Part shown: piece by piece, positions 1 to 64,000 of the stretch
How positions within the stretch are numbered: position 1 is the first letter of the stretch
How the letters are laid out: the number at the start of each line of letters is the position of its first letter
Program-made: the position numbers and the translations under genes
Notes under the pieces: generated by a model
What the model was told of the DNA's origin: nothing
The model's database searches: none
Seen by the model: only the letters and a program-made list of their open reading frames with translations
From: a virus
IMG/VR virus record: IMGVR_UViG_3300034190_002630
DNA: 64,000 nt
Reading direction: 5' to 3' (one strand)

Positions 1-1
1 T

Positions 2-2098
2 GTTTATGACATGTTTGTTTGTCATGAAGTTGGTCATGCATTATATACACCTATGGATTTATTAGAGAGAGGTGTTCATCAAGGTATTAATCATTCTGTT
101 ATCAATGTTTTAGAGGATGCTCGTATTGAGAAAATGTTTCAAAAGAAATACCCTGGTTCAGTAAAAAATTTCAAACAAGGTTACAAAGAATTAGTAGAAG
201 GTGACTTCTTCAAATTAAAAGATAAAGATTTATCTAAATTAAATATTATTGATAAGATTAATATCTTTTACAAAACTGGTCTTATTGGTAATGTAAATGA
301 AGAAGAACAAAAATTTATTGACGAAGTTGATACTTTAAAAAGTGTTGAAGACGTAATATCACTTGCCGCAAGATTATCTCAGTATCACAAAGAACAACAA
401 AAAGATCAAGATGGTGATGGTCGACAAGATCAGTCAGGCAATCAAGAACAAGAAGAAACTGGTAGTCAATCTCAATCAGATCAATCAGAGTCAAGTGAAG
501 GTCAAGAACAAGTTCAAAGTTCAGAGGGTTCAGAAGAGTCTGAAGAAAAAATTGATGAGGGTGCATCTGAGTCTGAAGAAAAAATTGATGAGGGTGCATC
601 TGAGTCTGATAGTGGTGAGGAAGAGTCAAAAGATGATTCAAACGATGTAGGATCACAAGGTGCAGGTCTAGGAAATGGTGGCGAGCTTAAATCATCTACT
701 GATAAAGCATATCAAGATGCCATGAACAAAAACAATGATACTGATGCAAAAGATAGAATCTATACTCAAACACCTAAAAAATTAAACTTAAATAAATTAA
801 TCTATTCTCACAAAGAGATTGCTGACGATTTGATAGAAACATATACAAATAAACATAATGAGGCATTTGATGCTTACATACATGAAGACTATAAAAAAGT
901 TTTTAATGATAACAAAAAAGTTGTTCAATATATGGTCAAAGAGTTTGAAATGAAAAAGTCTGCTGATCAATACAAAAGAGCATCTACTTCCAAGACTGGT
1001 TCTCTTGATATGACTAAATTACACAACTATAAATTTGACGAAGACTTATTTGCAAAAATGACTACTTTGCCTGGAGCGACTAATCATGGTATGATCATGT
1101 ATCTTGATTGGTCTGGTTCAATGGCAGATAACATGAGATTTACTTTGATACAGTTATTCAATCTAATTTGGTTTTGTCAGAGAGTAAAGATACCTTATCA
1201 AGTTCTTGCATTTACAGATCGTATTCATACAAGTTCACTCAATGAGATTCAAGATGAAGTTGTTGGTGATCATAACTTTCAATATTTACGTTTACTTGAA
1301 TTTTTTTCAAGTGATCAAACAAAACAACAGACTCAAACAATGATGACTAATTTATTAGGTTTCACTAAGGAATGGGCACGTGATACTAATATATATGACG
1401 CAAATCATATATATTCTACTTATGTTCCTAGAAAATACAATCTTGGTGGTACACCATTAAACACTGCTTTATTAACTACATACAGAGTCGTTAAAAGATT
1501 TCAAGAGAAACACAAAGTACAAAAATTAAATATGGTTATCCTAACTGATGGTGAGAGTCATCATCATGAAAGTGTATTTTCACAAAGATCAAGTTTTTGG
1601 AGAAATAGTGAACACAATAAACTTAGTAAACAATTAAATCATAATGATTTTGGTAAAGACTTATATATTCAGTGTTCAGATACTAAAGTTCAAACTCAAC
1701 TTAAAACCTATCAAACTGAGTCTTTCTTAAAATTTGTGAGACTTCAGTTGCCTAATATTTCAATAACAGGTTTCTATGTATCGGGCACTGGTAAACAAGG
1801 TAGAGTGCCTCTTAGAGATATTTGTAGAAAATTTGGATTAAGTGAGTATAGTGATAAAGAAAAGATTGTTGCGGTACAAAAAGAATTAAGAGAGAAGAAA
1901 GTTGCGATATCAAAAGTCGCTGGATTTGATGAGTATTACATATTACCAAGAGGTCCAAAAGAGACCGATGAAGAACAAGAATTGACATTCAAAAAGGGTG
2001 CAAGAGCGGCTGGAATGGCAAGAGAGTTCTTAAAATTTGCTCAGAAAAAGACTTTGAATAGACAATTATTGAATAAATTCATTGAAAAAGTTGCCTAA
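2..2098 (+). CDS. HExxH peptidase-like / VWA-domain (CobT-like) protein, 5'-truncated by window
   Basis: Frame open from base 2; HEVGH zinc motif, acidic linker, MIDAS-like DWSGS, GGTPL and LTDGE motifs; adjacent to CobS-type AAA ATPase as in marine T4-like phages. Confidence 0.8.
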   Translation, partial: VYDMFVCHEVGHALYTPMDLLERGVHQGINHSVINVLEDARIEKMFQKKYPGSVKNFKQGYKELVEGDFFKLKDKDLSKLNIIDKINIFYKTGLIGNVNEEEQKFIDEVDTLKSVEDVISLAARLSQYHKEQQKDQDGDGRQDQSGNQEQEETGSQSQSDQSESSEGQEQVQSSEGSEESEEKIDEGASESEEKIDEGASESDSGEEESKDDSNDVGSQGAGLGNGGELKSSTDKAYQDAMNKNNDTDAKDRIYTQTPKKLNLNKLIYSHKEIADDLIETYTNKHNEAFDAYIHEDYKKVFNDNKKVVQYMVKEFEMKKSADQYKRASTSKTGSLDMTKLHNYKFDEDLFAKMTTLPGATNHGMIMYLDWSGSMADNMRFTLIQLFNLIWFCQRVKIPYQVLAFTDRIHTSSLNEIQDEVVGDHNFQYLRLLEFFSSDQTKQQTQTMMTNLLGFTKEWARDTNIYDANHIYSTYVPRKYNLGGTPLNTALLTTYRVVKRFQEKHKVQKLNMVILTDGESHHHESVFSQRSSFWRNSEHNKLSKQLNHNDFGKDLYIQCSDTKVQTQLKTYQTESFLKFVRLQLPNISITGFYVSGTGKQGRVPLRDICRKFGLSEYSDKEKIVAVQKELREKKVAISKVAGFDEYYILPRGPKETDEEQELTFKKGARAAGMAREFLKFAQKKTLNRQLLNKFIEKVA
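536..609 (+). repeat. Perfect 33-bp in-frame tandem duplication (ESEEKIDEGAS x2)
   Basis: gagtctgaagaaaaaattgatgagggtgcatct at 536-568 and 569-601, partial third copy to 609. Confidence 0.95.
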
Positions 2099-2106
2099 AT
2101 TAGGCC

Positions 2107-2136
2107 TTGACAATATATCAGATTACCTGATATTAT
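2107..2136 (+). promoter_or_regulatory. Sigma70-type early promoter
   Basis: TTGACA (2107-2112), 18-bp spacer, extended -10 TGaTATTAT; followed by GAGAGGTA ribosome site. Confidence 0.8.
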
Positions 2137-2169
2137 ATAATTAGATGTTGAAAAAGAGAGGTATATATT

Positions 2170-3330
2170 ATGTTAACACCTAAAAAACAAGAGTTCGTTA
2201 ATGCGATGTCTAAAGAATATGGCGAAGGTGCCGTAGTCTCTAGATTTGAGATTAATGAGTTCGCATCTAAGAATGGATTTAACAATCCTTCTTGGTTAAA
2301 GAAACCACAATACAAATGTGGTCACGGTAAGTATCAGTTACCTACCGAAGAATCAGAGGTTACTCAAGTTGTAAGTAAACCTATTCAACCTGTTCAGACA
2401 CCTGAACAGACTTCAGTAAATTTAATTGCTAATGCATTCGAAGTTCAAAACTTAGTTCCTTCAAAGTTCGAAGGTTTTGTTCCTTGGGGTCATTACAATA
2501 CTATCAAACAGATTTCTAAATCTGGTATGTTCTACCCAGTATTTGTTACTGGTCTATCTGGTAACGGTAAAACTTTGATGATCGAACAGATTCACGCTGA
2601 GTTAAAGAAAGAACTTATCAGAGTTAACATCACTATCGAAACAGACGAAGACGATTTACTTGGTGGTTTCAGACTTGTTAACGGTGAGACAAAGTTTGTA
2701 CCTGGGCCTGTTATCGATGCAATGGAAAGAGGTTGTACTCTTTTACTTGATGAGTGCGACTTAGGTTCAAATAAACTTATGTGTTTACAACCTGTCTTAG
2801 AAGGCAAGGGTGTTTATCTTAAAAAAGTAAACAAGTGGGTGACACCTAAACAAGGATTCAATGTGATGGCGACTGCCAACACTAAAGGTAAAGGTTCTGA
2901 AGACGGTAGATTTATCGGAACTAATGTTCTTAACGAAGCATTTCTAGAAAGATTTGCAATCACTATCGAGCAACCTTATGCAGACAAGAAAGTTGAAAGT
3001 AAGATTGTCATCGGTTCTATGAATAAGTATGGCAAAGTCGATGAGAAGTTTGCAGAAAACTTAGTGACTTGGGCAGAGGTTATTAGAAAAACCTTTTACG
3101 AAGGTGGAGTTGATGAGATCATCTCTACCAGAAGACTTGATCACGTTGTCAAGGCATATTCAATCTTCAAAGACAAAGTGAAAGCGATTGACCTTTGTGT
3201 TGCAAGATTTGATGATGACACCAAAGAGTCATTCTTAAATCTTTATTCAAAGATTGATGCTGGGGTGGATGTATCTGCCCCTGCCGTAGAGAATGAAGTC
3301 GAACAAGACGAAGTGGTCGATGAAGAATAA
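2170..3330 (+). CDS. cobS: CobS/MoxR-type AAA+ ATPase
   Basis: Walker A GLSGNGKT, Walker B LLLDE, ATANTKGKG, NEAFLERF, ISTRRL. Confidence 0.9.
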   Translation: MLTPKKQEFVNAMSKEYGEGAVVSRFEINEFASKNGFNNPSWLKKPQYKCGHGKYQLPTEESEVTQVVSKPIQPVQTPEQTSVNLIANAFEVQNLVPSKFEGFVPWGHYNTIKQISKSGMFYPVFVTGLSGNGKTLMIEQIHAELKKELIRVNITIETDEDDLLGGFRLVNGETKFVPGPVIDAMERGCTLLLDECDLGSNKLMCLQPVLEGKGVYLKKVNKWVTPKQGFNVMATANTKGKGSEDGRFIGTNVLNEAFLERFAITIEQPYADKKVESKIVIGSMNKYGKVDEKFAENLVTWAEVIRKTFYEGGVDEIISTRRLDHVVKAYSIFKDKVKAIDLCVARFDDDTKESFLNLYSKIDAGVDVSAPAVENEVEQDEVVDEE

Positions 3331-3349
3331 AAAAAGTTTTGTATGGGGG

Positions 3350-3381
3350 TTGACTTTTGAAAGTTAATTCCCATATAAATA
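3350..3381 (+). promoter_or_regulatory. Composite promoter: RpoH-like TTG-N17-CCCATAT overlapping T4 late box TATAAATA
   Basis: TTGACT 3350-3355, CCCATAT 3370-3376, TATAAATA 3374-3381, directly upstream of hsp20. Confidence 0.6.
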
Positions 3382-3385
3382 TACG

Positions 3386-3435
3386 GAACATGCCGAAAGG
3401 GTGTTCAAATTAACTTGCTTAAAAAGGAGAAAACT
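3386..3435 (+). promoter_or_regulatory. ROSE-like RNA thermometer candidate in hsp20 5' UTR
   Basis: GAAA-tetraloop hairpin 3386-3406, then CUUGCUU (3414-3420) pairing with AAGGAG SD (3424-3429) with an unpaired G. Confidence 0.6.
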
Positions 3436-3858
3436 ATGAATGACATAACATTCTTTAATAGGCTTAGGCCTTTCACAATTGGTTTCGATGAAGTATTTGA
3501 CACTTTCGAAACTCTTTCAACATCAAACACTTTCAGTAATTCATATCCACCATACGATATTGTAAAAGTAGATGACTACAAATACAATGTGGAGTTGGCT
3601 GTTGCTGGATTTAGTAAAGACGACATTCAAGTCGATTATGCAGATAATACTCTCACAATCGAAAGCAAAAAAGAAACCAAAGAGGAAGAAGACAAATTTA
3701 TCCACAAAGGTATATCTAAGAGATACTTCAAGAGATCATTTACAATCGCAGATGATGTGGTAGTAAATGGTGCCGAACTTAAAGACGGACTCTTGACTAT
3801 TGAATTAGAAAAGATATTGCCTGAGGGTAAAAAACCTAAGACTATTGAGATTAAATAG
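3436..3858 (+). CDS. hsp20: Small heat shock protein Hsp20 (IbpA-like)
   Basis: YPPYDI, LAVAGF, HKGISKRYFKRSF, DGLLTIEL motifs; ATG at 3436 follows AAGGAG. Confidence 0.95.
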   Translation: MNDITFFNRLRPFTIGFDEVFDTFETLSTSNTFSNSYPPYDIVKVDDYKYNVELAVAGFSKDDIQVDYADNTLTIESKKETKEEEDKFIHKGISKRYFKRSFTIADDVVVNGAELKDGLLTIELEKILPEGKKPKTIEIK

Positions 3859-3870
3859 TTTTTTTAATAA

Positions 3871-3896
3871 AGGGGGTTGACAATAACCCCCTTTTT
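3871..3896 (+). terminator. Rho-independent terminator containing the -35 box of the next promoter
   Basis: agggggtt / aaccccct stem followed by T run; TTGACA at 3877-3882 and TATATT at 3901. Confidence 0.8.
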
Positions 3897-3925
3897 AGTT
3901 TATATTATCTACAAGGAGATTTATT

Positions 3926-4543
3926 ATGGCAAAAGTATTTGATTTACAACCTGGTGGTTTAAAGGACGGTGGTCAAGCAACTTTAAACGAAGAAGAATCT
4001 AACAAACTTACAAAAATTTCAGAAACAAATAAAGAACATGATGATACTAATGCAGGTTTAAAAATAGCACAAAGAAATAAGATTGCCGCTCACTTCATGC
4101 GTGTAGAAATACCTGAACCTATCGTTAATGAGATATGGGAAAATAGAGGTGTCATGTTTCAACCTGGCAATGAGGATATCAAAACAAATTTAGGAAATGT
4201 ATTACATACAATTGCTAAATCATTTATCAAACATAATTATCAACATGATGCAATACCAATTATTGATTTTAATTTATACGAAAATAATACACCACTGCAA
4301 GATATAACAATCACAGATGGTTCAGTATTTCAAATGAGAATGACTTTTGATGATAAGGGTGAAACAGTATTTCAGTGGGGTGACAAGTATGATGATCATC
4401 CATTAAGACCTGATACTTTTGAAAAAGTAAAAAGTGAAAGAGGCATACTACTTGTATATCCAAGTTATGTTAAAATAATTGAAGACAATGTAAAAGATTA
4501 CATGGAAGTAAACGGAAAGTATATCGCACAAGATAATGAGTGA
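3926..4543 (+). CDS. Hypothetical protein, C-terminus resembles a degenerate 2OG-Fe(II) oxygenase fold
   Basis: AAGGAG RBS; GILLVYPSY resembles G-x-L-x-x-FPS motif but the following His is absent. Confidence 0.45.
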   Translation: MAKVFDLQPGGLKDGGQATLNEEESNKLTKISETNKEHDDTNAGLKIAQRNKIAAHFMRVEIPEPIVNEIWENRGVMFQPGNEDIKTNLGNVLHTIAKSFIKHNYQHDAIPIIDFNLYENNTPLQDITITDGSVFQMRMTFDDKGETVFQWGDKYDDHPLRPDTFEKVKSERGILLVYPSYVKIIEDNVKDYMEVNGKYIAQDNE

Positions 4544-4850
4544 GTTTACGTATAAAGATATTGTAGATAAAAAAGTATATACTTACAATGAAGACAAGTA
4601 TTTAAAGGAATTGCAAGATTACATTTTAAATACTTACAAACAACACTATTCAAAAAATAAGTTTCAATCAACACAATTTATTTTAGACAGTGGGCATGGT
4701 GAGGGGTTTTGTATTGGTAATATTATGAAATACGCTCAGAGGTTTGGAAAGAAAAATGGTAAGAACAGAAATGACTTGCTTAAAATCTTGCATTATGGTA
4801 TGATTGCACTATACAATCTTGATATGGAGTTAAATAATGAAACTAAATAG
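4536..4850 (+). CDS. DUF3310-like conserved phage protein
   Basis: HYS...GFCIGNIMKYAQRFGKK...DLLKILHY pattern. Confidence 0.7.
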   Translation: MSEFTYKDIVDKKVYTYNEDKYLKELQDYILNTYKQHYSKNKFQSTQFILDSGHGEGFCIGNIMKYAQRFGKKNGKNRNDLLKILHYGMIALYNLDMELNNETK

Positions 4851-5514
4851 TGGAACTTTGAATGTACTAAAAAACTTCGCAACAATTAATCAGAACTTAA
4901 TGATTAAAGAAGGTAGTACAATAACAACAATGTCTGCGATGAAAAACATTGTGGCAAAAGTAAATGTTGAAGAGACATTTCCTAAACAAATAGCAATATA
5001 TGATTTGAATGAATTTTTATCATCTACAAGTTTGTTCAAACAACCTATTATAGATTTTGATGATCAACATCTAACAATTAAAGAAGAGAATAGTAAAGGT
5101 CAAAAGTTAAAATACTTTTACTCTGATCCTTCGGTAATTACAACACCAAGTAAAATGATTACGATGCCATCAGTTGATGTCACATTTGAACTAACAAGTG
5201 ATGATTTAAATCAACTAAAAAAGGCTGCATCTGTAATACAAGCACCTGATTTAGTTTTTGAAAAGAATGATGAAGGTAGTTTTCTTACTGTCAAAGATAA
5301 GAAAAATGATACTGCAAATAACTTTTCATTAGAAGTAAATCAATCTTCACAAGGTGCTAAGTTTCAGTTCTTTTTCAAAGTAGAAAACTTAAAACTATTA
5401 CCTGGTTCATATGATGTGTCTATCTCATCAAAAAATATAAGTCATTTCAAATCAAAAACAGATAACGTAGAATATTGGATTGCACTTGAACCTGAATCAA
5501 CTTATGAGGTTTAA
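4837..5514 (+). CDS. gp45: Sliding clamp (T4 gp45)
   Basis: LKNFATINQ, IYDLNEFL, YWIALE motifs; synteny with gp44. Confidence 0.95.
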   Translation: MKLNSGTLNVLKNFATINQNLMIKEGSTITTMSAMKNIVAKVNVEETFPKQIAIYDLNEFLSSTSLFKQPIIDFDDQHLTIKEENSKGQKLKYFYSDPSVITTPSKMITMPSVDVTFELTSDDLNQLKKAASVIQAPDLVFEKNDEGSFLTVKDKKNDTANNFSLEVNQSSQGAKFQFFFKVENLKLLPGSYDVSISSKNISHFKSKTDNVEYWIALEPESTYEV

Positions 5515-5517
5515 GTT

Positions 5518-6453
5518 ATGGATACGTTTCTGTGGGTTGAGAAGTATCGACCAAAAACTGTAAAAGATTGTATCTTACCTAAAAAACTAAAGGATACATT
5601 TCAAGAGTTTGTCAAAGACAAACATATTCCTAATTTAATTTTATCTGGTTCTGCTGGAACTGGCAAAACAACAATTGCAAAAGCAATGGTTGAACAGATT
5701 GGTTCTACTTGGATGATGATAAACGGATCAGAGGAATCTGGTATTGATGTTCTTAGAACTAAGATAAAAAACTTTGCATCAACTGTTTCATTAGAGGGTG
5801 GAAGAAAATATATCATATTAGATGAGGCAGATTATCTAAATCCACAATCAACACAACCTGCTCTTCGTGGTTTCATGGAAGAGTTTCACAAGAACTGTGG
5901 TTTTATTCTCACATGTAATTACAAAAATAGATTGATTGATCCTTTACAATCAAGATGTTCTAATATAGATTTTACAATTAGAAATGGTGAAAGAGTAAAA
6001 CTTGCAGATAAATTTTACAAAAGAGTTCTTGATATTCTGAAGGATGAAAAGATACAATTCAATCCACCTGCTGTTGCAGAATTAATCACTGCTCATTTTC
6101 CCGATTGGCGAAGAGTTTTAAATGAATTACAAAGATATTCTGCGTCTGGTCAAATAGATGCAGGTATATTAATTAATATTAGTAATGAAAACATAAAAGA
6201 ACTAATGAGTTTTGTTAAAAAGAAGGAGTTTACAAATGTTCGTAAGTGGATTGTTAATAATCTTGATAATGATGCCAATAGGATTTTTAGAACGATCTAT
6301 GATTCTCTCTATGATACTATCGACCACTCTACTATCCCACATGCGGTGGTAATACTTGGTGATTATCAGTACAAGTCTGCCTTTGTTGCAGATCAAGAAA
6401 TAAATCTTTTGGCATGTATGACTGAGTTGATGTCACAGGTAAAGTTCAAATGA
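5518..6453 (+). CDS. gp44: Clamp loader large subunit (T4 gp44)
   Basis: [31 protein letters not shown]. Confidence 0.97.
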   Translation: MDTFLWVEKYRPKTVKDCILPKKLKDTFQEFVKDKHIPNLILSGSAGTGKTTIAKAMVEQIGSTWMMINGSEESGIDVLRTKIKNFASTVSLEGGRKYIILDEADYLNPQSTQPALRGFMEEFHKNCGFILTCNYKNRLIDPLQSRCSNIDFTIRNGERVKLADKFYKRVLDILKDEKIQFNPPAVAELITAHFPDWRRVLNELQRYSASGQIDAGILINISNENIKELMSFVKKKEFTNVRKWIVNNLDNDANRIFRTIYDSLYDTIDHSTIPHAVVILGDYQYKSAFVADQEINLLACMTELMSQVKFK

Positions 6454-7073
6454 ACAAAGAATATGAATCAGTAGATAAGTTTGAAAAAACAATAGCAGAT
6501 TTTTTTGGTGCTCCATATGCAGTTGCCACGGATTGTTGCACGAATGCATTAGAACTTTCTATCAGAATTACAGACTATGCAAATATTAAAGTGCCTGTGC
6601 ATACTTACGTTTCAGTTCCTTACATGCTAATGAAAAATGGTTGGCAGTTTACATTCACTGATGAGAAGTGGAAAGGTTATCATTATCTAACTGATCAAGT
6701 TATAGACGCAGCTGTTTATTGGAAAAAAAACGGATACATACCTGGTACTTTAATGTGTCTTAGTTTTTTTAAACGTAAACATTTATCGACTGATAGAGGT
6801 GGAATAATTTTATTGGATGACAAAGATAAATATGAAGACTTAATCAGATTAGTTTATGATGGTAGAAATAGAAGTGATACACCATATAATAAACAAAAGT
6901 GTGGCATGGGTTATCATTATTACATGACATCTGATAAAGCAAATTTAGGATTACAAAATTTTGAGAAAGTGAAAGATAAAAAACCTATAGAGAAAAATTG
7001 GGATTGGTATACACCAGTTAATCAATACTCTACGGTATTTGGTAATGAAGACATTATTTTTAGTTCAGAGTAA
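6450..7073 (+). CDS. DegT/DnrJ/EryC1/StrS-family PLP aminotransferase (short form)
   Basis: FE..IA.FFGAPYAVA.D.CT.AL, VIDAA, SF...KHL...GG motifs; only 207 aa. Confidence 0.8.
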   Translation: MNKEYESVDKFEKTIADFFGAPYAVATDCCTNALELSIRITDYANIKVPVHTYVSVPYMLMKNGWQFTFTDEKWKGYHYLTDQVIDAAVYWKKNGYIPGTLMCLSFFKRKHLSTDRGGIILLDDKDKYEDLIRLVYDGRNRSDTPYNKQKCGMGYHYYMTSDKANLGLQNFEKVKDKKPIEKNWDWYTPVNQYSTVFGNEDIIFSSE

Positions 7074-8088
7074 TACTGGGTATGGTCATATCAATAGAGT
7101 AAAATCATTTTGTGATCATATCAATGAAAATTTAATTATTACAAAACCTGTTCTAGGTCACGACACTGAGTTTTTTGATAAGTGGCATAATGACTTGTTT
7201 GTAAAATATGTTGAGTATAACCCAGACGTGATTGTTACTGAGGGTTTTCCTTTTGGAAGATATGGTTGGCATTCACATTTCAATAAAAATTTAAGAAGAC
7301 ACAAAGGTATCATGGATATCTTAGATCATGCAAAAAACAAAAAGATATATTCTTTAGAGAGAGATATACCATGGATTAGACCAAGTGAAAATTGGTTTCA
7401 TAGTGACATACTAAATGAATATTATGACGGCATAATTTTTCATACTGATAATAATTTTATTGATCCAAAAGAATTTTTACATAATCAAATTATAGATGTT
7501 CCAATAATTAGTTCTTCATATGTCACTAAACCATTTCAATATAATACTCATAGAAATGGATATTTAGTTTCTGGTGGTGATTGGTATCCACATATAGAAA
7601 AATATTACAATGTGGCATTAGATGTAAGGAAAAGAATTGGTGGAGATTGGACATTTATCGTTGGTGATAAAACACCAAATAAATTATTAGATAGATTACA
7701 AAAAGAAAATGTAAATATTGTATCAAGACCAGACACAAATGGTTACAGAGTTTTACTTGCATCTCATGAATTATCGATAAGTCAATTTGGTGCGATGTCA
7801 TTTTTAGATATAAATATCACAAAAACACCTGCGATTATGATCCCAAATGACTTAACATCAAATGATGTATATGATAGTAATGGTGTAGTAATTGATAAAG
7901 AAGAAAATTATAGAGCAAAAAGATATGAACAACTCGGTGGTGGGAAAGTAATATCAATTGATGATGTCACAGTTGACTCTTTGACAGATTCAATTTATAA
8001 AGTTGTTCACTGTAAACCCACCACTTTTGATATGAATGGAGCGAAGTTTGTTAAAGAATTTTTCAACGGAACAAATACAGTCCATTAA
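7045..8088 (+). CDS. GT-B glycosyltransferase (GT28 C-terminal-like)
   Basis: N-terminal GYGHINR, EGFPFGR, LVSGG, ISQFG motifs. Confidence 0.7.
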   Translation: MKTLFLVQSNTGYGHINRVKSFCDHINENLIITKPVLGHDTEFFDKWHNDLFVKYVEYNPDVIVTEGFPFGRYGWHSHFNKNLRRHKGIMDILDHAKNKKIYSLERDIPWIRPSENWFHSDILNEYYDGIIFHTDNNFIDPKEFLHNQIIDVPIISSSYVTKPFQYNTHRNGYLVSGGDWYPHIEKYYNVALDVRKRIGGDWTFIVGDKTPNKLLDRLQKENVNIVSRPDTNGYRVLLASHELSISQFGAMSFLDINITKTPAIMIPNDLTSNDVYDSNGVVIDKEENYRAKRYEQLGGGKVISIDDVTVDSLTDSIYKVVHCKPTTFDMNGAKFVKEFFNGTNTVH

Positions 8089-9079
8089 AGAGTTTGGATC
8101 ACACATGGACGCAGCCATAAAAGGTGAATATCACTATCCACACACAATAGTTTTTGTACCTGGTATATCTTGCATGTACAAATGCACTTTTTGTGGTCGA
8201 AACTATGATGCAAAATTTGAAAAACAAGATAAACATTATGAAGTTTATAGAGATGTCATATATCAAAACAAAGGAAGAGGACAAATAAACATTGGTGGTG
8301 GTCTTGAACCCATGACAAGTCCATATTTGAATCAGATATGTAAAGACTTGCATGACGTTGGTATGAAATCAAGAATGATAACAAATGGATTTATGTTAAC
8401 ACAAAATTACATAAAAAAGAATCCTTATGTTGCAAATTTAGATACTTTGAGAATATCTTTATATGGAATTGATGAAGAGGAGTATAATTCAGTATCTAGA
8501 AATAAAAAAGGTTATCAGGTAGTTAAAAACAATTTAAAATTATTAGACAGAAAAGTAAAACTTAATTATGTTGTATTACCACAAAATGTTGAAAAGATAG
8601 CAAAAATTTTAGATTACATAGATGACATTGGTGGTATAGACGAATTAAGTTTAAGAGAAGATTTTTCATTTCAGTATGAAATAAATGATCGAAATAAGTT
8701 TCAAGATATTCTAAATGAATTTGATATATTAGCAAAACAACGTGGTGTCAAAGTTCATTATGGATATGCGATGTATGATTTACTAAGAGGAAGAAAAAGT
8801 AAATTAATTAAATGTGATTATTTACATTTAGATAAAAAACAATCACCACAAACTAAAATATATCTTGATCCAAACGGTGATTTGTATTATTATAGTGAGG
8901 CGGCATTTTTAGATCGAGAAGGTAGTGAACGTCACATTCTAGGTAATACATGGAGGTCATCAATTGATGATGCACTAAAAGGTATGAAAGAAATAGAACC
9001 ACGTAAAGATGATATAAAGTTCATGGATACTTTAACTCATCTCATAGAATATTATAAATGGAGTGTTCGTAATGTATGA
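8036..9079 (+). CDS. DesII-like radical SAM enzyme (dTDP-4-amino-4,6-dideoxyglucose ammonia-lyase family)
   Basis: PGISCMYKCTFCGR (CxxxCxxC), GGLEP, LRISLYG, LREDF, Y.EAAF pattern as recalled for DesII; start codon uncertain. Confidence 0.75.
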   Translation: MERSLLKNFSTEQIQSIKEFGSHMDAAIKGEYHYPHTIVFVPGISCMYKCTFCGRNYDAKFEKQDKHYEVYRDVIYQNKGRGQINIGGGLEPMTSPYLNQICKDLHDVGMKSRMITNGFMLTQNYIKKNPYVANLDTLRISLYGIDEEEYNSVSRNKKGYQVVKNNLKLLDRKVKLNYVVLPQNVEKIAKILDYIDDIGGIDELSLREDFSFQYEINDRNKFQDILNEFDILAKQRGVKVHYGYAMYDLLRGRKSKLIKCDYLHLDKKQSPQTKIYLDPNGDLYYYSEAAFLDREGSERHILGNTWRSSIDDALKGMKEIEPRKDDIKFMDTLTHLIEYYKWSVRNV

Positions 9080-9467
9080 ATTGAAAGAATATCTTAACTC
9101 TATAAATTATCAAAAAAATAATTTAATGGAAAGTGATGACGTTATGTGGGAAAAAAAGTACCCTGCATATGTTGTTAATAAGTGTTTAGCACCATTTGGT
9201 GATACGATTATGTTAATAAATGAAATGAATAGATTACATCATTTAGATAACAAACTACAATATGATTTCTTACTAAATAGTCTAAGAACTCGAAAGAGAT
9301 TTGCATCGTGGATGAAGTCAAGCAAATCTAAGGATATAGAGTGTGTAAAAGAGTATTATGGTTATAGTAATGAGAAATCCAAGTCTGCTCTAAGCATACT
9401 TAACGATGAACAAATAAAAATGATAAAGGAAAAATTGAATAAAGGCGGACAACATGGAAAACGTTAG
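9072..9467 (+). CDS. gp62: Clamp loader small subunit (T4 gp62)
   Basis: YLNSIN, NEMN, QYDFLLNS, VKEYYGYSNEK; precedes regA. Confidence 0.92.
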   Translation: MYELKEYLNSINYQKNNLMESDDVMWEKKYPAYVVNKCLAPFGDTIMLINEMNRLHHLDNKLQYDFLLNSLRTRKRFASWMKSSKSKDIECVKEYYGYSNEKSKSALSILNDEQIKMIKEKLNKGGQHGKR

Positions 9468-9867
9468 TTTTAATAAAGACAATATGCTTGAAGTGACTCT
9501 TAAAGAACCTGATGATTTTTTAAAGGTTAGAGAGACACTATCTAGAATCGGTGTGGCTTCAAGAAAAGAAAAAAAATTATATCAGTCTTGTCATATTCTT
9601 CACAAACAAGGTAAGTATTACATTGTTCACTTCAAAGAACTATTTGCACTTGATGGTAAAGAAACAAACTTAACAGAGAATGATATAGGAAGAAGAAACA
9701 GAATTGCTAGTCTATTGAAAGATTGGGGTTTGATTAATATCAGTAGTGAAGTACAAAACATGTCACCACTTAGTCAAATCAAAATTATAAGTTTCAAAGA
9801 AAAGTCTGAATGGACTTTAGAAACAAAATATAATATTGGAAAGACTAAAGATGAGAACAGTATATGA
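9454..9867 (+). CDS. regA: Translational repressor RegA
   Basis: PDDFLKVRETLSRIG, LYQSCHILHKQG.YYIVHFKELF. Confidence 0.97.
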   Translation: MENVSFNKDNMLEVTLKEPDDFLKVRETLSRIGVASRKEKKLYQSCHILHKQGKYYIVHFKELFALDGKETNLTENDIGRRNRIASLLKDWGLINISSEVQNMSPLSQIKIISFKEKSEWTLETKYNIGKTKDENSI

Positions 9868-11032
9868 TGAATGGACAAGGTTACAAAAAGTAATCATTGG
9901 TCGATCATTTGATCTAAGTAATTTTAATATAGATTATAAAAATAAAATATTATTTAATTATGATAAGACAATATCAGAAAGACATCAACACTTTTCAAAT
10001 ATAGAATATGACGGTAATAGAACTACAACTGATAGTTTACTAGATTTAGTTGAGGGTAATTTATCAGGTTTAAAAAAAATACATGATGAAACTAATGAAG
10101 ACTTAGATGTATTAGCAGACATATGTAAACAGTTTGGTACGTTTGTTGTAAGACCAGATATATTATATCCAATAGAAACTGAGTGGCGTCATCCCATGCA
10201 AGTTAGAGATACGATTGGTAAAATAGGTGATACAGTCTTTGAGGTTTACACTTCATCTTGGGATAGGATGTATGAAAATCTAAACTGTAGAAATATTTTG
10301 ATAGATGAATTTGAAGAGGGTGCTAGATATATTTCGATGCCATTTCCCATATATGAAAGAAAACCAACAAATACTATAGATGATATTGATATAAAAAATG
10401 AGATATCCAATAAAGAAATACAATCATATGATAATCAAGGACAAATATTAGGTGATACAGCTGCATTTATGAAATGTGGAAAACATATTTTTCATACTCA
10501 TTCAAATCCAAAAACAAAACTAAAAAAACAACATTCTCATATTAGTATGACTAATAATGGTAGAGAGTGGTGGAAGAGAGAGTTTCCAAGACATGAATTT
10601 GTGGAAATGAACGCATATGGTCACGTTGACGGAAAGATTTCTATTCTAAGACCAGGTTTAGTATTGGCATGGAATAAAGATCACATACCAGAGATTATGA
10701 AAGATTGGGATGTAATATTGATTGAAAATAAAGCAACATATTCTGGCAAACAAATAAAAGATTTATGTGAGGAAAGAGGTGTTAAAAATTATCCATGGCA
10801 CCATCTATTAGGTGTATCACAAGAAACAAGGTTTGATGCAAACTGTTTATCACTTGATGAAAATACAGTGATCACATCTGGTTATGATAAAGATTTATCA
10901 GATAAATTAAAAAAGTATAACATTGAAATGATACCTTGGGTTAATCGTTGGAACTTTCTTTGGTCTGGTGGTGCTCATTGTTGTTCTGTTGACTTGGCAA
11001 GAGAAGGAAAACTTATTGACTATTTTTCATAA
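9851..11032 (+). CDS. Amidinotransferase (glycine/inosamine amidinotransferase family)
   Basis: EW..L..VIIG N-terminus, RD, GHVDG.I..LRPGL, C-terminal GGAHC..VD..R with catalytic His and Cys. Confidence 0.85.
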   Translation: MRTVYDEWTRLQKVIIGRSFDLSNFNIDYKNKILFNYDKTISERHQHFSNIEYDGNRTTTDSLLDLVEGNLSGLKKIHDETNEDLDVLADICKQFGTFVVRPDILYPIETEWRHPMQVRDTIGKIGDTVFEVYTSSWDRMYENLNCRNILIDEFEEGARYISMPFPIYERKPTNTIDDIDIKNEISNKEIQSYDNQGQILGDTAAFMKCGKHIFHTHSNPKTKLKKQHSHISMTNNGREWWKREFPRHEFVEMNAYGHVDGKISILRPGLVLAWNKDHIPEIMKDWDVILIENKATYSGKQIKDLCEERGVKNYPWHHLLGVSQETRFDANCLSLDENTVITSGYDKDLSDKLKKYNIEMIPWVNRWNFLWSGGAHCCSVDLAREGKLIDYFS

Positions 11033-11044
11033 TTATGGTATAAT
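11016..11044 (+). promoter_or_regulatory. Sigma70-type promoter for DNA polymerase (probably leaderless transcript)
   Basis: TTGACT-17 bp-TATAAT with extended TG; ATG begins 7 nt after the -10 box; no SD. Confidence 0.8.
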
Positions 11045-11050
11045 ATCCAC

Positions 11051-13525
11051 ATGAGGTTTTATACAAACATTTCTCAATGGGGAAATAATTTATTATTACG
11101 TGAAGTCATAGATGGTAAGAGAGTAAATCGAAAAGTAAAATATTCGCCAACTCTGTATTGTCCTGTGATGCGTGAGACAAATTTTAAAACTTTAGAAGGT
11201 AAGTATGTTACGCCTATAAAACATCAAACAATGAGAGATGCCAAAGAGTGGGTTGAACAATATAAAGAACAACCACATTTATTATATGGTAATACGCAAT
11301 ATCAATATTCTTTTTTATATGAAAACTATCCAAACTTAGAATGGTCATTAGATGATGTATTGATCGCAACGATTGATATTGAAGTTGCTTGTGAAAATGG
11401 TTTTCCTAATCCACAAGATGCTATTGAACCTTTACTTTCTATCACTGTAAAAAATCATGCTAATAAACAAATATTTGTTTGGGGTGTTGGTGAGTACAAA
11501 ACAACTCGACCAGACGTTGCTTATGTCAATTGTGAAAATGAAAAAGAACTTATCTATGAGTTTTTAAAGTTCTGGCAAATGAACCAACCTGATGTTATCA
11601 CTGGTTGGAATACAGAATTTTTTGACATACCATATCTTTGTAATAGAATAAAAAAACTTTGTGGTGAAGATGACTTAAAAAAATTATCACCATGGAAATC
11701 TGTTTCATCAAAAAACATTTACTCAATGGGTCGAAGTCACCAAGTTTGGGATATACAAGGTATCGCTGCTTTAGATTATTATGATTTGTATCGAAAGTTT
11801 ACATATACAAATCAAGAGTCATATCGTTTAGATCATATCGCATACGTAGAACTAGGTGAAAGAAAAGACGGAAATCCTTATGATACTTTTAGAGATTGGT
11901 ACACAAATGATTTTCAATCTTTCATTGACTATAATATAACAGATGTTGAGATTGTTGATAAACTTGAAGAGAAAATGAAACTTATCGACTTGTGTTTGAC
12001 AATGGCCTACGAGGCAAAGGTTAATTATACAGATGTTTTAGGATCAGTTAAGTATTGGGATATTTTAATACACAACTATTTAATGGATAAAGGTATTGTT
12101 GTTCCACAAAAAGTAGAAAGAGAAAAGTCTGAGAAGTATGAAGGTGCATATGTAAAAGATCCACAGACAGGTATGCATGAATGGGTATTGTCTTTTGATT
12201 TAAATTCACTATATCCACATTTAATTATGCAATATAATATTTCACCTGAAACAATGAAAAGTGAACAGACAGTTCCTAATATGTCGGTTGATAAACTATT
12301 AGATAAACAAATAGACACATCTGTTTTAAAAAACACAACTATGACACCAAATGGTGCTTTATTTCGCACTGACAAAAAAGGATTCTTGCCTGAGATGATG
12401 CAAAAAATGTATGATGATAGAGTTAGATATAAAAAGGCAATGTTAGAGGCAAAACAAAATCTTGTTAACACAAAAGATAAAAAGTATGAAAAACAAATTT
12501 CTACGTTTAATAATATACAAATGGCAAAAAAGATTGCACTTAACTCAGCATATGGTGCTATTGGAAACAATTGGTTTAGATATTATTCACACACAATGGC
12601 AGAAGCGATTACTACATCTGGTCAATTATCTATTCGTTGGATTGAAAAAAAGATAAACAGTTATATGAATGGATTACTAAAAACTAAAGATAAAGATTAT
12701 GTTATTGCATCTGACACTGACTCTGTTTATATTACATTTGATGAACTAATTAAAAAACTTAATCCAAAATATCCTATTGACTTCCTTGATACAATTGCAA
12801 AAGAAAAGGTTGAACCTTTCATTGATCAATCATATCAAGAACTTGCAAACTATCTACATGCATATGAACAAAAGATGCAAATGAAAAGAGAAGTGATTGC
12901 AGATAAAGGTATTTGGACTGCAAAGAAAAGATATATTTTAAACGCATACGATATTGAAGGTGTTAGATATAAAGAACCAACATTGAAGATTATGGGTATC
13001 GAAGCAGTGAAGTCATCAACACCTGCACCATGTCGTGAAAAAATTAAAGAGGCTTTGAAGATTATGATGTCTGGTGATGAAAAAGAACTAAATAAATTTA
13101 TACAAAATTTTCGTGAAGAGTTTCTTACACTTCCACCAGAAGACATTGCATATCCAAGAAGTGTAAATGGTTTGAACAAATGGTCTGAGACACATACATT
13201 ATTTAAGAAAGGTGCTCCGATACATGTCAAAGGTGGAATATTATATAATCATTTAGTAAAGAAAAATAAACTTACAAGATACTATCCTTTAATACAAGAA
13301 GGTGATAAGATAAAGTTTTTATATTTAAAACTTCCTAACATTTATCAATCATCATCTATATCATTTATTACAACACTTCCAAAACAACTTGACTTTAAAG
13401 TTGATTGTGAATTACAGTTTGAAAAGTCATTTATTGAACCACTTAATTTTATTATTGAAAAGATTGGATGGTTTGTTGATAGAACTTATGGAACACAAGG
13501 AACACTAGAAGATTTTTTTGCATGA
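11051..13525 (+). CDS. gp43: Family B DNA polymerase (T4 gp43)
   Basis: DIE exonuclease motif, SFDLNSLYP, K..LNSAYG, SDTDS. Confidence 0.98.
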   Translation: MRFYTNISQWGNNLLLREVIDGKRVNRKVKYSPTLYCPVMRETNFKTLEGKYVTPIKHQTMRDAKEWVEQYKEQPHLLYGNTQYQYSFLYENYPNLEWSLDDVLIATIDIEVACENGFPNPQDAIEPLLSITVKNHANKQIFVWGVGEYKTTRPDVAYVNCENEKELIYEFLKFWQMNQPDVITGWNTEFFDIPYLCNRIKKLCGEDDLKKLSPWKSVSSKNIYSMGRSHQVWDIQGIAALDYYDLYRKFTYTNQESYRLDHIAYVELGERKDGNPYDTFRDWYTNDFQSFIDYNITDVEIVDKLEEKMKLIDLCLTMAYEAKVNYTDVLGSVKYWDILIHNYLMDKGIVVPQKVEREKSEKYEGAYVKDPQTGMHEWVLSFDLNSLYPHLIMQYNISPETMKSEQTVPNMSVDKLLDKQIDTSVLKNTTMTPNGALFRTDKKGFLPEMMQKMYDDRVRYKKAMLEAKQNLVNTKDKKYEKQISTFNNIQMAKKIALNSAYGAIGNNWFRYYSHTMAEAITTSGQLSIRWIEKKINSYMNGLLKTKDKDYVIASDTDSVYITFDELIKKLNPKYPIDFLDTIAKEKVEPFIDQSYQELANYLHAYEQKMQMKREVIADKGIWTAKKRYILNAYDIEGVRYKEPTLKIMGIEAVKSSTPAPCREKIKEALKIMMSGDEKELNKFIQNFREEFLTLPPEDIAYPRSVNGLNKWSETHTLFKKGAPIHVKGGILYNHLVKKNKLTRYYPLIQEGDKIKFLYLKLPNIYQSSSISFITTLPKQLDFKVDCELQFEKSFIEPLNFIIEKIGWFVDRTYGTQGTLEDFFA

Positions 13526-14343
13526 TACACAAATTACTAGAAACAATAATAACAAAGGAGTCACAAAATGAAACTGAAGTTGCTATTCTCTTATCTGGCG
13601 GCGTTGACAGTAACACTTGCTTATTTACTTCTAACCGTCTCGGTTTAAAAGTACATGGATATTCTTTTTATATAAAAGATAATCCTACTTACGACTCACT
13701 AAAAGCACAAGAGGTATGTGAGAAGTTTGGATTTAATTTTACAAGTATTGAGGTGCCGACTGAAAATTTAGTCGAGGACTTTAAAACGTTGGCACACAAA
13801 TATAGTTGTAAAAAGAAAGTTCAGTTTGAATGCACTTGGCCATTCATGTACATGTATCCTAAGATAAAAGAGAAAGTTATTATATCTGGTGTTGCCGCAG
13901 ACGGACATTATGGTCTAAGTAAAAAAGCAATGATACACTTCAAACACACAAAACAAAAGTTTGATAAGTTTAGAACAGATTATTTTTCATCTGATAATCC
14001 AGCAGGTGTCAGACAACTTGAAATGTTAAGTAAAGAATATGATAAAATACTGATTGCACCCTATTTGAATAAAGATGTATTTAATTATTTTATACAGTTT
14101 GATTGGGATCAGATTAATAAACCATATGAAAAACATTTAATCAGACAACATTTTCATGAGTTTGATGAACTTAAACTTAAAAAACATCTTAATTTACAAC
14201 TTGTGGCAGAAATACCAACTATATTTGAGAATCTTCTTGACAATAAAGAGATAAACATATATGATAGGAAAAGAATTATGGATGTGTGTCGTGACTGGTC
14301 AAAAATAGTTGACAGTAAAGGCACTTTGGAAAACTTTATATGA
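13522..14343 (+). CDS. Asparagine-synthase C-terminal-like ATP-dependent amide ligase (no glutaminase domain)
   Basis: PP-loop LLSGGVDS, SG..AD.HYG, PYL, EK..IR motifs; overlapping gp43 and the MTase gene. Confidence 0.75.
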   Translation: MIHKLLETIITKESQNETEVAILLSGGVDSNTCLFTSNRLGLKVHGYSFYIKDNPTYDSLKAQEVCEKFGFNFTSIEVPTENLVEDFKTLAHKYSCKKKVQFECTWPFMYMYPKIKEKVIISGVAADGHYGLSKKAMIHFKHTKQKFDKFRTDYFSSDNPAGVRQLEMLSKEYDKILIAPYLNKDVFNYFIQFDWDQINKPYEKHLIRQHFHEFDELKLKKHLNLQLVAEIPTIFENLLDNKEINIYDRKRIMDVCRDWSKIVDSKGTLENFI

Positions 14344-15476
14344 AATACAAACCCTACTTAATGAAAGACGTATTAGACGGAGAGGCACAAGAAAAGTTTC
14401 GTGTTATATCTACTTTCGCAGGTGGTGGTGGAAGTTCTACAGGTTATCGTCTTGCAGGTGGAAAAATACTTGCAATAAATGAGTTTGTTGAAGAAGCAAG
14501 AAATACTTACAGAGATAATTATCCAAACACACCTATTCTTGATGGTGATATCAAAGAACTAGAGGGAAAAGATTTTTTAGAGATTGCAAATATAAAAGAA
14601 GGTGAACTTGAATTATTAGACGGATCGCCTCCATGTTCAGCATTTAGTATGTGTGGAACATTGGCAAGAGAAGGAACAGTTCATAGTGACGGATTTGGTA
14701 AAACTAAATCTTACTCAGACGGAAAGATAGTTACGAATATTGAAGACTTATTCTTTGAATTTTTAAGAGTCGCAGATAAGATTAGACCAAAGACTATCAT
14801 CGCAGAGAATGTTGAAGGTCTTACAGTTGGAGAAGCAAAACAATATTTTAATAAAATACAAAATACATTTGAGGATATTGGATATCAAGTAGTTGCAAAA
14901 GTACATGATTGTTCACAGTTTGGAGTTCCACAAAGAAGACGAAGAGTTTTCTTTATGGCAGTTAGAGATGACATTATGGATCAAGTTGGTTTGAATTTTA
15001 TGACTCTATCATCAATATTTCCAAAAGAAAATAAAACAATTACTACTTTACAAGGTGCATTTGATGATTTAGATTATGATCAAGATGAAGTTGAAATGCT
15101 TACTACAAAATGGAAAGAGACAGCATACTATAAACAAACATGCGTATTAATGCCAAGAAACCCAGATAAAGTAATTACAGGAACAGACTATCATCCAAAA
15201 GGATGGCATTTTAATTTAAAGATTGCATCTGAGTTTCAACCTTCACCAACAATTACAGCAATGGGTGCTACAGAAAAAACTGCTGGAGTGTGTCATTGGG
15301 AAGAAGACAGAAAATTTACTTTAGGTGAATTAAAAAGAGTGACATCATTACCTGATGATTTTAAGTTAACAGGAAAATGGGCACAAAGAGCAGAACGATG
15401 TGGACGTATGGTGCCATCATTAATGATGAAAGCACTTGCAGAATCCATGTACAATAATGTATTAAGGAATATATAA
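14340..15476 (+). CDS. C5-cytosine DNA methyltransferase homolog, probable carboxymethyltransferase
   Basis: FAGGGG (motif I), GSPPC (IV), ENV (VI), PQRRRR (VIII); motif X reads GRMV rather than GNxV. Confidence 0.85.
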   Translation: MKYKPYLMKDVLDGEAQEKFRVISTFAGGGGSSTGYRLAGGKILAINEFVEEARNTYRDNYPNTPILDGDIKELEGKDFLEIANIKEGELELLDGSPPCSAFSMCGTLAREGTVHSDGFGKTKSYSDGKIVTNIEDLFFEFLRVADKIRPKTIIAENVEGLTVGEAKQYFNKIQNTFEDIGYQVVAKVHDCSQFGVPQRRRRVFFMAVRDDIMDQVGLNFMTLSSIFPKENKTITTLQGAFDDLDYDQDEVEMLTTKWKETAYYKQTCVLMPRNPDKVITGTDYHPKGWHFNLKIASEFQPSPTITAMGATEKTAGVCHWEEDRKFTLGELKRVTSLPDDFKLTGKWAQRAERCGRMVPSLMMKALAESMYNNVLRNI

Positions 15477-16183
15477 TGAACGATTTTACTTTTGCACATA
15501 GAGAAGAAGGATTTGACAATCATATTGATCAATCTATTCGAGGTTATAGAGATTTACTCAACGATGTAGTTTCTTTTTCAAGATACTTCGTTGAAGAACA
15601 CACCACAGTCTTAGACATAGGTTGTTCTACAGGAAAACTAACAAAACGAATTATGCAAGAAAATGTAAAACACAAACCATTTGTTTGTTATGAGGGTGTT
15701 GAGTATGCTGAAGGATTTAAGGAAGACTTAGATAAAAGACTAAGAGAATTAAATTCGATGTTTCCCGATATGGATAATTTAGTTAGTTTTCTACAAAAAG
15801 ACATTAGAGAATACAGATGGCGACCAGAAGTTAACTCTTTTGTTACATCAATTTTTACTTTACAATTTATGCCAAAAAAAGACAGAGCAGATTTGTTAAG
15901 AGAAATATATCATAGTTTAATACCTGGTGGTGCATTTGTATTTTCTGAAAAAGTCTTTTCTGAGAATGCACATATTCAAGACATGATGACTTTCATGTAC
16001 TATGATCACAAAAGAGAACACTTTGATGACAAAGATATTCTTGATAAAGAAAAGACACTAAGACACATGTTGAAACCTAACACATGGCCAGAATTGAAAG
16101 ATCATTTAGAAAAAGCAGGTTTCATAGACGTACAAGTGTTTTGGCGTAATCACAATTTTATAGGAGCAATAGCAATAAAATGA
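15476..16183 (+). CDS. cmoA: CmoA-like carboxy-S-adenosylmethionine synthase
   Basis: [30 protein letters not shown]...NF motifs typical of CmoA. Confidence 0.8.
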
Positions 16184-17208
16184 CAAACGATTTTCTTAAA
16201 GATATAATTAAAACAACTGGCAATGAATATGCTAATCTAGTGGAAGACGGAGTTGAATCAGGTGATGTTGAAAACTTTATCGACACAGGTTCTTATATTT
16301 TAAATGGAATGTTAAGTGGTTCACTCTATGGTGGACTTCCACAGAATAAAATAACAGCACTTGCAGGTGAATCTGCAACAGGTAAAACATTTTTTCTTAT
16401 GGGAATGTGTAAACACTTTTTAGATGCAAACCCAGATGGTGGTATTGTTTACTTTGAGTCAGAATCAGCAGTAACTAAAAAAATGATCGTTGATAGAGGT
16501 ATTGATGCATCAAGAATGGTAGTCTTACCTGTTTCAACTGTACAAGAGTTTAGAACACAGGCAATAAAAGTTCTTGATAGATACATGCAACAAGACGTTG
16601 ATATTAGAAGACCAATGTTTATGTGTCTTGATTCTCTAGGTATGTTATCTACAACTAAAGAAGTTGAAGATACAGCAGAGGGAAAAGAAACAAGAGATAT
16701 GACAAGAGCTCAAGTTCTAAAGGCTGCATTTAGAATACTTACACTTAAATTAGGAAAAGCAAAAGTTCCTATGGTCGTCACTAATCATACTTATGATGTT
16801 GTTGGATCATATATTCCAATGAAAGAAATGGGTGGTGGTAGTGGACTTAAATATGCCGCAAGTAGTATTGTTTATCTAAGTAAGAAAAAAGAAAAAGACG
16901 GAACTGAAGTTATTGGTAATATTATCAAAGCAAAAAATCAAAAGTCTAGACTAACAAAAGAAAACTCAGATTGTGAAGTTAGATTAACATACAATAAAGG
17001 ACTTGACAAATATTATGGATTACTTCAACTTGCTGAAAAATATGATATATTTAAAAAAGTATCTACGAAGTTTGAATTACCAGATGGTCGAAAAGTATTT
17101 GGTAAAACTATAAATGATGATCCACAGTCATACTTCACAGATGAAGTTATGGAAAAACTAGAAGAAGCGGCAATGAAAGAATACTCATATGGAGGCAACA
17201 ATGAGTGA
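16180..17208 (+). CDS. uvsX: UvsX RecA-like recombinase
   Basis: [37 protein letters not shown]. Confidence 0.95.
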
Positions 17209-17485
17209 AATGAAACAAGGTGATTTAGTATCTGTTTTAACGCCACATGGTGAATTTGTTGGAAGACTAGAAAAAAATGATGATACAGGCGTACATCTAA
17301 GTAATCCAAAAATGATGGTTAGCACTAAAGAAGGAAACATGGGTTTTGCAAGAGGTGTTTGTATGACAGGTGAGGAAAATCCTAAATCAATAATTTTTAG
17401 AAGTGGTGGTATTATATTAGTCACACCATCAAATCAAAATATAAACAAAGCATATACTGAAGTTGTAAGTGGATTAGTCACTTGA
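17201..17485 (+). CDS. Hypothetical protein (Sm-like beta fold possible)
   Basis: GGAGG RBS before ATG 17201; in operon. Confidence 0.6.
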
Positions 17486-17772
17486 CAAAAAAGAAATTCA
17501 GTTATATCGAATCAGCAAACTACCCAGATCAAACTTGCATAGGGATCAACGAGGGAGAGTTTGCTGGTGTAATTTATAAATATGGTAAAGTCACACCAAT
17601 AGAAAAAGATGATAAATTGACAATGCAATTTGAATATGATATTATAGAAAACAATGCAATACCTAGAGAAAAGTTTGGCGATAATTTTTTTAATTTAATA
17701 GGTGATATACTAATGGATATACTTGATGAAAAATATAACACTAACGATACTAGAAAACTTAGTAGCAAATGA
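17482..17772 (+). CDS. Hypothetical protein upstream of helicase
   Basis: TTG start overlapping previous stop; G.F.GVIYKYG.V pattern. Confidence 0.6.
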   Translation: MTKKKFSYIESANYPDQTCIGINEGEFAGVIYKYGKVTPIEKDDKLTMQFEYDIIENNAIPREKFGDNFFNLIGDILMDILDEKYNTNDTRKLSSK

Positions 17773-19114
17773 AGAATATGCTAGAAAAGTTTTACCATTT
17801 TTAAAAGAAGAATACTTTCAAGATAGAAATCAAAGAATCGTATTCAAAGAGATAAGTTCTTTTGCGTTAAAGTATTCAAAACTTCCAACAAAAACATCTT
17901 TGGAAGTTGAACTTGATAACCGAAAAGATTTAACTGAACAACAATATAAAGACATAACAAATATTGTTAGCAACTTTACAGATGATGCAGTTGATATAGA
18001 GTGGTTAACTGATACTACCGAAACATTCTGTAAAGATAGGGCAATCTATAATGCCGTCGTGGACGGAATCTCTATTATTGAAGGTAGAGATTCCACACGT
18101 AAACCTGATGCACTTCCAAGTCTTTTGACAGATGCATTATCTGTTTCTTTTGATAATAGAGTTGGTCATGATTATATAGAGGATGCGTCAGATAGATTTG
18201 AATACTTACATCGTAAAGAAGAACGTATTCCATTTGACTTAGAATATTTCAATAAAATTACAAAAGGTGGACTCCCACAAAAAACATTAAACATTGCACT
18301 TGCTGGAACTGGTGTCGGTAAATCTTTGTTCATGTGTCACATGGCTGCAAACTGCATAAATCAAGGACGAAATGTTCTTTACATTACACTAGAAATGGCA
18401 GAGGAAAGAATCGCAGAAAGAATAGATGCGAATCTTATGAATGTAAGTATGGATGCACTTCAAGATTTACCTAAACCAATGTACGATGATAAGATCGAAA
18501 AGATCATGAACAAAGTAAAAGGTAAACTGATTATAAAAGAATATCCAACAGCATCAGCACATACTAATCACTTTCGTTCATTACTACAAGAACTATCAAT
18601 CAAAAAAAGTTTTAAACCAGAGATAATCTTTGTAGATTACTTAAATATATGTGCTTCAAGTCGTTTTAAAGGGGGCTCAAACATTAATTCATATACACTA
18701 ATCAAATCTATCGCAGAGGAATTAAGGGGTCTAGCAGTCGAAAATAACGTGCCTATCGTGTCTGCTACACAGACAACTAGAGGTGGATATGTATCAACGG
18801 ATATAGGACTTGAGGATACATCTGAGTCATTTGGATTGCCTGCAACAGCAGATTTTATGTTTGCATTAATTACCTCTGAAGAATTAGAAGAACTTCAACA
18901 GATACAAGTTAAACAGTTGAAGAACAGATACAATGACCCAACAATCAACAAAAGATTTATTCTAGGAATTGACAGATCAAAAATGAAACTGTATGATGTA
19001 GAACTAAACGCTCAAGATGATCTAGTTGATAGTGGACAAGAAGACAAAATACCAGCACTAGATAAATCCACTAGTGGTGAAAGATATGCGAAATTTCAAG
19101 AAATTAAAGTCTAG
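17726..19114 (+). CDS. gp41: Replicative DnaB-like helicase (T4 gp41)
   Basis: AGTGVGKS, ITLEMAEE, IIKEYPT, VDYLNI, SESFGLPATAD. Confidence 0.97.
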   Translation: MKNITLTILENLVANEEYARKVLPFLKEEYFQDRNQRIVFKEISSFALKYSKLPTKTSLEVELDNRKDLTEQQYKDITNIVSNFTDDAVDIEWLTDTTETFCKDRAIYNAVVDGISIIEGRDSTRKPDALPSLLTDALSVSFDNRVGHDYIEDASDRFEYLHRKEERIPFDLEYFNKITKGGLPQKTLNIALAGTGVGKSLFMCHMAANCINQGRNVLYITLEMAEERIAERIDANLMNVSMDALQDLPKPMYDDKIEKIMNKVKGKLIIKEYPTASAHTNHFRSLLQELSIKKSFKPEIIFVDYLNICASSRFKGGSNINSYTLIKSIAEELRGLAVENNVPIVSATQTTRGGYVSTDIGLEDTSESFGLPATADFMFALITSEELEELQQIQVKQLKNRYNDPTINKRFILGIDRSKMKLYDVELNAQDDLVDSGQEDKIPALDKSTSGERYAKFQEIKV

Positions 19115-19301
19115 ATATTATGTGGATTTAGATGATTCTAATTTAAATTATCCATATAATTGTATAGATGTAAAGACAAATGAGGTGGTATGGAACTTTG
19201 AATTTGAGGAAGACGCTTTAGAATGGTGTAAGAATCAAAATAAAAAACCAACTTTTGGTAAGGATAGAATACCTCCACATATGAGGATGTATAAAACATA
19301 A
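19086..19301 (+). CDS. Hypothetical protein
   Basis: Short ORF filling the gap after helicase. Confidence 0.5.
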   Translation: MRNFKKLKSRYYVDLDDSNLNYPYNCIDVKTNEVVWNFEFEEDALEWCKNQNKKPTFGKDRIPPHMRMYKT

Positions 19302-19327
19302 ATATATAAGTAATAAATGGGGGAGCG

Positions 19328-20653
19328 ATGTCTATTAGAAAGTTTGTACAACAAGTAAGACCTAGAGAACAATCATACAAACCTAAATTAATTATTGTTG
19401 AAGAACTTCTTGCTGAAGAAGAACTTCCAAAAGATATTATGAGGGGTTTAAGTTATGAGAAGTCTGAGAAACAATCTACATCTAAAAGAGATGTTTATAT
19501 TGTTCGTTCATCAGATAGAGAAACTGATAGAGATGAGATTCTAAGAAATCTTAATCAAGCAGGCATCAAGGCATCACTTGGTTCGAGTTCATCATCAGTT
19601 GATCCGATTGATGGCATATATCAAAATAGAAATTTTAGGATTTTTGTAAAACCACTATCTGGTGGCATGGGTGAAACTACTTTAAACTCTAGTATCACAG
19701 AGTTATTTCCCTTAATCGCATTCGAAAAAAAATATAATCCAAAAGATATCATATCATTTCATCAATTTTTACTAGGTGTTGATGTTTCAAAACTTAAATG
19801 TGTTGGCCCAAAAGATATTAAAGCCGCAGAGGAAACAATAAACAAAGCAGATACATCTACTAAGTTTAAAAAAAAAATGGCAAACGCTATTGGTGTTCTT
19901 AAATACATTCAACAAGAAGATAAAAATAAAAAGATAAAAAGTTTGTTTTGGGGATACAGAGCAAAGCCTGCAGGTGTGCCTAGTAAACACCCAGGTGATA
20001 TGTTTATTACTTACAACGATAACAAAATTTTAGGTGTTAGTTTAAAAGCAGGTGGAAAGAAAACATCTGAACCACAATTAAACACTTACATAGGAAAAGT
20101 TTTTGATGAGTTCAAAGATAGAAACTATGGTAAACTAATATCATTGGCATACAAATCAGTTTACTCTAAAATACCAGGTATGCCACCTGAGAGATCATTT
20201 ATTAGAGATAGAAAAACAAAAGATATATTAAGAGACTTTGATAAAAAAAATAATGCACAATATGAAAAATTTTACAATGATTACCTTGAGATTATGAGAC
20301 AAGGAATAGTCAAATTATTTAATAAAAATAAAGATAATACAATAAAATATATTAAAACAAATATACTTAGAGATGCACCTGATGTTCCTACTATAGTGAT
20401 TAAAGCAGTTGGTAGTGATTACGAAGAAGTGACAGATAAAGATCAACTAGGTGTTTTTTTACCACAAGTAAAATTTATTAGGGCAACATCATCTCAATCA
20501 TCTAAACAAAATTGGTTTATAGAATTGACATCTGGCCCAGATACTTTGAAAATGAGTATGTCTATTCGAACAAATAAATCAGGTCATGCTGGATTAAAAA
20601 AGTTAGGTCAATTTAGTCTTGCAGTAAAATACAATGGATTGTCAAAAAAATGA
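19328..20653 (+). CDS. Hypothetical protein with PD-(D/E)xK nuclease-like motif
   Basis: ITE ... HPGDMF ... GVSLK arrangement; GGAG RBS. Confidence 0.55.
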   Translation: MSIRKFVQQVRPREQSYKPKLIIVEELLAEEELPKDIMRGLSYEKSEKQSTSKRDVYIVRSSDRETDRDEILRNLNQAGIKASLGSSSSSVDPIDGIYQNRNFRIFVKPLSGGMGETTLNSSITELFPLIAFEKKYNPKDIISFHQFLLGVDVSKLKCVGPKDIKAAEETINKADTSTKFKKKMANAIGVLKYIQQEDKNKKIKSLFWGYRAKPAGVPSKHPGDMFITYNDNKILGVSLKAGGKKTSEPQLNTYIGKVFDEFKDRNYGKLISLAYKSVYSKIPGMPPERSFIRDRKTKDILRDFDKKNNAQYEKFYNDYLEIMRQGIVKLFNKNKDNTIKYIKTNILRDAPDVPTIVIKAVGSDYEEVTDKDQLGVFLPQVKFIRATSSQSSKQNWFIELTSGPDTLKMSMSIRTNKSGHAGLKKLGQFSLAVKYNGLSKK

Positions 20654-21882
20654 TACAATTTTTAGAGGAACAAGCAGGTAAGAATCTACATTTAGAACAT
20701 ATCGAAGATGAGATAATAAACTTTGGTGTGCCAGGTGGTCGAGCTGCTATAAACTTTTTAAGAAGTTTAAGAGATATGTTAGCAGGTGCGAGTAGATCAT
20801 CTGTTAATATGACTGTTAAATGGGATGGCGCTCCAGCGATATTCGCAGGTATAGACCCAGAGGACGGAAAGTTTTTTGTTGCAAAAAAGTCAGTATTCAA
20901 CGTAAATCCAAAGTTATATAAGACAAACGCAGAGATTGATGCAGATTTATCTGGTGAACTAAATGCAAAATTTAAAGTTGCACTAAAAGAGTTTGCTAAA
21001 CTAGGTATCAAAGGAGTTCTTCAAGGTGATCTTATGTTTACTAATGATCTTGAAACAGATACAATAGATGGTGAAAAAGTTTATACATTTCAACCAAACA
21101 CCATAGTTTACGCAGTGCCAGTTGATTCTGATCTAGGAAAGGTTATGAAAAAAGCAAAGATAGGAGTTGTATGGCATACAACATACTCTGGCAAATCACT
21201 ACCTGTTATGAAAGCATCTTTTGGTGCGAACATCAGTAATTTAAACAAGTCTGCTTCGGTTTGGATGGATGATGCAACATACAAAGACGTATCAGGCAAA
21301 GCCACATTCAATGCCAAAGAAACTGCACTGGTTACGAAAACATTATCAGATGTAGGAAAGACATTTCAAAAAATAAATGCACCAATGTTAAATAAATTCC
21401 TTAGACTTCAAGAATCAATGACTGGTGCGTTGGCAGGTGCATCATATAAAACTTACACAAATAGTAAAGTAAGGAGAGGGGAAAAAGTTAAGAATGCAAA
21501 CAGACATGCTGCAGAGTATGTCAATTGGGTACAAGATTCAGTAAAAAAACAGATTGATAAAGTAAAAACACCTGCTGGAAAGAAAAAATATGAGAATATA
21601 TCTAAACAATATACAATAGAAATCAAAAAACATGTAAGAAATTTGACTGAAGTCGTTAAATTTCAAAATTTTATGATTGATGCAAAAATGCAAATTGTTA
21701 GAAAACTAAATAGTGTAAAACAACTAACAGGCACATTTATTCGTACAGATAATGGATATAAAGTGGTTAACCCAGAGGGTTATGTTGCGATAGACAGAGT
21801 GTCTGGTAATGCTGTGAAATTAGTCGATAGAATGGAATTTTCGTTTAATAATTTCACTGCAATAAAGGCATGGGATAGATGA
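20650..21882 (+). CDS. Conserved T4-like phage protein (DUF6267-like) with ligase/nucleotidyltransferase motifs
   Basis: HLEHIED, TVKWDG (KxDG), QGD, EGYV, KLV. Confidence 0.65.
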   Translation: MIQFLEEQAGKNLHLEHIEDEIINFGVPGGRAAINFLRSLRDMLAGASRSSVNMTVKWDGAPAIFAGIDPEDGKFFVAKKSVFNVNPKLYKTNAEIDADLSGELNAKFKVALKEFAKLGIKGVLQGDLMFTNDLETDTIDGEKVYTFQPNTIVYAVPVDSDLGKVMKKAKIGVVWHTTYSGKSLPVMKASFGANISNLNKSASVWMDDATYKDVSGKATFNAKETALVTKTLSDVGKTFQKINAPMLNKFLRLQESMTGALAGASYKTYTNSKVRRGEKVKNANRHAAEYVNWVQDSVKKQIDKVKTPAGKKKYENISKQYTIEIKKHVRNLTEVVKFQNFMIDAKMQIVRKLNSVKQLTGTFIRTDNGYKVVNPEGYVAIDRVSGNAVKLVDRMEFSFNNFTAIKAWDR

Positions 21883-22256
21883 AAAACATAAAAGATTTAA
21901 TAAACGAACTCAAAGAACGAGTCGTATCAGTCGCTCAAAGAAGAAAGATCGGCAGAAGAATGGCTCGCCTCGCAAAAACATCAGCATTTAAAGCCAAAAG
22001 AGAAAGAGCAATGAAAAAGATTGCCACACCTATGAAACAACGTGTCAAGGCAACTAAGATGGCAAGAAAACTTATTCGTAAGAAATTTTATCCAAAATAT
22101 GATCAGATGGCACCAATGCAGAAGATGAAAATAGATCAAATTGTAAATGCAAAATATGGTGCTGCAATCGAAAAGATTGCAAAGAGAAATTTAATAAAAG
22201 TTAAAAAAGCAGAGATTGAAAAAGTCAAAAGAGCAAGACAGAAAAAAGATGATTAA
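21879..22256 (+). CDS. Highly basic hypothetical protein
   Basis: K/R-rich ORF overlapping neighbours. Confidence 0.65.
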   Translation: MKNIKDLINELKERVVSVAQRRKIGRRMARLAKTSAFKAKRERAMKKIATPMKQRVKATKMARKLIRKKFYPKYDQMAPMQKMKIDQIVNAKYGAAIEKIAKRNLIKVKKAEIEKVKRARQKKDD

Positions 22257-23889
22257 AAAATTTAATGCATATGAACAACCAGGCAAATCAGTTGTGTTTG
22301 CATTTGGTAGATTTAATCCACCAACCACAGGTCATGAAAAATTAATTAACAAAGTAAAACAAGTTGCTGGATCAGATGAATATAGAATATATCCTAGTTT
22401 CTCACAAAATCAAAATAAAGATCCATTGCCACACGCACTAAAGATTGCGTACATGAGAAAAATGTTTCCAAAACATAAAAGAAATATTATTGCTGATAGA
22501 AAAGCTATCACTGCAATAGATATTGCAACTAAATTATATGACCAAGGTTTTAGAAATTTAAAAATGGTTGCTGGTTCAGATAGAGTAAAAGAGTTTGAAA
22601 CATTATTAAAAAAGTATAATGGTGTGGAAGGTAAACGACACGGATTCTATAAGTTTGATAATATTGATGTTGTGTCTGCTGGAGAGAGAGACCCAGATGC
22701 AGAAGGTGTATCAGGTATGTCAGCATCTAAGATGAGGTATCATGCAAACAAAGGTGAATACGATGATTTTGCTGATGGTTTACCTAAAGGATTTAAAGAC
22801 GGAAGAAAATTATTTAGAGATGTTCGTAAGTACATGGGTATTAGAGAACAGAAAGACATGGGTGTCATGAATGAATATGAAGAACTCAGAGACAGATATT
22901 TAACAGGTCAGATATGGAAGATTGGTGATTTAGTAGAGGCAAAGGGTATCGAGGGAAAAATAATTCAAAGAGGAACAAACTATATTACATTTAATGATAG
23001 TCAAGGTAAAGTTCACAAAGCATGGTTGCACGAGATAAAAGTAGAACAAAAAAAAATTACAGCAGTAAGACAAGATAAAGATGTAAAAGATAAACCAGGT
23101 ACGCAACCTGCAAAATATTACTCTGGTGTAAAAAAGAAAACTAAAGACTCAAGAGCTGCACATTTTAGAAAAGGTGCAAAAATGGACGATGACAATCCAG
23201 CTGCATACAAACCAGCACCGGGTGATTCTAAAGGTAAAACTAAACCATCTCAATATACAAAGAAGTTTAAAAAAATGTTTGGTGACTCATATGATATAGG
23301 TAAAGACTATGGTGATCACACAAGATCTGTTACACCTGGCGAAAATAAAAAATTGACAAAAGAAGATATTGAAGGTTGGTATAAAAATGAGGATATACAC
23401 GAAAAGTATGAACTAAGATATGGAGACAATTGGTATATTAAATTAACAGAAACATATAATAAACTTCTTGAAAAGGTTGAAGTTGTTCATGATAATTGTG
23501 GTACACCAGATTGTTGTGGTCAGTGTGCTGATGCAAATATTACTGAACAAAAGAAAGAAACATTAGATTCTTTTGGTACTTTTATATTAAGAAATGCTTG
23601 GGGTGAAATAGTTGAGTCTGCTGAGTTTGAGGGAAGAAAAGTTAAATTAAATGATCCTATACGTACAAGTGAAAATCCTAATAAAAAATTTAAAGTATAT
23701 GTTAAAAACGAAAAAGGTAACGTAGTTGTAGTTCGTTTTGGTGATCCTAATTTAGAAATAAAAAGAGATGACCCTGCCAGAAGAAAATCATTTAGGGCAA
23801 GACATAATTGTGATAACCCAGGGCCAAAAACAAAGGCTAGATATTGGAGTTGTCAACAATGGAGAGCAGGCGCAAAGGTAGATAACTAA
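22249..23889 (+). CDS. Cytidyltransferase-like (HxGH nucleotidyltransferase) domain fused to several phage modules
   Basis: FGRFNPPTTGH, GSDR, SAGERDPD, SASKMR; C-terminal VRFGDP...SFRARH.C...ARYWSC module. Confidence 0.8.
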   Translation: MIKKFNAYEQPGKSVVFAFGRFNPPTTGHEKLINKVKQVAGSDEYRIYPSFSQNQNKDPLPHALKIAYMRKMFPKHKRNIIADRKAITAIDIATKLYDQGFRNLKMVAGSDRVKEFETLLKKYNGVEGKRHGFYKFDNIDVVSAGERDPDAEGVSGMSASKMRYHANKGEYDDFADGLPKGFKDGRKLFRDVRKYMGIREQKDMGVMNEYEELRDRYLTGQIWKIGDLVEAKGIEGKIIQRGTNYITFNDSQGKVHKAWLHEIKVEQKKITAVRQDKDVKDKPGTQPAKYYSGVKKKTKDSRAAHFRKGAKMDDDNPAAYKPAPGDSKGKTKPSQYTKKFKKMFGDSYDIGKDYGDHTRSVTPGENKKLTKEDIEGWYKNEDIHEKYELRYGDNWYIKLTETYNKLLEKVEVVHDNCGTPDCCGQCADANITEQKKETLDSFGTFILRNAWGEIVESAEFEGRKVKLNDPIRTSENPNKKFKVYVKNEKGNVVVVRFGDPNLEIKRDDPARRKSFRARHNCDNPGPKTKARYWSCQQWRAGAKVDN

Positions 23890-24746
23890 TGCAAGAACTA
23901 GGTCAATTCATGTCTCTTGTATCAGACGAAAAACAAAAAGTTCAAAAAATACAAGAGGAAAAAGATAAAAGGTTTAAACCTAGAGTTTCTGTAGGACAAT
24001 CATTATCAGAGTTTTTTAATTTAATATCTGAAGCACCTAGAATTCCTAGAAAAAAAGGACAACCTGCAGGTTCTGACAAACACTCTGATTTATACACAGA
24101 CGAAAATCCAAAAGGAACAATACATGGTTTAGGATTTAAAGATGTTGAAACTGCAAGAGCATCTGTAAAAAAAATTATCAATTCTGGTAGATCACACGCA
24201 CATAAAATACAAGCTGCGATTGCAATGGAGCAAAGAGCAAGAGTAATGGGAAAAACAGCAGAAGCTGCAGTGTATCGAAGATATATTGAAAAGATGAAAA
24301 AGAAAACTAAAGAAATGAGAAAAGAGGACATGGAACCTCAAATTATTGAGAAACATTTCACAAGAGAGATCGTAAGAGAAGTGCCAGTTGAAAAGAAACA
24401 AGAGTTTACAAAAGAAGATAATGCACAAAGAATTGATGTTCTTAAAACATTTTTTGAAAGATTAGATAGTTTCGAACAAAATTTAGAAAAAAGAGAACTG
24501 GCTCAGAAGATGACTAATTACTTACCTGAACAACCAGAACAAAATGAACTGACAAAATTAAAAGAAGATTTTAGACAATTTAAGAACATTATATCACAAC
24601 AAATGGCGACAATAGGAGGCGGTGGCGCAGTAAGACTGCAAGACTTGGACGATGTTGATACATCATCACTTGGTAATGGAAAATTTTTAGTATTTAACTC
24701 TACATCAGGCAAACTAGAATTTACAGATCAAGTGGATGGTAATTAA
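23889..24746 (+). CDS. Hypothetical virion-associated protein
   Basis: HSDLYTDENPKGTI module and C-terminal GGGGAVRL.DLDDV module. Confidence 0.6.
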   Translation: MQELGQFMSLVSDEKQKVQKIQEEKDKRFKPRVSVGQSLSEFFNLISEAPRIPRKKGQPAGSDKHSDLYTDENPKGTIHGLGFKDVETARASVKKIINSGRSHAHKIQAAIAMEQRARVMGKTAEAAVYRRYIEKMKKKTKEMRKEDMEPQIIEKHFTREIVREVPVEKKQEFTKEDNAQRIDVLKTFFERLDSFEQNLEKRELAQKMTNYLPEQPEQNELTKLKEDFRQFKNIISQQMATIGGGGAVRLQDLDDVDTSSLGNGKFLVFNSTSGKLEFTDQVDGN

Positions 24747-25303
24747 TGGCACTTAAAATAAAATTAAAAAGAATTGCTGGAACTCCAACAACTTCAAATT
24801 TAGAAGACGGTGAGATAGCACATAATACAAGTGCGAATACACTTCATGTAAGAATTGGTGATACAATACACGCAGTTGGTGGAAGTGGTTCAGTAGACCT
24901 ATCTGCCGTTGATCAAGATATTATACCTGACGGAAATGGAACAAGAAACTTAGGAAGTGCAACTAAAAGATTTGCTGAATTATTTCTTACAGGAAACACA
25001 ATCAATCTTGGGGGTGCGACAATCAGTTCAGACGGAACAGGAACGATTGCTATTTCTGGTGATGGTGTAACACTTCCAAACAATTCTGCTCTTGCATCTG
25101 GTGAAAAACTTGCCGTTGCGAATAATGAAGGTGTTCCAATAAGAATAGTTAACTTATTTACTGCGGCAGGCGGATTATCTACTGCGGCAACAACACTAAA
25201 TTTTAAAGCATCAGCATCAAGAGATTTAGTTTTTACAGGATTAAAATTAACAAATGGACAAAATATAACATCAACTCAACAAACAACGTTGTTTGAGTTC
25301 TAG
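24746..25303 (+). CDS. Tail fibre-like structural protein
   Basis: IKLKR...P....L.DGEIA N-terminus, IIPD....NLGS...RF beta repeat. Confidence 0.65.
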   Translation: MALKIKLKRIAGTPTTSNLEDGEIAHNTSANTLHVRIGDTIHAVGGSGSVDLSAVDQDIIPDGNGTRNLGSATKRFAELFLTGNTINLGGATISSDGTGTIAISGDGVTLPNNSALASGEKLAVANNEGVPIRIVNLFTAAGGLSTAATTLNFKASASRDLVFTGLKLTNGQNITSTQQTTLFEF

Positions 25304-25317
25304 GAATAAATAAAAAT

Positions 25318-27204
25318 ATGAGTAGTAAAACACCAGTAAGAGTAGTATTTGACGGAAGTAACAATGCGACAGGACTCGCCGAATTTCAATCAGGTGAGTT
25401 TATTCCTTTAACGCATGGTGGACTTGGTGCATCTTTATCTTTAGGAACTGCTGGACAAGTTTTAAAAGTAAACTCTGGCGCTTCTGCTTTAGAATTTGGT
25501 AATGTTGAAGCAATTTTAAATATAGACGGACTCACAGACGGATCAGGTATTACAATCGCTGATGGTGATGACTTTGCAATATCTGACGCTGGAACTGAAA
25601 AAAAAGTAAATGCATCTCAGATTTCTACTTATGTTCAAGGAACTATAAGTGGTGATATAACAATATCAGGTGGAACTGCAGCCATTGGATCTGGTGTTAT
25701 TGTTAACGCAGACATAAACTCAAGTGCGGCTATCGCCGACAGTAAACTTGATACGATATCTACCGCAGGTAAGGTTGCATTATCAGCTTTAGAAATAGAT
25801 GGTGGAACAGACATTGGTGCTGCACTAACAACTTCAGATTTAATAGTTGTTGATGATGGTGCAGGTGGAACAAATAGGAAAGCTGCATTATCAAGATTAG
25901 TTACACTTATGGAGTCAGAGATAGATGCCATTGGTGGTAACTTAACAATAACAGGTAATCTAACTGTTAACGGATCTACGACAACTGTATCTACGACAAA
26001 CACTGTAGTTTCTGATAAATTATTTGAACTCGCAAACGGACAATCAGGCACACCATCAGGTGATATTGGTCTTGTTATGGAAAGAGGAAGTTCTGATAAT
26101 GCATTTATAGGATTTGATGAATCTGCTGATAAATTTATAGTTGGAACAGGTTCGTTCACTGGTTCGACAACTGGTGATTTAACAATAACAACAGGAACAT
26201 TAGTTGCAAACATTGAGGGAAATGTAACAGGTAATGTGACAGGTAATGTAAGTGGCACAGCTGCTACAGTTACAGGTGCAGCTCAGTCAAATATTACATC
26301 ACTCGGAACATTGACAACTTTAACAGTTGATAATATTATAATCAATGGTACAACAATTGGACATACTGATGACACAGATTTAATAACCCTTGCAGATGGT
26401 ATTGCAACTGTGGCAGGTGAAATATCTGTAACAACTCTTGACATTGGTGGAACTAATGTCACATCAACTGCCGCTGAACTTAATTTAGTTGATGGTTCTA
26501 GTGCTGGAACAATTGTTAATAGTAAAGCAGTCATCTATGGTAGTTCTGGTGAGGTAAATGCAACTACGTTACAGATTGCTGGATCATCTATAACATCGAC
26601 TGCTGCTGAACTTAATCTTATGGATGGTGGAACGTCAGCTGGAACAACTGCTGTTGCAGGCGGTGATGGTATCGTGACAAATGACGGTGGAACAATGCGT
26701 CAAACAACAGTTGATACATTTGATACATACTTATCTCAAACTACTAAGACCTTAACAAATAAAAGTTTAACATCACCACAAATAAATACGCAAATAGATT
26801 TACTCGCAAGAGCAGAAGCAAGATTTCAAGATTCATCAGGTGGTCAATATGTTGCACTAAAAGCACCTGCAACTGTTTCAAGTAATGTTACATTTACATT
26901 GCCTGCAGAGGACGGATCAGCAAATCAAGTTTTAAAAACAGATGGTTCAGGCACTCTTAGTTTTGGCACAGATGAACAATCTGCTTTTGCTGATTCAACT
27001 ATAACATCAACACCTGGTGGAAGTGGGGATTTTGATTTATCAAAAACAAATAATTCTGGTAGTTCTGAATCACCTTTTGACTCAAGCGCTCTTGATGCAT
27101 TCGGTGTTATTTTAGGAGTTGTATTTGATGCAATGGAGCCAAGAGGAACAAGCACTGCGAATAACACTGATTTAGGATCAAGTGAGTCACATGTGGGTGC
27201 ATAG
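25318..27204 (+). CDS. Tail fibre protein
   Basis: G/T/S-rich repeats GNLTVNG, GNVTGNVTG, TAAELN, QTLTNK-like, LKTDGSG. Confidence 0.75.
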   Translation: MSSKTPVRVVFDGSNNATGLAEFQSGEFIPLTHGGLGASLSLGTAGQVLKVNSGASALEFGNVEAILNIDGLTDGSGITIADGDDFAISDAGTEKKVNASQISTYVQGTISGDITISGGTAAIGSGVIVNADINSSAAIADSKLDTISTAGKVALSALEIDGGTDIGAALTTSDLIVVDDGAGGTNRKAALSRLVTLMESEIDAIGGNLTITGNLTVNGSTTTVSTTNTVVSDKLFELANGQSGTPSGDIGLVMERGSSDNAFIGFDESADKFIVGTGSFTGSTTGDLTITTGTLVANIEGNVTGNVTGNVSGTAATVTGAAQSNITSLGTLTTLTVDNIIINGTTIGHTDDTDLITLADGIATVAGEISVTTLDIGGTNVTSTAAELNLVDGSSAGTIVNSKAVIYGSSGEVNATTLQIAGSSITSTAAELNLMDGGTSAGTTAVAGGDGIVTNDGGTMRQTTVDTFDTYLSQTTKTLTNKSLTSPQINTQIDLLARAEARFQDSSGGQYVALKAPATVSSNVTFTLPAEDGSANQVLKTDGSGTLSFGTDEQSAFADSTITSTPGGSGDFDLSKTNNSGSSESPFDSSALDAFGVILGVVFDAMEPRGTSTANNTDLGSSESHVGA

Positions 27205-27208
27205 GATT

Positions 27209-27216
27209 TATAAATA
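27209..27216 (+). promoter_or_regulatory. T4-type late promoter
   Basis: Exact TATAAATA in intergenic gap. Confidence 0.8.
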
Positions 27217-27231
27217 AAGGATAGGATAAAA

Positions 27232-28803
27232 ATGACAAGATATAAAAAATCAATGTTTGACGCAACTATGGAAGTATTGAAACCTTCTATGGGCGCTGGT
27301 GCTTATATAAAAGACTTTCGAAAGTCTGATGCTCCACAATTCAAAGGAAAATCAGAAAAAGAGAGAGATAAAATGGCAATCGCCGCCTATCTAGATGCAA
27401 AAGATGAAGTCAATGAGGGCGCAAAAAACAGTGTTATATCTATGACAAAATTTAAAAATCCTAAAATAGTAAAACAAGTTTCAGATATAATTAAAAAAGT
27501 AGGAACTGATAAAATCAAAGTAAAAAAGATACCTGGTGGTATGGAAATCGCAGGTTCCAATGTTCATCTAACACAAGTCATAGATAGATTTTTTGATCAA
27601 ACAATCAAAACTTCAAAAGGTGATTTTTCAACACCTGCATTAATACGGATGAAAGAAGATTATGATTATGAAACATTTGTAATAATGGGTGAAGAAGTTG
27701 AACAACTAGATGAAAAGATTGCAGGTCTTGAGAAAAAATCAGATCAAACAGGTGTTCCATATGGCATACTAAAGAAAAGTTATGATAGAGGTGTTGCCGC
27801 ATGGAGAACAGGTCACAGACCTGGTACAACACCACAACAATGGGCGTTTGCCAGAGTGAACTCAATGTTAACAGGTGGTAAGGCAGACCCAGATTTACAG
27901 GCAAAGATCAAAGCAGGTGGATATAAGAAAAAGAAAAAAGCAAAAAAAGAAGAAACTAATTTAGATGAAGATGCTAAAATGGCAAAACAATCTGATGCTG
28001 ATTTAAAATCTATGATGAAGAAAATGCGTGATGCTGAAAAGAAAGATCCAAAGATGCCTTCTACTCAATTCATGATTAAACGTATTAGCAAAGAAATGAA
28101 AAAAAGAGGTTTAAAAGAAGAAACAATTAAAGAATTCAAAAATATGATTGTCACTATTAATGACCCTCGAAAAAGAAAAAAGGCAATCGATGATTTAGTA
28201 AAAAAGAATTTTGGTATTAAAAAAGATATTATGAACCCTAAAAAATTTAAAGTATATGGTAATGACACAGACTTAAACAAATATGCTAAAGATTTGAAAA
28301 ACTTTTATGGTGCAACTATTAAGGCTGAAGAGTTTCAAATTAAAGAAGATGGTCACATGGATGTTCCAAGTTCAATAAGAATGTGCAAGACTATCATTGA
28401 AGACGCAAACGAAATACAACAGATTTTATCATCGAAGGGTGATGAAAATATAGACACTTGGTGGACAAACAAACTTGCTGTTGCCGCCAGTTCATTGAAT
28501 AAACTTAGAGACTATATCAAAAACCCAATGGAAGAAGGTAGAAAATCTAAGTATGCTCAGGATGATGAGGATGAAGAGGGCGCAAATAAACATATCGTTA
28601 TGCAACTAAGAAAAACAGTTGATTTGAAAGGTAATTTTAAAACTGAATTTGAGGATGGTAAAAAACAAAAAATACCTTTAGAGATCGCAAGAAAATTAAG
28701 TCATAAATATAATATGCTTAAAAAACCAATCGAAAAAGAAATATTCCAAAAGAGAATATCAAAGTCATATAGAGACTTACTAAAAGTGGCAAAGGAGAAG
28801 TAA
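27232..28803 (+). CDS. Modular, charged late protein (probable internal head protein)
   Basis: Late promoter; modules separated by VNE/LDE/IKE-type sites; DF.KSDAPQF and QQWAFARVNS modules. Confidence 0.6.
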   Translation: MTRYKKSMFDATMEVLKPSMGAGAYIKDFRKSDAPQFKGKSEKERDKMAIAAYLDAKDEVNEGAKNSVISMTKFKNPKIVKQVSDIIKKVGTDKIKVKKIPGGMEIAGSNVHLTQVIDRFFDQTIKTSKGDFSTPALIRMKEDYDYETFVIMGEEVEQLDEKIAGLEKKSDQTGVPYGILKKSYDRGVAAWRTGHRPGTTPQQWAFARVNSMLTGGKADPDLQAKIKAGGYKKKKKAKKEETNLDEDAKMAKQSDADLKSMMKKMRDAEKKDPKMPSTQFMIKRISKEMKKRGLKEETIKEFKNMIVTINDPRKRKKAIDDLVKKNFGIKKDIMNPKKFKVYGNDTDLNKYAKDLKNFYGATIKAEEFQIKEDGHMDVPSSIRMCKTIIEDANEIQQILSSKGDENIDTWWTNKLAVAASSLNKLRDYIKNPMEEGRKSKYAQDDEDEEGANKHIVMQLRKTVDLKGNFKTEFEDGKKQKIPLEIARKLSHKYNMLKKPIEKEIFQKRISKSYRDLLKVAKEK

Positions 28804-29723
28804 TGAGTTATTTTAAAAACACACCCGAGAGTCTCTTAGAAAAAGTAAAAGAGATTCAAATAAAAACAGCTGCAAGAGAAGGTAATAAATTTACTAAAGC
28901 ACTTATGGCTGCGAGAGAAAATGGAAATAAATTTTTTACAGTAAATGGTAAAGAATATGAGACAGAAGCTCTTGATGATAAAGATGTAGCAATAATAAAA
29001 AAAGTTGTTGGTAAACTTAAAGGTGCATCACAAGCACACGCAGGTCAATCAAAAGATTTAGAAAAAGCATTAAGTGATGAAGTAAAATATCCTCATGACA
29101 TGTTCGATCCAAAAACAGGTAAAAAAGAAGTTGCAAAGAATGTAGATGATCATAACAGACTTTCAAAAATGGGATACACTCACGATGACCCTAAAAAGAA
29201 AGAAGACCCATCTCATTCAGTAGTTATCAAATCACAAAAGAAAAAAATGAAAGAAGACCCATCTCATTCAGTAGTTATCAAATCACAAAAGAAAAAAATG
29301 AAAGAGGATAACACTAACGACAAGTCTGATGATGGTGAGGGAATGGATAAAGTTCAACCTAAAGCGTTGAAGAAAAAATTTAAAGATAGAATAGATAAAG
29401 ATATTGATAATGACGGTGATGTAGATGATTCTGATAGATATCTTCATAGAAGAAGAAAAGCAGTTTCAAAAGCAATCAAAAAAGAAGAATCAATATCTGA
29501 TATTCAAGGTAATAAAAATCTTTCTATGAGAGAAGCACTTGCTAAAATTTGGAAGACTGATGCAGGCAAAAGTTATTTTGAAGGATTTGCATCTGATGCT
29601 CAAAGAAGAGCTGCCTTTGCACAAGGATACAAAGCAAAAGATAAAGATAAAAAAGAGCAAGTAAAAGAAAAGACTTTAACAGGTAAGAAAGAAACTAAAG
29701 TAGAGATAAATCCAAAAGTTTAA
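28803..29723 (+). CDS. Charged late protein with DxDxDG motif (probable internal head protein)
   Basis: DKDIDNDGDVDDSDRYL motif; K/E/D rich. Confidence 0.6.
   Translation: MSYFKNTPESLLEKVKEIQIKTAAREGNKFTKALMAARENGNKFFTVNGKEYETEALDDKDVAIIKKVVGKLKGASQAHAGQSKDLEKALSDEVKYPHDMFDPKTGKKEVAKNVDDHNRLSKMGYTHDDPKKKEDPSHSVVIKSQKKKMKEDPSHSVVIKSQKKKMKEDNTNDKSDDGEGMDKVQPKALKKKFKDRIDKDIDNDGDVDDSDRYLHRRRKAVSKAIKKEESISDIQGNKNLSMREALAKIWKTDAGKSYFEGFASDAQRRAAFAQGYKAKDKDKKEQVKEKTLTGKKETKVEINPKV
29198..29305 (+). repeat. Perfect 51-bp in-frame tandem duplication (KEDPSHSVVIKSQKKKM x2)
   Basis: Identical units 29198-29248 and 29249-29299. Confidence 0.95.
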
Positions 29724-29724
29724 C

Positions 29725-30246
29725 ATGAGATCACTTGTCGAAATAATGAAGACAAGTGCCGAGGACTTACCACAGATATACTGTGATATGGACGGAGTTC
29801 TTTGTGACTTTATAAAAGGGGCAAACGCCGCAGTAAATGGTTTGTTTGTCACTGCCGAAAGAGGCACCCGTTGGGATAAAATAGCAGAGAAAGGTGCGAA
29901 GTTTTGGGCAGACTTAGAGTGGATGCCTGATAGTAAAAAATTATATCAGTTTATCGCAAGATATAATCCTAAAATATTATCAGCATATTCACCTAAAATG
30001 GCATCAGGTTCTAAAAAAGGAAAGATGCAGTGGCTCCAAAAAAATACTAGAATCAAAAGAAGTGATATAAATCTAGTATTAAGAGACCAAAAACGTAAGT
30101 TTGCACAAACAAATGACAAACCTAATATACTTATAGATGACTATATAAAGAACGTTAGGGAATGGGAAAGTGCAGGTGGAATAGGAATAACGCATATAAA
30201 CGTTAGAAAAACGATATCTGAACTTAAAAAACAAGGATTTAAATAA
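29725..30246 (+). CDS. HAD-family 5'(3')-deoxyribonucleotidase-like protein
   Basis: YCDMDGVL.DF, ILS, K..W, ILIDD...N..EW..AGG.GI. Confidence 0.85.
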   Translation: MRSLVEIMKTSAEDLPQIYCDMDGVLCDFIKGANAAVNGLFVTAERGTRWDKIAEKGAKFWADLEWMPDSKKLYQFIARYNPKILSAYSPKMASGSKKGKMQWLQKNTRIKRSDINLVLRDQKRKFAQTNDKPNILIDDYIKNVREWESAGGIGITHINVRKTISELKKQGFK

Positions 30247-30253
30247 GAATTAT

Positions 30254-30261
30254 TATAAATA
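30254..30261 (+). promoter_or_regulatory. T4-type late promoter
   Basis: Exact TATAAATA before AAGGAG and ATG 30284. Confidence 0.8.
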
Positions 30262-30283
30262 ATAATAAAAAAAGGAGACTAAC

Positions 30284-31570
30284 ATGGGCTTATGGGGAGT
30301 TACACCGAATCTAAAACCAAAGTTTTTGCCTGAAGACAAAAACGCCGCTGGTTCAACTGGTGCAAGACATCACGCAATAGCGACCAAAAGTGGTTGGGGT
30401 CTAACACCAGGCCTTGCTGCTAGTGGAAACGATAACACGGATGCACAACCAGAAATACTGGTATGTGTAAAAAATTTAGCAGAAGCATTTGGTTCTGCAT
30501 CTATTATTGGTATAAATTGGACTGATCAAACAGTCGCAGACACAGGTACATTTGATATCACTGTGACATTTGATGAGGCAGTGGATGTTACATCTGCAAC
30601 AAGAACTGCAAACCAAACAATTACAAATAAAGCATACATCTTATTATCAAGAGTTGGAAAAACAGACATGGTTGAAGACAGTACAATGGCATGTCAATAT
30701 TTTTCTGGTTCAGGTACAAACCAACTTACATTTAGAGGACTTGCACAGACAAACGCAGCTGCAGGTTTCTTAGCATTTAATGGTGAAGGAGTTGGCGATA
30801 CAGGTGTTGTCACAGGTATTAACTTTGACGGAACTGCAACAATAACTGAGGAAGACGGAAGTTCAGGTTTAAGTATTAGACTTGAAGCTGGAACAACATC
30901 TGATCCAACATTTGGTGCAAAACTTATTGCAAACGGAAGTGCCGGTAAATCTGCAACAGTAAACGGTGCAATAACAACTGCAACAACAGCATTAGTATTA
31001 GACGGTAATTCTGGTACAATCGCAGTTGGTGATGTTGTCACTGTCAAAGATACAAGTACATTATCTTTCGCAGACGCAGACGGAAACACAGCAATCTCAA
31101 CAAACAATGAATTAACAGTTGCCGCTACAAACGGATCAACATCTGTAACACTAAGTGAAGCAATCACAGTCGCAGATAATGTTGATGTTTTATTTCATAC
31201 AGACGGTGGTGAAGAAATCATCTGTGATTCATTAGCATTTAAAGTTGCAGGTCCATTGTTTGCTACAAGATCAGATATTACTACAATAACAAGAACTGGT
31301 CAAGATACAAGTGTTGCAATACTTTTAGAAGAAGGAACAGCAGACTTTGAAGGTAAAACAAATGGTGACGGAAACTTCTTTAGACTTGTACAAGAGTCAG
31401 GTAGTGCCGCATCAAATGACAGTGATGGTAGAAACGCAGAAGGTAAGACATTAAGAACTGATCCTATCGTTGTTGAAACATCATTGAATGATGCCGCAAC
31501 ATTGTCACAGACAGGTACATCAAGTGGTACAGCCAACATCCTCAAAGGTGTTGATGTCGCTGCCGCATAG
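30284..31570 (+). CDS. Virion structural protein (Ig-like/beta-rich)
   Basis: Late promoter; MGLWG start, V.FDE.V.V and Y.SGSGTN.LTF pattern; T/G/A/D-rich. Confidence 0.65.
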   Translation: MGLWGVTPNLKPKFLPEDKNAAGSTGARHHAIATKSGWGLTPGLAASGNDNTDAQPEILVCVKNLAEAFGSASIIGINWTDQTVADTGTFDITVTFDEAVDVTSATRTANQTITNKAYILLSRVGKTDMVEDSTMACQYFSGSGTNQLTFRGLAQTNAAAGFLAFNGEGVGDTGVVTGINFDGTATITEEDGSSGLSIRLEAGTTSDPTFGAKLIANGSAGKSATVNGAITTATTALVLDGNSGTIAVGDVVTVKDTSTLSFADADGNTAISTNNELTVAATNGSTSVTLSEAITVADNVDVLFHTDGGEEIICDSLAFKVAGPLFATRSDITTITRTGQDTSVAILLEEGTADFEGKTNGDGNFFRLVQESGSAASNDSDGRNAEGKTLRTDPIVVETSLNDAATLSQTGTSSGTANILKGVDVAAA

Positions 31571-31572
31571 AG

Positions 31573-31687
31573 TATAAATAGTTTAGCTTGAGTCTATTAT
31601 TATAGGCTCAGTGATGTAGGATAGGGAAACTGATTTCCTACAGTAGAATCCCTCGTAAGAGGTTAATAATATAGAAGGAGACCTATA
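31573..31687 (+). promoter_or_regulatory. Late promoter plus structured 5' leader with three hairpins
   Basis: TATAAATA 31573-31580; stems 31589-31610, 31615-31642, 31651-31662 (GUAA loop); AAGGAG 31675-31680. Confidence 0.65.
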
Positions 31688-32242
31688 ATGGCCGATCTAA
31701 AGATCACTGCATTAACTTCTCTAGCAGCTGCTTCAGCAAGAGAAGACTTATTGCATATAATCGATGATCCAAGTGGAACACCGATTAACAAAAAAGAAAC
31801 AGTTGGAGATTTCTTCAACGCATTAACAGCACCAGTAACACTTGCTGACTCAGACGTTACATTAACTGAGGCAACACACGCTGGTCGTATCGTAATTACA
31901 CCAAACGTAAGTGCAAATAGAACATACACATTACCAACACCTAAAGTTGGAATGTTATTCAGATTTATTGGCCCAACAGGTTTGGCTGCAGCTGATGGTC
32001 ACTCAGTGATTATCTCTGCTGGTTCTGGTAACTCAATTTTCTTCAAAGGACAATTAGTACACCACGATACAGACCAAACTGGTCAAACATCATCTGTTGT
32101 ATTCTCAGATCAAGACTCAAATGAGACAATCACAGTAGCGCTTGCTCAGGCACTTGACATCACATGTGTTGGTACATCAACAACAACATGGCAGATTTCA
32201 GGTTTCACTGCATCTAACACAGCAGTGGCATTTGCTGACTAA
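31688..32242 (+). CDS. Virion structural protein, paralog A (MADLKITALT...)
   Basis: Shares N-terminal DLLH.IDDPSGTPINKK domain with 32618..33094. Confidence 0.7.
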   Translation: MADLKITALTSLAAASAREDLLHIIDDPSGTPINKKETVGDFFNALTAPVTLADSDVTLTEATHAGRIVITPNVSANRTYTLPTPKVGMLFRFIGPTGLAAADGHSVIISAGSGNSIFFKGQLVHHDTDQTGQTSSVVFSDQDSNETITVALAQALDITCVGTSTTTWQISGFTASNTAVAFAD

Positions 32243-32253
32243 TCTTAATTTTC

Positions 32254-32284
32254 AAGTGACCATCTTTATGGTGGTCACTTTTTT
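32254..32284 (+). terminator. Rho-independent terminator
   Basis: aagtgaccatc / ggtggtcactt stem followed by T run. Confidence 0.85.
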
Positions 32285-32300
32285 ATCATAAGGAGTTATT

Positions 32301-32558
32301 ATGAGTTTAGGTAAACAAGAACTTGAAGATCAGATTGCAAAGTTGACAAAAGATATAACAACTTTACAAAATGCAATCACTGATTTTGAAAAGAAAAAAC
32401 AAGAAGCAATCGCACAACTAAACGCATTTCAAGGTGCAGTGCAACAATGTCAATTGTTTTTAAAAGAGATTAATAATGAGGCCGAAAGTGAAACTGATGA
32501 TTTAGGTGGATTACCCGATACACCTAAAGAAGAGGAAAGAACTGACGACCAGATGTGA
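32301..32558 (+). CDS. Small coiled-coil protein
   Basis: AAGGAG RBS; heptad pattern. Confidence 0.65.
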   Translation: MSLGKQELEDQIAKLTKDITTLQNAITDFEKKKQEAIAQLNAFQGAVQQCQLFLKEINNEAESETDDLGGLPDTPKEEERTDDQM

Positions 32559-32617
32559 TTATGGTGTATGCCATAAGTAAAATTCCCTACGTAGGGTTTA
32601 TATAAAGGAGAACGGTT

Positions 32618-33094
32618 ATGGCCGATAAGAAAATTACAGCGTTAACAGATTTGTCAACTGGTGTTGCATCTGCTGACCTGTTACACGTGATTGATGATCC
32701 AAGCGGAACACCAATCAACAAAAAAGTTTCAGTCGCAAACTTTATCAACAACTTACCATCATTTATAGGATTTTCAAACTCAGTTGAAGATATTTCTGAT
32801 GGTACACAAACAGCGATCTCAGTATCAACTGCTTTGACATTATTACAAACTGCTGGCACAAACGCAACCACACTTGCTAATGGAACAGTTGTAGGTCAAA
32901 TTAAAATCATCGTTCACGATACAGACGGTGGATCAACTGAGATGACACCTGCAAGTGCATTAGGATTTGTAAATGCAGACTTTGTTACCGCTGGTGATAC
33001 TCTAACATGTATGTGGACAGGTTCTGCATGGGTTGTACTTGCATCTCACGCTGCAGCCGCTGACACAGGTGTTGCTGAGGTATCAGACGACTAA
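32618..33094 (+). CDS. Virion structural protein, paralog B (MADKKITALT...)
   Basis: Shared N-terminal domain; C-terminal TLANG...GQIK.I...GD....MWTG..W. Confidence 0.7.
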   Translation: MADKKITALTDLSTGVASADLLHVIDDPSGTPINKKVSVANFINNLPSFIGFSNSVEDISDGTQTAISVSTALTLLQTAGTNATTLANGTVVGQIKIIVHDTDGGSTEMTPASALGFVNADFVTAGDTLTCMWTGSAWVVLASHAAAADTGVAEVSDD

Positions 33095-33105
33095 TAACTA
33101 ATTAA

Positions 33106-33129
33106 CACTTGGGGCGAGAGCCCCAGGTG
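33106..33129 (+). other. GC-rich intergenic hairpin with GAGA tetraloop (no U tail)
   Basis: cacttggggc-gaga-gccccaggtg. Confidence 0.7.
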
Positions 33130-33145
33130 CTATGAAGGGAAAAAA

Positions 33146-33574
33146 ATGAAAAGCTTTAAAAAATTTGTTAAAGAAAGTGTAGGACCTCACGCTATGGGAT
33201 TTCAATTTGATTCCAATGACAACATGTCTGCGTTATCAAACCCAGTCGTTATACAAAAATTAAATGCATATGTTGGTGTTATAACTAATGAGGAAACTAA
33301 AATAGTTGAAGATGCAATTTCAAATCTCAGACAAAAACTTATGAGGGTTGGATTGACATTTGGTGAAGTTCCTATGTTTGAAGGTAAGAGTGGTAGTTTT
33401 TCACTTCCATTAACATTATTCGGTGGAAGATTTGGAAAAGATACTGATACACCTCACGATGAGTTTCTAAATGATGATGGTATCTCTGATAAAGTCGAAG
33501 GTGGTTTATCACTTAACATCGGTTATGAAATGACCGCTTCAAACTGTTATAAGATTTCTGCAAAAATAGAATAG
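33146..33574 (+). CDS. Hypothetical protein
   Basis: MKSFKKFVKE N-terminus typical of T4-like head-targeted proteins. Confidence 0.65.
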   Translation: MKSFKKFVKESVGPHAMGFQFDSNDNMSALSNPVVIQKLNAYVGVITNEETKIVEDAISNLRQKLMRVGLTFGEVPMFEGKSGSFSLPLTLFGGRFGKDTDTPHDEFLNDDGISDKVEGGLSLNIGYEMTASNCYKISAKIE

Positions 33575-33581
33575 TAATGGC

Positions 33582-33944
33582 ATGTATGAGAAGATTACTT
33601 CTGATAATGTCATCATGTTTGCAATAAAAAATTATAATAACCCTCAGTGTGAGGGTGAACTTGAATTTTATGATGATCTAAAAAGATTTAAATATATTAA
33701 AAGACTTTTCAAAAAATATCTAGAGACAGGTGAACTTCGAGAACGCCTTCTAATCAATCACTTCATAGTTTTAAATAACGTATTTGGATCAGACGCAGCC
33801 ATTACATTATTACTTTTTAAAATAGAAAAAGAGTATTGGAGTATAATGAAGTCATTTTTAATATATCTAAATATGTTAGAGAAACACGAATTAAAAGATG
33901 TACGATCAGATGAAAACGTGTTTGAAATATTAAGGAAAATATAA
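33582..33944 (+). CDS. Conserved T4-like hypothetical protein
   Basis: FAIKNYNNPQC...EFYDDLKRFKYIKRL...RLLINH pattern. Confidence 0.75.
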   Translation: MYEKITSDNVIMFAIKNYNNPQCEGELEFYDDLKRFKYIKRLFKKYLETGELRERLLINHFIVLNNVFGSDAAITLLLFKIEKEYWSIMKSFLIYLNMLEKHELKDVRSDENVFEILRKI

Positions 33945-34558
33945 TGGGAAGAGCAGTAGATTTATTCGTTACATATCGTTTTATCAAACTACTAACGACA
34001 CCTTTTGAAAAAACAGAGGCGTTTAAATTAGGTATTATTGATAAAGATGGTAATAGAATTAAAAAAGAAAAATCAACAAAACCAGCAGTTGAATTAGCAA
34101 CTAGTGAACAAAAGGCTGCATATACAATACTTCATAAATTAGTTTTTAATATTAAAAAAATATTTTCAAAGGTACCTGGTTTGAGAACTAAAGTTGGAAC
34201 ATATGCTGCCGCTTTGTTTTTATTAAAAGACACATTTAAAGAGTCAGTGTCAGACCCAGATATGTTTGAAAAAGAGTTTATTAAGTATCTAAAAGAAGAA
34301 GATATTGAGTTTGATGATGAAATACAAGAAGAAGTTATAGGATTTGGTGAGCAACTTCCAAAAGGAAGGTATAGGTTAAAACAAGATATACTAAATAAAC
34401 AAGAAGAAGAGTTAAGTGCAAAGAAGGGTGATATTGTCATTGCATTTGATGACGAGGCACCGTTTGATACAATATTAGGAGTAGAAATTTTTTCTGTTGT
34501 GCATGAAAAATCACAAGAAAAAATATACGTAAGTTTAGAGGATTTAGAAGATGCTTAA
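33944..34558 (+). CDS. Conserved T4-like hypothetical protein
   Basis: YRFIKLLTTPF...AFKLGIID..G, YAAALFLLK pattern. Confidence 0.75.
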   Translation: MGRAVDLFVTYRFIKLLTTPFEKTEAFKLGIIDKDGNRIKKEKSTKPAVELATSEQKAAYTILHKLVFNIKKIFSKVPGLRTKVGTYAAALFLLKDTFKESVSDPDMFEKEFIKYLKEEDIEFDDEIQEEVIGFGEQLPKGRYRLKQDILNKQEEELSAKKGDIVIAFDDEAPFDTILGVEIFSVVHEKSQEKIYVSLEDLEDA

Positions 34559-35060
34559 AAAATTTAGAGAGATAAATGTCTTTACAGGTAGACCAGTAGA
34601 GGAAGATGCACCTACAAATGCAACTGGGCCTGCTGTTGCTGGTACAGGTGATGATAGTTCTGTTGTTGTAGTTAGAAGAAAAAAAGATAAAGAAAATAAA
34701 ATGTTTTTAGATGCAAGAACTAAAGCATATAAACAACACGCAGAAAAACTTCAAAAAATGCGTGAAAGAAGAAGTAAATTAAAAGAAGATATTTTATCAA
34801 AAACAGATGAGTTCTACAGAGAAATGTTTGTTGTAGAAAATAATCTTAGAATGTTAAAAGATATTGTTAAAAAGAAATCAGCAAAACCTTTAAAATTTAA
34901 AGATGGTAGAATGAAAGTTGATTTAACAACTGCAAGCACAATTACACAAGTCTATGATAAAGTAAATGCATCTAATAAAAAGAAGATTGAAAATATGATA
35001 AACGGCACAAAGAAAAACTTTTTACAAATATCTAATGCTGTTTTTAAACTGGCAAGGTAA
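34551..35060 (+). CDS. Hypothetical protein
   Basis: EEDAPTNA motif; FKDG...VD..TAS module similar to the C-terminus of 27232..28803. Confidence 0.65.
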   Translation: MLKKFREINVFTGRPVEEDAPTNATGPAVAGTGDDSSVVVVRRKKDKENKMFLDARTKAYKQHAEKLQKMRERRSKLKEDILSKTDEFYREMFVVENNLRMLKDIVKKKSAKPLKFKDGRMKVDLTTASTITQVYDKVNASNKKKIENMINGTKKNFLQISNAVFKLAR

Positions 35061-35062
35061 AC

Positions 35063-36331
35063 ATGGGATTAATGTCTCTAAAAGAATATGGTCTTGCATA
35101 TGAACCATCTGGTAGAGATTATGCATATAGTTTATATCAACCTGTCGCAGATCTCAATCTAAGGGCTCAAAAAGAGAAACAAGTTTCCAAATCAGACATA
35201 GATCAGATAGAAAGATACGCAGATCGTCTTTTTGCGTCATTGAATATTGATGTAGAATTTACAAGACATTTTATGGATCGAGTAAATGATGCAAGAAATA
35301 AAACACCTATCACCCCTGCTGAACTCACAAGACTTTTTAGACAATCTTATAGAAAACATGGAAAAAAAATTAAGAACTTAGGGCCAGATGCAGAGGCAGT
35401 TTTGAATGACATGCAGACTGATATCAATATGCCGTTTGTTTTAAAAGTTGATGGCAATGAACTTGATTTAGTTGCAAAGACTGTCATGAGAAAAAAGAAT
35501 TTTAAAACAAAAGGACCGAAACTATCATTTGAAGAATTTAAACAAAAAGATAAGAAAAGAAAACTACCAATTGAAACACCAGGTCAACCTAAAATCGCAA
35601 GTGTAGATACTTGGACACAAGGACCAGATAACGCAGCACAAATACACACACAAAGAACATTTAATATTACAACACCAGGACAAGTAAGAGACTATGCAAA
35701 ATTAGTTACTACTAGAAAGTTTCAAAAGTTTGAAGAAGTTGATATTGAAGAAGGTATCAAGCCATATGTTTCTATGATGAAGAAAGATGTTCGTGGTCGT
35801 AGAGTAATGCATTATCGAGTTTTAGATAAAGATGAAAAAGAAATATTAGTAACTACTGATAAAGGTAAAGCTGAAAAATTTTTAAAGAAAAATTATAATA
35901 AACTTAAAACAGGTTCAGTAAAACCTATTAAAGAAGATACTATTGAAGAAAAAGGTCTTTGGCATAATATTCACATGAAAAGAAAGCGTGGCGAAAGAAT
36001 GAGAAAAAAAGGTGAGAAGGGAGCCCCAACACCTGCTCAAATGGCAAAAGCAAAAGCTGCATCTGAGGATAATCATACACCTTTAGACAGAATTAAAGCA
36101 GATCACAAAAGAGAAAGAGAGGCCGATGCGATAAGAAGAGATAGAGAATTAGATCGTGCAAGATTGGCAACTGCAAGACAAATGAACACAGAAAAAGCAC
36201 CTGATACATCTGACGCAATGAAAAGATACAAAGCAGGTAAAGCAGGATTTACGGATATCGCACATTTGAAAGCAAAAGGATTAATTAAGAGATCTGATGG
36301 TACTAAGAGAAAATCAGATAAATACAAATAA
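35063..36331 (+). CDS. Modular late protein
   Basis: FTRHF.DRVND.RN module, GLW.NIH.KRKRG module; IEE/IKE boundaries. Confidence 0.65.
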   Translation: MGLMSLKEYGLAYEPSGRDYAYSLYQPVADLNLRAQKEKQVSKSDIDQIERYADRLFASLNIDVEFTRHFMDRVNDARNKTPITPAELTRLFRQSYRKHGKKIKNLGPDAEAVLNDMQTDINMPFVLKVDGNELDLVAKTVMRKKNFKTKGPKLSFEEFKQKDKKRKLPIETPGQPKIASVDTWTQGPDNAAQIHTQRTFNITTPGQVRDYAKLVTTRKFQKFEEVDIEEGIKPYVSMMKKDVRGRRVMHYRVLDKDEKEILVTTDKGKAEKFLKKNYNKLKTGSVKPIKEDTIEEKGLWHNIHMKRKRGERMRKKGEKGAPTPAQMAKAKAASEDNHTPLDRIKADHKREREADAIRRDRELDRARLATARQMNTEKAPDTSDAMKRYKAGKAGFTDIAHLKAKGLIKRSDGTKRKSDKYK

Positions 36332-36624
36332 TGTCAGAACAAACAAAAAAAGTTAATTTAGAATTAGAGATTGACACTAACACAGTTGACTCTAGTAAAA
36401 ATAAGTATCAAGGTCTAATTGATCTTGCAAAAGCAGTTGATGCTTGGAGAATTTTTCCTAGATTATTTTTAACTGTTTACATAGTATTATTATATAAATG
36501 TGTGATTTGGTATATGAACTTAGCGGCTCCAACAATGGAACAATCTGGTTTGATTAGTATAGTTGTTGGTGCAGGTGCTGCTTGGTTTGGATTATATACT
36601 GGCACAAGTAAAAGTAAGAAATAA
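36331..36624 (+). CDS. Small two-TM membrane protein (holin candidate)
   Basis: DAWRIFPR followed by two hydrophobic segments. Confidence 0.6.
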   Translation: MSEQTKKVNLELEIDTNTVDSSKNKYQGLIDLAKAVDAWRIFPRLFLTVYIVLLYKCVIWYMNLAAPTMEQSGLISIVVGAGAAWFGLYTGTSKSKK

Positions 36625-36637
36625 TTAGGAGTTTAAA

Positions 36638-37216
36638 ATGGAAATATTATTAACACTTGCCATGAAATTTTGGCAATGGACTGTTTTAATAAGTTTAATT
36701 ATTATTGGTTTTATTGTTAATCTTTTCGATAAAAAGGTTGACAACAGAGTCAATTTTTCATATAATGACTATCCACACATGAAACCAATTAGAATTGAAA
36801 CAAAAGGAAAAGGTTTCTTTAAGATGATATTAATGTGGCTTCTCGGTGTAAGACATTGGGAGATTACAAAAGATTTTACTTTCTCACTAGAGGGTAAAAA
36901 TTATGTCATACCAGCAGGTTTTACTTTTGATGGTGCAAGCATTCCAAAATTTTTGCACATGTTCTTATCACCTGTTGGAGTGCTTTTAATAGGTGGACTC
37001 ATACACGACTATGCTTATAAGTATGAAACTCTATTAGAAGATAATAAGAAAGACACTATGGGTATCATATCTCAAAAAAGAGCAGATCAAATCTTTAGAG
37101 ATATTAATATCGAAGTAAATGGTTTCTATCTTATGAATTACTTAGCATACTGGTCACTAAGACTAGGTGGATTTATGGCGTGGAACAAACACCGTAAAGT
37201 CAACGCTAAGATATAA
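36638..37216 (+). CDS. DUF1353-family protein with N-terminal TM
   Basis: IPAGF.FDGASIP, IHDYAY, ADQIF. Confidence 0.8.
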   Translation: MEILLTLAMKFWQWTVLISLIIIGFIVNLFDKKVDNRVNFSYNDYPHMKPIRIETKGKGFFKMILMWLLGVRHWEITKDFTFSLEGKNYVIPAGFTFDGASIPKFLHMFLSPVGVLLIGGLIHDYAYKYETLLEDNKKDTMGIISQKRADQIFRDINIEVNGFYLMNYLAYWSLRLGGFMAWNKHRKVNAKI

Positions 37217-37231
37217 AAAGGAGGTTCTAAT

Positions 37232-37390
37232 ATGAACTGGTTAAAAGAAAGATCAAAAGAAATGTCTTCTATATCAGGCGCAAGTCTGGTTGTTCTTGGA
37301 GGACTGATAGTATTAGGTGGACCGTTTGTCAATTTACTGGCATGGGCCGCAATCATATGGGGTACTATTTCCATAGTTCGAAAAGACTAA
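37232..37390 (+). CDS. 52-aa membrane protein (not in ORF track)
   Basis: AGGAGG RBS; MNWLKERSKEMSSISGASLVVLGGLIVLGGPFVNLLAWAAIIWGTISIVRKD. Confidence 0.7.
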   Translation: MNWLKERSKEMSSISGASLVVLGGLIVLGGPFVNLLAWAAIIWGTISIVRKD

Positions 37391-37396
37391 TCATTT

Positions 37397-37765
37397 ATGT
37401 TTGGAATTAGACTATTACTAATAGGTATCGTCAGCGCCACATTGATTGGCGCTGGCGCTTATGTGCTTAAGTTAAGATCAGATAACGCAATTCTAAAAGC
37501 AAATCAAATAAAATTAGAAGGTGCGATTGAGACACAAAAAGAAGTTATCGAAAATCAGAAACAAGACTATGAAAAAATCATCTCTATCAATAAAGAACTA
37601 AATGATGATATAATACAGATTAATAAGTCAAAACAAATATTACAAGATAAATTATCTAAACACGACTTAAATTATCTTGCAGTGGAGAAACCAGGGTTGA
37701 TTGAAAAAATAATCAATAAAGGATCTAATAAAATTATGGATGAACTAAATGAGGCAACAAGATGA
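37397..37765 (+). CDS. Putative inner-membrane spanin (Rz-like)
   Basis: N-terminal TM then coiled coil; followed by overlapping lipoprotein gene. Confidence 0.65.
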   Translation: MFGIRLLLIGIVSATLIGAGAYVLKLRSDNAILKANQIKLEGAIETQKEVIENQKQDYEKIISINKELNDDIIQINKSKQILQDKLSKHDLNYLAVEKPGLIEKIINKGSNKIMDELNEATR

Positions 37766-38133
37766 TTAGAGTTGTTGTATCGTGTTTATTGTTAGTTGTT
37801 GTATTACTAATATTCTCTAGTTGTTCAACATTTAAATCAGAAAAACAAGTAGAAGTAATTACACAAGAAATTGAAAAACCTAAATTAAATTTAGATGTGG
37901 TAGAACCATTAGATTTAAAACCTATAAAATGGATTGTAATTACAAGAGAAAATGTTGCACAAGTTTTTAGTGAAATAGAACAAGAGGGAAAGTCAGTGGC
38001 ACTTTTTGCACTTGATACTGACACTTATGAAATATTAGCAATTAATATGGAAGATATTAAAAGATATATACTAACTCAAAATAAAATCTTAGTTAAGTAT
38101 AAAGAGTATTACGAACCTGTTGAAGAACAATAA
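37762..38133 (+). CDS. Putative outer-membrane spanin lipoprotein (Rz1-like)
   Basis: Signal peptide with lipobox-like FSSC; proline-containing periplasmic part. Confidence 0.65.
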   Translation: MIRVVVSCLLLVVVLLIFSSCSTFKSEKQVEVITQEIEKPKLNLDVVEPLDLKPIKWIVITRENVAQVFSEIEQEGKSVALFALDTDTYEILAINMEDIKRYILTQNKILVKYKEYYEPVEEQ

Positions 38134-38187
38134 TATATCGAGGGGGAGTTCTCTACATTATCACACACATTAGGAAAGGAGATTTTC

Positions 38188-38421
38188 ATGGAAATCTTAA
38201 ATAAATTTAGAACTTGGGCGTCTGCACTTGCAGAAGTCGGTGTAAGTTTAATAGCACTTGGCATCGTTCTTGAAGTTCTATTCAACGGACAGGGCATACC
38301 GTTCTGGCCAAACATTAATGTGATTGGGAATGTACAAAGCATCATAGCAGGTTTCTCTGCTCAAGGCTTAGTTGGTTTAGTAGCAGTTTGGGTACTATAT
38401 TCAATCTATACTAAAAAATAA
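38188..38421 (+). CDS. Small two-TM membrane protein
   Basis: AAGGAG RBS; strongly hydrophobic. Confidence 0.7.
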   Translation: MEILNKFRTWASALAEVGVSLIALGIVLEVLFNGQGIPFWPNINVIGNVQSIIAGFSAQGLVGLVAVWVLYSIYTKK

Positions 38422-38444
38422 TAAATAATAGTAGGGAGAGAGTT

Positions 38445-38855
38445 TTGTCAGATATACAATTAGATGTAGAATTATTAAAAAAGGACGTAGAAGAAATGAA
38501 GTTGATTCATGGTCGTCTAGATAATGCTATTTCAAAAATATCTGATGTTTCCAATTCTATCAACCGAATGTTGGCAGTTCATGAGGAAAAACTCTCTTCC
38601 CAAGAAGAGGCTATTATTAACGCAGAAAATTTAGTTGAAGCCAGAAGAATGGAATTCAACAAAGAAATCAAAGAACTTCACGATAGAATCACTAAAAACA
38701 GTAAAGAACAGTTAGACGCTATAAACAATCTTAAATCAGAATTATCTGGGCGTGTGGCCGTTTTAGACAAGTTTAGATGGGTTCTAATTGGTGGTTCTAT
38801 AGTTATCGGTTTCATTATACACAAGTTAATGAATATCGGTATCACTATCTCTTGA
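38445..38855 (+). CDS. Coiled-coil protein with C-terminal TM
   Basis: TTG start after GGAGAG; LAVHEEKL; hydrophobic C-terminus. Confidence 0.65.
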   Translation: MSDIQLDVELLKKDVEEMKLIHGRLDNAISKISDVSNSINRMLAVHEEKLSSQEEAIINAENLVEARRMEFNKEIKELHDRITKNSKEQLDAINNLKSELSGRVAVLDKFRWVLIGGSIVIGFIIHKLMNIGITIS

Positions 38856-38880
38856 CAAATTCATCAAAATTTAGTAGGAT
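38852..38880 (+). promoter_or_regulatory. Sigma70-type promoter
   Basis: TTGACA-17 bp-TAGGAT; ATG at 38887. Confidence 0.65.
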
Positions 38881-38886
38881 AATCTA

Positions 38887-39069
38887 ATGACCAGATATAA
38901 GGTTGAAACACACAGAGTTAGTGTGCGACATATTATCGTAAATGCAAATAGTGAAGAAGAGGCAAAACAAGTGGCAAGTGATTATGTTGACAAAAAGTCG
39001 CACATCAACCCAACAATAACTTATGATAAAAAGTTAAAAAAAATTAAGAGATGTAAAGAAATAGATTGA
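38887..39069 (+). CDS. Hypothetical protein
   Basis: V.ANSEEEA pattern; own promoter. Confidence 0.6.
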   Translation: MTRYKVETHRVSVRHIIVNANSEEEAKQVASDYVDKKSHINPTITYDKKLKKIKRCKEID

Positions 39070-39095
39070 CAATCAGATAGTATCTGATATATTAT
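39066..39095 (+). promoter_or_regulatory. Sigma70-type promoter for primase with palindromic spacer
   Basis: TTGACA 39066-39071, ATCAGATA-g-TATCTGAT 39072-39088, TATTAT 39090-39095. Confidence 0.7.
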
Positions 39096-39101
39096 GTTGT
39101 A

Positions 39102-40115
39102 ATGTATTTAGAGCAAAAGTATCTACTTTTGATTTCATCACAATTAGGCCAATTTAAAAAGAAAGATAATAATCTATTTAACTTTCGTTGTCCGTATTGT
39201 GGTGATTCTCAAAAAAGTAAAAGTAAAGCAAGAGGATATGTTTTTCAAAAAGAAAACTCTTTAATTTACAAGTGTCATAACTGTGGAGTTGGAACAAATG
39301 TTCCTAAGTTGATAAAACATGTAAATGAAACTTTGTATAATGAGTTCATAACGGAGGCATATCGTGCTGAGATTCCACAAGACCCTGCAAGAGGGATAAG
39401 GATAAATGAAGAAGAATTATCCCCAACTGTTAAGAACCTGTTAAAAAGTTCTAGTTCAAAATTAAGAAGTTTAAAAAAAGTTTCACAATTAGATCATGAT
39501 CACCCAGTAAAAAAGTTTGTCGAGGATAGAAAGATTCCGTCAGATAAACATTATCTACTTTATTTCGCACCACACTTTTATAAGTTTGTAAATACAATTA
39601 TTGATAATAAGTTTCCTAGTCTGACGGGTGATCATCCTAGATTAGTGATTCCATTTTTTAATGAAAATAATGAATTAATCGCTATTCAAGGGAGGGCATT
39701 TGGAAATGAAAATCCTAAATACATCACAATCAAAATCGATGAAAATCAAGAGAAAATATACGGAACTGATAGAGTCGATTGGGATAGAACAGTTTGTGTT
39801 GTTGAAGGCCCTATTGATAGCCTTTTTATTGATAATTGTCTTGCGACTGCTCAATCTGACCTAAGAGTGTATAAAGATAACGTTGTGTTGATACCTGATA
39901 ATGAACCAAGAAACTTAGAGATTGTAAAACAAATTGAAAAATATATTAATGAAAACTTTCAAGTTGTTATATGGCCAAGTGATATTAAACAAAAAGATAT
40001 AAACGAAATGATTTTATCTGGTAAAACAGAAAGAAACATAAAAGATATAATAGCACAAAACACATTTAGTGGTTTGTTGGCAAGAACAAAATTAATTGAG
40101 TGGAAAAAAGTTTGA
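39102..40115 (+). CDS. gp61: DNA primase (T4 gp61)
   Basis: Zn ribbon CPYCGDS...CHNC, TOPRIM VEGPIDS, DNEPRN, KDINEM. Confidence 0.95.
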   Translation: MYLEQKYLLLISSQLGQFKKKDNNLFNFRCPYCGDSQKSKSKARGYVFQKENSLIYKCHNCGVGTNVPKLIKHVNETLYNEFITEAYRAEIPQDPARGIRINEEELSPTVKNLLKSSSSKLRSLKKVSQLDHDHPVKKFVEDRKIPSDKHYLLYFAPHFYKFVNTIIDNKFPSLTGDHPRLVIPFFNENNELIAIQGRAFGNENPKYITIKIDENQEKIYGTDRVDWDRTVCVVEGPIDSLFIDNCLATAQSDLRVYKDNVVLIPDNEPRNLEIVKQIEKYINENFQVVIWPSDIKQKDINEMILSGKTERNIKDIIAQNTFSGLLARTKLIEWKKV

Positions 40116-41176
40116 CGTACTGTGTAAAAGCATTTGATGAAATATATTCTGATAGCGCTAATCGATATAGATTATGTTGTCATGCAGATGTAAATAAATC
40201 AATAAGTCACATGACGACTGAGAATACTTTACCATTCGATTATTTTTTATCAAGTCAAATGGAAAAAATTCGTGATGATATGTTTGAGGGTAAAAAGATT
40301 AACGGTTGTGAAGGTTGTTATAAAGATGAAGAAATAAATGGGCATAGTCATAGAACAAAATTTAATGAAGACTCAAATTACAATGCCGCAGATGTTACAA
40401 AAGTTAGCACTAAATTAAAAAATTTTGGTAGTCGTTGTAATCTTGGTTGTTATATGTGTCGTCCATATGACTCATCAACAAGAAGACAAGAATTAAAAGC
40501 CGCAGGTTTGATTGATACATGGAATGATCTTGGTTTAGTTGAATTTGAAAGAGAATGGGTTAGTAATGTGTCATCAAAAGATGTTGAAAAATTTAATCAA
40601 AATATATTAGATAACATAGACAGGGTTAGACAAATTAGAATACTTGGTGGTGAACCTGTATTGTTGGATAGAGTTTGGCAATTTTTAGATGATATAAAAT
40701 CCGAAGATGCAAAAAATATTGAGATAGAGATGACCACTAATTTAACACACATTTCATATAAAAATTGGTCATTAAAATCAATTGATAAAAAGTTTAAAAA
40801 TTTAAAGTTGGGTGTATCTTGTGATCACTTTGGTAAAAAACTTGAGTTCATAAGATATCCAATTGACGTGCAAGAGTTTGAAAAAAATCTTATGATTATG
40901 AAAGATAATGTTTTTACAATTTTTTGTACAGTGAGTATTTTGAATGCATTTGATTTGAAAGAGATTAAGGAATATTATAAAGATTTTAGAGTTTGGTTTG
41001 AACCAGTGAATAGTCCAGCATCTTTGTCTATAAAAAATTTACCAAACAAAGATGAGATTGAATACATTCCAAATGAACTTATAAAAAATGAACTTATGAA
41101 ACCAAAAAATAATGATGAGTACAAAAAGGGAATTGCATATATACAAGCGTTGCAAAATCATAGGAGAGGCGTATGA
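40100..41176 (+). CDS. Radical SAM protein with N-terminal twitch/SPASM-like cysteines
   Basis: LCC...CEGCY, CNLGCYMC, GGEP, TTN; start codon uncertain. Confidence 0.85.
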   Translation: MEKSLTYCVKAFDEIYSDSANRYRLCCHADVNKSISHMTTENTLPFDYFLSSQMEKIRDDMFEGKKINGCEGCYKDEEINGHSHRTKFNEDSNYNAADVTKVSTKLKNFGSRCNLGCYMCRPYDSSTRRQELKAAGLIDTWNDLGLVEFEREWVSNVSSKDVEKFNQNILDNIDRVRQIRILGGEPVLLDRVWQFLDDIKSEDAKNIEIEMTTNLTHISYKNWSLKSIDKKFKNLKLGVSCDHFGKKLEFIRYPIDVQEFEKNLMIMKDNVFTIFCTVSILNAFDLKEIKEYYKDFRVWFEPVNSPASLSIKNLPNKDEIEYIPNELIKNELMKPKNNDEYKKGIAYIQALQNHRRGV

Positions 41177-42936
41177 AGAAACAGTATTGTAATATCAAAA
41201 TTGATACAGATCGAGATCAAAACTTCACAGAACAAGCACAAAAATTACTAAAAGATTATTACTGTCTAAAAGATGAACCATCACCACAATACGCACTTGC
41301 AAGGGCATCTAACGCATACTGTTATGGTGATATTAAACTTGCACAAAGAATTTATGATTATGCATCTCAAGGTTGGTTTATGTATGCTTCCCCTGTTTTA
41401 TCTAATGCACCATTACCAAATAAAAAACCAAAAGCATTACCGATTTCTTGTTTTTTAACATATGTACCAGATTCTCTAGACGGACTAATTGATCACACAT
41501 CTGAATTAAGATGGTTATCTGTAAAGGGTGGTGGAGTAGGAGGTCATTGGTCAAATGTACGTTCTGTTTCAGACATGGCACCTGGTCCGATTCCATTCAT
41601 ACATACAGTTGATGCAGACATGATTGCATATCGACAAGGTAAAACTAGAAAAGGAAGTTATGCAGCTTATCTTGATGTATCACACCCAGATATTATGGAG
41701 TTCTTGACAATACGTATTCCAACAGGTGACATCGGTAGAAAATGTTTGAATTTACATAACGCAGTAAATGTAACAGACAAATTTATGGATGCAGTAAAAA
41801 GAGATTTAGATTGGCAATTAGTTGATCCTAATGATGGCACAGTTAGAGAAACAATGAAAGCAAGAAAATTATGGGAACAAATTTTAGAAACAAGATTTAG
41901 AACAGGTGAGCCTTATGTTAACTTTATTGATACTGCAAACAAACATATGCCAGAATCACTAAAAGAAAAAGGATTAAAAATACATGGTTCAAATCTTTGT
42001 AATGAAATACATTTACCAACAAGTGAAGACAGAACTGCTGTTTGTTGTCTTTCATCATTGAACTTAGAAAAGTATGATGAGTTTAAAGATACAACAATCG
42101 TAAGAGACTTGATCACATTTTTAGATAATGTATTACAGTTCTTCGTTGATCATGCAGGTGATGAAATTAGTCGTGCAAGATATTCAGCACAACAAGAAAG
42201 AAGTCTTGGTTTAGGTGCGATGGGTTATCATTCATATTTACAAAAACACATGATACCATTTGAAGAATCTGGTCGTATTAACAAAGAAATTTTTTCATGG
42301 ATGAGAAGTGAAGCAGATGCTCAAACATTGATTCTTGGAAAAGAAAAAGGAGAAGCACCAGATATGAAGGGAACAGGAAGACGTAATGCACACTGTCTGG
42401 CGATTGCTCCTAATGCCAATTCTTCAATGATTGTTGGAACATCACCATCTATCGAGCCAAACAAAGCGTGTGCATATACTCATCGAACAAGAGCAGGTTC
42501 ACACTTAATCAAGAATAAATTTCTTGAAAAAGTTCTTGAAGATCATAAGATGAACACACCTGAAGTTTGGACAGGAATCGTAACAAACAATGGTTCTGTT
42601 CAACACTTAGAATTTTTAGATGAAAATACAAAAAAGGTTTTTAAAACTGCTGTTGAATTAGATCAAATGAGATTAGTTGAGTTGGGAGGTCAAAGACAAA
42701 AGTATCTTGATCAAGGACAATCACTAAATTTATTTTTTCCAGCAGGTGCTTCTAAAAAGTATGTACAATCTGTACATATGAGAGCATGGGAAACAGAATG
42801 TAAAGGTCTTTATTATTTAAGGACTGAAGTTTCGAAAAGAGCAGAGAATATCTCTCAAAAAGTAAAACTAGATAAACTAAAAGACTACTCAGACATAGCA
42901 AAAGAAGAGGCAGAATGTGTCTCTTGTCAAGGATAA
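41173..42936 (+). CDS. nrdA: Ribonucleotide reductase class Ia alpha subunit (no ATP cone)
   Basis: PISCF, SNLCNEI, VCCL, IAPNANSS, LYYLR, C-terminal CVSCQG. Confidence 0.95.
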   Translation: MKKQYCNIKIDTDRDQNFTEQAQKLLKDYYCLKDEPSPQYALARASNAYCYGDIKLAQRIYDYASQGWFMYASPVLSNAPLPNKKPKALPISCFLTYVPDSLDGLIDHTSELRWLSVKGGGVGGHWSNVRSVSDMAPGPIPFIHTVDADMIAYRQGKTRKGSYAAYLDVSHPDIMEFLTIRIPTGDIGRKCLNLHNAVNVTDKFMDAVKRDLDWQLVDPNDGTVRETMKARKLWEQILETRFRTGEPYVNFIDTANKHMPESLKEKGLKIHGSNLCNEIHLPTSEDRTAVCCLSSLNLEKYDEFKDTTIVRDLITFLDNVLQFFVDHAGDEISRARYSAQQERSLGLGAMGYHSYLQKHMIPFEESGRINKEIFSWMRSEADAQTLILGKEKGEAPDMKGTGRRNAHCLAIAPNANSSMIVGTSPSIEPNKACAYTHRTRAGSHLIKNKFLEKVLEDHKMNTPEVWTGIVTNNGSVQHLEFLDENTKKVFKTAVELDQMRLVELGGQRQKYLDQGQSLNLFFPAGASKKYVQSVHMRAWETECKGLYYLRTEVSKRAENISQKVKLDKLKDYSDIAKEEAECVSCQG

Positions 42937-42948
42937 AAGGAGAAAGAA

Positions 42949-44262
42949 ATGGACGTACAAATATACTCAACGCCAACATGTGGCTATTGCTTAAATGCAA
43001 AAAATTGGTTTAAGGAACATGGTATCGAATATACCGAACATTCCTTAGTGAATGAAGAGGAAAAATTTGAATTTTTTCAAAGAGTGAATAATGTTGAAGA
43101 AAGACTTGGTAGTAAAGCAAGTTCAATTATGTCTGTTCCTCAAATCTTTGTTAATGGTGAAAGAATCGGTGGATATGCTCAACTGTTAGATAGTTCAGAA
43201 AAGATTCTAAAAAAACGTGGTGGTGGACTATACAAGTTCTCTGAAACTTACAAGCCATTTTATTATCCTTGGGCTGTCGAGTTTGTACAAAAACATGAAA
43301 AGGTGCATTGGATCGAAGACGAAGTTGATTTATCTGAAGATGTAACTGATTGGAAAGGTGGAAAGATGACCGAAGTTGAAAAAGACTATGTCACACATGT
43401 TCTTAGACTTTTCACACAATCAGATGTTGCAGTTGGTCAAAACTATTACGATCAGTTCCTACCTAAATTTAAAAATAATGAGATAAGAAATATGCTTGGA
43501 TCATTTGCTTCAAGAGAAGGAATACATCAAAGAGCATATGCATTATTGAATGAAACTTTAGGATTACCTGATGAAGAGTTTCATGCATTTCTAGAATATC
43601 AAGAGATGGCAGACAAAGTTGACTTCATGATGAATTCTAACGTAAGTACAAAGAAAGGCATGGCGTTAGCACTTGCTAAATCAGTATTTAACGAGGGTAT
43701 TTCATTGTTTGCATCTTTTGTGATGTTACTAAACTTCCAAAGATTCGGTAAGATGAAAGGATGTGGTAAAATCGTAGAATGGTCAGTAAGAGATGAATCA
43801 ATGCACGTAGAAGGTATTGCTCACTTATTCAGAGCATTCTGTTCAGAAAATGCGGCAATCGTAGATAATGAATTGAAAAAAGAAATCTATGAGATGTCTA
43901 GAAAAATTGTAGAACTTGAAGATAACTTTATTGACTTAGCATACGGAATGGGTGAACCAGAAGGTTTAACTAAAGAAGATGTAAAACAATATATTCGTTA
44001 TATTGCAGACAGACGATTATTACAACTCGGTCTAAAAACAAACTTCAAAGTAAAAGATAATCCAATTCCATGGTTAGAGTGGATTTTAAATGCAGCCGAT
44101 CACACAAACTTCTTTGAGAATCGTGTAACTGAATATGAAGTTGCAGGTTTGACAGGTGAGTGGCAAGTTGCATACGATGATCCAAATGCTCATTTAAATT
44201 GTAACCATGATGAAGGTACATGTGTACTTGAAGAAGAAAAGAAACAACAGGAACTATTCTAA
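42949..44262 (+). CDS. nrdB: Glutaredoxin-NrdB fusion (RNR class Ia beta subunit)
   Basis: N-terminal CGYC...VPQIF..GGY glutaredoxin; FTQSD, REGIH..AY, NEG, RDESMH, NFFE. Confidence 0.93.
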   Translation: MDVQIYSTPTCGYCLNAKNWFKEHGIEYTEHSLVNEEEKFEFFQRVNNVEERLGSKASSIMSVPQIFVNGERIGGYAQLLDSSEKILKKRGGGLYKFSETYKPFYYPWAVEFVQKHEKVHWIEDEVDLSEDVTDWKGGKMTEVEKDYVTHVLRLFTQSDVAVGQNYYDQFLPKFKNNEIRNMLGSFASREGIHQRAYALLNETLGLPDEEFHAFLEYQEMADKVDFMMNSNVSTKKGMALALAKSVFNEGISLFASFVMLLNFQRFGKMKGCGKIVEWSVRDESMHVEGIAHLFRAFCSENAAIVDNELKKEIYEMSRKIVELEDNFIDLAYGMGEPEGLTKEDVKQYIRYIADRRLLQLGLKTNFKVKDNPIPWLEWILNAADHTNFFENRVTEYEVAGLTGEWQVAYDDPNAHLNCNHDEGTCVLEEEKKQQELF

Positions 44263-44411
44263 TGAAAACAAGAATCTTATGTGAAGAATGCGAAGCTACA
44301 TATGAGATAAAGCACAGCATGGACGAGAACTATTATCCAATAGAATATTGTCCATTCTGTGGTTCCCAACAAGATAATGAAGAATATTATGAAGAGGAAG
44401 TTGATGAATGA
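44262..44411 (+). CDS. 49-aa zinc-ribbon protein (not in ORF track)
   Basis: MKTRILCEECEATYEIKHSMDENYYPIEYCPFCGSQQDNEEYYEEEVDE; start and stop overlap neighbours. Confidence 0.75.
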   Translation: MKTRILCEECEATYEIKHSMDENYYPIEYCPFCGSQQDNEEYYEEEVDE

Positions 44412-44767
44412 AAACACAATCGGCCAAAGCAAAAGGTCGTAGATTACAACAATGGTTTCGTGATTTACTGATTGAAAAATTAAATATTCATTCTGAAGAT
44501 ATAGAATCTAGGAGCATGGGTGCAGGTGGTGAGGATTTGATTATGTCAAGATCTGCAAGACATCATTTTCCATATAGTATTGAATGTAAAAATGTTGAAA
44601 AGTTAAATGTGTGGGAAGCATACAAACAAGCAAAAGAAAACTCTAAAGACTATGAACCTATTGTTGTTATGAAAAAAAATAATCACAGACCTTTAGTTGT
44701 CGTTGATGCTGAACATTTTGTAAAAATATATGAAGATTGGACGCATGACGTTTTAAATGATGAATGA
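44408..44767 (+). CDS. Holliday junction resolvase-like PD-(D/E)xK nuclease
   Basis: KAKGRRLQ, GED, SIECKN. Confidence 0.75.
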   Translation: MKTQSAKAKGRRLQQWFRDLLIEKLNIHSEDIESRSMGAGGEDLIMSRSARHHFPYSIECKNVEKLNVWEAYKQAKENSKDYEPIVVMKKNNHRPLVVVDAEHFVKIYEDWTHDVLNDE

Positions 44768-44921
44768 TAAATTAGATAAGATTGAAAAGAGACTAGATAA
44801 TCTAGAAAAAAAAATAGATCATCTAACAAAAACTCTTGACAAACATATAAAGTTTATAGATAATACTTATGAAGGATTACGTAATCCTATTGATAGTGTG
44901 AAAAGATGGTTAAGTAAGTGA
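44760..44921 (+). CDS. 53-aa coiled-coil protein (not in ORF track)
   Basis: MNDKLDKIEKRLDNLEKKIDHL...; fills gap, overlaps both neighbours. Confidence 0.6.
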   Translation: MNDKLDKIEKRLDNLEKKIDHLTKTLDKHIKFIDNTYEGLRNPIDSVKRWLSK

Positions 44922-45466
44922 CAATAGAACAATACAAAATATATCATAAATTAGACGGAAAGTATGGCGATGGCCAGATGATCCTATCTTATTATAATCA
45001 AATAAAAGGTCTGATTGATGATACAAAATCACAGTCATTATTAGACTTTGGTTGTGGAAAAGCAAAAATCTATAAAAAAGTAAATCTTGCAGAAAAGTTT
45101 GGAATGATGCCAGACTTATATGACCCTGCGATTGAAGAATACTCTGAACTTCCAAATAAACAATATGATGGTGTTTTTTGTTGTGATGTCATGGAACATA
45201 TACCGGAAATCGAAGTACCTGGTGTTATTGAACAAATTTATGAAAGAGCAAACAAGTTTGTTTTCTTTGCAATCGCTACCGACCCTGCGATGGCAGTTCT
45301 ACCTAATGGGGAAAATGCTCATTGTACCACTAAACCAATAGAGTGGTGGGAAGAGATAATTAATAAAAATGCGCCTAAAAAGGTTTATTCACATGTGTTA
45401 TTAACAGGAAAGTTTGAAAACTATTCTATATTGAATGAGGAATTATATCTTGAAACATTATTCTAA
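44918..45466 (+). CDS. Class I SAM-dependent methyltransferase
   Basis: LLDFGCGK, YDP, DVMEHIP. Confidence 0.85.
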   Translation: MTIEQYKIYHKLDGKYGDGQMILSYYNQIKGLIDDTKSQSLLDFGCGKAKIYKKVNLAEKFGMMPDLYDPAIEEYSELPNKQYDGVFCCDVMEHIPEIEVPGVIEQIYERANKFVFFAIATDPAMAVLPNGENAHCTTKPIEWWEEIINKNAPKKVYSHVLLTGKFENYSILNEELYLETLF

Positions 45467-46040
45467 AATACTTGTATTATCGGCACACCCCGATGATTTA
45501 GAAATATCATGTGGTGGAACAGTCGCAAAGTTTGTAGATGAAGGAACTAAAGTAGATAACATTATTTTATGTTCAAACGTAAAACATAAAAAATATGTTG
45601 CATCATCATCAAAAATTTTAGGATACAGTCCAATATATTTAAATCATAGGGATGAATCGCCGACAAGTAACGTCATCTCAGAGATAGAAAAAAAAGTTGA
45701 CGTAGAATCATATGATTTACTAATTACACATTGGAGTGAAGATTGGCATCAAGATCACAGATTTTGTCATGAATTAGGTAATTCATTAAGAAGAAAACAA
45801 CAACTTGATGTATGGTATATGAATGCATATCCCTATTGTCAAAAATATAAAAGTTTTGAAGCAAACTTATTTGTAGATATTACAAGATACAAATTTAAGA
45901 AACTAGACGCAATATCACTGTATGATAATGTGCCAGATGAATATTACATAGGGATCGATAGCATGTCTAGATATCGAGGATCATTTGTACATGTAAAACA
46001 CGCTGAGGTATTTAAAGTTGATACATTATTGTATTGTTAA
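45435..46040 (+). CDS. PIG-L/LmbE-family N-deacetylase
   Basis: SAHPDDLE..CGG, TH...D.HQDH. Confidence 0.88.
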   Translation: MRNYILKHYSKILVLSAHPDDLEISCGGTVAKFVDEGTKVDNIILCSNVKHKKYVASSSKILGYSPIYLNHRDESPTSNVISEIEKKVDVESYDLLITHWSEDWHQDHRFCHELGNSLRRKQQLDVWYMNAYPYCQKYKSFEANLFVDITRYKFKKLDAISLYDNVPDEYYIGIDSMSRYRGSFVHVKHAEVFKVDTLLYC

Positions 46041-46746
46041 ATATGGTAATGAGTGTCATTATCAAAACGTTGAAGAACTACTTGAAAATATCACAGAACC
46101 TGTTCATGATAGTTGTCTTGATATAAAGTTTCATTTACTTACTGACAAACCTGTAGATATTCCATATATTAATAATATTAATTATGATAAAGATGATGTT
46201 AAAGTTCATACACATTGGAAGAAGTTACAGTTTTTTGATCCAAAATTTATTGGTGCCAGTAGAACTGATCAAACAATTGTGTCTGACTTAGATATGATAT
46301 GGAATAAAAATCCAACTGATATAGTTCAACATCATGTAAAAAAGAAAACATTATTATCAGTAGATAGATGGTGGAAAAAAGATAATGATGTATGTAGAAT
46401 GTGTGGAACATTTTACAAATTTAATTCACATGATTTTAAATATATTCCAAAAGTCTATAATAAACACTATGAATATTTTAGAGAATATTATGCTTTGCAT
46501 GAAGATGCAGGTTCTACAAGAATTGTTGGAGGTGAACAAAACTTCGTACAAGAAATGATAGAACTTACAGGAACAATTGAACTCATGCCTCCAACATTTG
46601 TTATGAAATCTAATTGGCCAAAAGATAATAAAGATTATGATTTACAAAATGTTTTCATAGAAAGATTTGAAAGTGCAACTGGTTTGAATTATTATGATTG
46701 TTGGGATTCGGCAATTTTACAAATTGTTAAACGAGGTGGATACTAA
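46018..46746 (+). CDS. GT-A glycosyltransferase-like protein
   Basis: LTD, W.KL.FF, SDLD, GEQNF; start uncertain. Confidence 0.6.
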   Translation: MIHYCIVKYGNECHYQNVEELLENITEPVHDSCLDIKFHLLTDKPVDIPYINNINYDKDDVKVHTHWKKLQFFDPKFIGASRTDQTIVSDLDMIWNKNPTDIVQHHVKKKTLLSVDRWWKKDNDVCRMCGTFYKFNSHDFKYIPKVYNKHYEYFREYYALHEDAGSTRIVGGEQNFVQEMIELTGTIELMPPTFVMKSNWPKDNKDYDLQNVFIERFESATGLNYYDCWDSAILQIVKRGGY

Positions 46747-46757
46747 TATATAGTAAC

Positions 46758-47039
46758 ATGGATTTATTCTTTCAAATACTTACACAGTTTGGTTTACCTG
46801 TTGCGGCTGCAATCACAATGGGATTATTCATTTACATCATCCTAAAGTATATTTTAGCAGGTGTTGTTGATCAAGTAAAAACAATTACAGGTATCATTGC
46901 ACAATTAGATAATCGTATCAAGACAATGAATCATGATATGATTAAATTAGATTTATTAGTATCTCATGCATTACATCTCAAACCAGATTTAGATAGATTA
47001 TCACGATCTGATGGTAAGGAAGATGCACGAAAGGACTAA
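46758..47039 (+). CDS. Small membrane protein, paralog 1
   Basis: QFGLP.AAA..MG.FIY TM, then L.NRI..MN.D. Confidence 0.7.
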   Translation: MDLFFQILTQFGLPVAAAITMGLFIYIILKYILAGVVDQVKTITGIIAQLDNRIKTMNHDMIKLDLLVSHALHLKPDLDRLSRSDGKEDARKD

Positions 47040-47296
47040 TGGACGTTTTACAAATACTTGAACAATATGGTTTCGCAACATTGGCAGCTGTTGCCATGGG
47101 TTATTTTATCTACTTTATTTACAATTATGTGACAACACAAATCATTGAAAAGTTAGATAACACAATGAAAGTGTTGATAGCTCTTATCGATAGGGTCAGA
47201 ATGTTAGATAATGACATTATTAGACTACGTTCTAAACTGAATACTGCACTAGAAATGCGAGAAAACGAGGATAAAGAAGACAAAACAGATAAATAG
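47039..47296 (+). CDS. Small membrane protein, paralog 2
   Basis: QYGF..LAA..MGYFIY TM, then LIDRVRMLDND. Confidence 0.7.
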   Translation: MDVLQILEQYGFATLAAVAMGYFIYFIYNYVTTQIIEKLDNTMKVLIALIDRVRMLDNDIIRLRSKLNTALEMRENEDKEDKTDK

Positions 47297-47303
47297 AAAC
47301 GTT

Positions 47304-47741
47304 ATGAGAACGTTATTTATACTGTTTTTTTGTGTTTCTGTGTCGGCCAGCGAACTAGTACATGATTTTAATAATCCTAGTTTTTCTGGTCAAGGATACT
47401 CATCTCATGTTCTATCAATAGAACAATTACAGTTTACGAGAAAAGAACAGATAAAAGATGATATTGAAGCGGCAGAACGTGATGCCAAACGAGAAGAAGA
47501 AAACGAAACAGTAAATCGTTTTCTTGCAAACTTAGAATCACGTATCTATGCGAATTTATCAAAACAATTAGTTGATAATATGTTCGCTGAAGATGGCGCT
47601 AATACAGGAACAGCAGAGATTGAAGGAGCAGAAATCTATTGGGAAAAGGATACCGACTTAGGAACTATTATGATTAGAGTGACTGAAGAAGATGGTACCG
47701 TGACAACTGTAACAGTTCCAATTGGTGATTTTGGGTTTTAA
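47304..47741 (+). CDS. csgF: Curli assembly protein CsgF
   Basis: Signal peptide, ELV..F.NPSF.G, F...LESRIY..LS. Confidence 0.85.
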   Translation: MRTLFILFFCVSVSASELVHDFNNPSFSGQGYSSHVLSIEQLQFTRKEQIKDDIEAAERDAKREEENETVNRFLANLESRIYANLSKQLVDNMFAEDGANTGTAEIEGAEIYWEKDTDLGTIMIRVTEEDGTVTTVTVPIGDFGF

Positions 47742-48508
47742 TGATTAAATGGTTACTTGTATTCTTTCTCTTAACAGGTTGTGTAACAGGACCTAAGACA
47801 TTTGATTATGAACCACCAAAGGTTTCACAATCAGTTTTAGATTTACAGGCAGTACCACAATTAGACGGACCGCCGATCACAGTTGCAGTTTATACTTTCT
47901 TTGATAAAACAGGTCAAAGAAAACCAAGTGAAAAGTTTAGTCAACTAAGTACCGCAGTGACACAAGGTGCTGAAGTTTGGGTAATACAAACACTTCAAGA
48001 GGTTGGTAATGGTACTTGGTTTAAAGTTGTTGAAAGAAGTGGTTTAGATAATTTAATTAAAGAACGACAATTGATTCGTTCAACACGTGAACAATATGAA
48101 GAAGGCGATAAACAATTAAAACCATTGTTATTTGCTGGATTGATTATTGAGGGTGGAATTATTGGATATGATTCCAATATAGTAAGTGGAGGAGCAGGTG
48201 CTCGATATTTGGGTATTGGTGCCACTCAACAATATAAAGTTGATAATGTTACTGTGTCAATGAGGGTAGTTAGTGTTTCAACTGGTGAAGTATTACTAAC
48301 AGTTGCGACAGAAAAAACTATTGCATCTCATGCTACAAGTGCCGATGTATTTCGATTTGTAGATATGGGAACTACTGCTGTCGAAGTGGAAACAGGTGTT
48401 GCAACGAATGAACCTGTTAACTATGCAGTGAGAGCTGCTATAGAACAAGGTATTATGGAATTAATAGGACAAGGAGTAGATAAGGAAGTTTGGAAATATA
48501 AGGAGTAA
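47741..48508 (+). CDS. csgG: Curli secretion channel lipoprotein CsgG
   Basis: Lipobox LTGC, VAVY.F.DKTGQRK, STAVTQG, WF.VVER.GL.NL.KERQ.IR, EGGIIGYD, NEP. Confidence 0.93.
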   Translation: MIKWLLVFFLLTGCVTGPKTFDYEPPKVSQSVLDLQAVPQLDGPPITVAVYTFFDKTGQRKPSEKFSQLSTAVTQGAEVWVIQTLQEVGNGTWFKVVERSGLDNLIKERQLIRSTREQYEEGDKQLKPLLFAGLIIEGGIIGYDSNIVSGGAGARYLGIGATQQYKVDNVTVSMRVVSVSTGEVLLTVATEKTIASHATSADVFRFVDMGTTAVEVETGVATNEPVNYAVRAAIEQGIMELIGQGVDKEVWKYKE

Positions 48509-48512
48509 ATAA

Positions 48513-49223
48513 ATGATAAACAAGACGTTAATTTTATTATTGACGTTGTTTTGTGGGTCAATTTACGCAAATGATATTTATATAGAACAGGTTGGTGACA
48601 ATCTTGATTTGGACATCGTACAAGACGGACAGAATAACGAGATTGGTGATTCAACAACAGACATGACTTTAAATGGTGATAATATGACATTTAGTATTAC
48701 ACAAACAGGTAATACAAATACAATAGATGCGATAATTAAAGGAAGTTCATATACAGGAACTTGGTCATTTACAGGTGATTCAAATACTGTGGACTTATTG
48801 TGTAGTTCGACATCATCAGGTAATTGTGATAATGTCACATTAAACATTACTACATCAGGTGATGATAACACATTTGATTTTGATATAGGTGAAGTTGCAG
48901 ACGCAGATGGTTCTACTGTATCATTTACATTAACAGGTGATCACAATGTAACGAATGTTGATGTAGATGGCCAAAGTGCTTCTGTTACTGTAACAGTTGA
49001 CAATTCATCATCATTATCAACAAATTCGACAAACTCAGATGAGGGCGTTGCGATGAATATTGATGTTGACGGAAATGGTGATGTAAACGGACACACGATA
49101 CTTGTAGATATTACAGGTGGTGGTGGAACCCTTGACATTACGCAGTCTGGCGTGTATGATAATAACATAGATTTAGATGTAACAGGTGACGATTTTGATA
49201 TTGATATTACACAAAGTGACTAA
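48513..49223 (+). CDS. Secreted curlin-like repeat protein
   Basis: Signal peptide; IEQVGD, IVQDGQNN, ITQTGNTN (QxGxxN-type) repeats. Confidence 0.7.
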   Translation: MINKTLILLLTLFCGSIYANDIYIEQVGDNLDLDIVQDGQNNEIGDSTTDMTLNGDNMTFSITQTGNTNTIDAIIKGSSYTGTWSFTGDSNTVDLLCSSTSSGNCDNVTLNITTSGDDNTFDFDIGEVADADGSTVSFTLTGDHNVTNVDVDGQSASVTVTVDNSSSLSTNSTNSDEGVAMNIDVDGNGDVNGHTILVDITGGGGTLDITQSGVYDNNIDLDVTGDDFDIDITQSD

Positions 49224-50334
49224 ATGGATTTCAATACTTTCAGTATTGTATTTTCTATTTCTGTTACTTTACTCTAACAGTATAGATGCCAGTATTGGAA
49301 ATGTAACCGATCTTAAAGGTAAAGGTGTTATCAAAAGAACAGACGGTGGCGAACTCCAACTTCAAAAGGAGTTAGATGTTTTTTCTTATGATGAAGTCAA
49401 GACAGGGAACGGAAGAACAGGAATTACTTTCGTTGATGACACCACAGTTGAAATTACTGAACATTCAAAATTAATCATAGATGAATTTATCTATGATCCA
49501 GCAAACAAAAAAGGTGGACTTTCTTTAACTGCTGCTTTAGGAACAGTCAAATATGCATCTGGTCAAATTGCAAAAGATTACAGAGATAATGTAAAAATAC
49601 AAACACCAACAGCAACCATCGGTGTTCGTGGTACAGACTTTGCGATGATTGTTGATGAGATTGGTGGATCAACTATTATCTTATTACCAAGTTGTGATAC
49701 AAATGGTAATTGTTTTGTTGGTGAAATATCTGTTGAATCTGATGCAGGTCAAGTTATAATGAATCAAGCATTTCAAGCAACAAGAGTAGAAGCGCCAGAA
49801 ACAAAACCATTCAAACCTATTTCTGTGGATATTGATGAAAGTATGATTTCCAATTTACTTATATTATCACCACCAAGAGAGATTGATGATTTAGAAGCAA
49901 AAGAAGAAGCAAAGAAACGTGCCAATGTTTTAGATATTGATTTTTTAGAAATAGATGCACTGAATGAAGATTTATTAGCAACAACTTCAGAGGATGAAGA
50001 ATTTACAGAATTGGATATTGATTTCCTCAAACAAGATTTTTTAGCAGATATTTTAGATCAGATAAATAAAATACTGGCTCAAGAATTTTTGTCTGAATTG
50101 ACGGATGTTTTTGTTGAGAAAAAACAAAAAACAGGTCAACTTGAAAATGGCGTTATTGTTGTCGATGATGGTAGAAATTTTATTTTTTCAAGACAAGGTC
50201 CAAACAATTTTGTTCGTATCGTGTTAAGTAAAAGATCACAATATGAAATTAATTTAGAACAAACTGATATACAAATCAGAGAATTTATCGTAGGAGAAGG
50301 CAGTGTCAATAATGTCGATATTTATCAGCGTTAG
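49186..50334 (+). CDS. FecR-domain protein
   Basis: N-terminal TM/signal; D.V.TG.G...I.F.D.T.V.I.E.S.L.ID; IQTPTATIGVRGTDF. Confidence 0.8.
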   Translation: MTILILILHKVTKWISILSVLYFLFLLLYSNSIDASIGNVTDLKGKGVIKRTDGGELQLQKELDVFSYDEVKTGNGRTGITFVDDTTVEITEHSKLIIDEFIYDPANKKGGLSLTAALGTVKYASGQIAKDYRDNVKIQTPTATIGVRGTDFAMIVDEIGGSTIILLPSCDTNGNCFVGEISVESDAGQVIMNQAFQATRVEAPETKPFKPISVDIDESMISNLLILSPPREIDDLEAKEEAKKRANVLDIDFLEIDALNEDLLATTSEDEEFTELDIDFLKQDFLADILDQINKILAQEFLSELTDVFVEKKQKTGQLENGVIVVDDGRNFIFSRQGPNNFVRIVLSKRSQYEINLEQTDIQIREFIVGEGSVNNVDIYQR

Positions 50335-51244
50335 TATAGTTTTTTTAAGTGTGCAAACTATAAAGTACGCAAATGCAAACGAAATTTACATAAGTCAAGT
50401 TGGTAATAATCCTACAATAACTATAACGCAAGACGGTGAAAACAATAGAGTTTCTACAAAAAGCACAGCAGCCTCAAATGCTACTTTAGTGGGTAAAAAT
50501 CAAACAATCAATTTTACACAAACAGGCGATAATAATAAGATTGGTCTATACAAACACTATTATGGTTCTGATAATCAAACTGCAAGTAATATGACTGCTA
50601 CACAAACAGGTGATAATCTTGTCATGTACTTAGATAATCACGGTGATAATAATAATTTCACAGCGTCACAAATTCATCAAAACGCAAGCATGGATTTAGA
50701 AATTGATTATGATAACAATGATGTAATAGCAAAACAAATCTGTTCATATTCAACTTGCGACCAAGACATAATGATATTAAACGTAGTTGCAAATGACAAT
50801 GAAATAATAATGGCACAAGGTTATGATGTTTCAAGCACAGGTGTTTTTAGTTATGATTATCAAGAACATGGTGGACATTATATGAATGTTTATATTTCTG
50901 GTGATAATAACAGTTATATTGCAAGTCAAAGAGCAAATAATAATTTAACTGAACATACTAATTATTCTTACATTTATGGTGATAACAATAATATCTTTAT
51001 TAAACAAGAACATAATAATGATAAATCGTTATCTCTAACTGTGAATAATGATTATAATGATGTAGATATTTACCAAAGAAAATCAGGTGGTTCACAATCT
51101 GCTATAATCACTTTAAGTGGAACTTACGGAACGGATTTAGATTTGACTATGGGAACAAATAATACAACAACTGATGGTACATATTCATTATCTCAAAACT
51201 GTCAAACAGTAGGTGGATGTAGTATAAGTGTGACACAACAATGA
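50303..51244 (+). CDS. Second secreted curlin-like repeat protein
   Basis: NEIYISQVG, ITQDGENN, FTQTGDNN, GDNN repeats. Confidence 0.7.
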   Translation: MSIMSIFISVSIVFLSVQTIKYANANEIYISQVGNNPTITITQDGENNRVSTKSTAASNATLVGKNQTINFTQTGDNNKIGLYKHYYGSDNQTASNMTATQTGDNLVMYLDNHGDNNNFTASQIHQNASMDLEIDYDNNDVIAKQICSYSTCDQDIMILNVVANDNEIIMAQGYDVSSTGVFSYDYQEHGGHYMNVYISGDNNSYIASQRANNNLTEHTNYSYIYGDNNNIFIKQEHNNDKSLSLTVNNDYNDVDIYQRKSGGSQSAIITLSGTYGTDLDLTMGTNNTTTDGTYSLSQNCQTVGGCSISVTQQ

Positions 51245-51441
51245 TAAAAATATTTTTAATTGCTATGGTTTTTAATTATGAAACAGAAAAATGGGCCTTT
51301 TTTGATAAACTACCTATAATAGAAATGCCTACTATGAAACAATGTCTGATATATCAAAATGGATTTAATAGAAGATTTATTGAAACAGGAACTAATATCA
51401 GAGCATTTTGTGTAGAAAAAGAACCTGATATTTATATTTAA
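51241..51441 (+). CDS. Hypothetical protein
   Basis: Overlapping start/stop with both neighbours; two Cys. Confidence 0.55.
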   Translation: MIKIFLIAMVFNYETEKWAFFDKLPIIEMPTMKQCLIYQNGFNRRFIETGTNIRAFCVEKEPDIYI

Positions 51442-53279
51442 TGAAAAAAATAATTACTCATTGGACGTTTGCATTTGTTACATTAGTCTTAATTACATTT
51501 TTAGGACTACAAAATCCTCAAATTAAAGAAATTCTTAAACTTAAATCATTCGATTTATTGTTTCAATCTGAAGAAAAAACAATCTCTGAAAATATTGGAA
51601 TCGTTACTATTGATGAAGCATCAATACAAAAATATGGACAATGGCCGTGGAAAAGAGATATTCTTGCAGATTTAATTTACAAATTACGAGAATCAGGTGT
51701 CGGTATCATTATGATGCCAATACTTTTTTCAGAACCTGATCGTTTAGGTGGTGATGATGCGTTTGCACAATCATTAACTAACATGGGAGTTGTTATTGCT
51801 CAAGTAGGAACTACACAAACTAATAAGAATACAGTTCCAAGAGGAGTTGCAAAAGTCGGTAATCCCATTCCTTATCTTTTTGAATGGCCAGGAATGTTAG
51901 GACCTATTCCTAAATTACAAGTTGCAGACGGAGTTGGAGTGATTAATACTGCACCAGAATTAGATGGTGTAGTTAGACGAGTTCCTTTAATAATGAGAAT
52001 CGGAGAGGAAACTTATCCACAAATGGCAATTGAAGTCATTCGTGTTGCAACAGGACAACCAAGTTATCAAGTAAAAGCAAATCAATTTGGAGTTGAGGCA
52101 TTAAGAGTGCCTGGGTTTTCCCCAATCAAAACTGATGTAAATGGAAGAATATGGTTGCGTTGGAATAAAGATTATGAAACAATATCAGCAAGTGAAAATG
52201 ATTTTACAAAATTTGCAGGTCGTACAGTTATTGTAGGAATGACAGCAGAAGGTTTAGGTGGCATCATTGCAACACCTAATGGTGAACAATATGATTATAT
52301 TTTATCGGCATCTACATTAGATACAGTACTTAGTGGTGAATCTGTTGGACGAGTTGATTGGTTGATAGAGACAATTATAGCATTTGTCTTAGGAGCAATC
52401 ATTATTGTTCTTACAAGATTTACATCATACCCTTGGGTTGCCTTTACAATGGTTTCAGGTGTTCTTATATTAATAATACATTGTGCCGTAATCTTTCAAG
52501 AATATCTTTTACTATTCGATATCACATGGATTTTAATTACAATTTTATTTGTTGGATTGCACAGCATATTCAATCGTTTTATTTTAGAATTTAATTTAAA
52601 ACAACAAATACGAAAACAATTTGAAACATACTTAGATCCACGACAAGTTGCAATACTACAAAAAGACCCTAGTAAATTAAAACTTGGTGGTGAAAGAAAA
52701 GAGATGTCATTTCTGTTTATGGATATTGTAGGGTTTACACCAATATCTGAATATTACAAAAACAATGATGACCCAGAAGGTTTAGTAGAAGTTATTAATG
52801 ATTATTTAAATCGTATGACAAAAATTGTTTTAGATAATGGTGGAACAGTGGACAAATACATGGGTGATTGTATTATGGCATTTTGGAATGCACCATTAGA
52901 ATGCCCAAATCATGCTGAGATGGCAGTCAAGACAAGTATTGAATGTGCGATTGAAACTGAAAAACTAAAAGAAGAATTTAAGAAAAAAGGTTTACCAGAA
53001 ATCAATATAGGATCAGGTGTCAATACAGGCACTTGCATTGTTGGTAATATGGGAAGTGACACTAGATTTGATTATTCTGTAATTGGTGATGCTGTTAATT
53101 TGGCTGCACGATTAGAGGCTCAAACTAGGAACTACAAAGATAAGAATGGTAAGGTTGTATCAACACTTTACTCATCTTATACAAAAGAACAACTTACGAA
53201 CATCAAATCAATAGAAGTTGATAAGATTAAAGTAAAAGGAAAGGAAGAATTAATCACTATTTACAAACCAGTGATGTGA
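51441..53279 (+). CDS. CHASE2-domain class III adenylate cyclase
   Basis: IDE.S...YGQWPW.R CHASE2, three TMs, FMDIVGFT, DKYMGDC, DYSVIGDAVNLAARLE, VKGK. Confidence 0.93.
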   Translation: MKKIITHWTFAFVTLVLITFLGLQNPQIKEILKLKSFDLLFQSEEKTISENIGIVTIDEASIQKYGQWPWKRDILADLIYKLRESGVGIIMMPILFSEPDRLGGDDAFAQSLTNMGVVIAQVGTTQTNKNTVPRGVAKVGNPIPYLFEWPGMLGPIPKLQVADGVGVINTAPELDGVVRRVPLIMRIGEETYPQMAIEVIRVATGQPSYQVKANQFGVEALRVPGFSPIKTDVNGRIWLRWNKDYETISASENDFTKFAGRTVIVGMTAEGLGGIIATPNGEQYDYILSASTLDTVLSGESVGRVDWLIETIIAFVLGAIIIVLTRFTSYPWVAFTMVSGVLILIIHCAVIFQEYLLLFDITWILITILFVGLHSIFNRFILEFNLKQQIRKQFETYLDPRQVAILQKDPSKLKLGGERKEMSFLFMDIVGFTPISEYYKNNDDPEGLVEVINDYLNRMTKIVLDNGGTVDKYMGDCIMAFWNAPLECPNHAEMAVKTSIECAIETEKLKEEFKKKGLPEINIGSGVNTGTCIVGNMGSDTRFDYSVIGDAVNLAARLEAQTRNYKDKNGKVVSTLYSSYTKEQLTNIKSIEVDKIKVKGKEELITIYKPVM

Positions 53280-53289
53280 AGGAAATACT

Positions 53290-53430
53290 ATGGCAAGAAT
53301 GATACAAACAAACACAGCATACGAACCTGTCAATAAAAAGACATCTCAAGGACGCAGAAATCTAAAGATGTCATCCATGAATAAAAACAAGAGAAGATCG
53401 TTTAAAAAGTATCGAGGACAGGGAAAATAA
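53290..53430 (+). CDS. 46-aa basic protein (not in ORF track)
   Basis: AAGGA RBS; MARMIQTNTAYEPVNKKTSQGRRNLKMSSMNKNKRRSFKKYRGQGK. Confidence 0.7.
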   Translation: MARMIQTNTAYEPVNKKTSQGRRNLKMSSMNKNKRRSFKKYRGQGK

Positions 53431-53487
53431 CCCCCTAGATATCAAAAAATCCTTATTTTTCGGGCATTTTTTAACCCAAATTAACCC

Positions 53488-53517
53488 TTGACAATATGGT
53501 CAAATACCTGTTATTCT
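53488..53517 (+). promoter_or_regulatory. Sigma70-type early promoter
   Basis: TTGACAATAT...TACCTGtTATTCT, near copy of the promoter at 2107; GAGAGGTA downstream. Confidence 0.75.
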
Positions 53518-53549
53518 GATAATAGATGAACAAAATGAGAGGTAATCAA

Positions 53550-53810
53550 ATGTCTATAGAAATCAAAAAAGGTGACCAAATTGTCGCACATTGGGGTGCC
53601 GGAAGACCTGAACAACGTGGAAAAGTTAAAGTTGTTCATGATGACGGTCATGTGATTGTACGTCTAAGAAATGGACGTATTTCAGAGGATCACTTAGTTC
53701 TTGCAAAAGAATTTATTAGTGATTACTTTTTCAAATGCAGTATCGGTTATCACCATATGCCGACTGCTGAGAAAATCGCAGTTAACTTATTTGATAAGGA
53801 GTATGCATAA
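53550..53810 (+). CDS. Hypothetical early protein
   Basis: ATG 53550 follows GAGAGGT. Confidence 0.65.
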   Translation: MSIEIKKGDQIVAHWGAGRPEQRGKVKVVHDDGHVIVRLRNGRISEDHLVLAKEFISDYFFKCSIGYHHMPTAEKIAVNLFDKEYA

Positions 53811-54236
53811 TTGAGTAAACAAGGAACATTACATTTAGTTTATTGGCGAGAATATAAGGATGATTCTGAAAAGTATGATCCTTATTTCAAAACTTATTAT
53901 ACAATTTTTAGAAACGCACCTTTATCACAACTTGATAGATTGTCGTCTTCTAAATTACATGACAAGATTAAAATATTTTGTGATAAAAATTACAAAGAAG
54001 ATGTAAGTAATTTTACAGGTGTATCTGGTGTAGAAATGATACATGGTTCTGAATATTATCATACTTACAATGATGAGTTTGGAAATGAAGATACACCTTA
54101 TAGTGATTCTGATTTTTACTATGATTATTGTCAATCATATAATGGTAGACAGTTTTTTAAATATGACTTCTTACCTGAATTTACAGAAGAAATGTCACCG
54201 TTCTATGAGAATGGTCAATTTTGTGGGCCAATATAA
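53811..54236 (+). CDS. Hypothetical protein
   Basis: TTG start after AAGGAG. Confidence 0.6.
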   Translation: MSKQGTLHLVYWREYKDDSEKYDPYFKTYYTIFRNAPLSQLDRLSSSKLHDKIKIFCDKNYKEDVSNFTGVSGVEMIHGSEYYHTYNDEFGNEDTPYSDSDFYYDYCQSYNGRQFFKYDFLPEFTEEMSPFYENGQFCGPI

Positions 54237-54238
54237 AA

Positions 54239-54349
54239 ATGTTAAGAGCATTATTTTGGATGGCAATAGGTGCCCTACTAACTTTAGTAGATTACGGAAC
54301 AGTCTTTGAATGGTTGTCTGTAATATTTTCAGTTTTATCAACTAAATAA
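54239..54349 (+). CDS. 36-aa hydrophobic peptide (not in ORF track)
   Basis: MLRALFWMAIGALLTLVDYGTVFEWLSVIFSVLSTK fills the gap exactly. Confidence 0.45.
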   Translation: MLRALFWMAIGALLTLVDYGTVFEWLSVIFSVLSTK

Positions 54350-54364
54350 AATAAAGGAGTAAAC

Positions 54365-54607
54365 TTGAAACAATATAGAAAGAAACCAAACTTTGAAAGG
54401 ACTGAAGGTCTACACGTAATTGTTAGGGATAACAATGTAGATAAGGCCATGAGGAAGTTAAAAAGAATGGTTAAGAATGCTGGGATTCTACAAGAAATAA
54501 AAGAACGACAGTTTTTTCAAAAGCCATCAGAGAAAAAAAGACTTGCTAAAAAAGCAGGTAAAAAAAGGTGGTTAAAAAAAGTTGCACAAATGGAACATGA
54601 GTATTGA
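54365..54607 (+). CDS. rpsU: Ribosomal protein bS21
   Basis: V.VRDNNVDKAMRKLKR....GI..E.K.R.FF.KPSEKKR; AAGGAG RBS, TTG start. Confidence 0.9.
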   Translation: MKQYRKKPNFERTEGLHVIVRDNNVDKAMRKLKRMVKNAGILQEIKERQFFQKPSEKKRLAKKAGKKRWLKKVAQMEHEY

Positions 54608-54776
54608 TGAATACGCAGAATACGAAAAACTAAAACGCAAATCTAGAACTGATAATATGTCAATGAGAGTCAAAGACGTATTACGATTTTTTGATTTGAA
54701 GGAAAAATTTAATGACAGACAACATAATAAAAGGACCGTGGAAAAGAGTGGTGACAATATCACCAGAAGAAAATAG
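54597..54776 (+). CDS. Hypothetical protein
   Basis: Short ORF overlapping neighbours. Confidence 0.45.
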   Translation: MSIDEYAEYEKLKRKSRTDNMSMRVKDVLRFFDLKEKFNDRQHNKRTVEKSGDNITRRK

Positions 54777-55071
54777 TAGGGTTCGTGAAGACATAGAGTT
54801 CGTAGAGGAACTTGCAGAAAGTATCGTGGTTAATGCGATTACAAATTTTCAAGAGAATGGTATTGATGTAACATCTGGCACAATGAAAATGTACATACCA
54901 TTTTTAAATGAATGTGTCAGAGCAGTCTGTTATAAAGATATGGGTTACAAACATATATTAAATGACCTTGTTGAAAAGATTATGACCGAAAAATCTGTTG
55001 ACAATAACTTAGATATATCGTATCATAGCGTTAATATAGATAAAGTAAAAGAATTGACAGAGGATAAATGA
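54712..55071 (+). CDS. Hypothetical protein
   Basis: NIIKGPW N-terminus; AAGGA RBS. Confidence 0.65.
   Translation: MTDNIIKGPWKRVVTISPEENSRVREDIEFVEELAESIVVNAITNFQENGIDVTSGTMKMYIPFLNECVRAVCYKDMGYKHILNDLVEKIMTEKSVDNNLDISYHSVNIDKVKELTEDK
54998..55026 (+). promoter_or_regulatory. Sigma70-type promoter upstream of RNase H
   Basis: TTGACA-17 bp-TATCAT inside the end of the preceding ORF. Confidence 0.55.
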
Positions 55072-55916
55072 TAATACTTGATATGAATCAAATCTCATTG
55101 GCAGGTTTGATGATGCATTTGAATATGGAAAAGACGGATAAACCTGATGTTGGTATGGTTCGTCATATGATACTTAATTCAATACGTATGCATCGTCAAG
55201 AGTTTAATGAAGAGTATGGTGAGATTGTTTTGGCATATGATAGTAAACATTATTGGCGTAGAGATTTTTTTCCACACTATAAACAAAATCGTAGAAAAGC
55301 CAGAAGTAAAGATAGTAAAGATTGGGAATCTATCTTTGAGTGTCTTAATAAAATAAAACAAGAAATAAAAGATTATCTGCCTTACAAAGTAATTGAAGTG
55401 CATGGTGCAGAGGCAGATGATGTCATAGGAACTTTAGCAAAAAAATATCCCGATGAAAAAATTATGATAGTTTCAGGTGATAAAGATTTTATTCAATTAC
55501 AAAAATTTTCTAATGTATCACAATATTCACCTATACTAAAAAAAACTATAAATGGTGAGGACCCAAACGAATATATAAAAGTACATATATTAAAAGGTGA
55601 TTCGTCTGATGGCATTCCGAATGTTTTATCAAATGATAATGTGTTTGTTGAAGGTCTAAGACAAAAACCACTTAGTAAAAAGAAAATAGAAGCATGGAAA
55701 GATGGCAACTTTGATAATACTATGGCAACTGATGAAGTAGTTCGTAATTATAGTCGTAATAAAAATCTTATAGACTTAGAATGTATACCAGTTGATATTC
55801 AAACAAATATTCTCAAAGAATTTTCAGAAGCACCATGTGGCGATAGAAGTAAAATGTTAACTTACTTTATCGAAAATAAACTAAAAGAACTAACTGACTC
55901 AATAGGAGATTTCTAA
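55068..55916 (+). CDS. rnh: T4-type RNase H (5'-3' exonuclease)
   Basis: ILDMNQI, YWRR..FPHYK..R, EADD.IG, SGDKDF.QL, GD.SDGIPN. Confidence 0.93.
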   Translation: MIILDMNQISLAGLMMHLNMEKTDKPDVGMVRHMILNSIRMHRQEFNEEYGEIVLAYDSKHYWRRDFFPHYKQNRRKARSKDSKDWESIFECLNKIKQEIKDYLPYKVIEVHGAEADDVIGTLAKKYPDEKIMIVSGDKDFIQLQKFSNVSQYSPILKKTINGEDPNEYIKVHILKGDSSDGIPNVLSNDNVFVEGLRQKPLSKKKIEAWKDGNFDNTMATDEVVRNYSRNKNLIDLECIPVDIQTNILKEFSEAPCGDRSKMLTYFIENKLKELTDSIGDF

Positions 55917-56392
55917 TGAACAAACCATTACCTGGCACAGTATTGAATTCTAGTAATTCATTATTATTTTCAGAAATACTAGACAAAGTGCATAAAGCAA
56001 AAACAAAAGAAGAAAAAGTAAGAATACTAAAATATCATGATAACCAATCATTAAGAATGGTTATTAAATCATCATTTGATCCTAAAATAGAATGGGTTCT
56101 ACCAGTAGGAGATGTACCATTTAAACCAAACGATGCACCTGCTGGAACTGAACACACAAGATTAGCATCAGAGGCAAAAAAATTATATCACTATATTAAA
56201 GGTGGTGATAATGATACACCACAATACAAAAAAGAACTTATGTTTATACAATTGTTAGAAGGTCTACATGAAACTGAAGCAAAACTTGTTATAAACGCAA
56301 AAGATAAAAAGTTGCATCAGATCTACAAAGGATTATCTAAAGAAGTTGTAAAAGAAGCATTTGGTTGGAATGATGAATTTGCGAAAGCATGA
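55916..56392 (+). CDS. Conserved T4-like hypothetical protein
   Basis: FDP...W.LP.G.VP, E.MFIQLLEGLH..EA. Confidence 0.75.
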   Translation: MNKPLPGTVLNSSNSLLFSEILDKVHKAKTKEEKVRILKYHDNQSLRMVIKSSFDPKIEWVLPVGDVPFKPNDAPAGTEHTRLASEAKKLYHYIKGGDNDTPQYKKELMFIQLLEGLHETEAKLVINAKDKKLHQIYKGLSKEVVKEAFGWNDEFAKA

Positions 56393-56916
56393 GAATAGGT
56401 GAACCATATTTAATTAAACAACCACCATTTAAAATAAATGTAGATGGTGGAAGTAAAGAAGATGCAAAAACAAATGATAGTAGTGGTCATACTGCAAGAA
56501 TATCTGAGATACGTTGGATAAATGATAGACCAACATTAGATAGATTTTTAGAATATACTAAACTGGTTAATAAAGAAGCTGGATGGAATTTTCAAATAGA
56601 TGGCATAGAACCACTACAATATACAGAGTATGGGGCAGGTGGAGAATATGGATGGCATATTGATCAACACACAAAACCATATGCAGATAATCGTATTAGA
56701 AAAATATCATTTTCATTACTTTTGAATGATAATTATGAGGGTGGTGATTTTGACTTAGAATACGGTCATCCTAGTAAAGAATTAAGACATGCGACATTCC
56801 GTCTCGGTAAAAATGAGGCAATATTCTTCAAATCAGATTTTTGGCATCGTGTAAACCCAGTAAAATCGGGCATTCGAAAGAGTCTTGTAGGGTGGATTTT
56901 AGGGAAAAATTATTAA
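56389..56916 (+). CDS. 2OG-Fe(II) oxygenase
   Basis: QYTEY, WHID, RKIS, YEGG, HRV.PV..G.RKSLV.W. Confidence 0.9.
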   Translation: MRIGEPYLIKQPPFKINVDGGSKEDAKTNDSSGHTARISEIRWINDRPTLDRFLEYTKLVNKEAGWNFQIDGIEPLQYTEYGAGGEYGWHIDQHTKPYADNRIRKISFSLLLNDNYEGGDFDLEYGHPSKELRHATFRLGKNEAIFFKSDFWHRVNPVKSGIRKSLVGWILGKNY

Positions 56917-56925
56917 AAATAACCC

Positions 56926-56954
56926 TTGACATATATCTCATTTCGTGGTATTAT
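56926..56954 (+). promoter_or_regulatory. Sigma70-type early promoter
   Basis: TTGACA-17 bp-TATTAT with extended TG; TGAGAGGTA downstream. Confidence 0.8.
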
Positions 56955-56979
56955 ATAGTAAGAATGAGAGGTACTTATT

Positions 56980-57348
56980 ATGCAAACAGTAAATAAATCA
57001 GCAAACACAATCGAAGAAGGATTTGAGTTTCTAAAGGAAGCTGCAATCCAAGATTATAAAGAATTTATCAACAATGAAAATATGATAAAAGAATATGAAG
57101 ACAATATTCAATTAGAAGTTGGTGGTTCTAAATTTTTCAAAATCACTACAGGTAGATCAAATCAGAGATCAGTTTTTGGTTTCATTGTAAAAGAAGATAT
57201 GTTCACACCTGGTGGACAACCTCAGTTTAAGAAAGGTGATATTCTTAAAGCTGCATCATGGAAAGCACCTGCCAAGAACAGAGCAAGAGGTAATGTTCTT
57301 TCAGGTAATTATCCTATTCAATGGACTGGTCCTTTATATTTAAGTTAG
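56980..57348 (+). CDS. Conserved hypothetical early protein
   Basis: GDILKAASWKAPAKN.ARGN motif. Confidence 0.75.
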   Translation: MQTVNKSANTIEEGFEFLKEAAIQDYKEFINNENMIKEYEDNIQLEVGGSKFFKITTGRSNQRSVFGFIVKEDMFTPGGQPQFKKGDILKAASWKAPAKNRARGNVLSGNYPIQWTGPLYLS

Positions 57349-57357
57349 GAGGTGACT

Positions 57358-57441
57358 ATGATTAACGAAACTTTAACAGTATTTGTACATATCGGAATGA
57401 TAGGTTTTACATTATATTTTATAAAAGAGTTATTTTCCTAA
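57358..57441 (+). CDS. 27-aa hydrophobic peptide (not in ORF track)
   Basis: Strong AGGAGGT RBS; MINETLTVFVHIGMIGFTLYFIKELFS. Confidence 0.55.
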   Translation: MINETLTVFVHIGMIGFTLYFIKELFS

Positions 57442-57451
57442 TGAACAGTTT

Positions 57452-57590
57452 GACACTTGCGACCTCTCAACCTCATCATCACAATAGCAAGTGTCGTGGT
57501 CACTATAAATATATGATGAGACAATGTGAATGTGACCCAAAGGGGGTTAACAGTTTTTGTTTAACCCCCAACGCAAATAGGAGAGGTAAG
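57452..57590 (+). ncRNA. Candidate structured RNA / regulatory leader with internal late promoter
   Basis: Three stems (57452-57495, 57498-57537, 57542-57569), anti-SD ACCTCTC in loop 1, 8-nt loop-loop complementarity, TATAAATA at 57504-57511. Confidence 0.6.
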
Positions 57591-58043
57591 ATGAATACTG
57601 TAGATGTAGAGGGTGGCACTAAAAAACAAAGACGACTTGTTGAGAATTTAGTTAATTGGTGTTATAATAGATTGACACCAAGACACAGAACTATTCATGT
57701 TAATGTAGAATTGACTACAGATATCCCTATCGATGGTGAGTGTTCTAGGGGTGGAGAGAGAAACGAGTTTGATATTATAGTTTATAAGAAACTAAAAGAT
57801 GATGATTTTATTACAACAATACTACACGAGATGGTACATGTTATGCAGTATGCAACAGGTAAGATGAAAGATTTAAATAACGAAGGTTCCACAGTTTATT
57901 GGCGAGGATACAATTATTCTAATTATGAGTATCGAAGACAACCGTGGGAAAGACAAGCATATCGATATCAAGAAATATTATTAAGAGAGTGGAAAAAATA
58001 TGTGGGAAGCAATAAATGTTGCCGTTGTGTGTCTAGCACTTAA
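57591..58043 (+). CDS. SprT-like HExxH metallopeptidase-domain protein
   Basis: TILHEMVHVMQ, Y..QPWE.QAY; ATG 57591 follows GGAGAGGT. Confidence 0.75.
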   Translation: MNTVDVEGGTKKQRRLVENLVNWCYNRLTPRHRTIHVNVELTTDIPIDGECSRGGERNEFDIIVYKKLKDDDFITTILHEMVHVMQYATGKMKDLNNEGSTVYWRGYNYSNYEYRRQPWERQAYRYQEILLREWKKYVGSNKCCRCVSST

Positions 58044-58464
58044 CGTCTATCACGAGGCAAAAAATCAAGATATAGACGGCATGTATGCCGTTGCAGATGT
58101 GGTCATGAATAGAGTTGAGGACCACAGATACCCTAACACTGTATGTGGTGTTGTCAAACAAGGCCCAACTAGAGAGTCTTGGAAGACTAGAGAAACACCT
58201 GATCCGAATGATGCAGTATATTACCCAATAAAACATAGATGTCAATTTTCGTGGTATTGTGACGGAAAAGATGATACACCATATAATCCACAGGCATGGC
58301 GTATCGCAGAATCAATCGCAGAAACCACACTAAAATATGGAAGTTTAGTTAATACAATGGGTGCGACACATTATCATGCAGATTATGTACAACCATCATG
58401 GGCAGAAACTAAAACAAAAACAATGAAAGTTGGAAGACATATATTTTATAGGTGGGAAAAATGA
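58000..58464 (+). CDS. Cell wall hydrolase (SleB/Hydrolase_2)
   Basis: CLALNVYHEA, V.NRV, P.TVCGVV.Q, CQFSWYCDG, ATHYHA, G.HIFY. Confidence 0.92.
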   Translation: MWEAINVAVVCLALNVYHEAKNQDIDGMYAVADVVMNRVEDHRYPNTVCGVVKQGPTRESWKTRETPDPNDAVYYPIKHRCQFSWYCDGKDDTPYNPQAWRIAESIAETTLKYGSLVNTMGATHYHADYVQPSWAETKTKTMKVGRHIFYRWEK

Positions 58465-58679
58465 CAGAATTTACGTCTGGTATATTCAATATTATAAAAA
58501 AATCAAGTCTAATTTTGGCCTTGATTTATACAATTGGTCATGTTATAATAGCAATGACTGTTGTATCTGTATTGACGGGTGCGAGTCTGTGGGAGGCAGG
58601 TGCAGTTGCATTAATAGAACCTATAATAAACGGATGTTGGTTTTATATATTACATAAATTAGTATTTAAAAATGATTAA
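58461..58679 (+). CDS. DUF2061-like small membrane protein
   Basis: IYTIGH..IA...V...TG.....AG.VALIEP..N..WFY. Confidence 0.65.
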   Translation: MTEFTSGIFNIIKKSSLILALIYTIGHVIIAMTVVSVLTGASLWEAGAVALIEPIINGCWFYILHKLVFKND

Positions 58680-59010
58680 ACAATATTCAGTATTTCAAAG
58701 AAAGAAAGTAAATAAGTTACCATTGACACCTTCATTGCAAAAAGCAAGAGAAGAACACGAAAGATATTTAGAGTCAATAGGTTATAAAAAAACACCTAGA
58801 TCAGAATTTACTGCATTCAATGATATTAATACAATATTTAATTCTACAAGAAAAATACAAAAGATTTCTAATCCTAAACCTTTAACACATATGGGAAACG
58901 GTGCTCCAAAAAGAAAATCAGTCAAACATAGTTTTACAGTGGCACCTGCATATAATAAAGGTGCATATCAAGTTATACATGAGAATGATATTAAAGATAT
59001 AGGTAAATGA
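58672..59010 (+). CDS. Conserved hypothetical phage protein
   Basis: C-terminal APAYNKGAYQV. Confidence 0.7.
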   Translation: MIKQYSVFQRKKVNKLPLTPSLQKAREEHERYLESIGYKKTPRSEFTAFNDINTIFNSTRKIQKISNPKPLTHMGNGAPKRKSVKHSFTVAPAYNKGAYQVIHENDIKDIGK

Positions 59011-59468
59011 TAGAATTTGATTATAATCTAGATTACAAAAATATATTATTTGAACCTAATGATAAAAGGTATAGAATAGGTAGAGGCGAACAAGGTGTAT
59101 TATTAGTTCGACCATATACAAATGACATATGCCAACATTGGAAATTTAGAACACCAAGAATCGCAGAGATGAGTGCAAAAAAAATATATGGCATGTATGA
59201 ACAATATAAAAAAGATGATGATTTTGTTGGTATGGATATGTGTAGAAAGTTTTTAGAAATGGGATTTACCCGTGCAAGACGATATGCAAACCATAAGAGT
59301 GGTAGGAAATATAATCGTGACGGAACTATTAAACCACAGGCAAAAGACGCTCTAACAAGTAAAAAAGCGGTATCAGCGAGGATATTTAAGGAGTTCAGAG
59401 ATAGATTGACAACTGATCCAAAATATGTTACGATGAGAAAAGAGTGGCGAGATAATGAACATATTTGA
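59007..59468 (+). CDS. DUF4385-family protein
   Basis: YRIGRGEQGVLLV.PY, DFVGMDM.RKFL.MGFTRARRYANHK.G. Confidence 0.85.
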   Translation: MIEFDYNLDYKNILFEPNDKRYRIGRGEQGVLLVRPYTNDICQHWKFRTPRIAEMSAKKIYGMYEQYKKDDDFVGMDMCRKFLEMGFTRARRYANHKSGRKYNRDGTIKPQAKDALTSKKAVSARIFKEFRDRLTTDPKYVTMRKEWRDNEHI

Positions 59469-60000
59469 ATTACATGAAAATCCAATAGAGTGTGCTAAGA
59501 TGCATTGCGACAAACATATTGTCAAAATGCCTATTGAGTATGCTCAACTATTATCTACGGCACACAGAGTTTTAGACGGTGAAGAATATATTGGATCTAC
59601 AAAGACAGGTCGTAAGGCAAAAAGATATAGACTGTTTGATGATAGGGAAAAAAATTTATACATGGCATCTCATATCAAACACCCAGATGGTATTTGGGTA
59701 AGACAGTCATCAGGTAATTATTATAAATTATTTTTTCTTTATATGGCAGTTTTAAAAGAGTTTACACATAGATATGGAAAACAACATGGTGCATCAAGAC
59801 CATCATTTTGGTTACAAAAGTCACCAAACAATATTACAAAAGGAATTGTAACTGAATTACCACAATGTATGCCAGATGATTGTAAAACAGATAATGTAAT
59901 TGACGCATATCATAATTACTATATACACTATAAAAAAGATTTTGCTACATGGAAAAATCGTAATACACCAGAATGGTATTCAAATGGACTTAAAAACTAG
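59455..60000 (+). CDS. Pyrimidine-dimer DNA glycosylase-like (DenV/Pyr_excise-related) protein
   Basis: MNIF.L...P...A..HCDKH.VKM..E.AQLLSTAH, HP...W, PQCMPD. Confidence 0.7.
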   Translation: MNIFELHENPIECAKMHCDKHIVKMPIEYAQLLSTAHRVLDGEEYIGSTKTGRKAKRYRLFDDREKNLYMASHIKHPDGIWVRQSSGNYYKLFFLYMAVLKEFTHRYGKQHGASRPSFWLQKSPNNITKGIVTELPQCMPDDCKTDNVIDAYHNYYIHYKKDFATWKNRNTPEWYSNGLKN

Positions 60001-60208
60001 ACTAATAGAAGTAATAAAAAAAAGCACAGGTGAAGAAATAAAAATGAATTCACATTTTATTGATAATTTAGGATTTGATAGTTTAACAGTGGTGGAGATG
60101 GTTATGAATATGGAAGATGAATTTAATATTGAAATAACTGATGATGAAGTATCTAAATTATCTACAGTACAAACTGCATATGATTTACTAGAAAAGAAAA
60201 ATATTTAA
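59984..60208 (+). CDS. acpP: Acyl carrier protein
   Basis: F..NLGFDSL..VE.VM..E.EF.IEI.D phosphopantetheine motif; acidic, 74 aa. Confidence 0.88.
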   Translation: MDLKTRLIEVIKKSTGEEIKMNSHFIDNLGFDSLTVVEMVMNMEDEFNIEITDDEVSKLSTVQTAYDLLEKKNI

Positions 60209-60507
60209 TGCCCACATATATTCTTAGAAATAAAGACACTGATGAACAACATGAAGAGTTTTGTACGTGGACTGAACTACAAGATTTATTATCGAAAAAT
60301 CCTAAATATGAACAGATGCCAACGGCAGCTGCTTTGGTAGGTGATCATCTTATGGGAGTAGGTCCAAAGATAGATAATGGATTTAAAGATAATTTGACAA
60401 GGATCGCAGATGCTCACCCAGACTCTGCTCTTGCCGAAAGATATGGCACAAAAGATCATAAGAGAATTAAGACAAAACAAGTCTTAAAAAAACATGGGTT
60501 AATGTAG
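60208..60507 (+). CDS. Conserved hypothetical phage protein (FmdB-like N-terminus)
   Basis: MPTY start; GFKD.L.RI...HP.S. Confidence 0.65.
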   Translation: MPTYILRNKDTDEQHEEFCTWTELQDLLSKNPKYEQMPTAAALVGDHLMGVGPKIDNGFKDNLTRIADAHPDSALAERYGTKDHKRIKTKQVLKKHGLM

Positions 60508-60515
60508 GAGATACT

Positions 60516-60788
60516 ATGAGAGATAAAATAATACAGGCAATGAAAGATCATGCCATTGGTCACATAAAAAAACATAAGATGAATGTTGACATATACCTTG
60601 ATAAGGCAGTTGGTGTTGGTGGAGAAGCACACCCAGATGTATTAGAAACTATTGAGAAAGAGTTAAACATAGTTGCAATGTATGATGATCAATTAGAAAT
60701 GTTAAATAAATATTTTAAAGACGAAGAAGCAAAAACTCTTAATGAAGTAGTTCAAGATAAAATAAAGAATGATGACGGTGGATGGTAG
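60516..60788 (+). CDS. Hypothetical protein
   Basis: AGGAG RBS; G.I.KH..NV..YL...VG.G..HPD. Confidence 0.7.
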   Translation: MRDKIIQAMKDHAIGHIKKHKMNVDIYLDKAVGVGGEAHPDVLETIEKELNIVAMYDDQLEMLNKYFKDEEAKTLNEVVQDKIKNDDGGW

Positions 60789-60964
60789 AGGAAAATAAAA
60801 TAGAAAAGTCTTTTGACGAATATTGGGCAGAGGAAGAAAAACTTATGAAGATGAGTTATGGAATGTCTAAACAATGGAGAGAGATGAGACTTAATAAGTC
60901 ACCTGCAAAAGAACTTGTAGATAGATGCGAAGGTAGAGGCGAAAATGGCGAAGAAGAACAATGA
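60782..60964 (+). CDS. Hypothetical protein
   Basis: Short ORF overlapping neighbours. Confidence 0.5.
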   Translation: MVEENKIEKSFDEYWAEEEKLMKMSYGMSKQWREMRLNKSPAKELVDRCEGRGENGEEEQ

Positions 60965-61664
60965 TTTAAATTTAAAAGATATGTTATCACTAAAACCAAT
61001 TGGTGATAATCAAAAGGTTGTTTTTGATACTTGGGAAAAAGGTAAGAATCAATTTGTTTTCGGTGCTGCCGGAACAGGTAAAACATTTATACTTTTATAC
61101 AAAGCATTACAAGATGTATTGAATCCTAATACAGAATATGATAGAGTAATAATAGTTAGATCACTTATTCCTACTAGAGAGATCGGTTTTTTACCTGGTG
61201 ATGAAGAAGATAAGTCAGCATTGTATCAAATTAATTATATGAACATGGTTCGTTTTATGTTTCAACAACCAAATGAACAAGCATTCCTAATGTTATTTGA
61301 TAGACTAAAACAACAAGGAACATTGCATTTTATGTCAACATCTTTTTTACGAGGTTTAACATTTGATAATTCTATAATAATTGTAGATGAGTGTCAGAAT
61401 CTAAACTTTCATGAATTAGATACAATCATTACAAGAGTTGGACAAAATTCAAAGATATCATTTGCCGGTGATTTCTTTCAAACAGATTTAACAAGATCAG
61501 CAGAGAAAAATGGATTACAAGATTTTGTTAGAATATTAGATAACATGCCTTCTTTTAATGTTACAGAATTTAACATTGGTGATATTGTAAGAAGTGGATT
61601 TGTAAAAGAATATTTAATAGAAAAAACAAAGTTAGGTTTTGGAGTCGATAATGAGCAATTTTAA
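60945..61664 (+). CDS. phoH: PhoH-family ATPase
   Basis: GAAGTGKT, IGFLPG, RGLTF, VDECQN, TRVG, GD..Q.DL, DIVRS. Confidence 0.95.
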   Translation: MAKKNNDLNLKDMLSLKPIGDNQKVVFDTWEKGKNQFVFGAAGTGKTFILLYKALQDVLNPNTEYDRVIIVRSLIPTREIGFLPGDEEDKSALYQINYMNMVRFMFQQPNEQAFLMLFDRLKQQGTLHFMSTSFLRGLTFDNSIIIVDECQNLNFHELDTIITRVGQNSKISFAGDFFQTDLTRSAEKNGLQDFVRILDNMPSFNVTEFNIGDIVRSGFVKEYLIEKTKLGFGVDNEQF

Positions 61665-62172
61665 TAAATGTTTAGAAATAGTATTACATCATGAGGGTGG
61701 ATATGTAAATCATCCAAAAGACCCAGGTGGAATGACAAACATGGGTGTTACAAAAAGAGTTTACGAAGAATGGGTTGGTTATTCAGTATCAGAAAACACA
61801 ATGCAAAATTTAAAAGAAGAAGACGTTGCACCAATCTATAAAAAGAATTATTGGGATCGTATTAAAGGAGACCAATTACCTAATGGTTTAGATTTAGTGG
61901 TATTTGACTTTGGTGTTAATGCAGGTACAGGTAGAGCTGCAAAGTTTTTACAGGCGATGATAGGAACTGTTGCCGATGGTGGTATAGGTCCTAATACACT
62001 TGCAAAATTAGATGAATTCATATATAACAATACACTTACAGAAACAATTAGATTGTATCAAGATGAAAGACAAGATTATTATGAATCACTTAGTACATTC
62101 AATACTTTTGGTAAGGGTTGGACGAGAAGAGTAAACGAAACAACAGAGTTTGCATTGGAGATGGCAGAATGA
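61651..62172 (+). CDS. Glycoside hydrolase family 108 lysozyme with PG-binding domain
   Basis: HEGGYVNHPKDPGG.TN.GVT, FD.GVNAG, DG.IGP.T, FGKGW.RR. Confidence 0.93.
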   Translation: MSNFNKCLEIVLHHEGGYVNHPKDPGGMTNMGVTKRVYEEWVGYSVSENTMQNLKEEDVAPIYKKNYWDRIKGDQLPNGLDLVVFDFGVNAGTGRAAKFLQAMIGTVADGGIGPNTLAKLDEFIYNNTLTETIRLYQDERQDYYESLSTFNTFGKGWTRRVNETTEFALEMAE

Positions 62173-62261
62173 TATGTCAAAATTGTGACCATGCGTGTCA
62201 CTGCACAAACGGGGGTTCATGCACATCATGTGAATGTGTAAATTGTGAATGTAGTTCTTAA
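62169..62261 (+). CDS. 30-aa metallothionein-like peptide (not in ORF track)
   Basis: MICQNCDHACHCTNGGSCTSCECVNCECSS: 9 Cys, 2 His; GGAG 8 nt upstream; ATGA overlap with lysozyme stop. Confidence 0.65.
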   Translation: MICQNCDHACHCTNGGSCTSCECVNCECSS

Positions 62262-62286
62262 CAGTAAATACTAATTTACTTATATT

Positions 62287-62991
62287 ATGATAAAAGATAA
62301 AATTTATCCGAAAACACGTGACTTTCCCATGTCTTATAATGAAGACATTACTTTATCTATAGAGACGATTAAAATAATTGGTGCAACATCATTATGGGAT
62401 GTTGGATGTGGAAATGCCGCTTGGTCTATTTGGATTAATAGATATTTAAGTGGTATCATCAAATTTTACTTGTTAGATAATTTTGAATATGTTAATGAAT
62501 TGAATTTTGAAACGATGCCATACTGGTGGCCTAAAAATAAAACAGAACTTATAGAACATTTAGATAATAGTAAAATAGATTATGAGTTTTATGAAACCGA
62601 TATAAAAAATTTACCCAACAAAAAAGTAGATTATATAAGATTAGACACTGATTCTGAAACACAAGAAACTATCGCATGGTGTTTAAATAATTTATCAGAA
62701 AACGGCATTATTCAATGTTGTGATATCAAAATAAACAAATCATTTGACAAAATAATGTTAATGACAGAGCAAGTTGTTAAAGGTAATTTAGAACTTGTTT
62801 GGTTAGGAACAGCAGAGGGAGTATGGTGTAGACCAGGCAATGGTGAAAAAATTAGAAAAAAATTATTAAGTAATAAAAAATTAAAAGAATATTTTGCATA
62901 TTTTAATAATCGTAAATATGAACTAATGGGAAAAACTCATGAATATCTTCGTGCAAAATTAAAAAGGAAGGATGGTTTAAAATATGTTTAA
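62287..62991 (+). CDS. Putative class I SAM-dependent methyltransferase
   Basis: WDVGCGNA, VDYIRLD, L...G. Confidence 0.6.
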   Translation: MIKDKIYPKTRDFPMSYNEDITLSIETIKIIGATSLWDVGCGNAAWSIWINRYLSGIIKFYLLDNFEYVNELNFETMPYWWPKNKTELIEHLDNSKIDYEFYETDIKNLPNKKVDYIRLDTDSETQETIAWCLNNLSENGIIQCCDIKINKSFDKIMLMTEQVVKGNLELVWLGTAEGVWCRPGNGEKIRKKLLSNKKLKEYFAYFNNRKYELMGKTHEYLRAKLKRKDGLKYV

Positions 62992-63658
62992 TCATGTATC
63001 AGTAAATGAATTACCAAAATTAAAAACAGAAAATATAGATAAAAAAAGATACTATATCACACCAGACGGAAACAAGTATCCGTCAATCACTACAGTTTTA
63101 TCATCTAGAAATAAAAAAGGATTATTTGAGTGGCGTAAAAAAGTTGGTGAGGATGTTGCAAACTATGTGGCAAGGACTGCCGCAAATCGTGGAACAAAAG
63201 TGCATCATATGTGTGAAGATTTTTTAAACAACAAAGAAGTTAAAACCGAACCATTTTTTGCAGCCTGTTTGTTTAATCAACTAAAACCTAAAATGATTGA
63301 AAAAATAAACAATATACACTATCAAGAATGTGCGTTGTACTCTGATAAGTTAGGTATTGCAGGTCGTGTAGATTGCATCGCTGAGTATGATGGTAAACTA
63401 TCAATAATAGATTTCAAAACATCATCAAAAGAAAGAAATGATAAATGGAATGAGAACTATTATATTCAAGCATCAGCATATGCTGAGATGTATGAAGAAA
63501 GAACAGGTACACCTATAAGTCAAATAGTTATACTTGTAGTCACTGAAGACGGTACAGTTCAAGAGTTTGTAAGAGAAAAAACTGAGGAATATTTAGATAT
63601 GTTATCATCTGCTTTACAAGATTTTAACAAAACAAGTTTAAGTTATATTAGTGATTAA
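62984..63658 (+). CDS. PD-(D/E)xK exonuclease
   Basis: YPSITTVL, RGT.VH, AGRVDCI, IIDFKTS, Q..AYA. Confidence 0.88.
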   Translation: MFNHVSVNELPKLKTENIDKKRYYITPDGNKYPSITTVLSSRNKKGLFEWRKKVGEDVANYVARTAANRGTKVHHMCEDFLNNKEVKTEPFFAACLFNQLKPKMIEKINNIHYQECALYSDKLGIAGRVDCIAEYDGKLSIIDFKTSSKERNDKWNENYYIQASAYAEMYEERTGTPISQIVILVVTEDGTVQEFVREKTEEYLDMLSSALQDFNKTSLSYISD

Positions 63659-63662
63659 TAAT

Positions 63663-64000
63663 ATGAAAATCTTTAGTGCTGCATTCAATAAACATGATCA
63701 TAATACATATGACGGAGTTTGGCACAATCAATTAGAAAGACACACTAGATTAAAACATAATATACCACATCATAAAGATTCTATAAAAATGAATCGAAAT
63801 GATAATTCTGCCGGTAAACAATTTTACAAAGATTATTGGAATCCACAATCACATGAAATATTTGCATTTACAACCACAGTAGGTGGATTTAATCATATTG
63901 AATCATTGCAAGAACAAAAAAATTTTATGGATTGGGAACCTGATTGTTTGTGGGATTATAAAAAAGAGGGAAACTTATATTATATTGATCATCATCAATC
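63663..64000 (+). CDS. Carbamoyltransferase (NodU/CmcH family) N-terminus, 3'-truncated by window
   Basis: HD.N, ER.TR.KH, and IDHHQS at the window edge. Confidence 0.7.
   Translation, partial: MKIFSAAFNKHDHNTYDGVWHNQLERHTRLKHNIPHHKDSIKMNRNDNSAGKQFYKDYWNPQSHEIFAFTTTVGGFNHIESLQEQKNFMDWEPDCLWDYKKEGNLYYIDHHQ

Follow-up and report, generated by a model that had tools for sequence, protein, structure and literature searches.

The DNA analysed here, a window of 64,000 nucleotides from IMG/VR record IMGVR_UViG_3300034190_002630, belongs to a marine, T4-like phage that bears csgG (curli-pore) and falls in the pelagimyophage/Melnitz group, not among the cyanophages. Its family B DNA polymerase gp43 (11051-13525, plus strand; PF00136/PF03104, phrog_262) is 65% identical to that of Methylophilales phage Melnitz, 52% to that of HTVC008M, too low for HTVC008M to be the source, and 54% to that of Synechococcus phage S-B43. 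Between gp43 and the gene for the uvsX recombinase (16180-17208, plus strand; PF00154, phrog_97) lie three further plus-strand genes. These are cmoY (13522-14343), coding for a predicted ATP-dependent (AMP-forming) amide ligase of 273 amino acids, cmoX (14340-15476), coding for a DNA cytosine C5-carboxymethyltransferase homologue of 378 amino acids, and cmoA (15476-16183), coding for a carboxy-S-adenosylmethionine (carboxy-SAM or Cx-SAM) synthase homologue of 235 amino acids. An amidinotransferase gene (9836-11032) is located directly upstream of gp43.

A first-pass annotation had described three coupled genes directly after gp43, and the open reading frames and their junctions confirm this arrangement. 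Stop and start codons overlap in an unbroken series from gp43 to uvsX: the gp43 stop overlaps the cmoY start within an ATGA (13522-13525), cmoY and cmoX share a second ATGA (14340-14343), cmoX and cmoA share a TAATG (15474-15478), and the cmoA stop overlaps the uvsX start in a third ATGA (16180-16183). A promoter-like site with a TG extension (TTGACT-17-TATAAT, 11016-11044, plus strand), which matches the consensus at 11 of 12 positions, lies 5' of gp43. As evidence that a transcript running from gp43 through cmoY, cmoX and cmoA to uvsX may begin here, this site is weak, given that promoter-like sites found by consensus scan are no more frequent across the region than in shuffled sequence. The same type of scan returned internal promoters and terminators at chance level, and no terminator-like site at any cassette gene boundary.

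Relation of the three proteins to the phage S-B43 enzymes

The first-pass annotation had also pointed to a CmoA/CmoX/CmoY report from a Synechococcus phage, and this report is real. Yang et al. (Nat Commun 2025; PMC12783734) found that the CmoA protein of phage S-B43 (SpCmoA) produces carboxy-SAM with a kcat of 2.33 per s, that SpCmoX forms 5-carboxymethylcytosine (5cxmC) at GC sites of DNA, and that SpCmoY ligates glycine to 5cxmC both in vitro and in vivo. The same study surveyed IMG/VR, where such cassettes number in the thousands, and listed 5,615 CmoX candidates from phage databases (PMC12783734). As a result, the high novelty initially assigned to the locus does not stand, and the window phage adds one more case to a system already described.

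The transferase CmoX (PF00145, E = 2e-51) is 58% identical to SpCmoX (PDB 8YF3, with Cx-SAM; E = 4.7e-140). Its catalytic SPPC (S96-P97-P98-C99, encoded at 14625-14636) is the motif used as a search criterion for CmoX in PMC12783734, and both ENV (E156-N157-V158, 14805-14813) and QxRxR (Q198/R200/R202) are intact, including the residues that would contact cytosine N4 and O2 (E156 and R200/R202). Motif X reads G355-R356-M357-V358, with Arg356 encoded by CGT at 15405-15407. Thus, the intact PC and ENV motifs and the GRMV sequence read in the first pass are all present, and the proposed replacement of Asn by Arg is borne out by the alignment, which places Arg356 on Arg350 of 8YF3, the residue that binds the cofactor carboxylate. 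A precedent is the engineered M.MpeI N374K, a C5 methyltransferase that, as cited in PMC12783734, gains the use of Cx-SAM once a basic residue stands in place of its motif X Asn; unlike CmoX, that enzyme is engineered, prefers CG rather than GC, and has neither a partner CmoA nor a ligase.

Residues 216-320 of CmoX, which constitute the target-recognition part, are only 39% identical to SpCmoX, whereas the catalytic core is 66-69% identical, and therefore GC specificity is not assured. The observed/expected ratio for GpC in the window is 0.93, meaning that the dinucleotide is not depleted, and cytosines in GpC context make up 14.6% of all cytosines, which is the share that would be marked if GpC is the target.

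For the third protein, described earlier as CmoA-like, the top family match is TIGR00740 (E = 1.4e-31), and over its full length it is 55% identical to SpCmoA (E = 1e-90). The closest relatives of solved structure are E. coli CmoA (4GEK; E = 4e-22, also given as about 1e-22) and H. influenzae YecO (1IM8). Its score of 110 bits is below the NCBIfam equivalog cut-off of 193.3 bits for TIGR00740, but the biochemically active SpCmoA, at 115.6 bits, fails as well, and so the cut-off fits bacterial CmoA and cannot be used to rule out the phage clade. Similarly, Glu192 aligns with E. coli Arg199 and an Arg follows four residues on, at 196, such that the Arg199/Glu203 pair of the E. coli enzyme is swapped to Glu/Arg; SpCmoA (KEKxLR) and all close phage alleles share the arrangement. 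We considered whether these two features signify a defective CmoA, and rejected this idea because active SpCmoA has both.

The ligase CmoY matches Pfam Asn_synthase (E = 3.8e-12) at profile positions 3-131 only, and its TIGR01536 match is limited to positions 238-365 of 517, which is the portion past the glutaminase domain. It is therefore of the asparagine-synthetase C-domain type without a glutaminase domain, as the first reading had proposed, and carries a PP-loop SGGVDS at residues 25-30 (encoded at 13594-13611). CmoY is 46% identical to SpCmoY with a pairwise E of 3e-87, far below the 1e-56 or better that defines an edge of the SpCmoY cluster in the PMC12783734 network; by tblastn, the SpCmoY match in the phage collection has an E of 3e-73. 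All 26 columns that are invariant across seven CmoY homologues, SpCmoY included, are retained, among them the family-invariant basic residues K99, R151, K204 and H222 (the frameshifted CmoY of contig L031 was omitted from this alignment). Queried by sequence against solved structures, CmoY gave a single spurious low-complexity match. In a fold search, however, its AlphaFold model (pLDDT 81) superposed from end to end on the synthetase domains of the beta-lactam, carbapenam and asparagine synthetases (1MC1, 1Q19, 6GQ3, 1CT9; TMq up to 0.76), and so the protein is modelled to fold like an AMP-forming amide synthetase domain. We also note that 46% identity to a glycine ligase is a distance at which the choice of amine can change.

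Conservation of the cassette and comparison with known systems

The gene set and its order are kept in about 30 IMG/VR contigs of the window phage's lineage, and near-identical copies of the window cassette are also present in IMG/VR. Motif X is G-R in 27 of 27 loci where the transferase adjoins CmoY or CmoA (25 IMG/VR loci, one of which was fetched twice, plus S-B43; only matches reaching motif X were counted), and it is G-L in Melnitz. Hence the motif X Arg co-varies with a neighbouring cmoA or ligase gene, as had been anticipated. In sister contigs, cmoX remains 91-98% identical while diverged alleles take the place of cmoA and cmoY, with cmoA being the cassette gene that is exchanged most freely.

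Every contig of the lineage that extends upstream has the order regA-amidinotransferase-gp43-cassette. The amidinotransferase is a genuine member of its family, with relatives that include HsvA (5WPI, E = 1e-13), AGAT and StrB1, and occurs neither in S-B43 nor in five further IMG/VR records that carry CmoY. A functional link between this enzyme and CmoY was rejected as a supported result, because the two are linked in a single lineage, where the gene order may simply be inherited.

Compared to S-B43, the window phage has the same three enzyme families, the same SPPC and Cx-SAM-binding Arg, and a ligase that likewise lacks the glutaminase domain, and in both cases the carrier is a marine, T4-like myophage in which the genes overlap. 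In neither phage is there a sign of CmoB. This absence, also noted in the first pass, extends to all 29 ORFs of the window scanned with Pfam (PF08003), which represent part of the genome only, as well as to the nearest contig (G001) and Melnitz. The two systems differ in gene order (Y-X-A versus A-Y-X) and in position, with the genes here lying in the gp43-uvsX interval and coupled to both flanking genes, whereas those of S-B43 follow the primase-helicase and pyrophosphatase genes. They also differ in carrier (a csgG pelagimyophage/Melnitz-type phage versus a cyanophage), and only here does an amidinotransferase adjoin the cassette.

Another Synechococcus phage, S-CRM01, for which only annotation is available, has an Arg-type transferase that is 58% identical and sits beside cmoA in a replication module. 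Its CmoA-CmoX pair is located between gp62 and regA, and no ligase gene is evident there, since the genome is absent from the CmoY search matches. Melnitz, the nearest cultured relative, fills the same gp43-uvsX slot with a related C5 transferase (38% identity) that begins a cytosine modification route, but its partners are a TET/JBP dioxygenase and a P-loop kinase-like protein rather than CmoA and CmoY. These partners therefore indicate 5mC oxidation chemistry in Melnitz, not carboxymethylation. The bacterial CmoA/CmoB pathway for tRNA cmo5U shares the CmoA homology and the Cx-SAM donor, whereas the acceptor enzyme of the window phage is a homologue of a DNA C5 transferase instead of CmoB.

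A predicted pathway and its competitors

The first-pass annotation had predicted 5-carboxymethylcytosine followed by amidation. Because this pathway has been shown in S-B43 and all three proteins are homologous to its enzymes, the prediction is supported at the level of sequence, and we consider it very probable that the three genes constitute a CmoY-CmoX-CmoA DNA hypermodification pathway with the activities of their S-B43 orthologues. CmoA would combine SAM with host prephenate to yield carboxy-SAM. After replication, CmoX would flip cytosines out of duplex phage DNA, with Cys99 attacking C6 and Arg356 holding the cofactor carboxylate as the carboxymethyl group is passed to C5, to give 5-carboxymethylcytosine, probably at GpC sites. 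CmoY would then presumably attach an amine. The annotation had left a choice between ammonia and an amine; the amine is favored, being glycine in the S-B43 system, and ammonia is less likely because the ligase groups with SpCmoY rather than with the ammonia-type enzymes that bear a glutaminase domain. If the cassette is read together with gp43 and uvsX, new phage DNA could be marked at once, and the mark would most likely serve as a shield against sequence-reading nucleases. The sequence itself shows homology, motifs, gene coupling and conservation, and the three activities are proven for the S-B43 orthologues; that the window proteins share these activities, target GC, use a given amine and protect the DNA is inferred.

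The strongest competing explanation retains the first two steps but has the ligase of this lineage add an amine other than glycine, be it a different amino acid or an amine that the upstream amidinotransferase produces or modifies, to form an undescribed cytosine amide. Such a change of substrate would suit the divergence from SpCmoY, the existence of four roughly equidistant CmoY types (46-51% identity), and the fact that two of these types, the window CmoY and a second one in sister contigs only 46% identical to it, alternate inside one phage lineage whose CmoX remains 91% identical. The amidinotransferase, upstream in every lineage contig that reaches so far, points the same way. However, the window CmoY retains every column that is invariant among its homologues, including the glycine ligase, the amidinotransferase is missing from six other CmoY carriers, and a glycine amide would have no free amine to amidinate. 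We consequently view a different amine as unlikely, though deserving of some weight. The more specific proposal that the two alternating CmoY types attach different amines, and that the amidinotransferase supplies or finishes the amine to yield a cytosine amide that carries a guanidino group or is undescribed in some other way, seems to us more doubtful again.

Far less probable is that the main benefit is metabolic, wherein CmoA drains host SAM as a counter-defence like that of phage SAM lyases and the marking of DNA is a side effect. The authors of the S-B43 study raised this as a question (PMC12783734), and the free exchange of cmoA might agree with it, but it gives no reason for a ligase or for the conservation of an Arg-type transferase. 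This idea is compatible with the hypermodification pathway. Finally, although Pfam and NCBIfam family names say just 'C5 DNA methylase', 'tRNA methyltransferase' and 'asparagine synthase', it is hardly credible that the transferase is a conventional methylase producing 5-methylcytosine and that CmoA and the ligase have other tasks, such as modifying host tRNA or making small molecules, given that Arg356 replaces the motif X Asn, wild-type SpCmoX rejects SAM and takes Cx-SAM only (PMC12783734), CmoB is lacking in the sequences searched, and the three genes co-travel across lineages.

The gp43-uvsX interval as a site for modification genes

The cassette occupies a variable gp43-uvsX slot, and this interval is a swap site for varied cytosine-modification cargo, holding a methylase and a TET oxygenase in Melnitz and the Cmo set in the window phage. 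In T4, genes 42 and beta-gt lie in the same interval. Although the known picture of the pathway is unchanged, a hypermodification system proven in one cyanophage is hereby extended to the curli-pore myophages, which are relatives of pelagiphage HTVC008M and methylophage Melnitz and infect very abundant, streamlined marine heterotrophs. Restriction systems are reportedly rare in SAR11 (PMC7029224), and so the selective benefit of the mark would be less certain if the host belongs to this group. With cmoX stable, the swapping of cmoA and cmoY alleles suggests that selection may act on the supply of donor and on the group that is attached.

Organization of the cassette

The genes gp43 (11051-13525, 824 aa), cmoY (ligase; 13522-14343, 273 aa), cmoX (transferase; 14340-15476, 378 aa), cmoA (15476-16183, 235 aa) and uvsX (16180-17208, 342 aa) form an unbroken overlapping series on the + strand, with junctions that read, in order, ATGA, ATGA, TAATG and ATGA. 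These overlaps confirm that three coupled genes lie directly 3′ of gp43, as the first-pass annotation had proposed. G+C content is 31-34% throughout the block, and composition is even. In a consensus scan whose matches occur overall at chance frequency, the sole strong promoter-like site lies at 11016-11044, immediately 5′ of gp43, and no terminator-like sites were found at gene boundaries of the block.

Homology to the S-B43 pathway

A homologous system has been demonstrated in Synechococcus phage S-B43 (Yang et al., Nat Commun 2025, PMC12783734), wherein SpCmoA combines SAM with prephenate to give carboxy-SAM, SpCmoX accepts carboxy-SAM as its sole cofactor in forming 5-carboxymethylcytosine at GC sites in duplex DNA, and SpCmoY, an asparagine-synthetase homologue without a glutaminase domain, carries out ATP-dependent ligation of glycine to the 5-carboxymethylcytosine carboxylate. 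Virion DNA of this phage contains the glycine amide, and free 5cxmC is absent (PMC12783734). When compared over their full lengths with the S-B43 proteins (genes from MN018232), the window proteins are 58-59% (CmoX), 55% (CmoA, E 1e-90) and 46% (CmoY, E 3e-87) identical, and the CmoY value falls far inside the 1e-56 network threshold of the SpCmoY-containing cluster (PMC12783734). These similarities support the earlier interpretation that the cassette makes amidated 5-carboxymethylcytosine on phage DNA. The mechanism is already known from this homologous system, and the window cassette is a further copy, carried by another phage group and showing some local variation. In the literature searched, CmoX is named by no paper besides PMC12783734, and we found no second report of a natural CmoX/carboxy-SAM DNA system.

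CmoX belongs to the C5-cytosine methyltransferase family (PF00145, E 2e-51) and carries SPPC (residues 96-99), ENV (156-158), QxRxR (198-202) and, at motif X, G355-R356-M357-V358. The PC and ENV motifs and the motif X arginine noted from the initial reading are therefore all present, with Arg356 encoded by CGT at 15405-15407. By far the closest solved relative is 8YF3 (E 4.7e-140), which is SpCmoX itself, and Arg356 lies opposite its Arg350, a residue that touches the cofactor carboxymethyl group and whose replacement (R350N) yields an inactive enzyme (PMC12783734).

We compared motif X among loci fetched via the ligase whose transferase match extends to this motif; L003 and L026 (the nearest contig to the window) are the same contig, and L023 is outside the count because its contig stops short of motif X. 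SPPC, ENV and G-R occur in 25 of 25 such loci, at 39-98% identity to the window CmoX, and the S-B43 transferase is likewise SPPC, ENV and G-R. In contrast, G-L is found in the transferase that Methylophilales phage Melnitz carries in this gp43-uvsX slot ahead of a TET/JBP-type dioxygenase. Arginine in motif X thus co-varies with Cmo partners in this small and partly redundant sample, as had been anticipated. The association agrees with a large survey of IMG/VR, UniProt and MGnify that recovered 5,615 CmoX candidates (SPPC plus Arg350), 4,257 CmoA proteins and 2,251 ligases (PMC12783734).

CmoX shares 66-69% identity with SpCmoX in the catalytic core but only 39% in the variable region (216-320); the window enzyme is likely, though not certain, to be GC-specific. 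Were GpC the target, 14.6% of window cytosines would carry the mark. GpC is not avoided in the window (observed/expected 0.93), and CpG is depleted (0.59). CGCG is absent from the 64 kb (count 0), and TGCA and GATC occur 370 and 179 times.

The best family for the third protein is CmoA (TIGR00740, E 1.4e-31), and among solved structures it is closest to CmoA of E. coli (4GEK) and YecO of H. influenzae (1IM8). Its score of 110 bits is below the 193.3-bit NCBIfam equivalog cut-off, and within residues 189-196 (16039-16062; KEKTLR) Glu192 stands at the position of E. coli Arg199 and Arg196 at that of Glu203. We rejected both features as defects because active SpCmoA scores 115.6 bits against the same profile and shares the KEKxLR arrangement with all close phage alleles; the low score and this arrangement appear to characterize the phage CmoA clade as such. 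One more distant member (L032) retains the E. coli-like basic/acidic order (KK...E).

The proposal of an Asn-synthase-like ligase without a glutaminase domain was also borne out. The first 129 residues of CmoY match Pfam Asn_synthase, its NCBIfam asparagine synthase match is confined to profile positions 238-365, past the glutaminase domain, and the PP-loop SGGVDS is present. An AlphaFold model built from nine natural homologues (mean pLDDT 81, pTM 0.82) superposes over its full length on the synthetase domain of beta-lactam synthetase (1MC1, TMq 0.76), and likewise on those of carbapenam synthetase, human ASNS and E. coli AsnB, all of which are AMP-forming, carboxylate-activating enzymes. Across seven homologues with identities as low as 29%, SpCmoY and a protein from a Dickeya jumbo phage among them, 26 columns are invariant, and the window CmoY retains all 26.

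Two ligase types occur inside one phage lineage, in that the CmoY proteins at L042:12052-12864 and L044:12166-12972 are 46% identical to the window CmoY and 49% to SpCmoY, while CmoX in both contigs is still 91% identical to that of the window. In another IMG/VR contig (L031:5989-6845) the CmoY homologue is broken into two overlapping frames, through a frameshift or faulty assembly. The jumbo phage Dickeya phage AD1 (MH460463) encodes at 3156-5855 a small methyltransferase, a DUF1611 protein and then a CmoY homologue (36% identity), a ligase that Erwinia jumbo phages share; a strict search (E 1e-40 or better) gave no CmoX match in AD1.

Carrier phage and distribution

For the window gp43, the best match is that of Melnitz (63-65% identity); cyanophage proteins come next at about 54%, and that of Pelagibacter phage HTVC008M stands at 52%. 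The window also has a gene for the curli-pore protein CsgG (47741-48508, + strand; PF03783, E 4e-56), with 61% identity to its HTVC008M counterpart and 58% to the Melnitz one; the gene was not found in S-B43 or S-CRM01. Phage csgG genes are described as a rare hallmark shared by pelagimyophages and Melnitz (PMC9004378, PMC7029224). The gp43 and csgG relationships therefore place the carrier, a T4-like marine myophage, in the pelagimyophage/Melnitz group, and it probably infects a streamlined marine heterotroph.

Among the cultured phages of the collection searched, the full cmoY/cmoX/cmoA set is confined to the S-B43 group; CmoX also occurs in S-CRM01 (with CmoA adjoining) and in RN05-S, neither of which gave a CmoY match, and no cassette gene was found in the cultured Pelagibacter phages. 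The window's lineage is common in IMG/VR, where about 30 contigs carry the order regA-amidinotransferase-gp43-cmoY-cmoX-cmoA-uvsX with CmoY identities of 80-99%.

Variable cargo and neighboring genes

The gp43-uvsX interval is a variable slot that holds different cargo among related phages. Genes 42 and beta-gt of T4 also lie there. HTVC008M carries a 374-aa unknown protein where the window has the Cmo set, whereas in Melnitz (MZ577097), the nearest cultured relative, the slot (4010-8386) encodes a C5 methyltransferase (Leu at motif X), a TET/JBP dioxygenase, an unknown protein of 427 aa, a P-loop kinase-like protein and MazG. The Melnitz cargo is probably a 5mC-oxidation hypermodification cassette; the genome paper treats the methylase alone, as a restriction shield.

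The slot also varies between sister contigs. Window and L026 (IMGVR_UViG_3300030117_004086) DNA are 98-100% identical apart from about 15000-16200, a stretch that takes in cmoA and the last third of cmoX and in which identity falls to 64-92%, so that L026 has a diverged allele in place of this stretch; their CmoA proteins are 73% identical, and L026 has 266 extra bases, including a small ORF, between cmoA and uvsX. A third contig, L018, has a more distant backbone with a cmoA of the window type (96%).

Between regA and gp43 lies a gene for a 398-aa amidinotransferase-family protein (9836-11032, + strand). Its best solved relative is polyamine amidinotransferase HsvA (5WPI, E 1e-13), then StrB1, AGAT and SxtG, and it has no Pfam match at E 0.01. 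The gene is upstream of the cassette throughout the lineage as a hypervariable allele (56-99% identity in sisters, some at 56-64%), and among cultured phages a distant homologue (23% identity) occurs only in the Campylobacter CP220 group. Because it was not found in S-B43 or in five other CmoY-bearing records, a pathway role is left without independent support. Further upstream, between clamp-loader genes gp44 and gp62, an insertion at 6450-9079 (+ strand) encodes a 207-aa fragment of a DegT-type aminotransferase together with a GT28-like glycosyltransferase and a radical SAM protein, possibly a sugar-tailoring set.

Follow-up and report, generated by a model that had tools for sequence, protein, structure and literature searches.

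The DNA analysed here is a 64,000-nucleotide stretch of viral sequence (the window), in which nine ORFs lie on the + strand at 46758–53279, neighbours abutting or overlapping (Table 1). In order, they encode two paralogous small membrane proteins (mp1 and mp2), CsgF, CsgG, a first curlin-repeat protein (cur1), a FecR-domain protein, a second curlin-repeat protein (cur2), a small ORF of 66 aa and a class III adenylate cyclase with a CHASE2 domain. Domains were assigned by profile searches against Pfam and PHROGs, and for some ORFs against NCBIfam. The initial annotation had described this operon, and its span, genes and domain calls agree with ours.

Table 1. Features of the module, with positions in the window
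Feature	Position	Strand	Description
mp1	46758..47039	+	93 aa, single-pass membrane protein; phrog_18771 at 2.7e-37
mp2	47039..47296	+	85 aa, mp1 paralogue; phrog_18771 at 3.8e-34
CsgF homologue	47304..47741	+	PF10614 at 6.4e-17; signal peptide
CsgG	47741..48508	+	PF03783 at 4e-56; outer-membrane lipoprotein pore
cur1	48513..49223	+	Curlin_rpt at 1.1e-3 (below cut-off); NCBIfam CsgA at 1.4e-3
FecR-domain protein	49186..50334	+	PF04773 at 2.8e-9; 382 aa, signal peptide
cur2	50303..51244	+	Curlin_rpt at 1e-3 (below cut-off); hypervariable slot
orf66	51241..51441	+	66 aa, status doubtful
CHASE2 adenylate cyclase, class IIIb	51441..53279	+	PF05226 (CHASE2) at 3.7e-44; PF00211 (Guanylate_cyc) at 6e-18

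The locus represents the T8SS-FecR-cyclase auxiliary module known from marine pelagiphages, and its carrier is an HTVC008M-type myophage. It shows ~70% nucleotide identity to gp011-gp019 of Pelagibacter phage HTVC008M and is syntenic with genes 97-104 of Methylophilales phage Melnitz, and the module is annotated in both phages. The gene families and their order are the same in all three; what the window adds is the 66-aa ORF and a cur2 allele of its own. The cluster has already been published for marine SAR11 phages, and this locus is a further member with nothing essentially different. Earlier papers dealt with the pelagiphage T8SS (Zaragoza-Solas 2020, PMC7029224; Buchholz 2022, PMC9004378), and the full set, FecR and cyclase included, appeared in Wittmers et al. 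2022 (PMC9599517) in the order 'HK'-CsgF-CsgG-CsgA/B-FecR-CsgA/B-AC, with an inferred alphaproteobacterial origin. The initial annotation had mentioned csgF and csgG in pelagimyophages, which is correct but understates what was in print. Wittmers et al. also reported the same module in unrelated podophages, some versions of which have FecR but lack the cyclase. In the window, the module lies outside the structural genes, surrounded by genes of replication and nucleotide metabolism, with RNR/glutaredoxin on one side and RNase H on the other. In composition it is a three-part chimera, joining a curli secretion set of alphaproteobacterial type to a FecR-domain protein plus CHASE2 adenylate cyclase and to two small membrane proteins seen only in viruses. 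Our additions to the published work are counts of linkage (25/25 and 75/75 loci), a bacterial pairing of FecR with CHASE2 cyclases that occurs without curli, homology of the FecR-like domain to an adhesin plug, the hypervariability of cur2, and the finding that a 'histidine kinase' label is unsupported.

The CsgF homologue matches PF10614 over profile positions 5-132 of 132 (62 bits) and phrog_35372 at 1.6e-56. CsgG aligns with E. coli CsgG (3X2R) across its full length (2.5e-53) and retains the lipobox LLTGC; at the positions of the E. coli constriction residues Y51/N55/F56 the alignment places S/Q/L. CsgE was not found in the module (Pfam search), as annotated initially, nor in five related phage records. 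Compared to bacterial type VIII systems, where CsgG/CsgF operate with CsgA/CsgB, the phage set is alike in having a CsgG lipoprotein, CsgF and secreted Q/N-rich repeat proteins, of which cur1 is modelled as CsgA-like. It differs in lacking CsgE, CsgC and CsgD, in its CsgG constriction residues, and in its curlin proteins, which at 236 and 313 aa exceed the bacterial ones in size and score under the Pfam threshold. Homologues of FecR, the CHASE2 cyclase or the mp proteins were seen in 0/7 alphaproteobacterial csgFG loci that we sampled, relative to which these genes are phage additions.

Both curlin-repeat proteins have signal-peptide-like N termini, and their Curlin_rpt scores (19.3 bits for cur1, 19.4 for cur2) compare with a Pfam cut-off of 20.7. 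They share 36% identity over ~100 residues (residues 25-119). The repeated Q-x-G-x-x-N motifs of cur1 are kept in 27 orthologues, and its AlphaFold2 model is all-beta (pLDDT 75, pTM 0.73) and aligns with Pontibacter CsgA 8C50 (VIA-align Z 15.4, 22% identity). We regard cur1 as a conserved secreted protein with a predicted CsgA-like β-solenoid fold. The cur2 position is occupied by one or more curlin-family ORFs, of 111 to 494 aa, in all phage loci. The cur2 protein is ~51% identical, with indels, to its counterpart in the near relative L263, compared to 93-99% for the flanking genes, and its identity among close relatives is bimodal. These comparisons mark the second curlin gene as a hypervariable cassette.

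The start codon of the FecR-domain protein is uncertain, being either the GTG at 49186 or position 49195, as in a relative's call. The protein comprises a signal peptide and, in the AlphaFold2 model, an N-terminal β-sandwich (~35-200), an acidic low-confidence linker (~200-310) and a small C-terminal β domain, the last modelled at low confidence and with no profile similarity to curlin. The protein has >6,500 relatives, the top-scoring ones coming from marine metagenome and phage-like contigs. Its family profile matches RIN of the adhesin MpIBP (5IX9) at 2.2e-4, covering ~70 residues, and in Foldseek the model matches both this structure (TM 0.74, 34% identity) and the periplasmic domain of PupR (6OVK, 6.7e-4). 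Profile and predicted fold together indicate homology between the FecR-like domain and the periplasmic plug of MpIBP. The RIN plug holds that adhesin in its outer-membrane pore, and the LapA retention-module model uses the same structure (PMC5550230; bioRxiv 10.1101/198937). It is the first half of the domain in the phage protein that shows this likeness in sequence and fold. In LapA/MpIBP a giant T1SS adhesin carries the module at its N terminus, where it plugs a TolC-like pore, whereas the phage protein is a free, Sec-exported protein of 382 aa whose gene lies near that of the CsgG pore. The cell-surface signalling systems FecA-FecR-FecI and PupB-PupR also have a periplasmic FecR-type domain, but the phage module has no cytoplasmic anti-sigma domain, ECF sigma factor or TonB-dependent transducer, and nothing ties it to iron. 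Burkholderia BiofilmReg similarly pairs a FecR protein with a CHASE2 sensor (LysM-FecR with a CHASE2 histidine kinase, PMC5192318). The phage output is a cyclase, in contrast to the kinase or sigma factor of BiofilmReg and FecR/PupR signalling.

The cyclase has a predicted topology of TM1, a periplasmic CHASE2 domain, three TM helices and a cytoplasmic catalytic domain (hydrophobic helices at 4-22 and, three of them, within 307-382). The predicted locations of the other parts also match those first annotated, with CsgG as an outer-membrane lipoprotein and signal peptides on CsgF, the curlins and FecR. The cyclase matches P. aeruginosa CyaB (3R5G) at 6.4e-31, and its catalytic residues are intact: 22 phage and bacterial homologues show little or no variation at D428, K472, D476, N553 and R557. 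The initial annotation listed two Asp, an adenine-specifying Lys and Asp, an Asn and an Arg, but the second base-specifying residue, paired with the specifying Lys, is Ser546 rather than Asp; the Asp originally meant was probably Asp544, two residues away. Ser546 aligns with a Thr of CyaB 3R5G and points to a class IIIb type cyclase.

A gene-neighbourhood survey, one of the checks proposed with the initial annotation, ties the cyclase and FecR to csgFG in all sampled phage loci with enough flanking DNA. Where cyclase-seeded loci had enough upstream DNA, the upstream genes were present and in order. For CsgG-seeded loci, the curlin, FecR and cyclase genes were found in 25/25 with at least 6.5 kb downstream, and csgF with mp1/mp2 in 75/75 with upstream DNA. 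Gene order is retained even at 35% cyclase identity, and codon changes relative to L263 show the core genes to be under purifying selection. The arrangement is far above chance; wherever flanking DNA sufficed, all sampled loci showed the same order.

To place the cyclase among bacterial systems, we sampled 84 loci around its closest bacterial relatives and scored neighbours within 10 kb. CsgG or CsgF was present in 0/84. A FecR-domain ORF was present in 31/84, in 13 of the 31 adjacent to the cyclase, a strong enrichment over the roughly 1-5% expected by chance; those genomes have 4-11 FecR copies in 5-8 Mb. FecR and the CHASE2 cyclase are a bacterial pairing that exists without curli genes. 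The pair is often found within type I secretion operons, where a giant RTX adhesin has an N-terminal FecR-like domain. Twelve FecR ORFs are at least 900 aa, and those of the long ORFs that were scanned contain cadherin-like/Big_9 and/or C-terminal RTX repeats; the bacterial adhesin of locus L156 matches 5IX9 at 1.9e-7. An HlyD-type fusion protein is nearby in 24/84 loci, with co-directional ABC-HlyD-cyclase genes in 14 and the full order adhesin-ABC-HlyD-cyclase in three, and the HlyD protein of locus L111 carries a cNMP-binding domain (2.2e-18). The searched literature contained no description of adhesin-T1SS-CHASE2 cyclase operons. They occur in Tardiphaga, Pseudolabrys and uncultured Alphaproteobacteria, and their cyclases are 28-36% identical to the phage one. 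Like the phage module, they bring together a FecR-like periplasmic domain, a surface repeat protein, secretion machinery and a cyclase at one locus; unlike it, they use type I rather than type VIII secretion, fuse the FecR domain to the adhesin and, at one locus, include a cNMP-binding HlyD with no phage counterpart. These bacterial operons suggest coupling of the phage cyclase to a cell-surface fibre.

In S. meliloti, the outer-membrane protein NsrA feeds the CHASE2 cyclases CyaD1, CyaD2 and CyaK (PMC13001267). This cascade parallels the phage module: its cyclases are alphaproteobacterial CHASE2 enzymes to which an external protein signal passes via an outer-membrane protein, and its regulon includes a FecR-domain periplasmic protein (SMc02177). 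However, the outer-membrane partner is the β-barrel NsrA, not CsgG, there is no secretion system, and the cAMP receptor is a known protein, Clr.

On balance, we lean slightly towards a module that couples the cyclase to a surface fibre or its secretion. CsgG/CsgF would form an outer-membrane pore in the infected cell, through which the curlin-like proteins are exported to the surface, and the FecR-like protein would be retained in the periplasm at the foot of the pore apparatus, contacting the CHASE2 domain. Synthesis of cAMP by the inner-membrane cyclase would thereby be tied to the state of the fibre or of its secretion, the coupling running either inward, with contact or fibre load raising cAMP, or outward, with secretion under cAMP control. 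The phage may have swapped a type I system and RTX adhesin for a type VIII system and curlin within an otherwise conserved design, 'surface fibre plus FecR foot plus CHASE2 cyclase', with the hypervariable second curlin as the outward-facing part under diversifying selection. Several observations count against this coupling. The phage FecR protein is free and Sec-exported rather than forming the N terminus of an adhesin; 39/84 bacterial loci lack both FecR and type I secretion genes within 10 kb; the phage cyclases form a single clade (100% local support) that the tree does not put within the type I-associated bacterial clade; and a search of three related phage genomes found no cyclic-nucleotide-binding protein or domain. 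The ~70-residue extent of the 5IX9 match, the low-confidence C-terminal domain of FecR with its lack of profile similarity to curlin, the podophage modules that reportedly have FecR but no cyclase, and the absence of clumping in Melnitz-infected cultures (PMC9004378) also count against it.

Alternatively, the module might only make fibres, which we consider unlikely. Curli-like fibres on infected cells would promote aggregation ('sibling capture') or protect against competing phages by shielding the cell or serving as decoys, both of them published hypotheses (PMC7029224, PMC9599517), with FecR and the cyclase as separate host-reprogramming passengers. The complete secretion set and the CsgA-like fold predicted for cur1 are consistent with this idea, and hypervariability of cur2 is expected of a surface-exposed adhesin or decoy. 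The cyclase is reportedly missing from some podophage modules; as these keep FecR (PMC9599517), FecR cannot be solely an input to the cyclase. On the other hand, in all the loci sampled FecR and cyclase accompany the curli genes, always with a curlin gene between the two, FecR with CHASE2 is an established bacterial pairing beside surface-fibre secretion systems, and Melnitz-infected cultures show no clumping (PMC9004378). The early view that the module is more than a fibre factory gains from the enrichment of FecR beside bacterial CHASE2 cyclases.

The initial annotation proposed an outside-in chain, in which a surface curlin detects contact or superinfection and signals through CsgG and FecR to the cyclase, cAMP then resetting host signalling or lysis timing. 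The topology of the parts fits, the S. meliloti cascade is a precedent for sensing of an external protein, FecR/PupR-type domains relay signals from outer-membrane proteins (compare the 6OVK match), and the outward-facing cur2 is hypervariable. Coupling of fibre to cyclase is indirectly supported, as described above, but the ligand, superinfection sensing and the link to lysis are all unsupported. The location among replication genes and the lack of a cAMP receptor in the three related genomes also argue against the chain, and the cNMP-binding HlyD of L111 hints that cAMP acts on secretion rather than reporting from it. We rate this specific version as quite unlikely.

The chances are slimmer still that CsgG/CsgF has been repurposed as a gated channel, one that times lysis in a pinholin- or secretin-like way or one that takes up large solutes, with the other proteins as gates or regulators instead of fibre subunits (Buchholz 2022; Zaragoza-Solas 2020). 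Absence of the CsgE gate, the altered CsgG constriction and published structural modelling of Melnitz CsgGF (PMC9004378) are in line with such a role. However, CsgE is also missing from alphaproteobacterial curli systems, and every locus keeps two signal-peptide curlin-family proteins, one with the predicted CsgA-like fold. Moreover, an outer-membrane pore alone cannot depolarise the inner membrane. Finally, β-solenoids are common among tail spikes and fibres and the variability of cur2 recalls receptor-binding proteins, but it is highly improbable that the curlin-like proteins serve as fibres or other ordinary parts of the virion, given their Sec signal peptides, their constant setting among csgG, FecR and a membrane cyclase in a replication/nucleotide-metabolism region rather than a structural one, and the recurrence of the module in unrelated podophages.

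The small membrane proteins mp1 and mp2 are 27% identical by alignment, and in both a single hydrophobic helix at the N-terminal end precedes a conserved one; in mp1 these are residues 11-29 and the motif DNRxKxMNxDMIKLD, ahead of a charged tail. No Pfam or NCBIfam family matched mp1, and a search of the ESM Atlas returned viral clusters only. Relative to L263, synonymous codon changes outnumber non-synonymous ones in both genes (11 versus 1 in mp1, 12 versus 2 in mp2). The 'histidine kinase' label published for these proteins is unsupported, as is the 'iron-dependent regulator' label used within the pelagiphage module; mp2 has no histidine. For orf66, no family match was obtained in Pfam, PHROGs or NCBIfam and no homologue among 80 cyclase-seeded loci; in L263 the ORF is of equal length and 79% identical, with 4 synonymous and 14 non-synonymous changes.

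The nine-gene operon read from the DNA in the initial annotation is borne out: nine ORFs, whose neighbors abut or overlap, occupy positions 46758-53279 on the + strand, and the corresponding domain matches are present (see table). As judged by hydrophobicity, the N termini of CsgF, of both curlin-repeat proteins (cur1 and cur2) and of the FecR protein resemble signal peptides, and topology is as expected. Upstream of the module lie an RNR small subunit-glutaredoxin gene and genes for a methyltransferase and a PIG-L protein, and downstream lies a gene for T4-type RNase H. The module sits in the replication region of a T4-like phage, outside the structural module. The T4-type late motif TATAAATA does not occur on the + strand inside the module or directly before it, and the window as a whole contains it about as often as chance would predict. 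A ribosomal protein S21 gene is found shortly downstream of the module in the close phage relative L263 (11007-11252), with a probable equivalent in the window at 54365-54607; Zaragoza-Solas et al. count S21 among the core pelagimyophage proteins (PMC7029224).

Module genes and bacterial loci with the adhesin and type I secretion context (strand and coordinates where available).
Feature	Sequence	Coordinates	Strand	Assignment
mp1	window	46758-47039	+	phrog_18771, 2.7e-37; without Pfam or NCBIfam family
mp2	window	47039-47296	+	phrog_18771, 3.8e-34; without Pfam or NCBIfam family
CsgF	window	47304-47741	+	PF10614, 6.4e-17, 62.4 bits (cut-off 25.8)
CsgG	window	47741-48508	+	PF03783, 4e-56, 190 bits (cut-off 20.8)
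cur1	window	48513-49223	+	Curlin_rpt, ~1e-3, slightly below Pfam cut-off
FecR protein	window	49186-50334	+	FecR domain PF04773, 2.8e-9, 37.7 bits
cur2	window	50303-51244	+	Curlin_rpt, ~1e-3, slightly below Pfam cut-off
orf66	window	51241-51441	+	66 aa, no family match
cyclase	window	51441-53279	+	CHASE2, 3.7e-44; class III cyclase domain, 6e-18
adhesin-ABC-HlyD-cyclase	L094	2713-12115		bacterial locus
adhesin-ABC-HlyD-cyclase	L103	2793-12124		bacterial locus
adhesin-ABC-HlyD-cyclase	L110	220-12100		bacterial locus
ABC-HlyD-cyclase	L091, L095, L097, L099, L100, L104, L111, L132, L148, L154, L162			bacterial loci
cNMP-binding HlyD	L111	8243-9958	+	HlyD-family fusion protein; N-terminal cNMP-binding domain, 2.2e-18

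The gene cluster itself is already known and is not a discovery. Among public sequences it is closest to Pelagibacter phage HTVC008M (∼70% nucleotide identity, gp011-gp019) and to Methylophilales phage Melnitz, and GenBank annotations already name the FecR and cyclase genes. A curli cluster was reported from pelagimyophages by Zaragoza-Solas et al. in 2020 (PMC7029224), and Buchholz et al. treated the Melnitz cluster in 2022, proposing a pinholin or secretin role (PMC9004378). Wittmers et al. described in 2022, for podo- and myophages, the series 'HK', CsgF, CsgG, CsgA/B, FecR, second CsgA/B and adenylate cyclase (PMC9599517), and the order seen here (small membrane protein(s), csgF, csgG, curlin, FecR, curlin, CHASE2 cyclase) matches that pelagiphage module. 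The same authors noted that FecR and the cyclase are foreign to bacterial curli operons, inferred an alphaproteobacterial origin, reported podophage modules lacking the cyclase, and found module genes at 65 of 65 GOV2.0 stations examined (PMC9599517). New leads here are a comparative tie to operons encoding adhesins, type I secretion and CHASE2 cyclases, and a hypervariable curlin slot.

Linkage of the cyclase and FecR genes to csgFG, as the initial annotation had it, holds among phage relatives. A scan of IMG/VR seeded with the cyclase yielded at least 588 relatives; 80 loci were retrieved, and every one of these with enough upstream DNA has the upstream genes in order. In an independent scan seeded with CsgG and extended to 47% CsgG identity, curlin, FecR and cyclase genes are present in all 25 loci with at least 6.5 kb of downstream DNA, and csgF and mp1/mp2 lie upstream in 75 of 75. 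One contig keeps the entire gene order even though its cyclase shares only 35% identity. Between the window and L263, the core proteins share 93-99% identity, and synonymous changes outnumber non-synonymous ones in seven of the eight, csgF having eight of each kind. Two IMG/VR contigs carry the mp1/mp2 pair not before csgF but downstream of the cyclase on the opposite (minus) strand, still linked to the module (L173:13526-14052 and L174:13772-14298).

As in the enterobacterial type VIII secretion system (T8SS), the module encodes a CsgG lipoprotein and CsgF, both above Pfam cut-offs, but CsgE was not found in it. CsgG matches its E. coli counterpart at 2.5e-53 and retains the lipobox. At the constriction, E. 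coli Y51, N55 and F56 align with S, Q and L, and the loop reads KPSEKFSQLSTAV versus KPYPASNFSTAV in E. coli; hence the pore is lined differently than in the enterobacterial model. The CsgE gate (PF10627) has no match in the module or in five related phage records, and CsgE is also reported missing from alphaproteobacterial curli systems (PMC9599517).

Sequence matches of cur1 and cur2 to the curlin repeat fall just short (19.3 and 19.4 bits versus a 20.7-bit cut-off), an NCBIfam CsgA match (1.4e-3) lies far under its cut-off, and the cur1 family profile finds no CsgA among PDB sequences at E < 1. Q-x-G-x-x-N motifs recur throughout a 27-member cur1 alignment, and the AlphaFold2 model of cur1 is all-beta, with stacked strand pairs (pLDDT 75, pTM 0.73). 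Foldseek with this model returned nothing significant (no match below E 0.49). Only in a full VIA-align scan did Pontibacter CsgA (8C50) rank among the top matches, with Z 15.4, level with other beta-helices of the SufD type (Z ∼15-16); its sequence identity (22%) was the highest among the top rows. Given the model and the 8C50 match, the term 'curlin-like' is supported for cur1 at the fold level, as a predicted CsgA-like beta-solenoid, and cur2 is tied to cur1 through sequence only. A CsgH match in cur1 (E 0.055) is weak and was taken as noise. The idea that the C terminus of the FecR protein is a curlin-like repeat gained no support when the FecR and cur1 families were compared by hhalign (probability 0.6%, E 0.1).

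The small membrane proteins mp1 and mp2 (85-93 aa) are found wherever the module is and show strong conservation, and their relatives in the ESM Atlas belong to viral clusters only. The published 'histidine kinase' label is not supported by their sequences: neither HisKA nor HATPase was matched in Pfam or NCBIfam, the family has no conserved His, and mp2 contains no histidine at all.

The FecR protein belongs to a family of >6,500 members, the best-scoring of which come from marine metagenome and phage-like contigs. Its model comprises a confident N-terminal beta-sandwich, an acidic linker of low confidence and a small C-terminal beta domain. Foldseek relates this model to the periplasmic domain of the anti-sigma regulator PupR (6OVK, 6.7e-4), to two Bacteroides anti-sigma factors and to RIN, the N-terminal domain of the adhesin MpIBP (5IX9; TM 0.74, rmsd 1.0, 34% identity over 61 columns); the family profile also finds 5IX9 by sequence (2.2e-4). 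[quoted passage not shown] The phage protein shares the periplasmic FecR domain with FecR/PupR regulators but lacks their cytoplasmic anti-sigma domain and membrane anchor: no anti-sigma family was matched in Pfam or NCBIfam, and all that precedes the FecR domain is a hydrophobic segment resembling a signal peptide, located within residues 1-35. No ECF sigma factor or TonB-dependent transducer is encoded among the nine module and ten flanking proteins. 'Iron-dependent regulator' is an over-reading of the domain name; nothing ties the phage protein to iron. With the LapA/MpIBP retention module it shares homology to the RIN plug. It does not form the N terminus of a type I secreted RTX adhesin: the phage protein is free-standing, 382 aa long, carries a Sec-type signal and lacks RTX repeats.

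Hydrophobicity places one helix of the cyclase at residues 4-22 and three between 307 and 382, and on this basis we place the CHASE2 domain in the periplasm. Metal-binding D428 and D476, substrate-binding K472 and transition-state residues N553 and R557 are shared by 22 homologs from phages and bacteria and align with CyaB. This agrees with the catalytic set initially listed (two Asp, Lys, Asn, Arg), except that its 'adenine-specifying Asp' is wrong in detail; the canonical second specificity position is Ser546, aligned with Thr in P. aeruginosa CyaB. In the classification of Linder and Schultz, this residue is Asp in classes IIIa, IIIc and IIId and Thr or Ser in class IIIb, so we take the phage enzyme to be of the class IIIb type. 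No match to PF00027 (cNMP-binding), which might reveal a cAMP receptor of phage origin, was found in HTVC008M, Melnitz or a 152-kb relative.

To learn what accompanies related cyclases in bacteria, we collected 80 loci at the bacterial CHASE2 cyclases nearest the phage one (28-36% identity, mostly Alphaproteobacteria) and 4 more from assemblies. A FecR-domain ORF lies within 10 kb in 31 of the 84 loci and is adjacent in 13 of those. Five of these genomes contain 4-11 FecR copies in 5-8 Mb, from which we estimate that such proximity would arise by chance in ∼1-5% of cases. Twelve FecR ORFs are at least 900 aa long; the long ones scanned bear cadherin-like/Big_9 and/or C-terminal RTX repeats, and one matches 5IX9 at 1.9e-7. 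The long ORFs represent adhesins of the LapA/MpIBP type. An HlyD-type fusion protein is encoded within 10 kb in 24 of 84 loci, and co-directional ABC, HlyD and cyclase genes occur in 14. The recurrent operon consists of a giant adhesin with an N-terminal FecR/RIN-like domain, followed by the type I secretion (T1SS) ABC transporter, HlyD and a CHASE2 adenylate cyclase; here the FecR-like domain occupies an N-terminal place on a T1SS-secreted RTX adhesin. In the literature searched, no paper was found that connects CHASE2 with type I secretion or with adhesins, or that describes such an operon. L111, from a marine alphaproteobacterial single-cell genome, encodes an ABC protein with a C39-like domain and, directly upstream of the cyclase, the cNMP-binding HlyD, whose domain content suggests cAMP-gated type I secretion.

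These data indicate that the FecR/CHASE2-cyclase pair accompanies type I secreted adhesins in bacteria. None of the 84 loci contains homologs of CsgG, CsgF, curlin or mp1/mp2. CsgF was found in only 7-8 of 401 sampled alphaproteobacterial genomes, and for 10 kb around the seven csgFG loci of those genomes there is neither FecR nor a CHASE2 cyclase nor an mp gene. Three components make up the chimeric phage module: a set of curli secretion genes, a FecR/CHASE2-cyclase pair and two membrane proteins found only in viruses. In a FastTree phylogeny with midpoint rooting only, most of the FecR/T1SS contexts fall in one bacterial clade, where they account for 27 of its 36 members. The phage cyclases group together in a single clade that excludes the 84 bacterial sequences, and therefore no sister group or donor is picked out for them.

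By comparison with the bacterial operons, the cyclase may be functionally coupled to the surface-fiber secretion apparatus via the periplasmic FecR-like domain, the phage having put T8SS and curlin in place of T1SS and RTX adhesin. The initial annotation envisaged a trans-envelope chain, running from a curlin-like sensor through the CsgG pore and FecR to the cyclase and cAMP, that would sense external contact or superinfection and reset host cAMP signaling or the timing of lysis. As a coupling hypothesis this is partly supported, by the bacterial FecR/T1SS/CHASE2 loci and by precedents in the S. meliloti NsrA-CHASE2 cyclase (PMC13001267) and a Burkholderia FecR-CHASE2 kinase operon (PMC5192318). 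Its specifics are unsupported: the comparison does not give the direction of signaling, and nothing speaks for superinfection sensing or lysis timing. The cNMP-binding HlyD of L111 would fit the opposite direction, with cAMP controlling secretion. A bolder reading, which we consider rather improbable, is that the phage module and the bacterial operons represent two forms of one undescribed signaling design. CHASE2 would read a FecR-like fiber foot held at the outer-membrane pore, such that fiber load, adhesion or contact is converted to cAMP, or cAMP would gate fiber secretion.

The hosts, SAR11 and OM43, are among the most abundant marine bacteria, and the module supplies infected cells with a secretion system absent from these hosts and probably also with a source of second messenger that they lack. 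The lead that emerges traces the FecR-cyclase half to a bacterial design associated with type I secreted adhesins, its FecR domain being related to an adhesin plug. A vague 'regulator' annotation thereby gives way to specific tests of interaction and activity, and a class of ligand is suggested for the poorly understood CHASE2 domain. If the shared design were real, pelagiphages would equip a curli-less host with an entire organelle for sensing contact, one subunit of which faces outward and evolves fast.

The slot between FecR and the cyclase (50303-51441 in the window, with equivalents in L004-L083 and L169-L247) always holds at least one curlin-family ORF, of 111-494 aa, and at times extra ORFs. 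Between the window and L263, cur2 is only ∼51% identical, with indels, although the genes on either side share 96-97% identity. Where two loci have FecR at least 90% identical, slot identity is bimodal (0.16-0.42 or 0.65-1.0), a pattern that fits cassette replacement; the slot appears to behave as a replaceable cassette. Relatives of orf66 were found only in the close genome L263, with 4 synonymous versus 14 non-synonymous changes, making its status doubtful. The slot of phage locus L074 holds ORFs of 507 and 1446 aa. Finally, the complete module is present on two long 'viral' contigs, L209 (216,820 bases) and L210 (339,794 bases), where an additional 3.8 kb separates cur2 from the cyclase; such contigs may belong to very large phages or may be cellular DNA wrongly classed as viral.

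What the first reader, a model, noticed from the sequence alone, without database searches (positions are those of the whole stretch)
57452..57590. Structured RNA with anti-SD loop, loop-loop pairing and a built-in late promoter
Seen: perfect 9-bp stem GACACTTGC/GCAAGTGTC (57452-57460/57487-57495) with a 26-nt C/U/A loop. The loop holds ACCTCTC (57462-57468), exact complement of the downstream SD GAGAGGT (57581-57587), and CTCATCAT (57472-57479), exact complement of ATGATGAG (57513-57520) in the loop of stem 2 (GGTCAC/GTGACC). Stem 3 is GGGGGTTAA/TTAACCCCC. TATAAATA lies at 57504-57511, between anti-SD and SD. Established: T4 silences some late genes (e, soc, 49) on early read-through RNAs by SD-sequestering hairpins missing from late transcripts. 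Inference: a temporal translation switch for the peptidase/SleB operon, or a trans-acting RNA, since the same GAGAGGT precedes the early genes at 2170, 53550 and 56980.
Basis: partly seen in the sequence, partly recalled or inferred. Interest (0 to 1): 0.8.

Follow-up and report, generated by a model that had tools for sequence, protein, structure and literature searches.

The report
New structured RNA in marine myophages
The stretch is one copy of a previously undescribed, strongly conserved folded RNA of uncultured marine T4-like phages; one of its loops carries a ribosome-binding-site-complementary sequence that matches the leaders of the phage's own early genes, so it most likely regulates early-gene translation by base pairing.

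Summary
The element is real. It recurs in about 159 loci (53 distinct sequences) from viral and marine metagenome contigs, always at the same syntenic place in pelagimyophage-like genomes. Stems 1 and 2 covary strongly: 98% of cells are paired, all 15 pairs show double changes, and the covariation score is 1.06 against 0.22 shuffled. The loop motifs CCUCUC, CUCAUCAUCA, UAUAUNAUGA and (G/U)UGA are almost invariant. Loop-loop pairing is kept through at least six different registers. There is no Rfam match, and no copy in HTVC008M, Mosig, Melnitz, T4, P-SSM2 or the cellular genomes searched.

In most relatives the element ends in a strong intrinsic terminator. It sits about 10 nt behind the last ORF of a short early unit and has no promoter of its own, so it looks like a 3'UTR-type small RNA. 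The leader behind the unit's promoter is complementary to loop 1 (7-9 nt in 17 of 18 lineages). This match is better than the leader's match to the 16S anti-SD tail and better than the match of 432 other start regions.

TATAAATA, the missing U tract and the complementary downstream SD are features of the window's own clade, not of the family. This scan noted the same stretch once before, on this same genome only.

The parts
56926..56954 (+). sigma-70-type early promoter (TTGACA-17-TATTAT) that heads the short unit ending in the RNA
   Evidence: It matches 11 of 12 consensus positions. An equivalent promoter lies 165-740 nt upstream of the element in 18 lineages.
56965..56972 (+). leader/SD UGAGAGGU of the unit's first gene, an 8-nt perfect complement of loop-1 ACCUCUCA
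   Evidence: (duplex -13.6 kcal/mol)
56980..57348 (+). DUF7717 gene, first gene of the unit
   Evidence: PF24835, E 2e-7; phrog_5014
57358..57441 (+). 27-codon hydrophobic ORF, the constant upstream neighbour of the element in most groups; its stop codon lies 10 nt before stem 1
57447..57451 (+). AGUUU flank just 5' of stem 1; a purine(s)-then-(A/U)UU(U)G flank recurs across groups and resembles an RNase E site (inference)
   Evidence: alignment columns 1-4
57452..57495 (+). hairpin 1: a 9-bp stem (57452-60 with 57487-95) closing loop 1 (57461-86), which holds ACCUCUCA 57462-69 (anti-SD-like seed) and CUCAUCAU 57472-79 (pseudoknot strand)
57498..57537 (+). hairpin 2: a 6-bp stem (57498-503 with 57532-37) closing loop 2, which holds TATAAATA 57504-11 (clade-specific), AUGAUGAG 57513-20 (pseudoknot strand) and AAUGUGA 57523-29 (conserved)
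57542..57569 (+). hairpin 3: the counterpart of the family's intrinsic terminator, here without a U tract; its loop carries TTAACA 57547-52, followed 17 nt later by a degenerate -10 (AACGCA 57570-75)
57581..57593 (+). SD GAGAGGU (57581-87), a 7-nt complement of loop 1, and ATG 57591 of the SprT-like peptidase gene (57591-58043), which is followed by the SleB-type hydrolase gene (58000-58464)
   Evidence: (duplex -12.4 kcal/mol)
53536..53543 (+). second early leader with UGAGAGGU behind a near-identical promoter cassette; a candidate trans target
   Evidence: duplex -18.5 kcal/mol
2156..2162 (+). third early leader with GAGAGGU behind the same promoter cassette; a candidate trans target
   Evidence: duplex -18.8 kcal/mol

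Best explanation
Window 57447-57569 is one member of a new family of structured RNAs found in uncultured marine T4-like (pelagimyophage-like) phages. SHOWN: it has two hairpins whose stems covary, and their loops are nearly invariant and mutually complementary, which points to a pseudoknot. It always lies about 10 nt behind the last small ORF of a short early transcription unit (sigma-70-type promoter, leader, 1-3 small genes, RNA). It has no promoter of its own, and in most lineages it ends in a strong intrinsic terminator that often overlaps the next promoter. The 5' half of loop 1 (ACCUCUCA) does not take part in the loop-loop pairing in the window's own register (some groups draw on its last bases). 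It is complementary to the purine-rich SD region of the unit's own leader, and in the window also to two further early leaders and to the downstream peptidase SD. INFERRED: the RNA is a 3'UTR-type base-pairing regulator. Either as part of the full-length transcript (a 3' end folding back on its own 5' start region) or after release as a stable small RNA, its anti-SD-like loop occludes the SD of early leaders and so tunes or shuts off early-gene translation. Loop 2 resembles those leaders and may compete with them for loop 1. In the window's clade the terminator has lost its U tract, so the same loop can also act in cis on the peptidase SD in read-through transcripts.
For: No Rfam family matches. 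About 159 loci and 53 distinct cores carry the element, and all share the same synteny. Stem covariation is strong. The loop motif ACCTCTC persists even when the search pattern did not demand it. Loop-loop pairing of 7-10 nt holds in 33 of 36 distinct loop pairs, through registers CUCAUCAU, UCAACCUCAU, CUCUCAU, UCAUCAUAA, UCAUCAUCA and AUCAUCAU. Most members have a terminator hairpin of -14 to -22 kcal/mol with a U-rich tail. None of the lineages examined has a promoter less than 165 nt upstream. The unit leader's perfect complement to loop 1 averages 7.78 nt, against 4.80 for 432 other start regions, of which 3% reach 8 nt. The same leaders match the 16S anti-SD tail by only 4.94 nt; the loop match is longer in 18 of 18 leaders, against 36% of other start regions. 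Lineages with a (CU)n loop have (GA)n leaders. UGAGAGGT occurs on the plus strand of the window only at the two early leaders 53536 and 56965. On its own the element folds into the conserved stems.
Against: There are no expression data, so neither the RNA's ends nor its accumulation are known. Loop 1 resembles a generic anti-SD, so some complementarity to any SD is expected. Comparing each loop with its own leader against other lineages' leaders gives only a marginal signal (permutation p 0.03 and 0.09), because the loops are so similar. Lineages are phylogenetically related, so the 18 leaders are not independent. The extra invariant loop nucleotides (UAUAU, GUGA) suggest tertiary structure or a protein or ligand partner that simple seed pairing does not explain. 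One lineage (G, L124) has only a 5-nt leader match, and one (D) has weak loop-loop pairing. The direction of regulation (repression or activation) is unknown.
Confidence: 0.55

Rival explanations
1. Early read-through transcripts carry loop 1, which sequesters the peptidase/SleB SD. A late promoter (TATAAATA 57504-11) inside loop 2 gives transcripts that lack the anti-SD, so the operon is translated only late, as for T4 e, soc and 49.
For: The 7-nt complement ACCUCUC/GAGAGGU exists. The MFE of the read-through RNA (-41.4 kcal/mol) pairs exactly these two segments. Hairpin 3 has no U tract in this clade, so read-through is expected. Five of seven plus-strand TATAAATA copies in the window are intergenic and stand before genes, so the motif probably works as a late promoter in this phage. 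The -10 of the early promoter in hairpin 3 is degenerate in the window (AACGCA, against TATACT in L010 and TATAAT in L017).
Against: TATAAATA is not conserved outside the close clade, and its count in the window equals chance. In most relatives the element is followed by a terminator and by a downstream SD that does not match the loop. In groups G and I the downstream gene is a different one. The model therefore cannot explain why the RNA is conserved. It is not exclusive of the best explanation.
Confidence: 0.2
2. The RNA is a ligand- or protein-binding structured RNA. It could be a riboswitch-like attenuator that controls the terminator behind it, or a decoy or operator for a ribosomal or phage protein such as S1, the phage bS21 or the DUF7717 protein. 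On this view the SD complementarity is incidental.
For: The unpaired nucleotides are nearly invariant beyond what pairing needs (UAUAU, (G/U)UGA). The fold is pseudoknotted. A terminator follows directly. G-rich 5' arms of the terminator (AGAGGGG, GGGGGG) could pair with CCUCUC as an anti-terminator, but this was seen by eye only. A bS21 gene lies 3 kb upstream on the same strand.
Against: The terminator often overlaps a promoter for the next gene (TTGACA in the hairpin loop, TATAAT 17 nt later), so read-through control is not needed. Downstream genes differ between groups. HTVC008M and Mosig, both pelagimyophages (bS21 is reported as core to the group, PMC7029224), lack the RNA. The leader complementarity is specific and exceeds the anti-SD match.
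Confidence: 0.17
3. The element is a passive 3'-end structure. The hairpins only protect the early transcript from 3' exonucleases and form part of a terminator-promoter junction, with no regulatory pairing.
For: It sits at the 3' end of a unit, is followed by a terminator, and has stable stems.
Against: Protective hairpins do not need 20-nt loop sequences that stay invariant across lineages whose stems have changed completely. They also do not need loops complementary to each other and to the leader.
Confidence: 0.06
4. The region is coding, as the N-terminal part of ORF 57441-58043 or a small peptide on either strand.
For: An ORF is open from 57441, and ATG 57513 is in frame with the peptidase.
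Against: Homologues start at residue 1-2 of the 57591 protein. In L017 and other relatives the frame is closed or shifted, and indels are not multiples of three. Substitutions are compensatory in the stems.
Confidence: 0.02

Closest known systems
3'UTR-derived base-pairing small RNAs of bacteria (CpxQ, SroC, DapZ type) and C/U-rich seed sRNAs that target SD sequences (RsaE/RoxS type); from my own knowledge
   Same: It lies directly behind a stop codon on the same strand and has no own promoter. In most relatives it shares the operon's intrinsic terminator. It has a conserved single-stranded pyrimidine-rich seed complementary to SD regions, and a purine-then-UUU flank at the 5' side that looks like an RNase E site.
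   Different: It is phage-encoded, in lytic T4-like marine phages. The seed sits in a large hairpin loop that also forms a conserved loop-loop pseudoknot. The best-matching target is the leader of its own transcription unit. Nothing is known about a chaperone. There is no sequence or family relationship.
icaR mRNA of Staphylococcus aureus (a 3'UTR UCCCC motif pairs with the SD in the 5'UTR of the same mRNA) and the hok mRNA fold-back (fbi-tac) of type I toxin systems; from my own knowledge
   Same: A 3'-terminal element of an mRNA carries an anti-SD sequence complementary to the start region at the 5' end of the same transcript. In groups C and G the only gene of the unit encodes a small hydrophobic peptide, as in hok.
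   Different: Here the 3' element is a conserved two-hairpin pseudoknotted domain present across many lineages. In most groups the first gene is DUF7717, not the small peptide. No antisense partner RNA was seen. Cis pairing is not shown.
T4 late genes e, soc and 49: SD-sequestering hairpins on early read-through RNAs, absent from transcripts that start at the late promoter
   Same: In the window's clade an upstream segment is complementary to the SD of the next gene, and a TATAAATA lies between them.
   Different: In T4 the sequestering segment is a local, gene-specific hairpin. Here it is the loop of an independently conserved RNA that in most relatives is cut off from the downstream gene by a terminator and a promoter.
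Rfam families (release 15), including marine and phage motifs (IMES-1 to -4, PhotoRC, manA, wcaG, hammerhead, pistol, twister)
   Same: It is a metagenome-abundant marine structured RNA with covarying stems and conserved loops.
   Different: No model reaches even E = 0.1 on a 400-nt search. The only weak matches are chance box C/D snoRNA hits caused by UGAUGA.

Membership tests
Any Rfam 15 family | score at or above the family's gathering threshold | tested here: not met
   One search gave 0 matches in the whole window. In one search the best match was snoZ182 at 21 bits against a threshold of 80 (E 0.16).
T4-type temporal SD-sequestration switch (e, soc, 49) | an upstream segment complementary to the SD of the regulated gene on read-through RNA | tested here: met
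   In the window, ACCUCUC and GAGAGGU give a duplex of -12.4 kcal/mol, and the MFE of the read-through RNA pairs them. Among relatives the feature is met only in clades A, K and O.
T4-type temporal SD-sequestration switch (e, soc, 49) | a late promoter between the sequestering segment and the SD, conserved with the arrangement | tested here: inconclusive
   TATAAATA 57504-11 is present and intergenic. It is absent outside the close clade, and there are no transcript data.
3'UTR-derived small RNA | lies directly behind a stop codon on the same strand, with no promoter of its own | tested here: met
   The stop codon lies about 8-14 nt before stem 1 in the groups examined. None of the lineages examined has a sigma-70-like promoter closer than 165 nt. 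This was a consensus scan only.
3'UTR-derived small RNA | ends at an intrinsic terminator | tested here: inconclusive
   This is met in most relatives, where the hairpin is -14 to -22 kcal/mol with 4-7 U among the next 9 nt. It is not met in the window itself, where the tail is AACGCAAAU.
3'UTR-derived small RNA | a conserved single-stranded seed complementary to target start regions | tested here: met
   ACCUCUC is invariant or extended in all members. Its complement to unit leaders is 7-9 nt, against 4.8 nt for other start regions.
3'UTR-derived small RNA | a stable processed RNA species, RNase E processing, dependence on a chaperone | not testable with these tools
   No transcriptome data are held. 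Only the AGUUU-type flank is seen.
Riboswitch / transcription attenuator | sits in the 5' leader of a consistently associated gene, with an expression platform whose strands compete with the aptamer | tested here: not met
   Downstream genes differ between groups. In groups G, I, J and O the terminator overlaps a promoter for the next gene, and hairpin 3 of clade K and L017 carries one too. No systematic alternative pairing was tested beyond inspection by eye.
Hammerhead / box C/D k-turn RNAs (considered because of UGAUGAG) | full conserved core (CUGANGA...GAAA with three stems; or C box plus CUGA D box next to a terminal stem) | tested here: not met
   No Rfam hammerhead hit was found. The snoRNA hits are far below threshold. 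The core C3 and the GAAA are absent in the sequence.

The most novel reading that the evidence does not exclude
The RNA is a phage-made mimic of the ribosome's anti-Shine-Dalgarno tail. It would selectively capture a private class of early leaders (UGAGAGGU or (GA)n) that match it better than they match 16S rRNA. This would give these phages an RNA-based early-to-late translational shut-off, or a fold-back autoregulation of the unit that encodes it, possibly working together with the phage-encoded ribosomal protein bS21. That would be a new way for a lytic phage to time translation.
Probability: 0.12. Interest if true: 0.85.

Novelty: new variant of a known kind. Interest (0 to 1): 0.66.

Why it matters
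Pelagimyophage-like viruses infect some of the most abundant bacteria in the sea. The one comparative study I found states that no riboswitch or regulatory RNA was detected in them (PMC7029224). This work defines a new and widespread RNA motif with unusually clean covariation. The motif has a defined genomic grammar: early promoter, matching leader, small genes, RNA, then a terminator overlapping the next promoter. It also comes with a concrete pairing hypothesis that can be tested with reporters. If the pairing is functional, it would be an example of RNA-based temporal control of translation in a lytic phage, analogous in purpose to T4 RegA/RegB but built from RNA. The covariance model could be used to annotate the motif in marine viromes and to look for it in metatranscriptomes.

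Tried and rejected
- Rfam gave nothing, at gathering thresholds on the whole window and in a permissive search of 400 nt.
- I considered hammerhead and box C/D k-turn readings because of UGAUGAG and dropped both, because the cores are incomplete.
- blastn of the region and of two other family variants against 50,697 phage records found no isolate with the element.
- Covariance-model searches of HTVC008M, Mosig, Melnitz, T4 and P-SSM2 were negative.
- The nearest held virus record, G001, does not cover the region.
None of the first 80 passed the model.
- Four cellular genomes and 151 alphaproteobacterial genomes gave one hit, which lies inside a coding region and is a false positive.
- Plain MAFFT alignments did not put the stems in register. 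I therefore seeded a model from two sequences and re-aligned by model. Those alignments are fitted to the structure, which inflates pair counts somewhat. RNAalifold and per-sequence constrained folds give the same picture.
- A fixed-column pseudoknot count was not run, because the pairing register shifts between groups. I measured loop complementarity per sequence instead.
- The first version of the leader test cut leaders at internal ATGs and is superseded.
- The coding hypothesis for 57441-57590 was rejected.
- TATAAATA as a conserved feature of the family was rejected.

Full report
OBSERVATION.
- Stem 1 is 57452-60 paired with 57487-95 and closes a 26-nt loop.
- That loop carries ACCTCTC (57462-68) and CTCATCAT (57472-79).
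- Stem 2 is 57498-503 paired with 57532-37. Its loop carries TATAAATA (57504-11) and ATGATGAG (57513-20).
- Stem 3 is 57542-50 paired with 57561-69.
- The SD GAGAGGT lies at 57581-87.

The ORF listed from 57441 is not the gene. All 63 related loci align from residue 1-2 of the protein that starts at ATG 57591. That gene encodes a small SprT-like metallopeptidase and is followed by a SleB-type cell-wall hydrolase gene. By itself the window sequence is only moderately unusual, with a fold z-score of -2.4. TATAAATA is no more frequent in the window than chance.

THE ELEMENT IS A CONSERVED RNA. The window belongs to a pelagimyophage-like T4-type phage; the nearest isolates are Mosig and Melnitz, but only distantly. 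Upstream of peptidase homologues of 48-99% identity the same element recurs. Pattern scans of IMG/VR and of marine metagenomes brought in many more copies, including copies found with a pattern that did not demand the CCTCTC motif. In all there are about 159 loci with 53 distinct core sequences, which I sorted into groups A to O. The stems differ completely between groups. For example, stem 1 reads GACACTTGC, TGTCCTC, GGGTTATGC, GATTCGGTTAGC or TTTGCGGTGCA, each with its exact complement.

On a model-fitted alignment of 47 sequences:
- 98.4% of cells are paired, against 55.9% shuffled.
- All 15 pairs show changes on both sides.
- The covariation score is 1.059, against 0.220 for shuffles and at most 0.126 with partners slid (a smaller set).
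- RNAalifold predicts the same two helices.

By contrast the loops are nearly invariant: CCUCUC, then CUCAUCAUCA in loop 1, and UAUAU-N-AUGA and (G/U)UGA in loop 2. No Rfam family matches. The region is not coding: frames and indels are not conserved, and substitutions are compensatory.

LOOP-LOOP PAIRING. In 33 of 36 distinct loop pairs, the two loops can form 7-10 consecutive Watson-Crick pairs, against about 5-6 for dinucleotide shuffles of loop 2. Per-sequence p values are 0.003-0.3, because the two loops have complementary base composition. More telling, the register changes in a compensatory way:
- CUCAUCAU:AUGAUGAG in groups A, B, C and G
- UCAACCUCAU:AUGAGGUUGA in E and F
- CUCUCAU:AUGAGAG in H
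- UCAUCAUAA:UUAUGAUGA in J
- UCAUCAUCA:UGAUGAUGA in M
- AUCAUCAU:AUGAUGAU in N

I regard the pseudoknot as likely but not proven. Group D and two H variants have only 5-6 nt.

GENOMIC GRAMMAR. In most groups the neighbourhood is syntenic: RNase H, DUF6433, 2OG-oxygenase(s), DUF7717, a small hydrophobic ORF, the element, zero to two small genes, the peptidase, often the SleB-type hydrolase, and a further conserved gene. In groups G and I the element sits between the small ORF and the next gene (DUF7717 in G). In most groups the constant upstream neighbour is the small hydrophobic ORF, whose stop codon lies about 8-14 nt before stem 1. In group M the element directly follows the DUF7717 gene instead. 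The flank just 5' of the stem is a purine(s)-then-(A/U)UU(U)G motif. This resembles an RNase E site, which is an inference from my own knowledge. None of the lineages examined has a sigma-70-like promoter closer than 165 nt.

Behind stem 2, most members carry a strong hairpin (-14 to -22 kcal/mol) followed by a U-rich tail, which is a canonical intrinsic terminator. In several groups the loop of that hairpin holds TTGACA, and a TATAAT-like hexamer follows 17 nt later, so the terminator overlaps the promoter of the next unit. The element is therefore the 3' end of a short early transcription unit, not the leader of the downstream gene. The window's clade (A) and clades K and L keep the hairpin but have no contiguous U tract. 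In the window the -10 equivalent is also degenerate: AACGCA, against TATACT in L010 and TATAAT in L017.

COMPLEMENTARITY TO EARLY LEADERS. For 18 lineages I used a blind rule: take the nearest upstream sigma-70-like promoter (165-740 nt upstream) and the 40 nt behind its -10.
- These leaders have a perfect complement to loop 1 of 7-9 nt in 17 of 18 lineages (mean 7.78).
- For 432 other start regions in the same contigs the mean is 4.80; 10% reach 7 nt and 3% reach 8 nt.
- The same leaders match a canonical alphaproteobacterial 16S anti-SD tail (a 15-nt motif typed from my own knowledge) by only 4.94 nt. The loop match is longer in 18 of 18 leaders.
- Other start regions match loop and tail equally (4.80 and 4.83).

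The matching register differs by group: UGAGAGGU in A, AUGAGAGG or UGAUGAGA in B, GAGAGGUC/GAGAGGUU in F and H, AUGAGGUU in G, and AUGAUGAGG in M. Lineages whose loop is extended to (CU)n (I, J, O) have (GA)n leaders. Each loop pairs only marginally better with its own leader than with leaders of other lineages (permutation p 0.03 and 0.09), as expected when the loops are so alike, and the lineages are not independent.

In the window, GAGAGGT occurs five times on the plus strand. Four of these are SD positions (2156, 53537, 56966, 57581), and three stand behind near-identical promoter cassettes. UGAGAGGT occurs on the plus strand only at 53536 and 56965. Predicted duplexes of loop 1 with these leaders are -13.6 to -18.8 kcal/mol.

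MECHANISM. The best-supported reading is a 3'UTR-type base-pairing RNA whose anti-SD-like loop addresses the start regions of early leaders, first of all that of its own unit. It could act as a fold-back within the full-length transcript, or in trans after release. Loop 2 resembles the leaders and may compete with them for loop 1. What is shown: the fold, the loop conservation, the position, the terminators and the complementarity. What is inferred: the pairing in vivo, the processing and the direction of regulation.

Here the U tract is missing, the downstream SD is complementary, and the read-through MFE pairs the two (-41.4 against -36.2 kcal/mol for the conserved fold without pseudoknot terms). 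TATAAATA is probably a genuine late-promoter motif in this phage, because 5 of 7 plus-strand copies are intergenic. None of this is conserved in the family.

A ligand- or protein-binding role cannot be excluded, because extra loop nucleotides are invariant. However, the terminator-promoter overlap and the varying downstream genes argue against a classical riboswitch. A phage bS21 gene lies 3 kb upstream. The pelagimyophages HTVC008M and Mosig (bS21 is reported as core to the group, PMC7029224) lack the RNA, so there is no strict link.

DISTRIBUTION AND NOVELTY. The model finds exactly one copy in the window and one in a 148-kb relative. It finds none in HTVC008M, Mosig, Melnitz, T4 or P-SSM2, and none in the cellular genomes searched. 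These were samples, so this is not proof of absence. The comparative paper on pelagimyophages reports that a riboswitch search found nothing in these phages (PMC7029224). Literature searches for phage small RNAs with anti-SD features returned nothing like it. I therefore class it as a new RNA family of a known general kind, a base-pairing regulatory RNA, with an unusual architecture.

Another note (e1-5837102) is the same stretch read again. The scan has not noted this RNA on other DNA.

Noticed in passing
window 54365-54607 (+): There is a phage-encoded ribosomal protein bS21 gene (PF01165, E 4e-17; phrog_21469). It lies in the same plus-strand early cluster, 3 kb upstream of the RNA. S21 genes are also present in related loci (L071, L076).
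   Followed up: partly
window 2107-2175, 53487-53555, 56926-56985: Three near-identical early cassettes are present. Each has TTGACA, a 17-18 nt spacer, a TATAAT-like hexamer and a short leader ending in (U)GAGAGGUA before the ATG. Two are preceded by a short palindrome or an AACCC repeat.
   Followed up: partly
window 3374, 27209, 30254, 31573 (+): Intergenic TATAAATA copies stand 15-60 nt before gene starts and are probably T4-type late promoters. The one at 3374 follows a TTGACT about 19 nt upstream, giving a possible dual early/late promoter.
   Followed up: partly
L091:14060-14110, L298, L302, L392, L142 (relatives): The intrinsic terminator of the RNA overlaps the next promoter. TTGACA lies in the terminator loop and TATAAT/TATAGT 17 nt later, directly after the U tract. 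This is a compact terminator-promoter junction that recurs in several groups.
   Followed up: partly
L091, L098, L106, L109 (group G), just 3' of stem 1: The 3' strand of stem 1 (CGAAUCAC) can instead pair with GUGAUUCG a few bases downstream. This gives an alternative hairpin that excludes part of stem 1. L106 keeps it through an A-U to G-U change. It may be a conformational switch or simply a shorter stem 1.
   Followed up: no
window 57523-57537 and relatives: The conserved (G/U)UGA in loop 2 repeats the first bases of the 3' strand of stem 2 (GUGAAUGUGACC). The 5' strand UCAC could therefore pair with either copy, giving a slipped-helix alternative. In group B this forms a second inner helix (AUCAC/GUGAU).
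   Followed up: no
window 58000-58043: The SleB-type hydrolase ORF overlaps the end of the peptidase gene by 44 nt if it starts at ATG 58000. The peptidase-hydrolase pair is conserved in groups A, B, C and G.
   Followed up: no
relatives L086, L091, L106, L018, L068 (ORF just upstream of the element): The small hydrophobic ORFs upstream of the RNA share a motif around (A/V)VG(S/A)IE(D/G), so they appear to form a family of 45-70 aa membrane proteins. The window's 27-aa ORF is a much shorter version.
   Followed up: no
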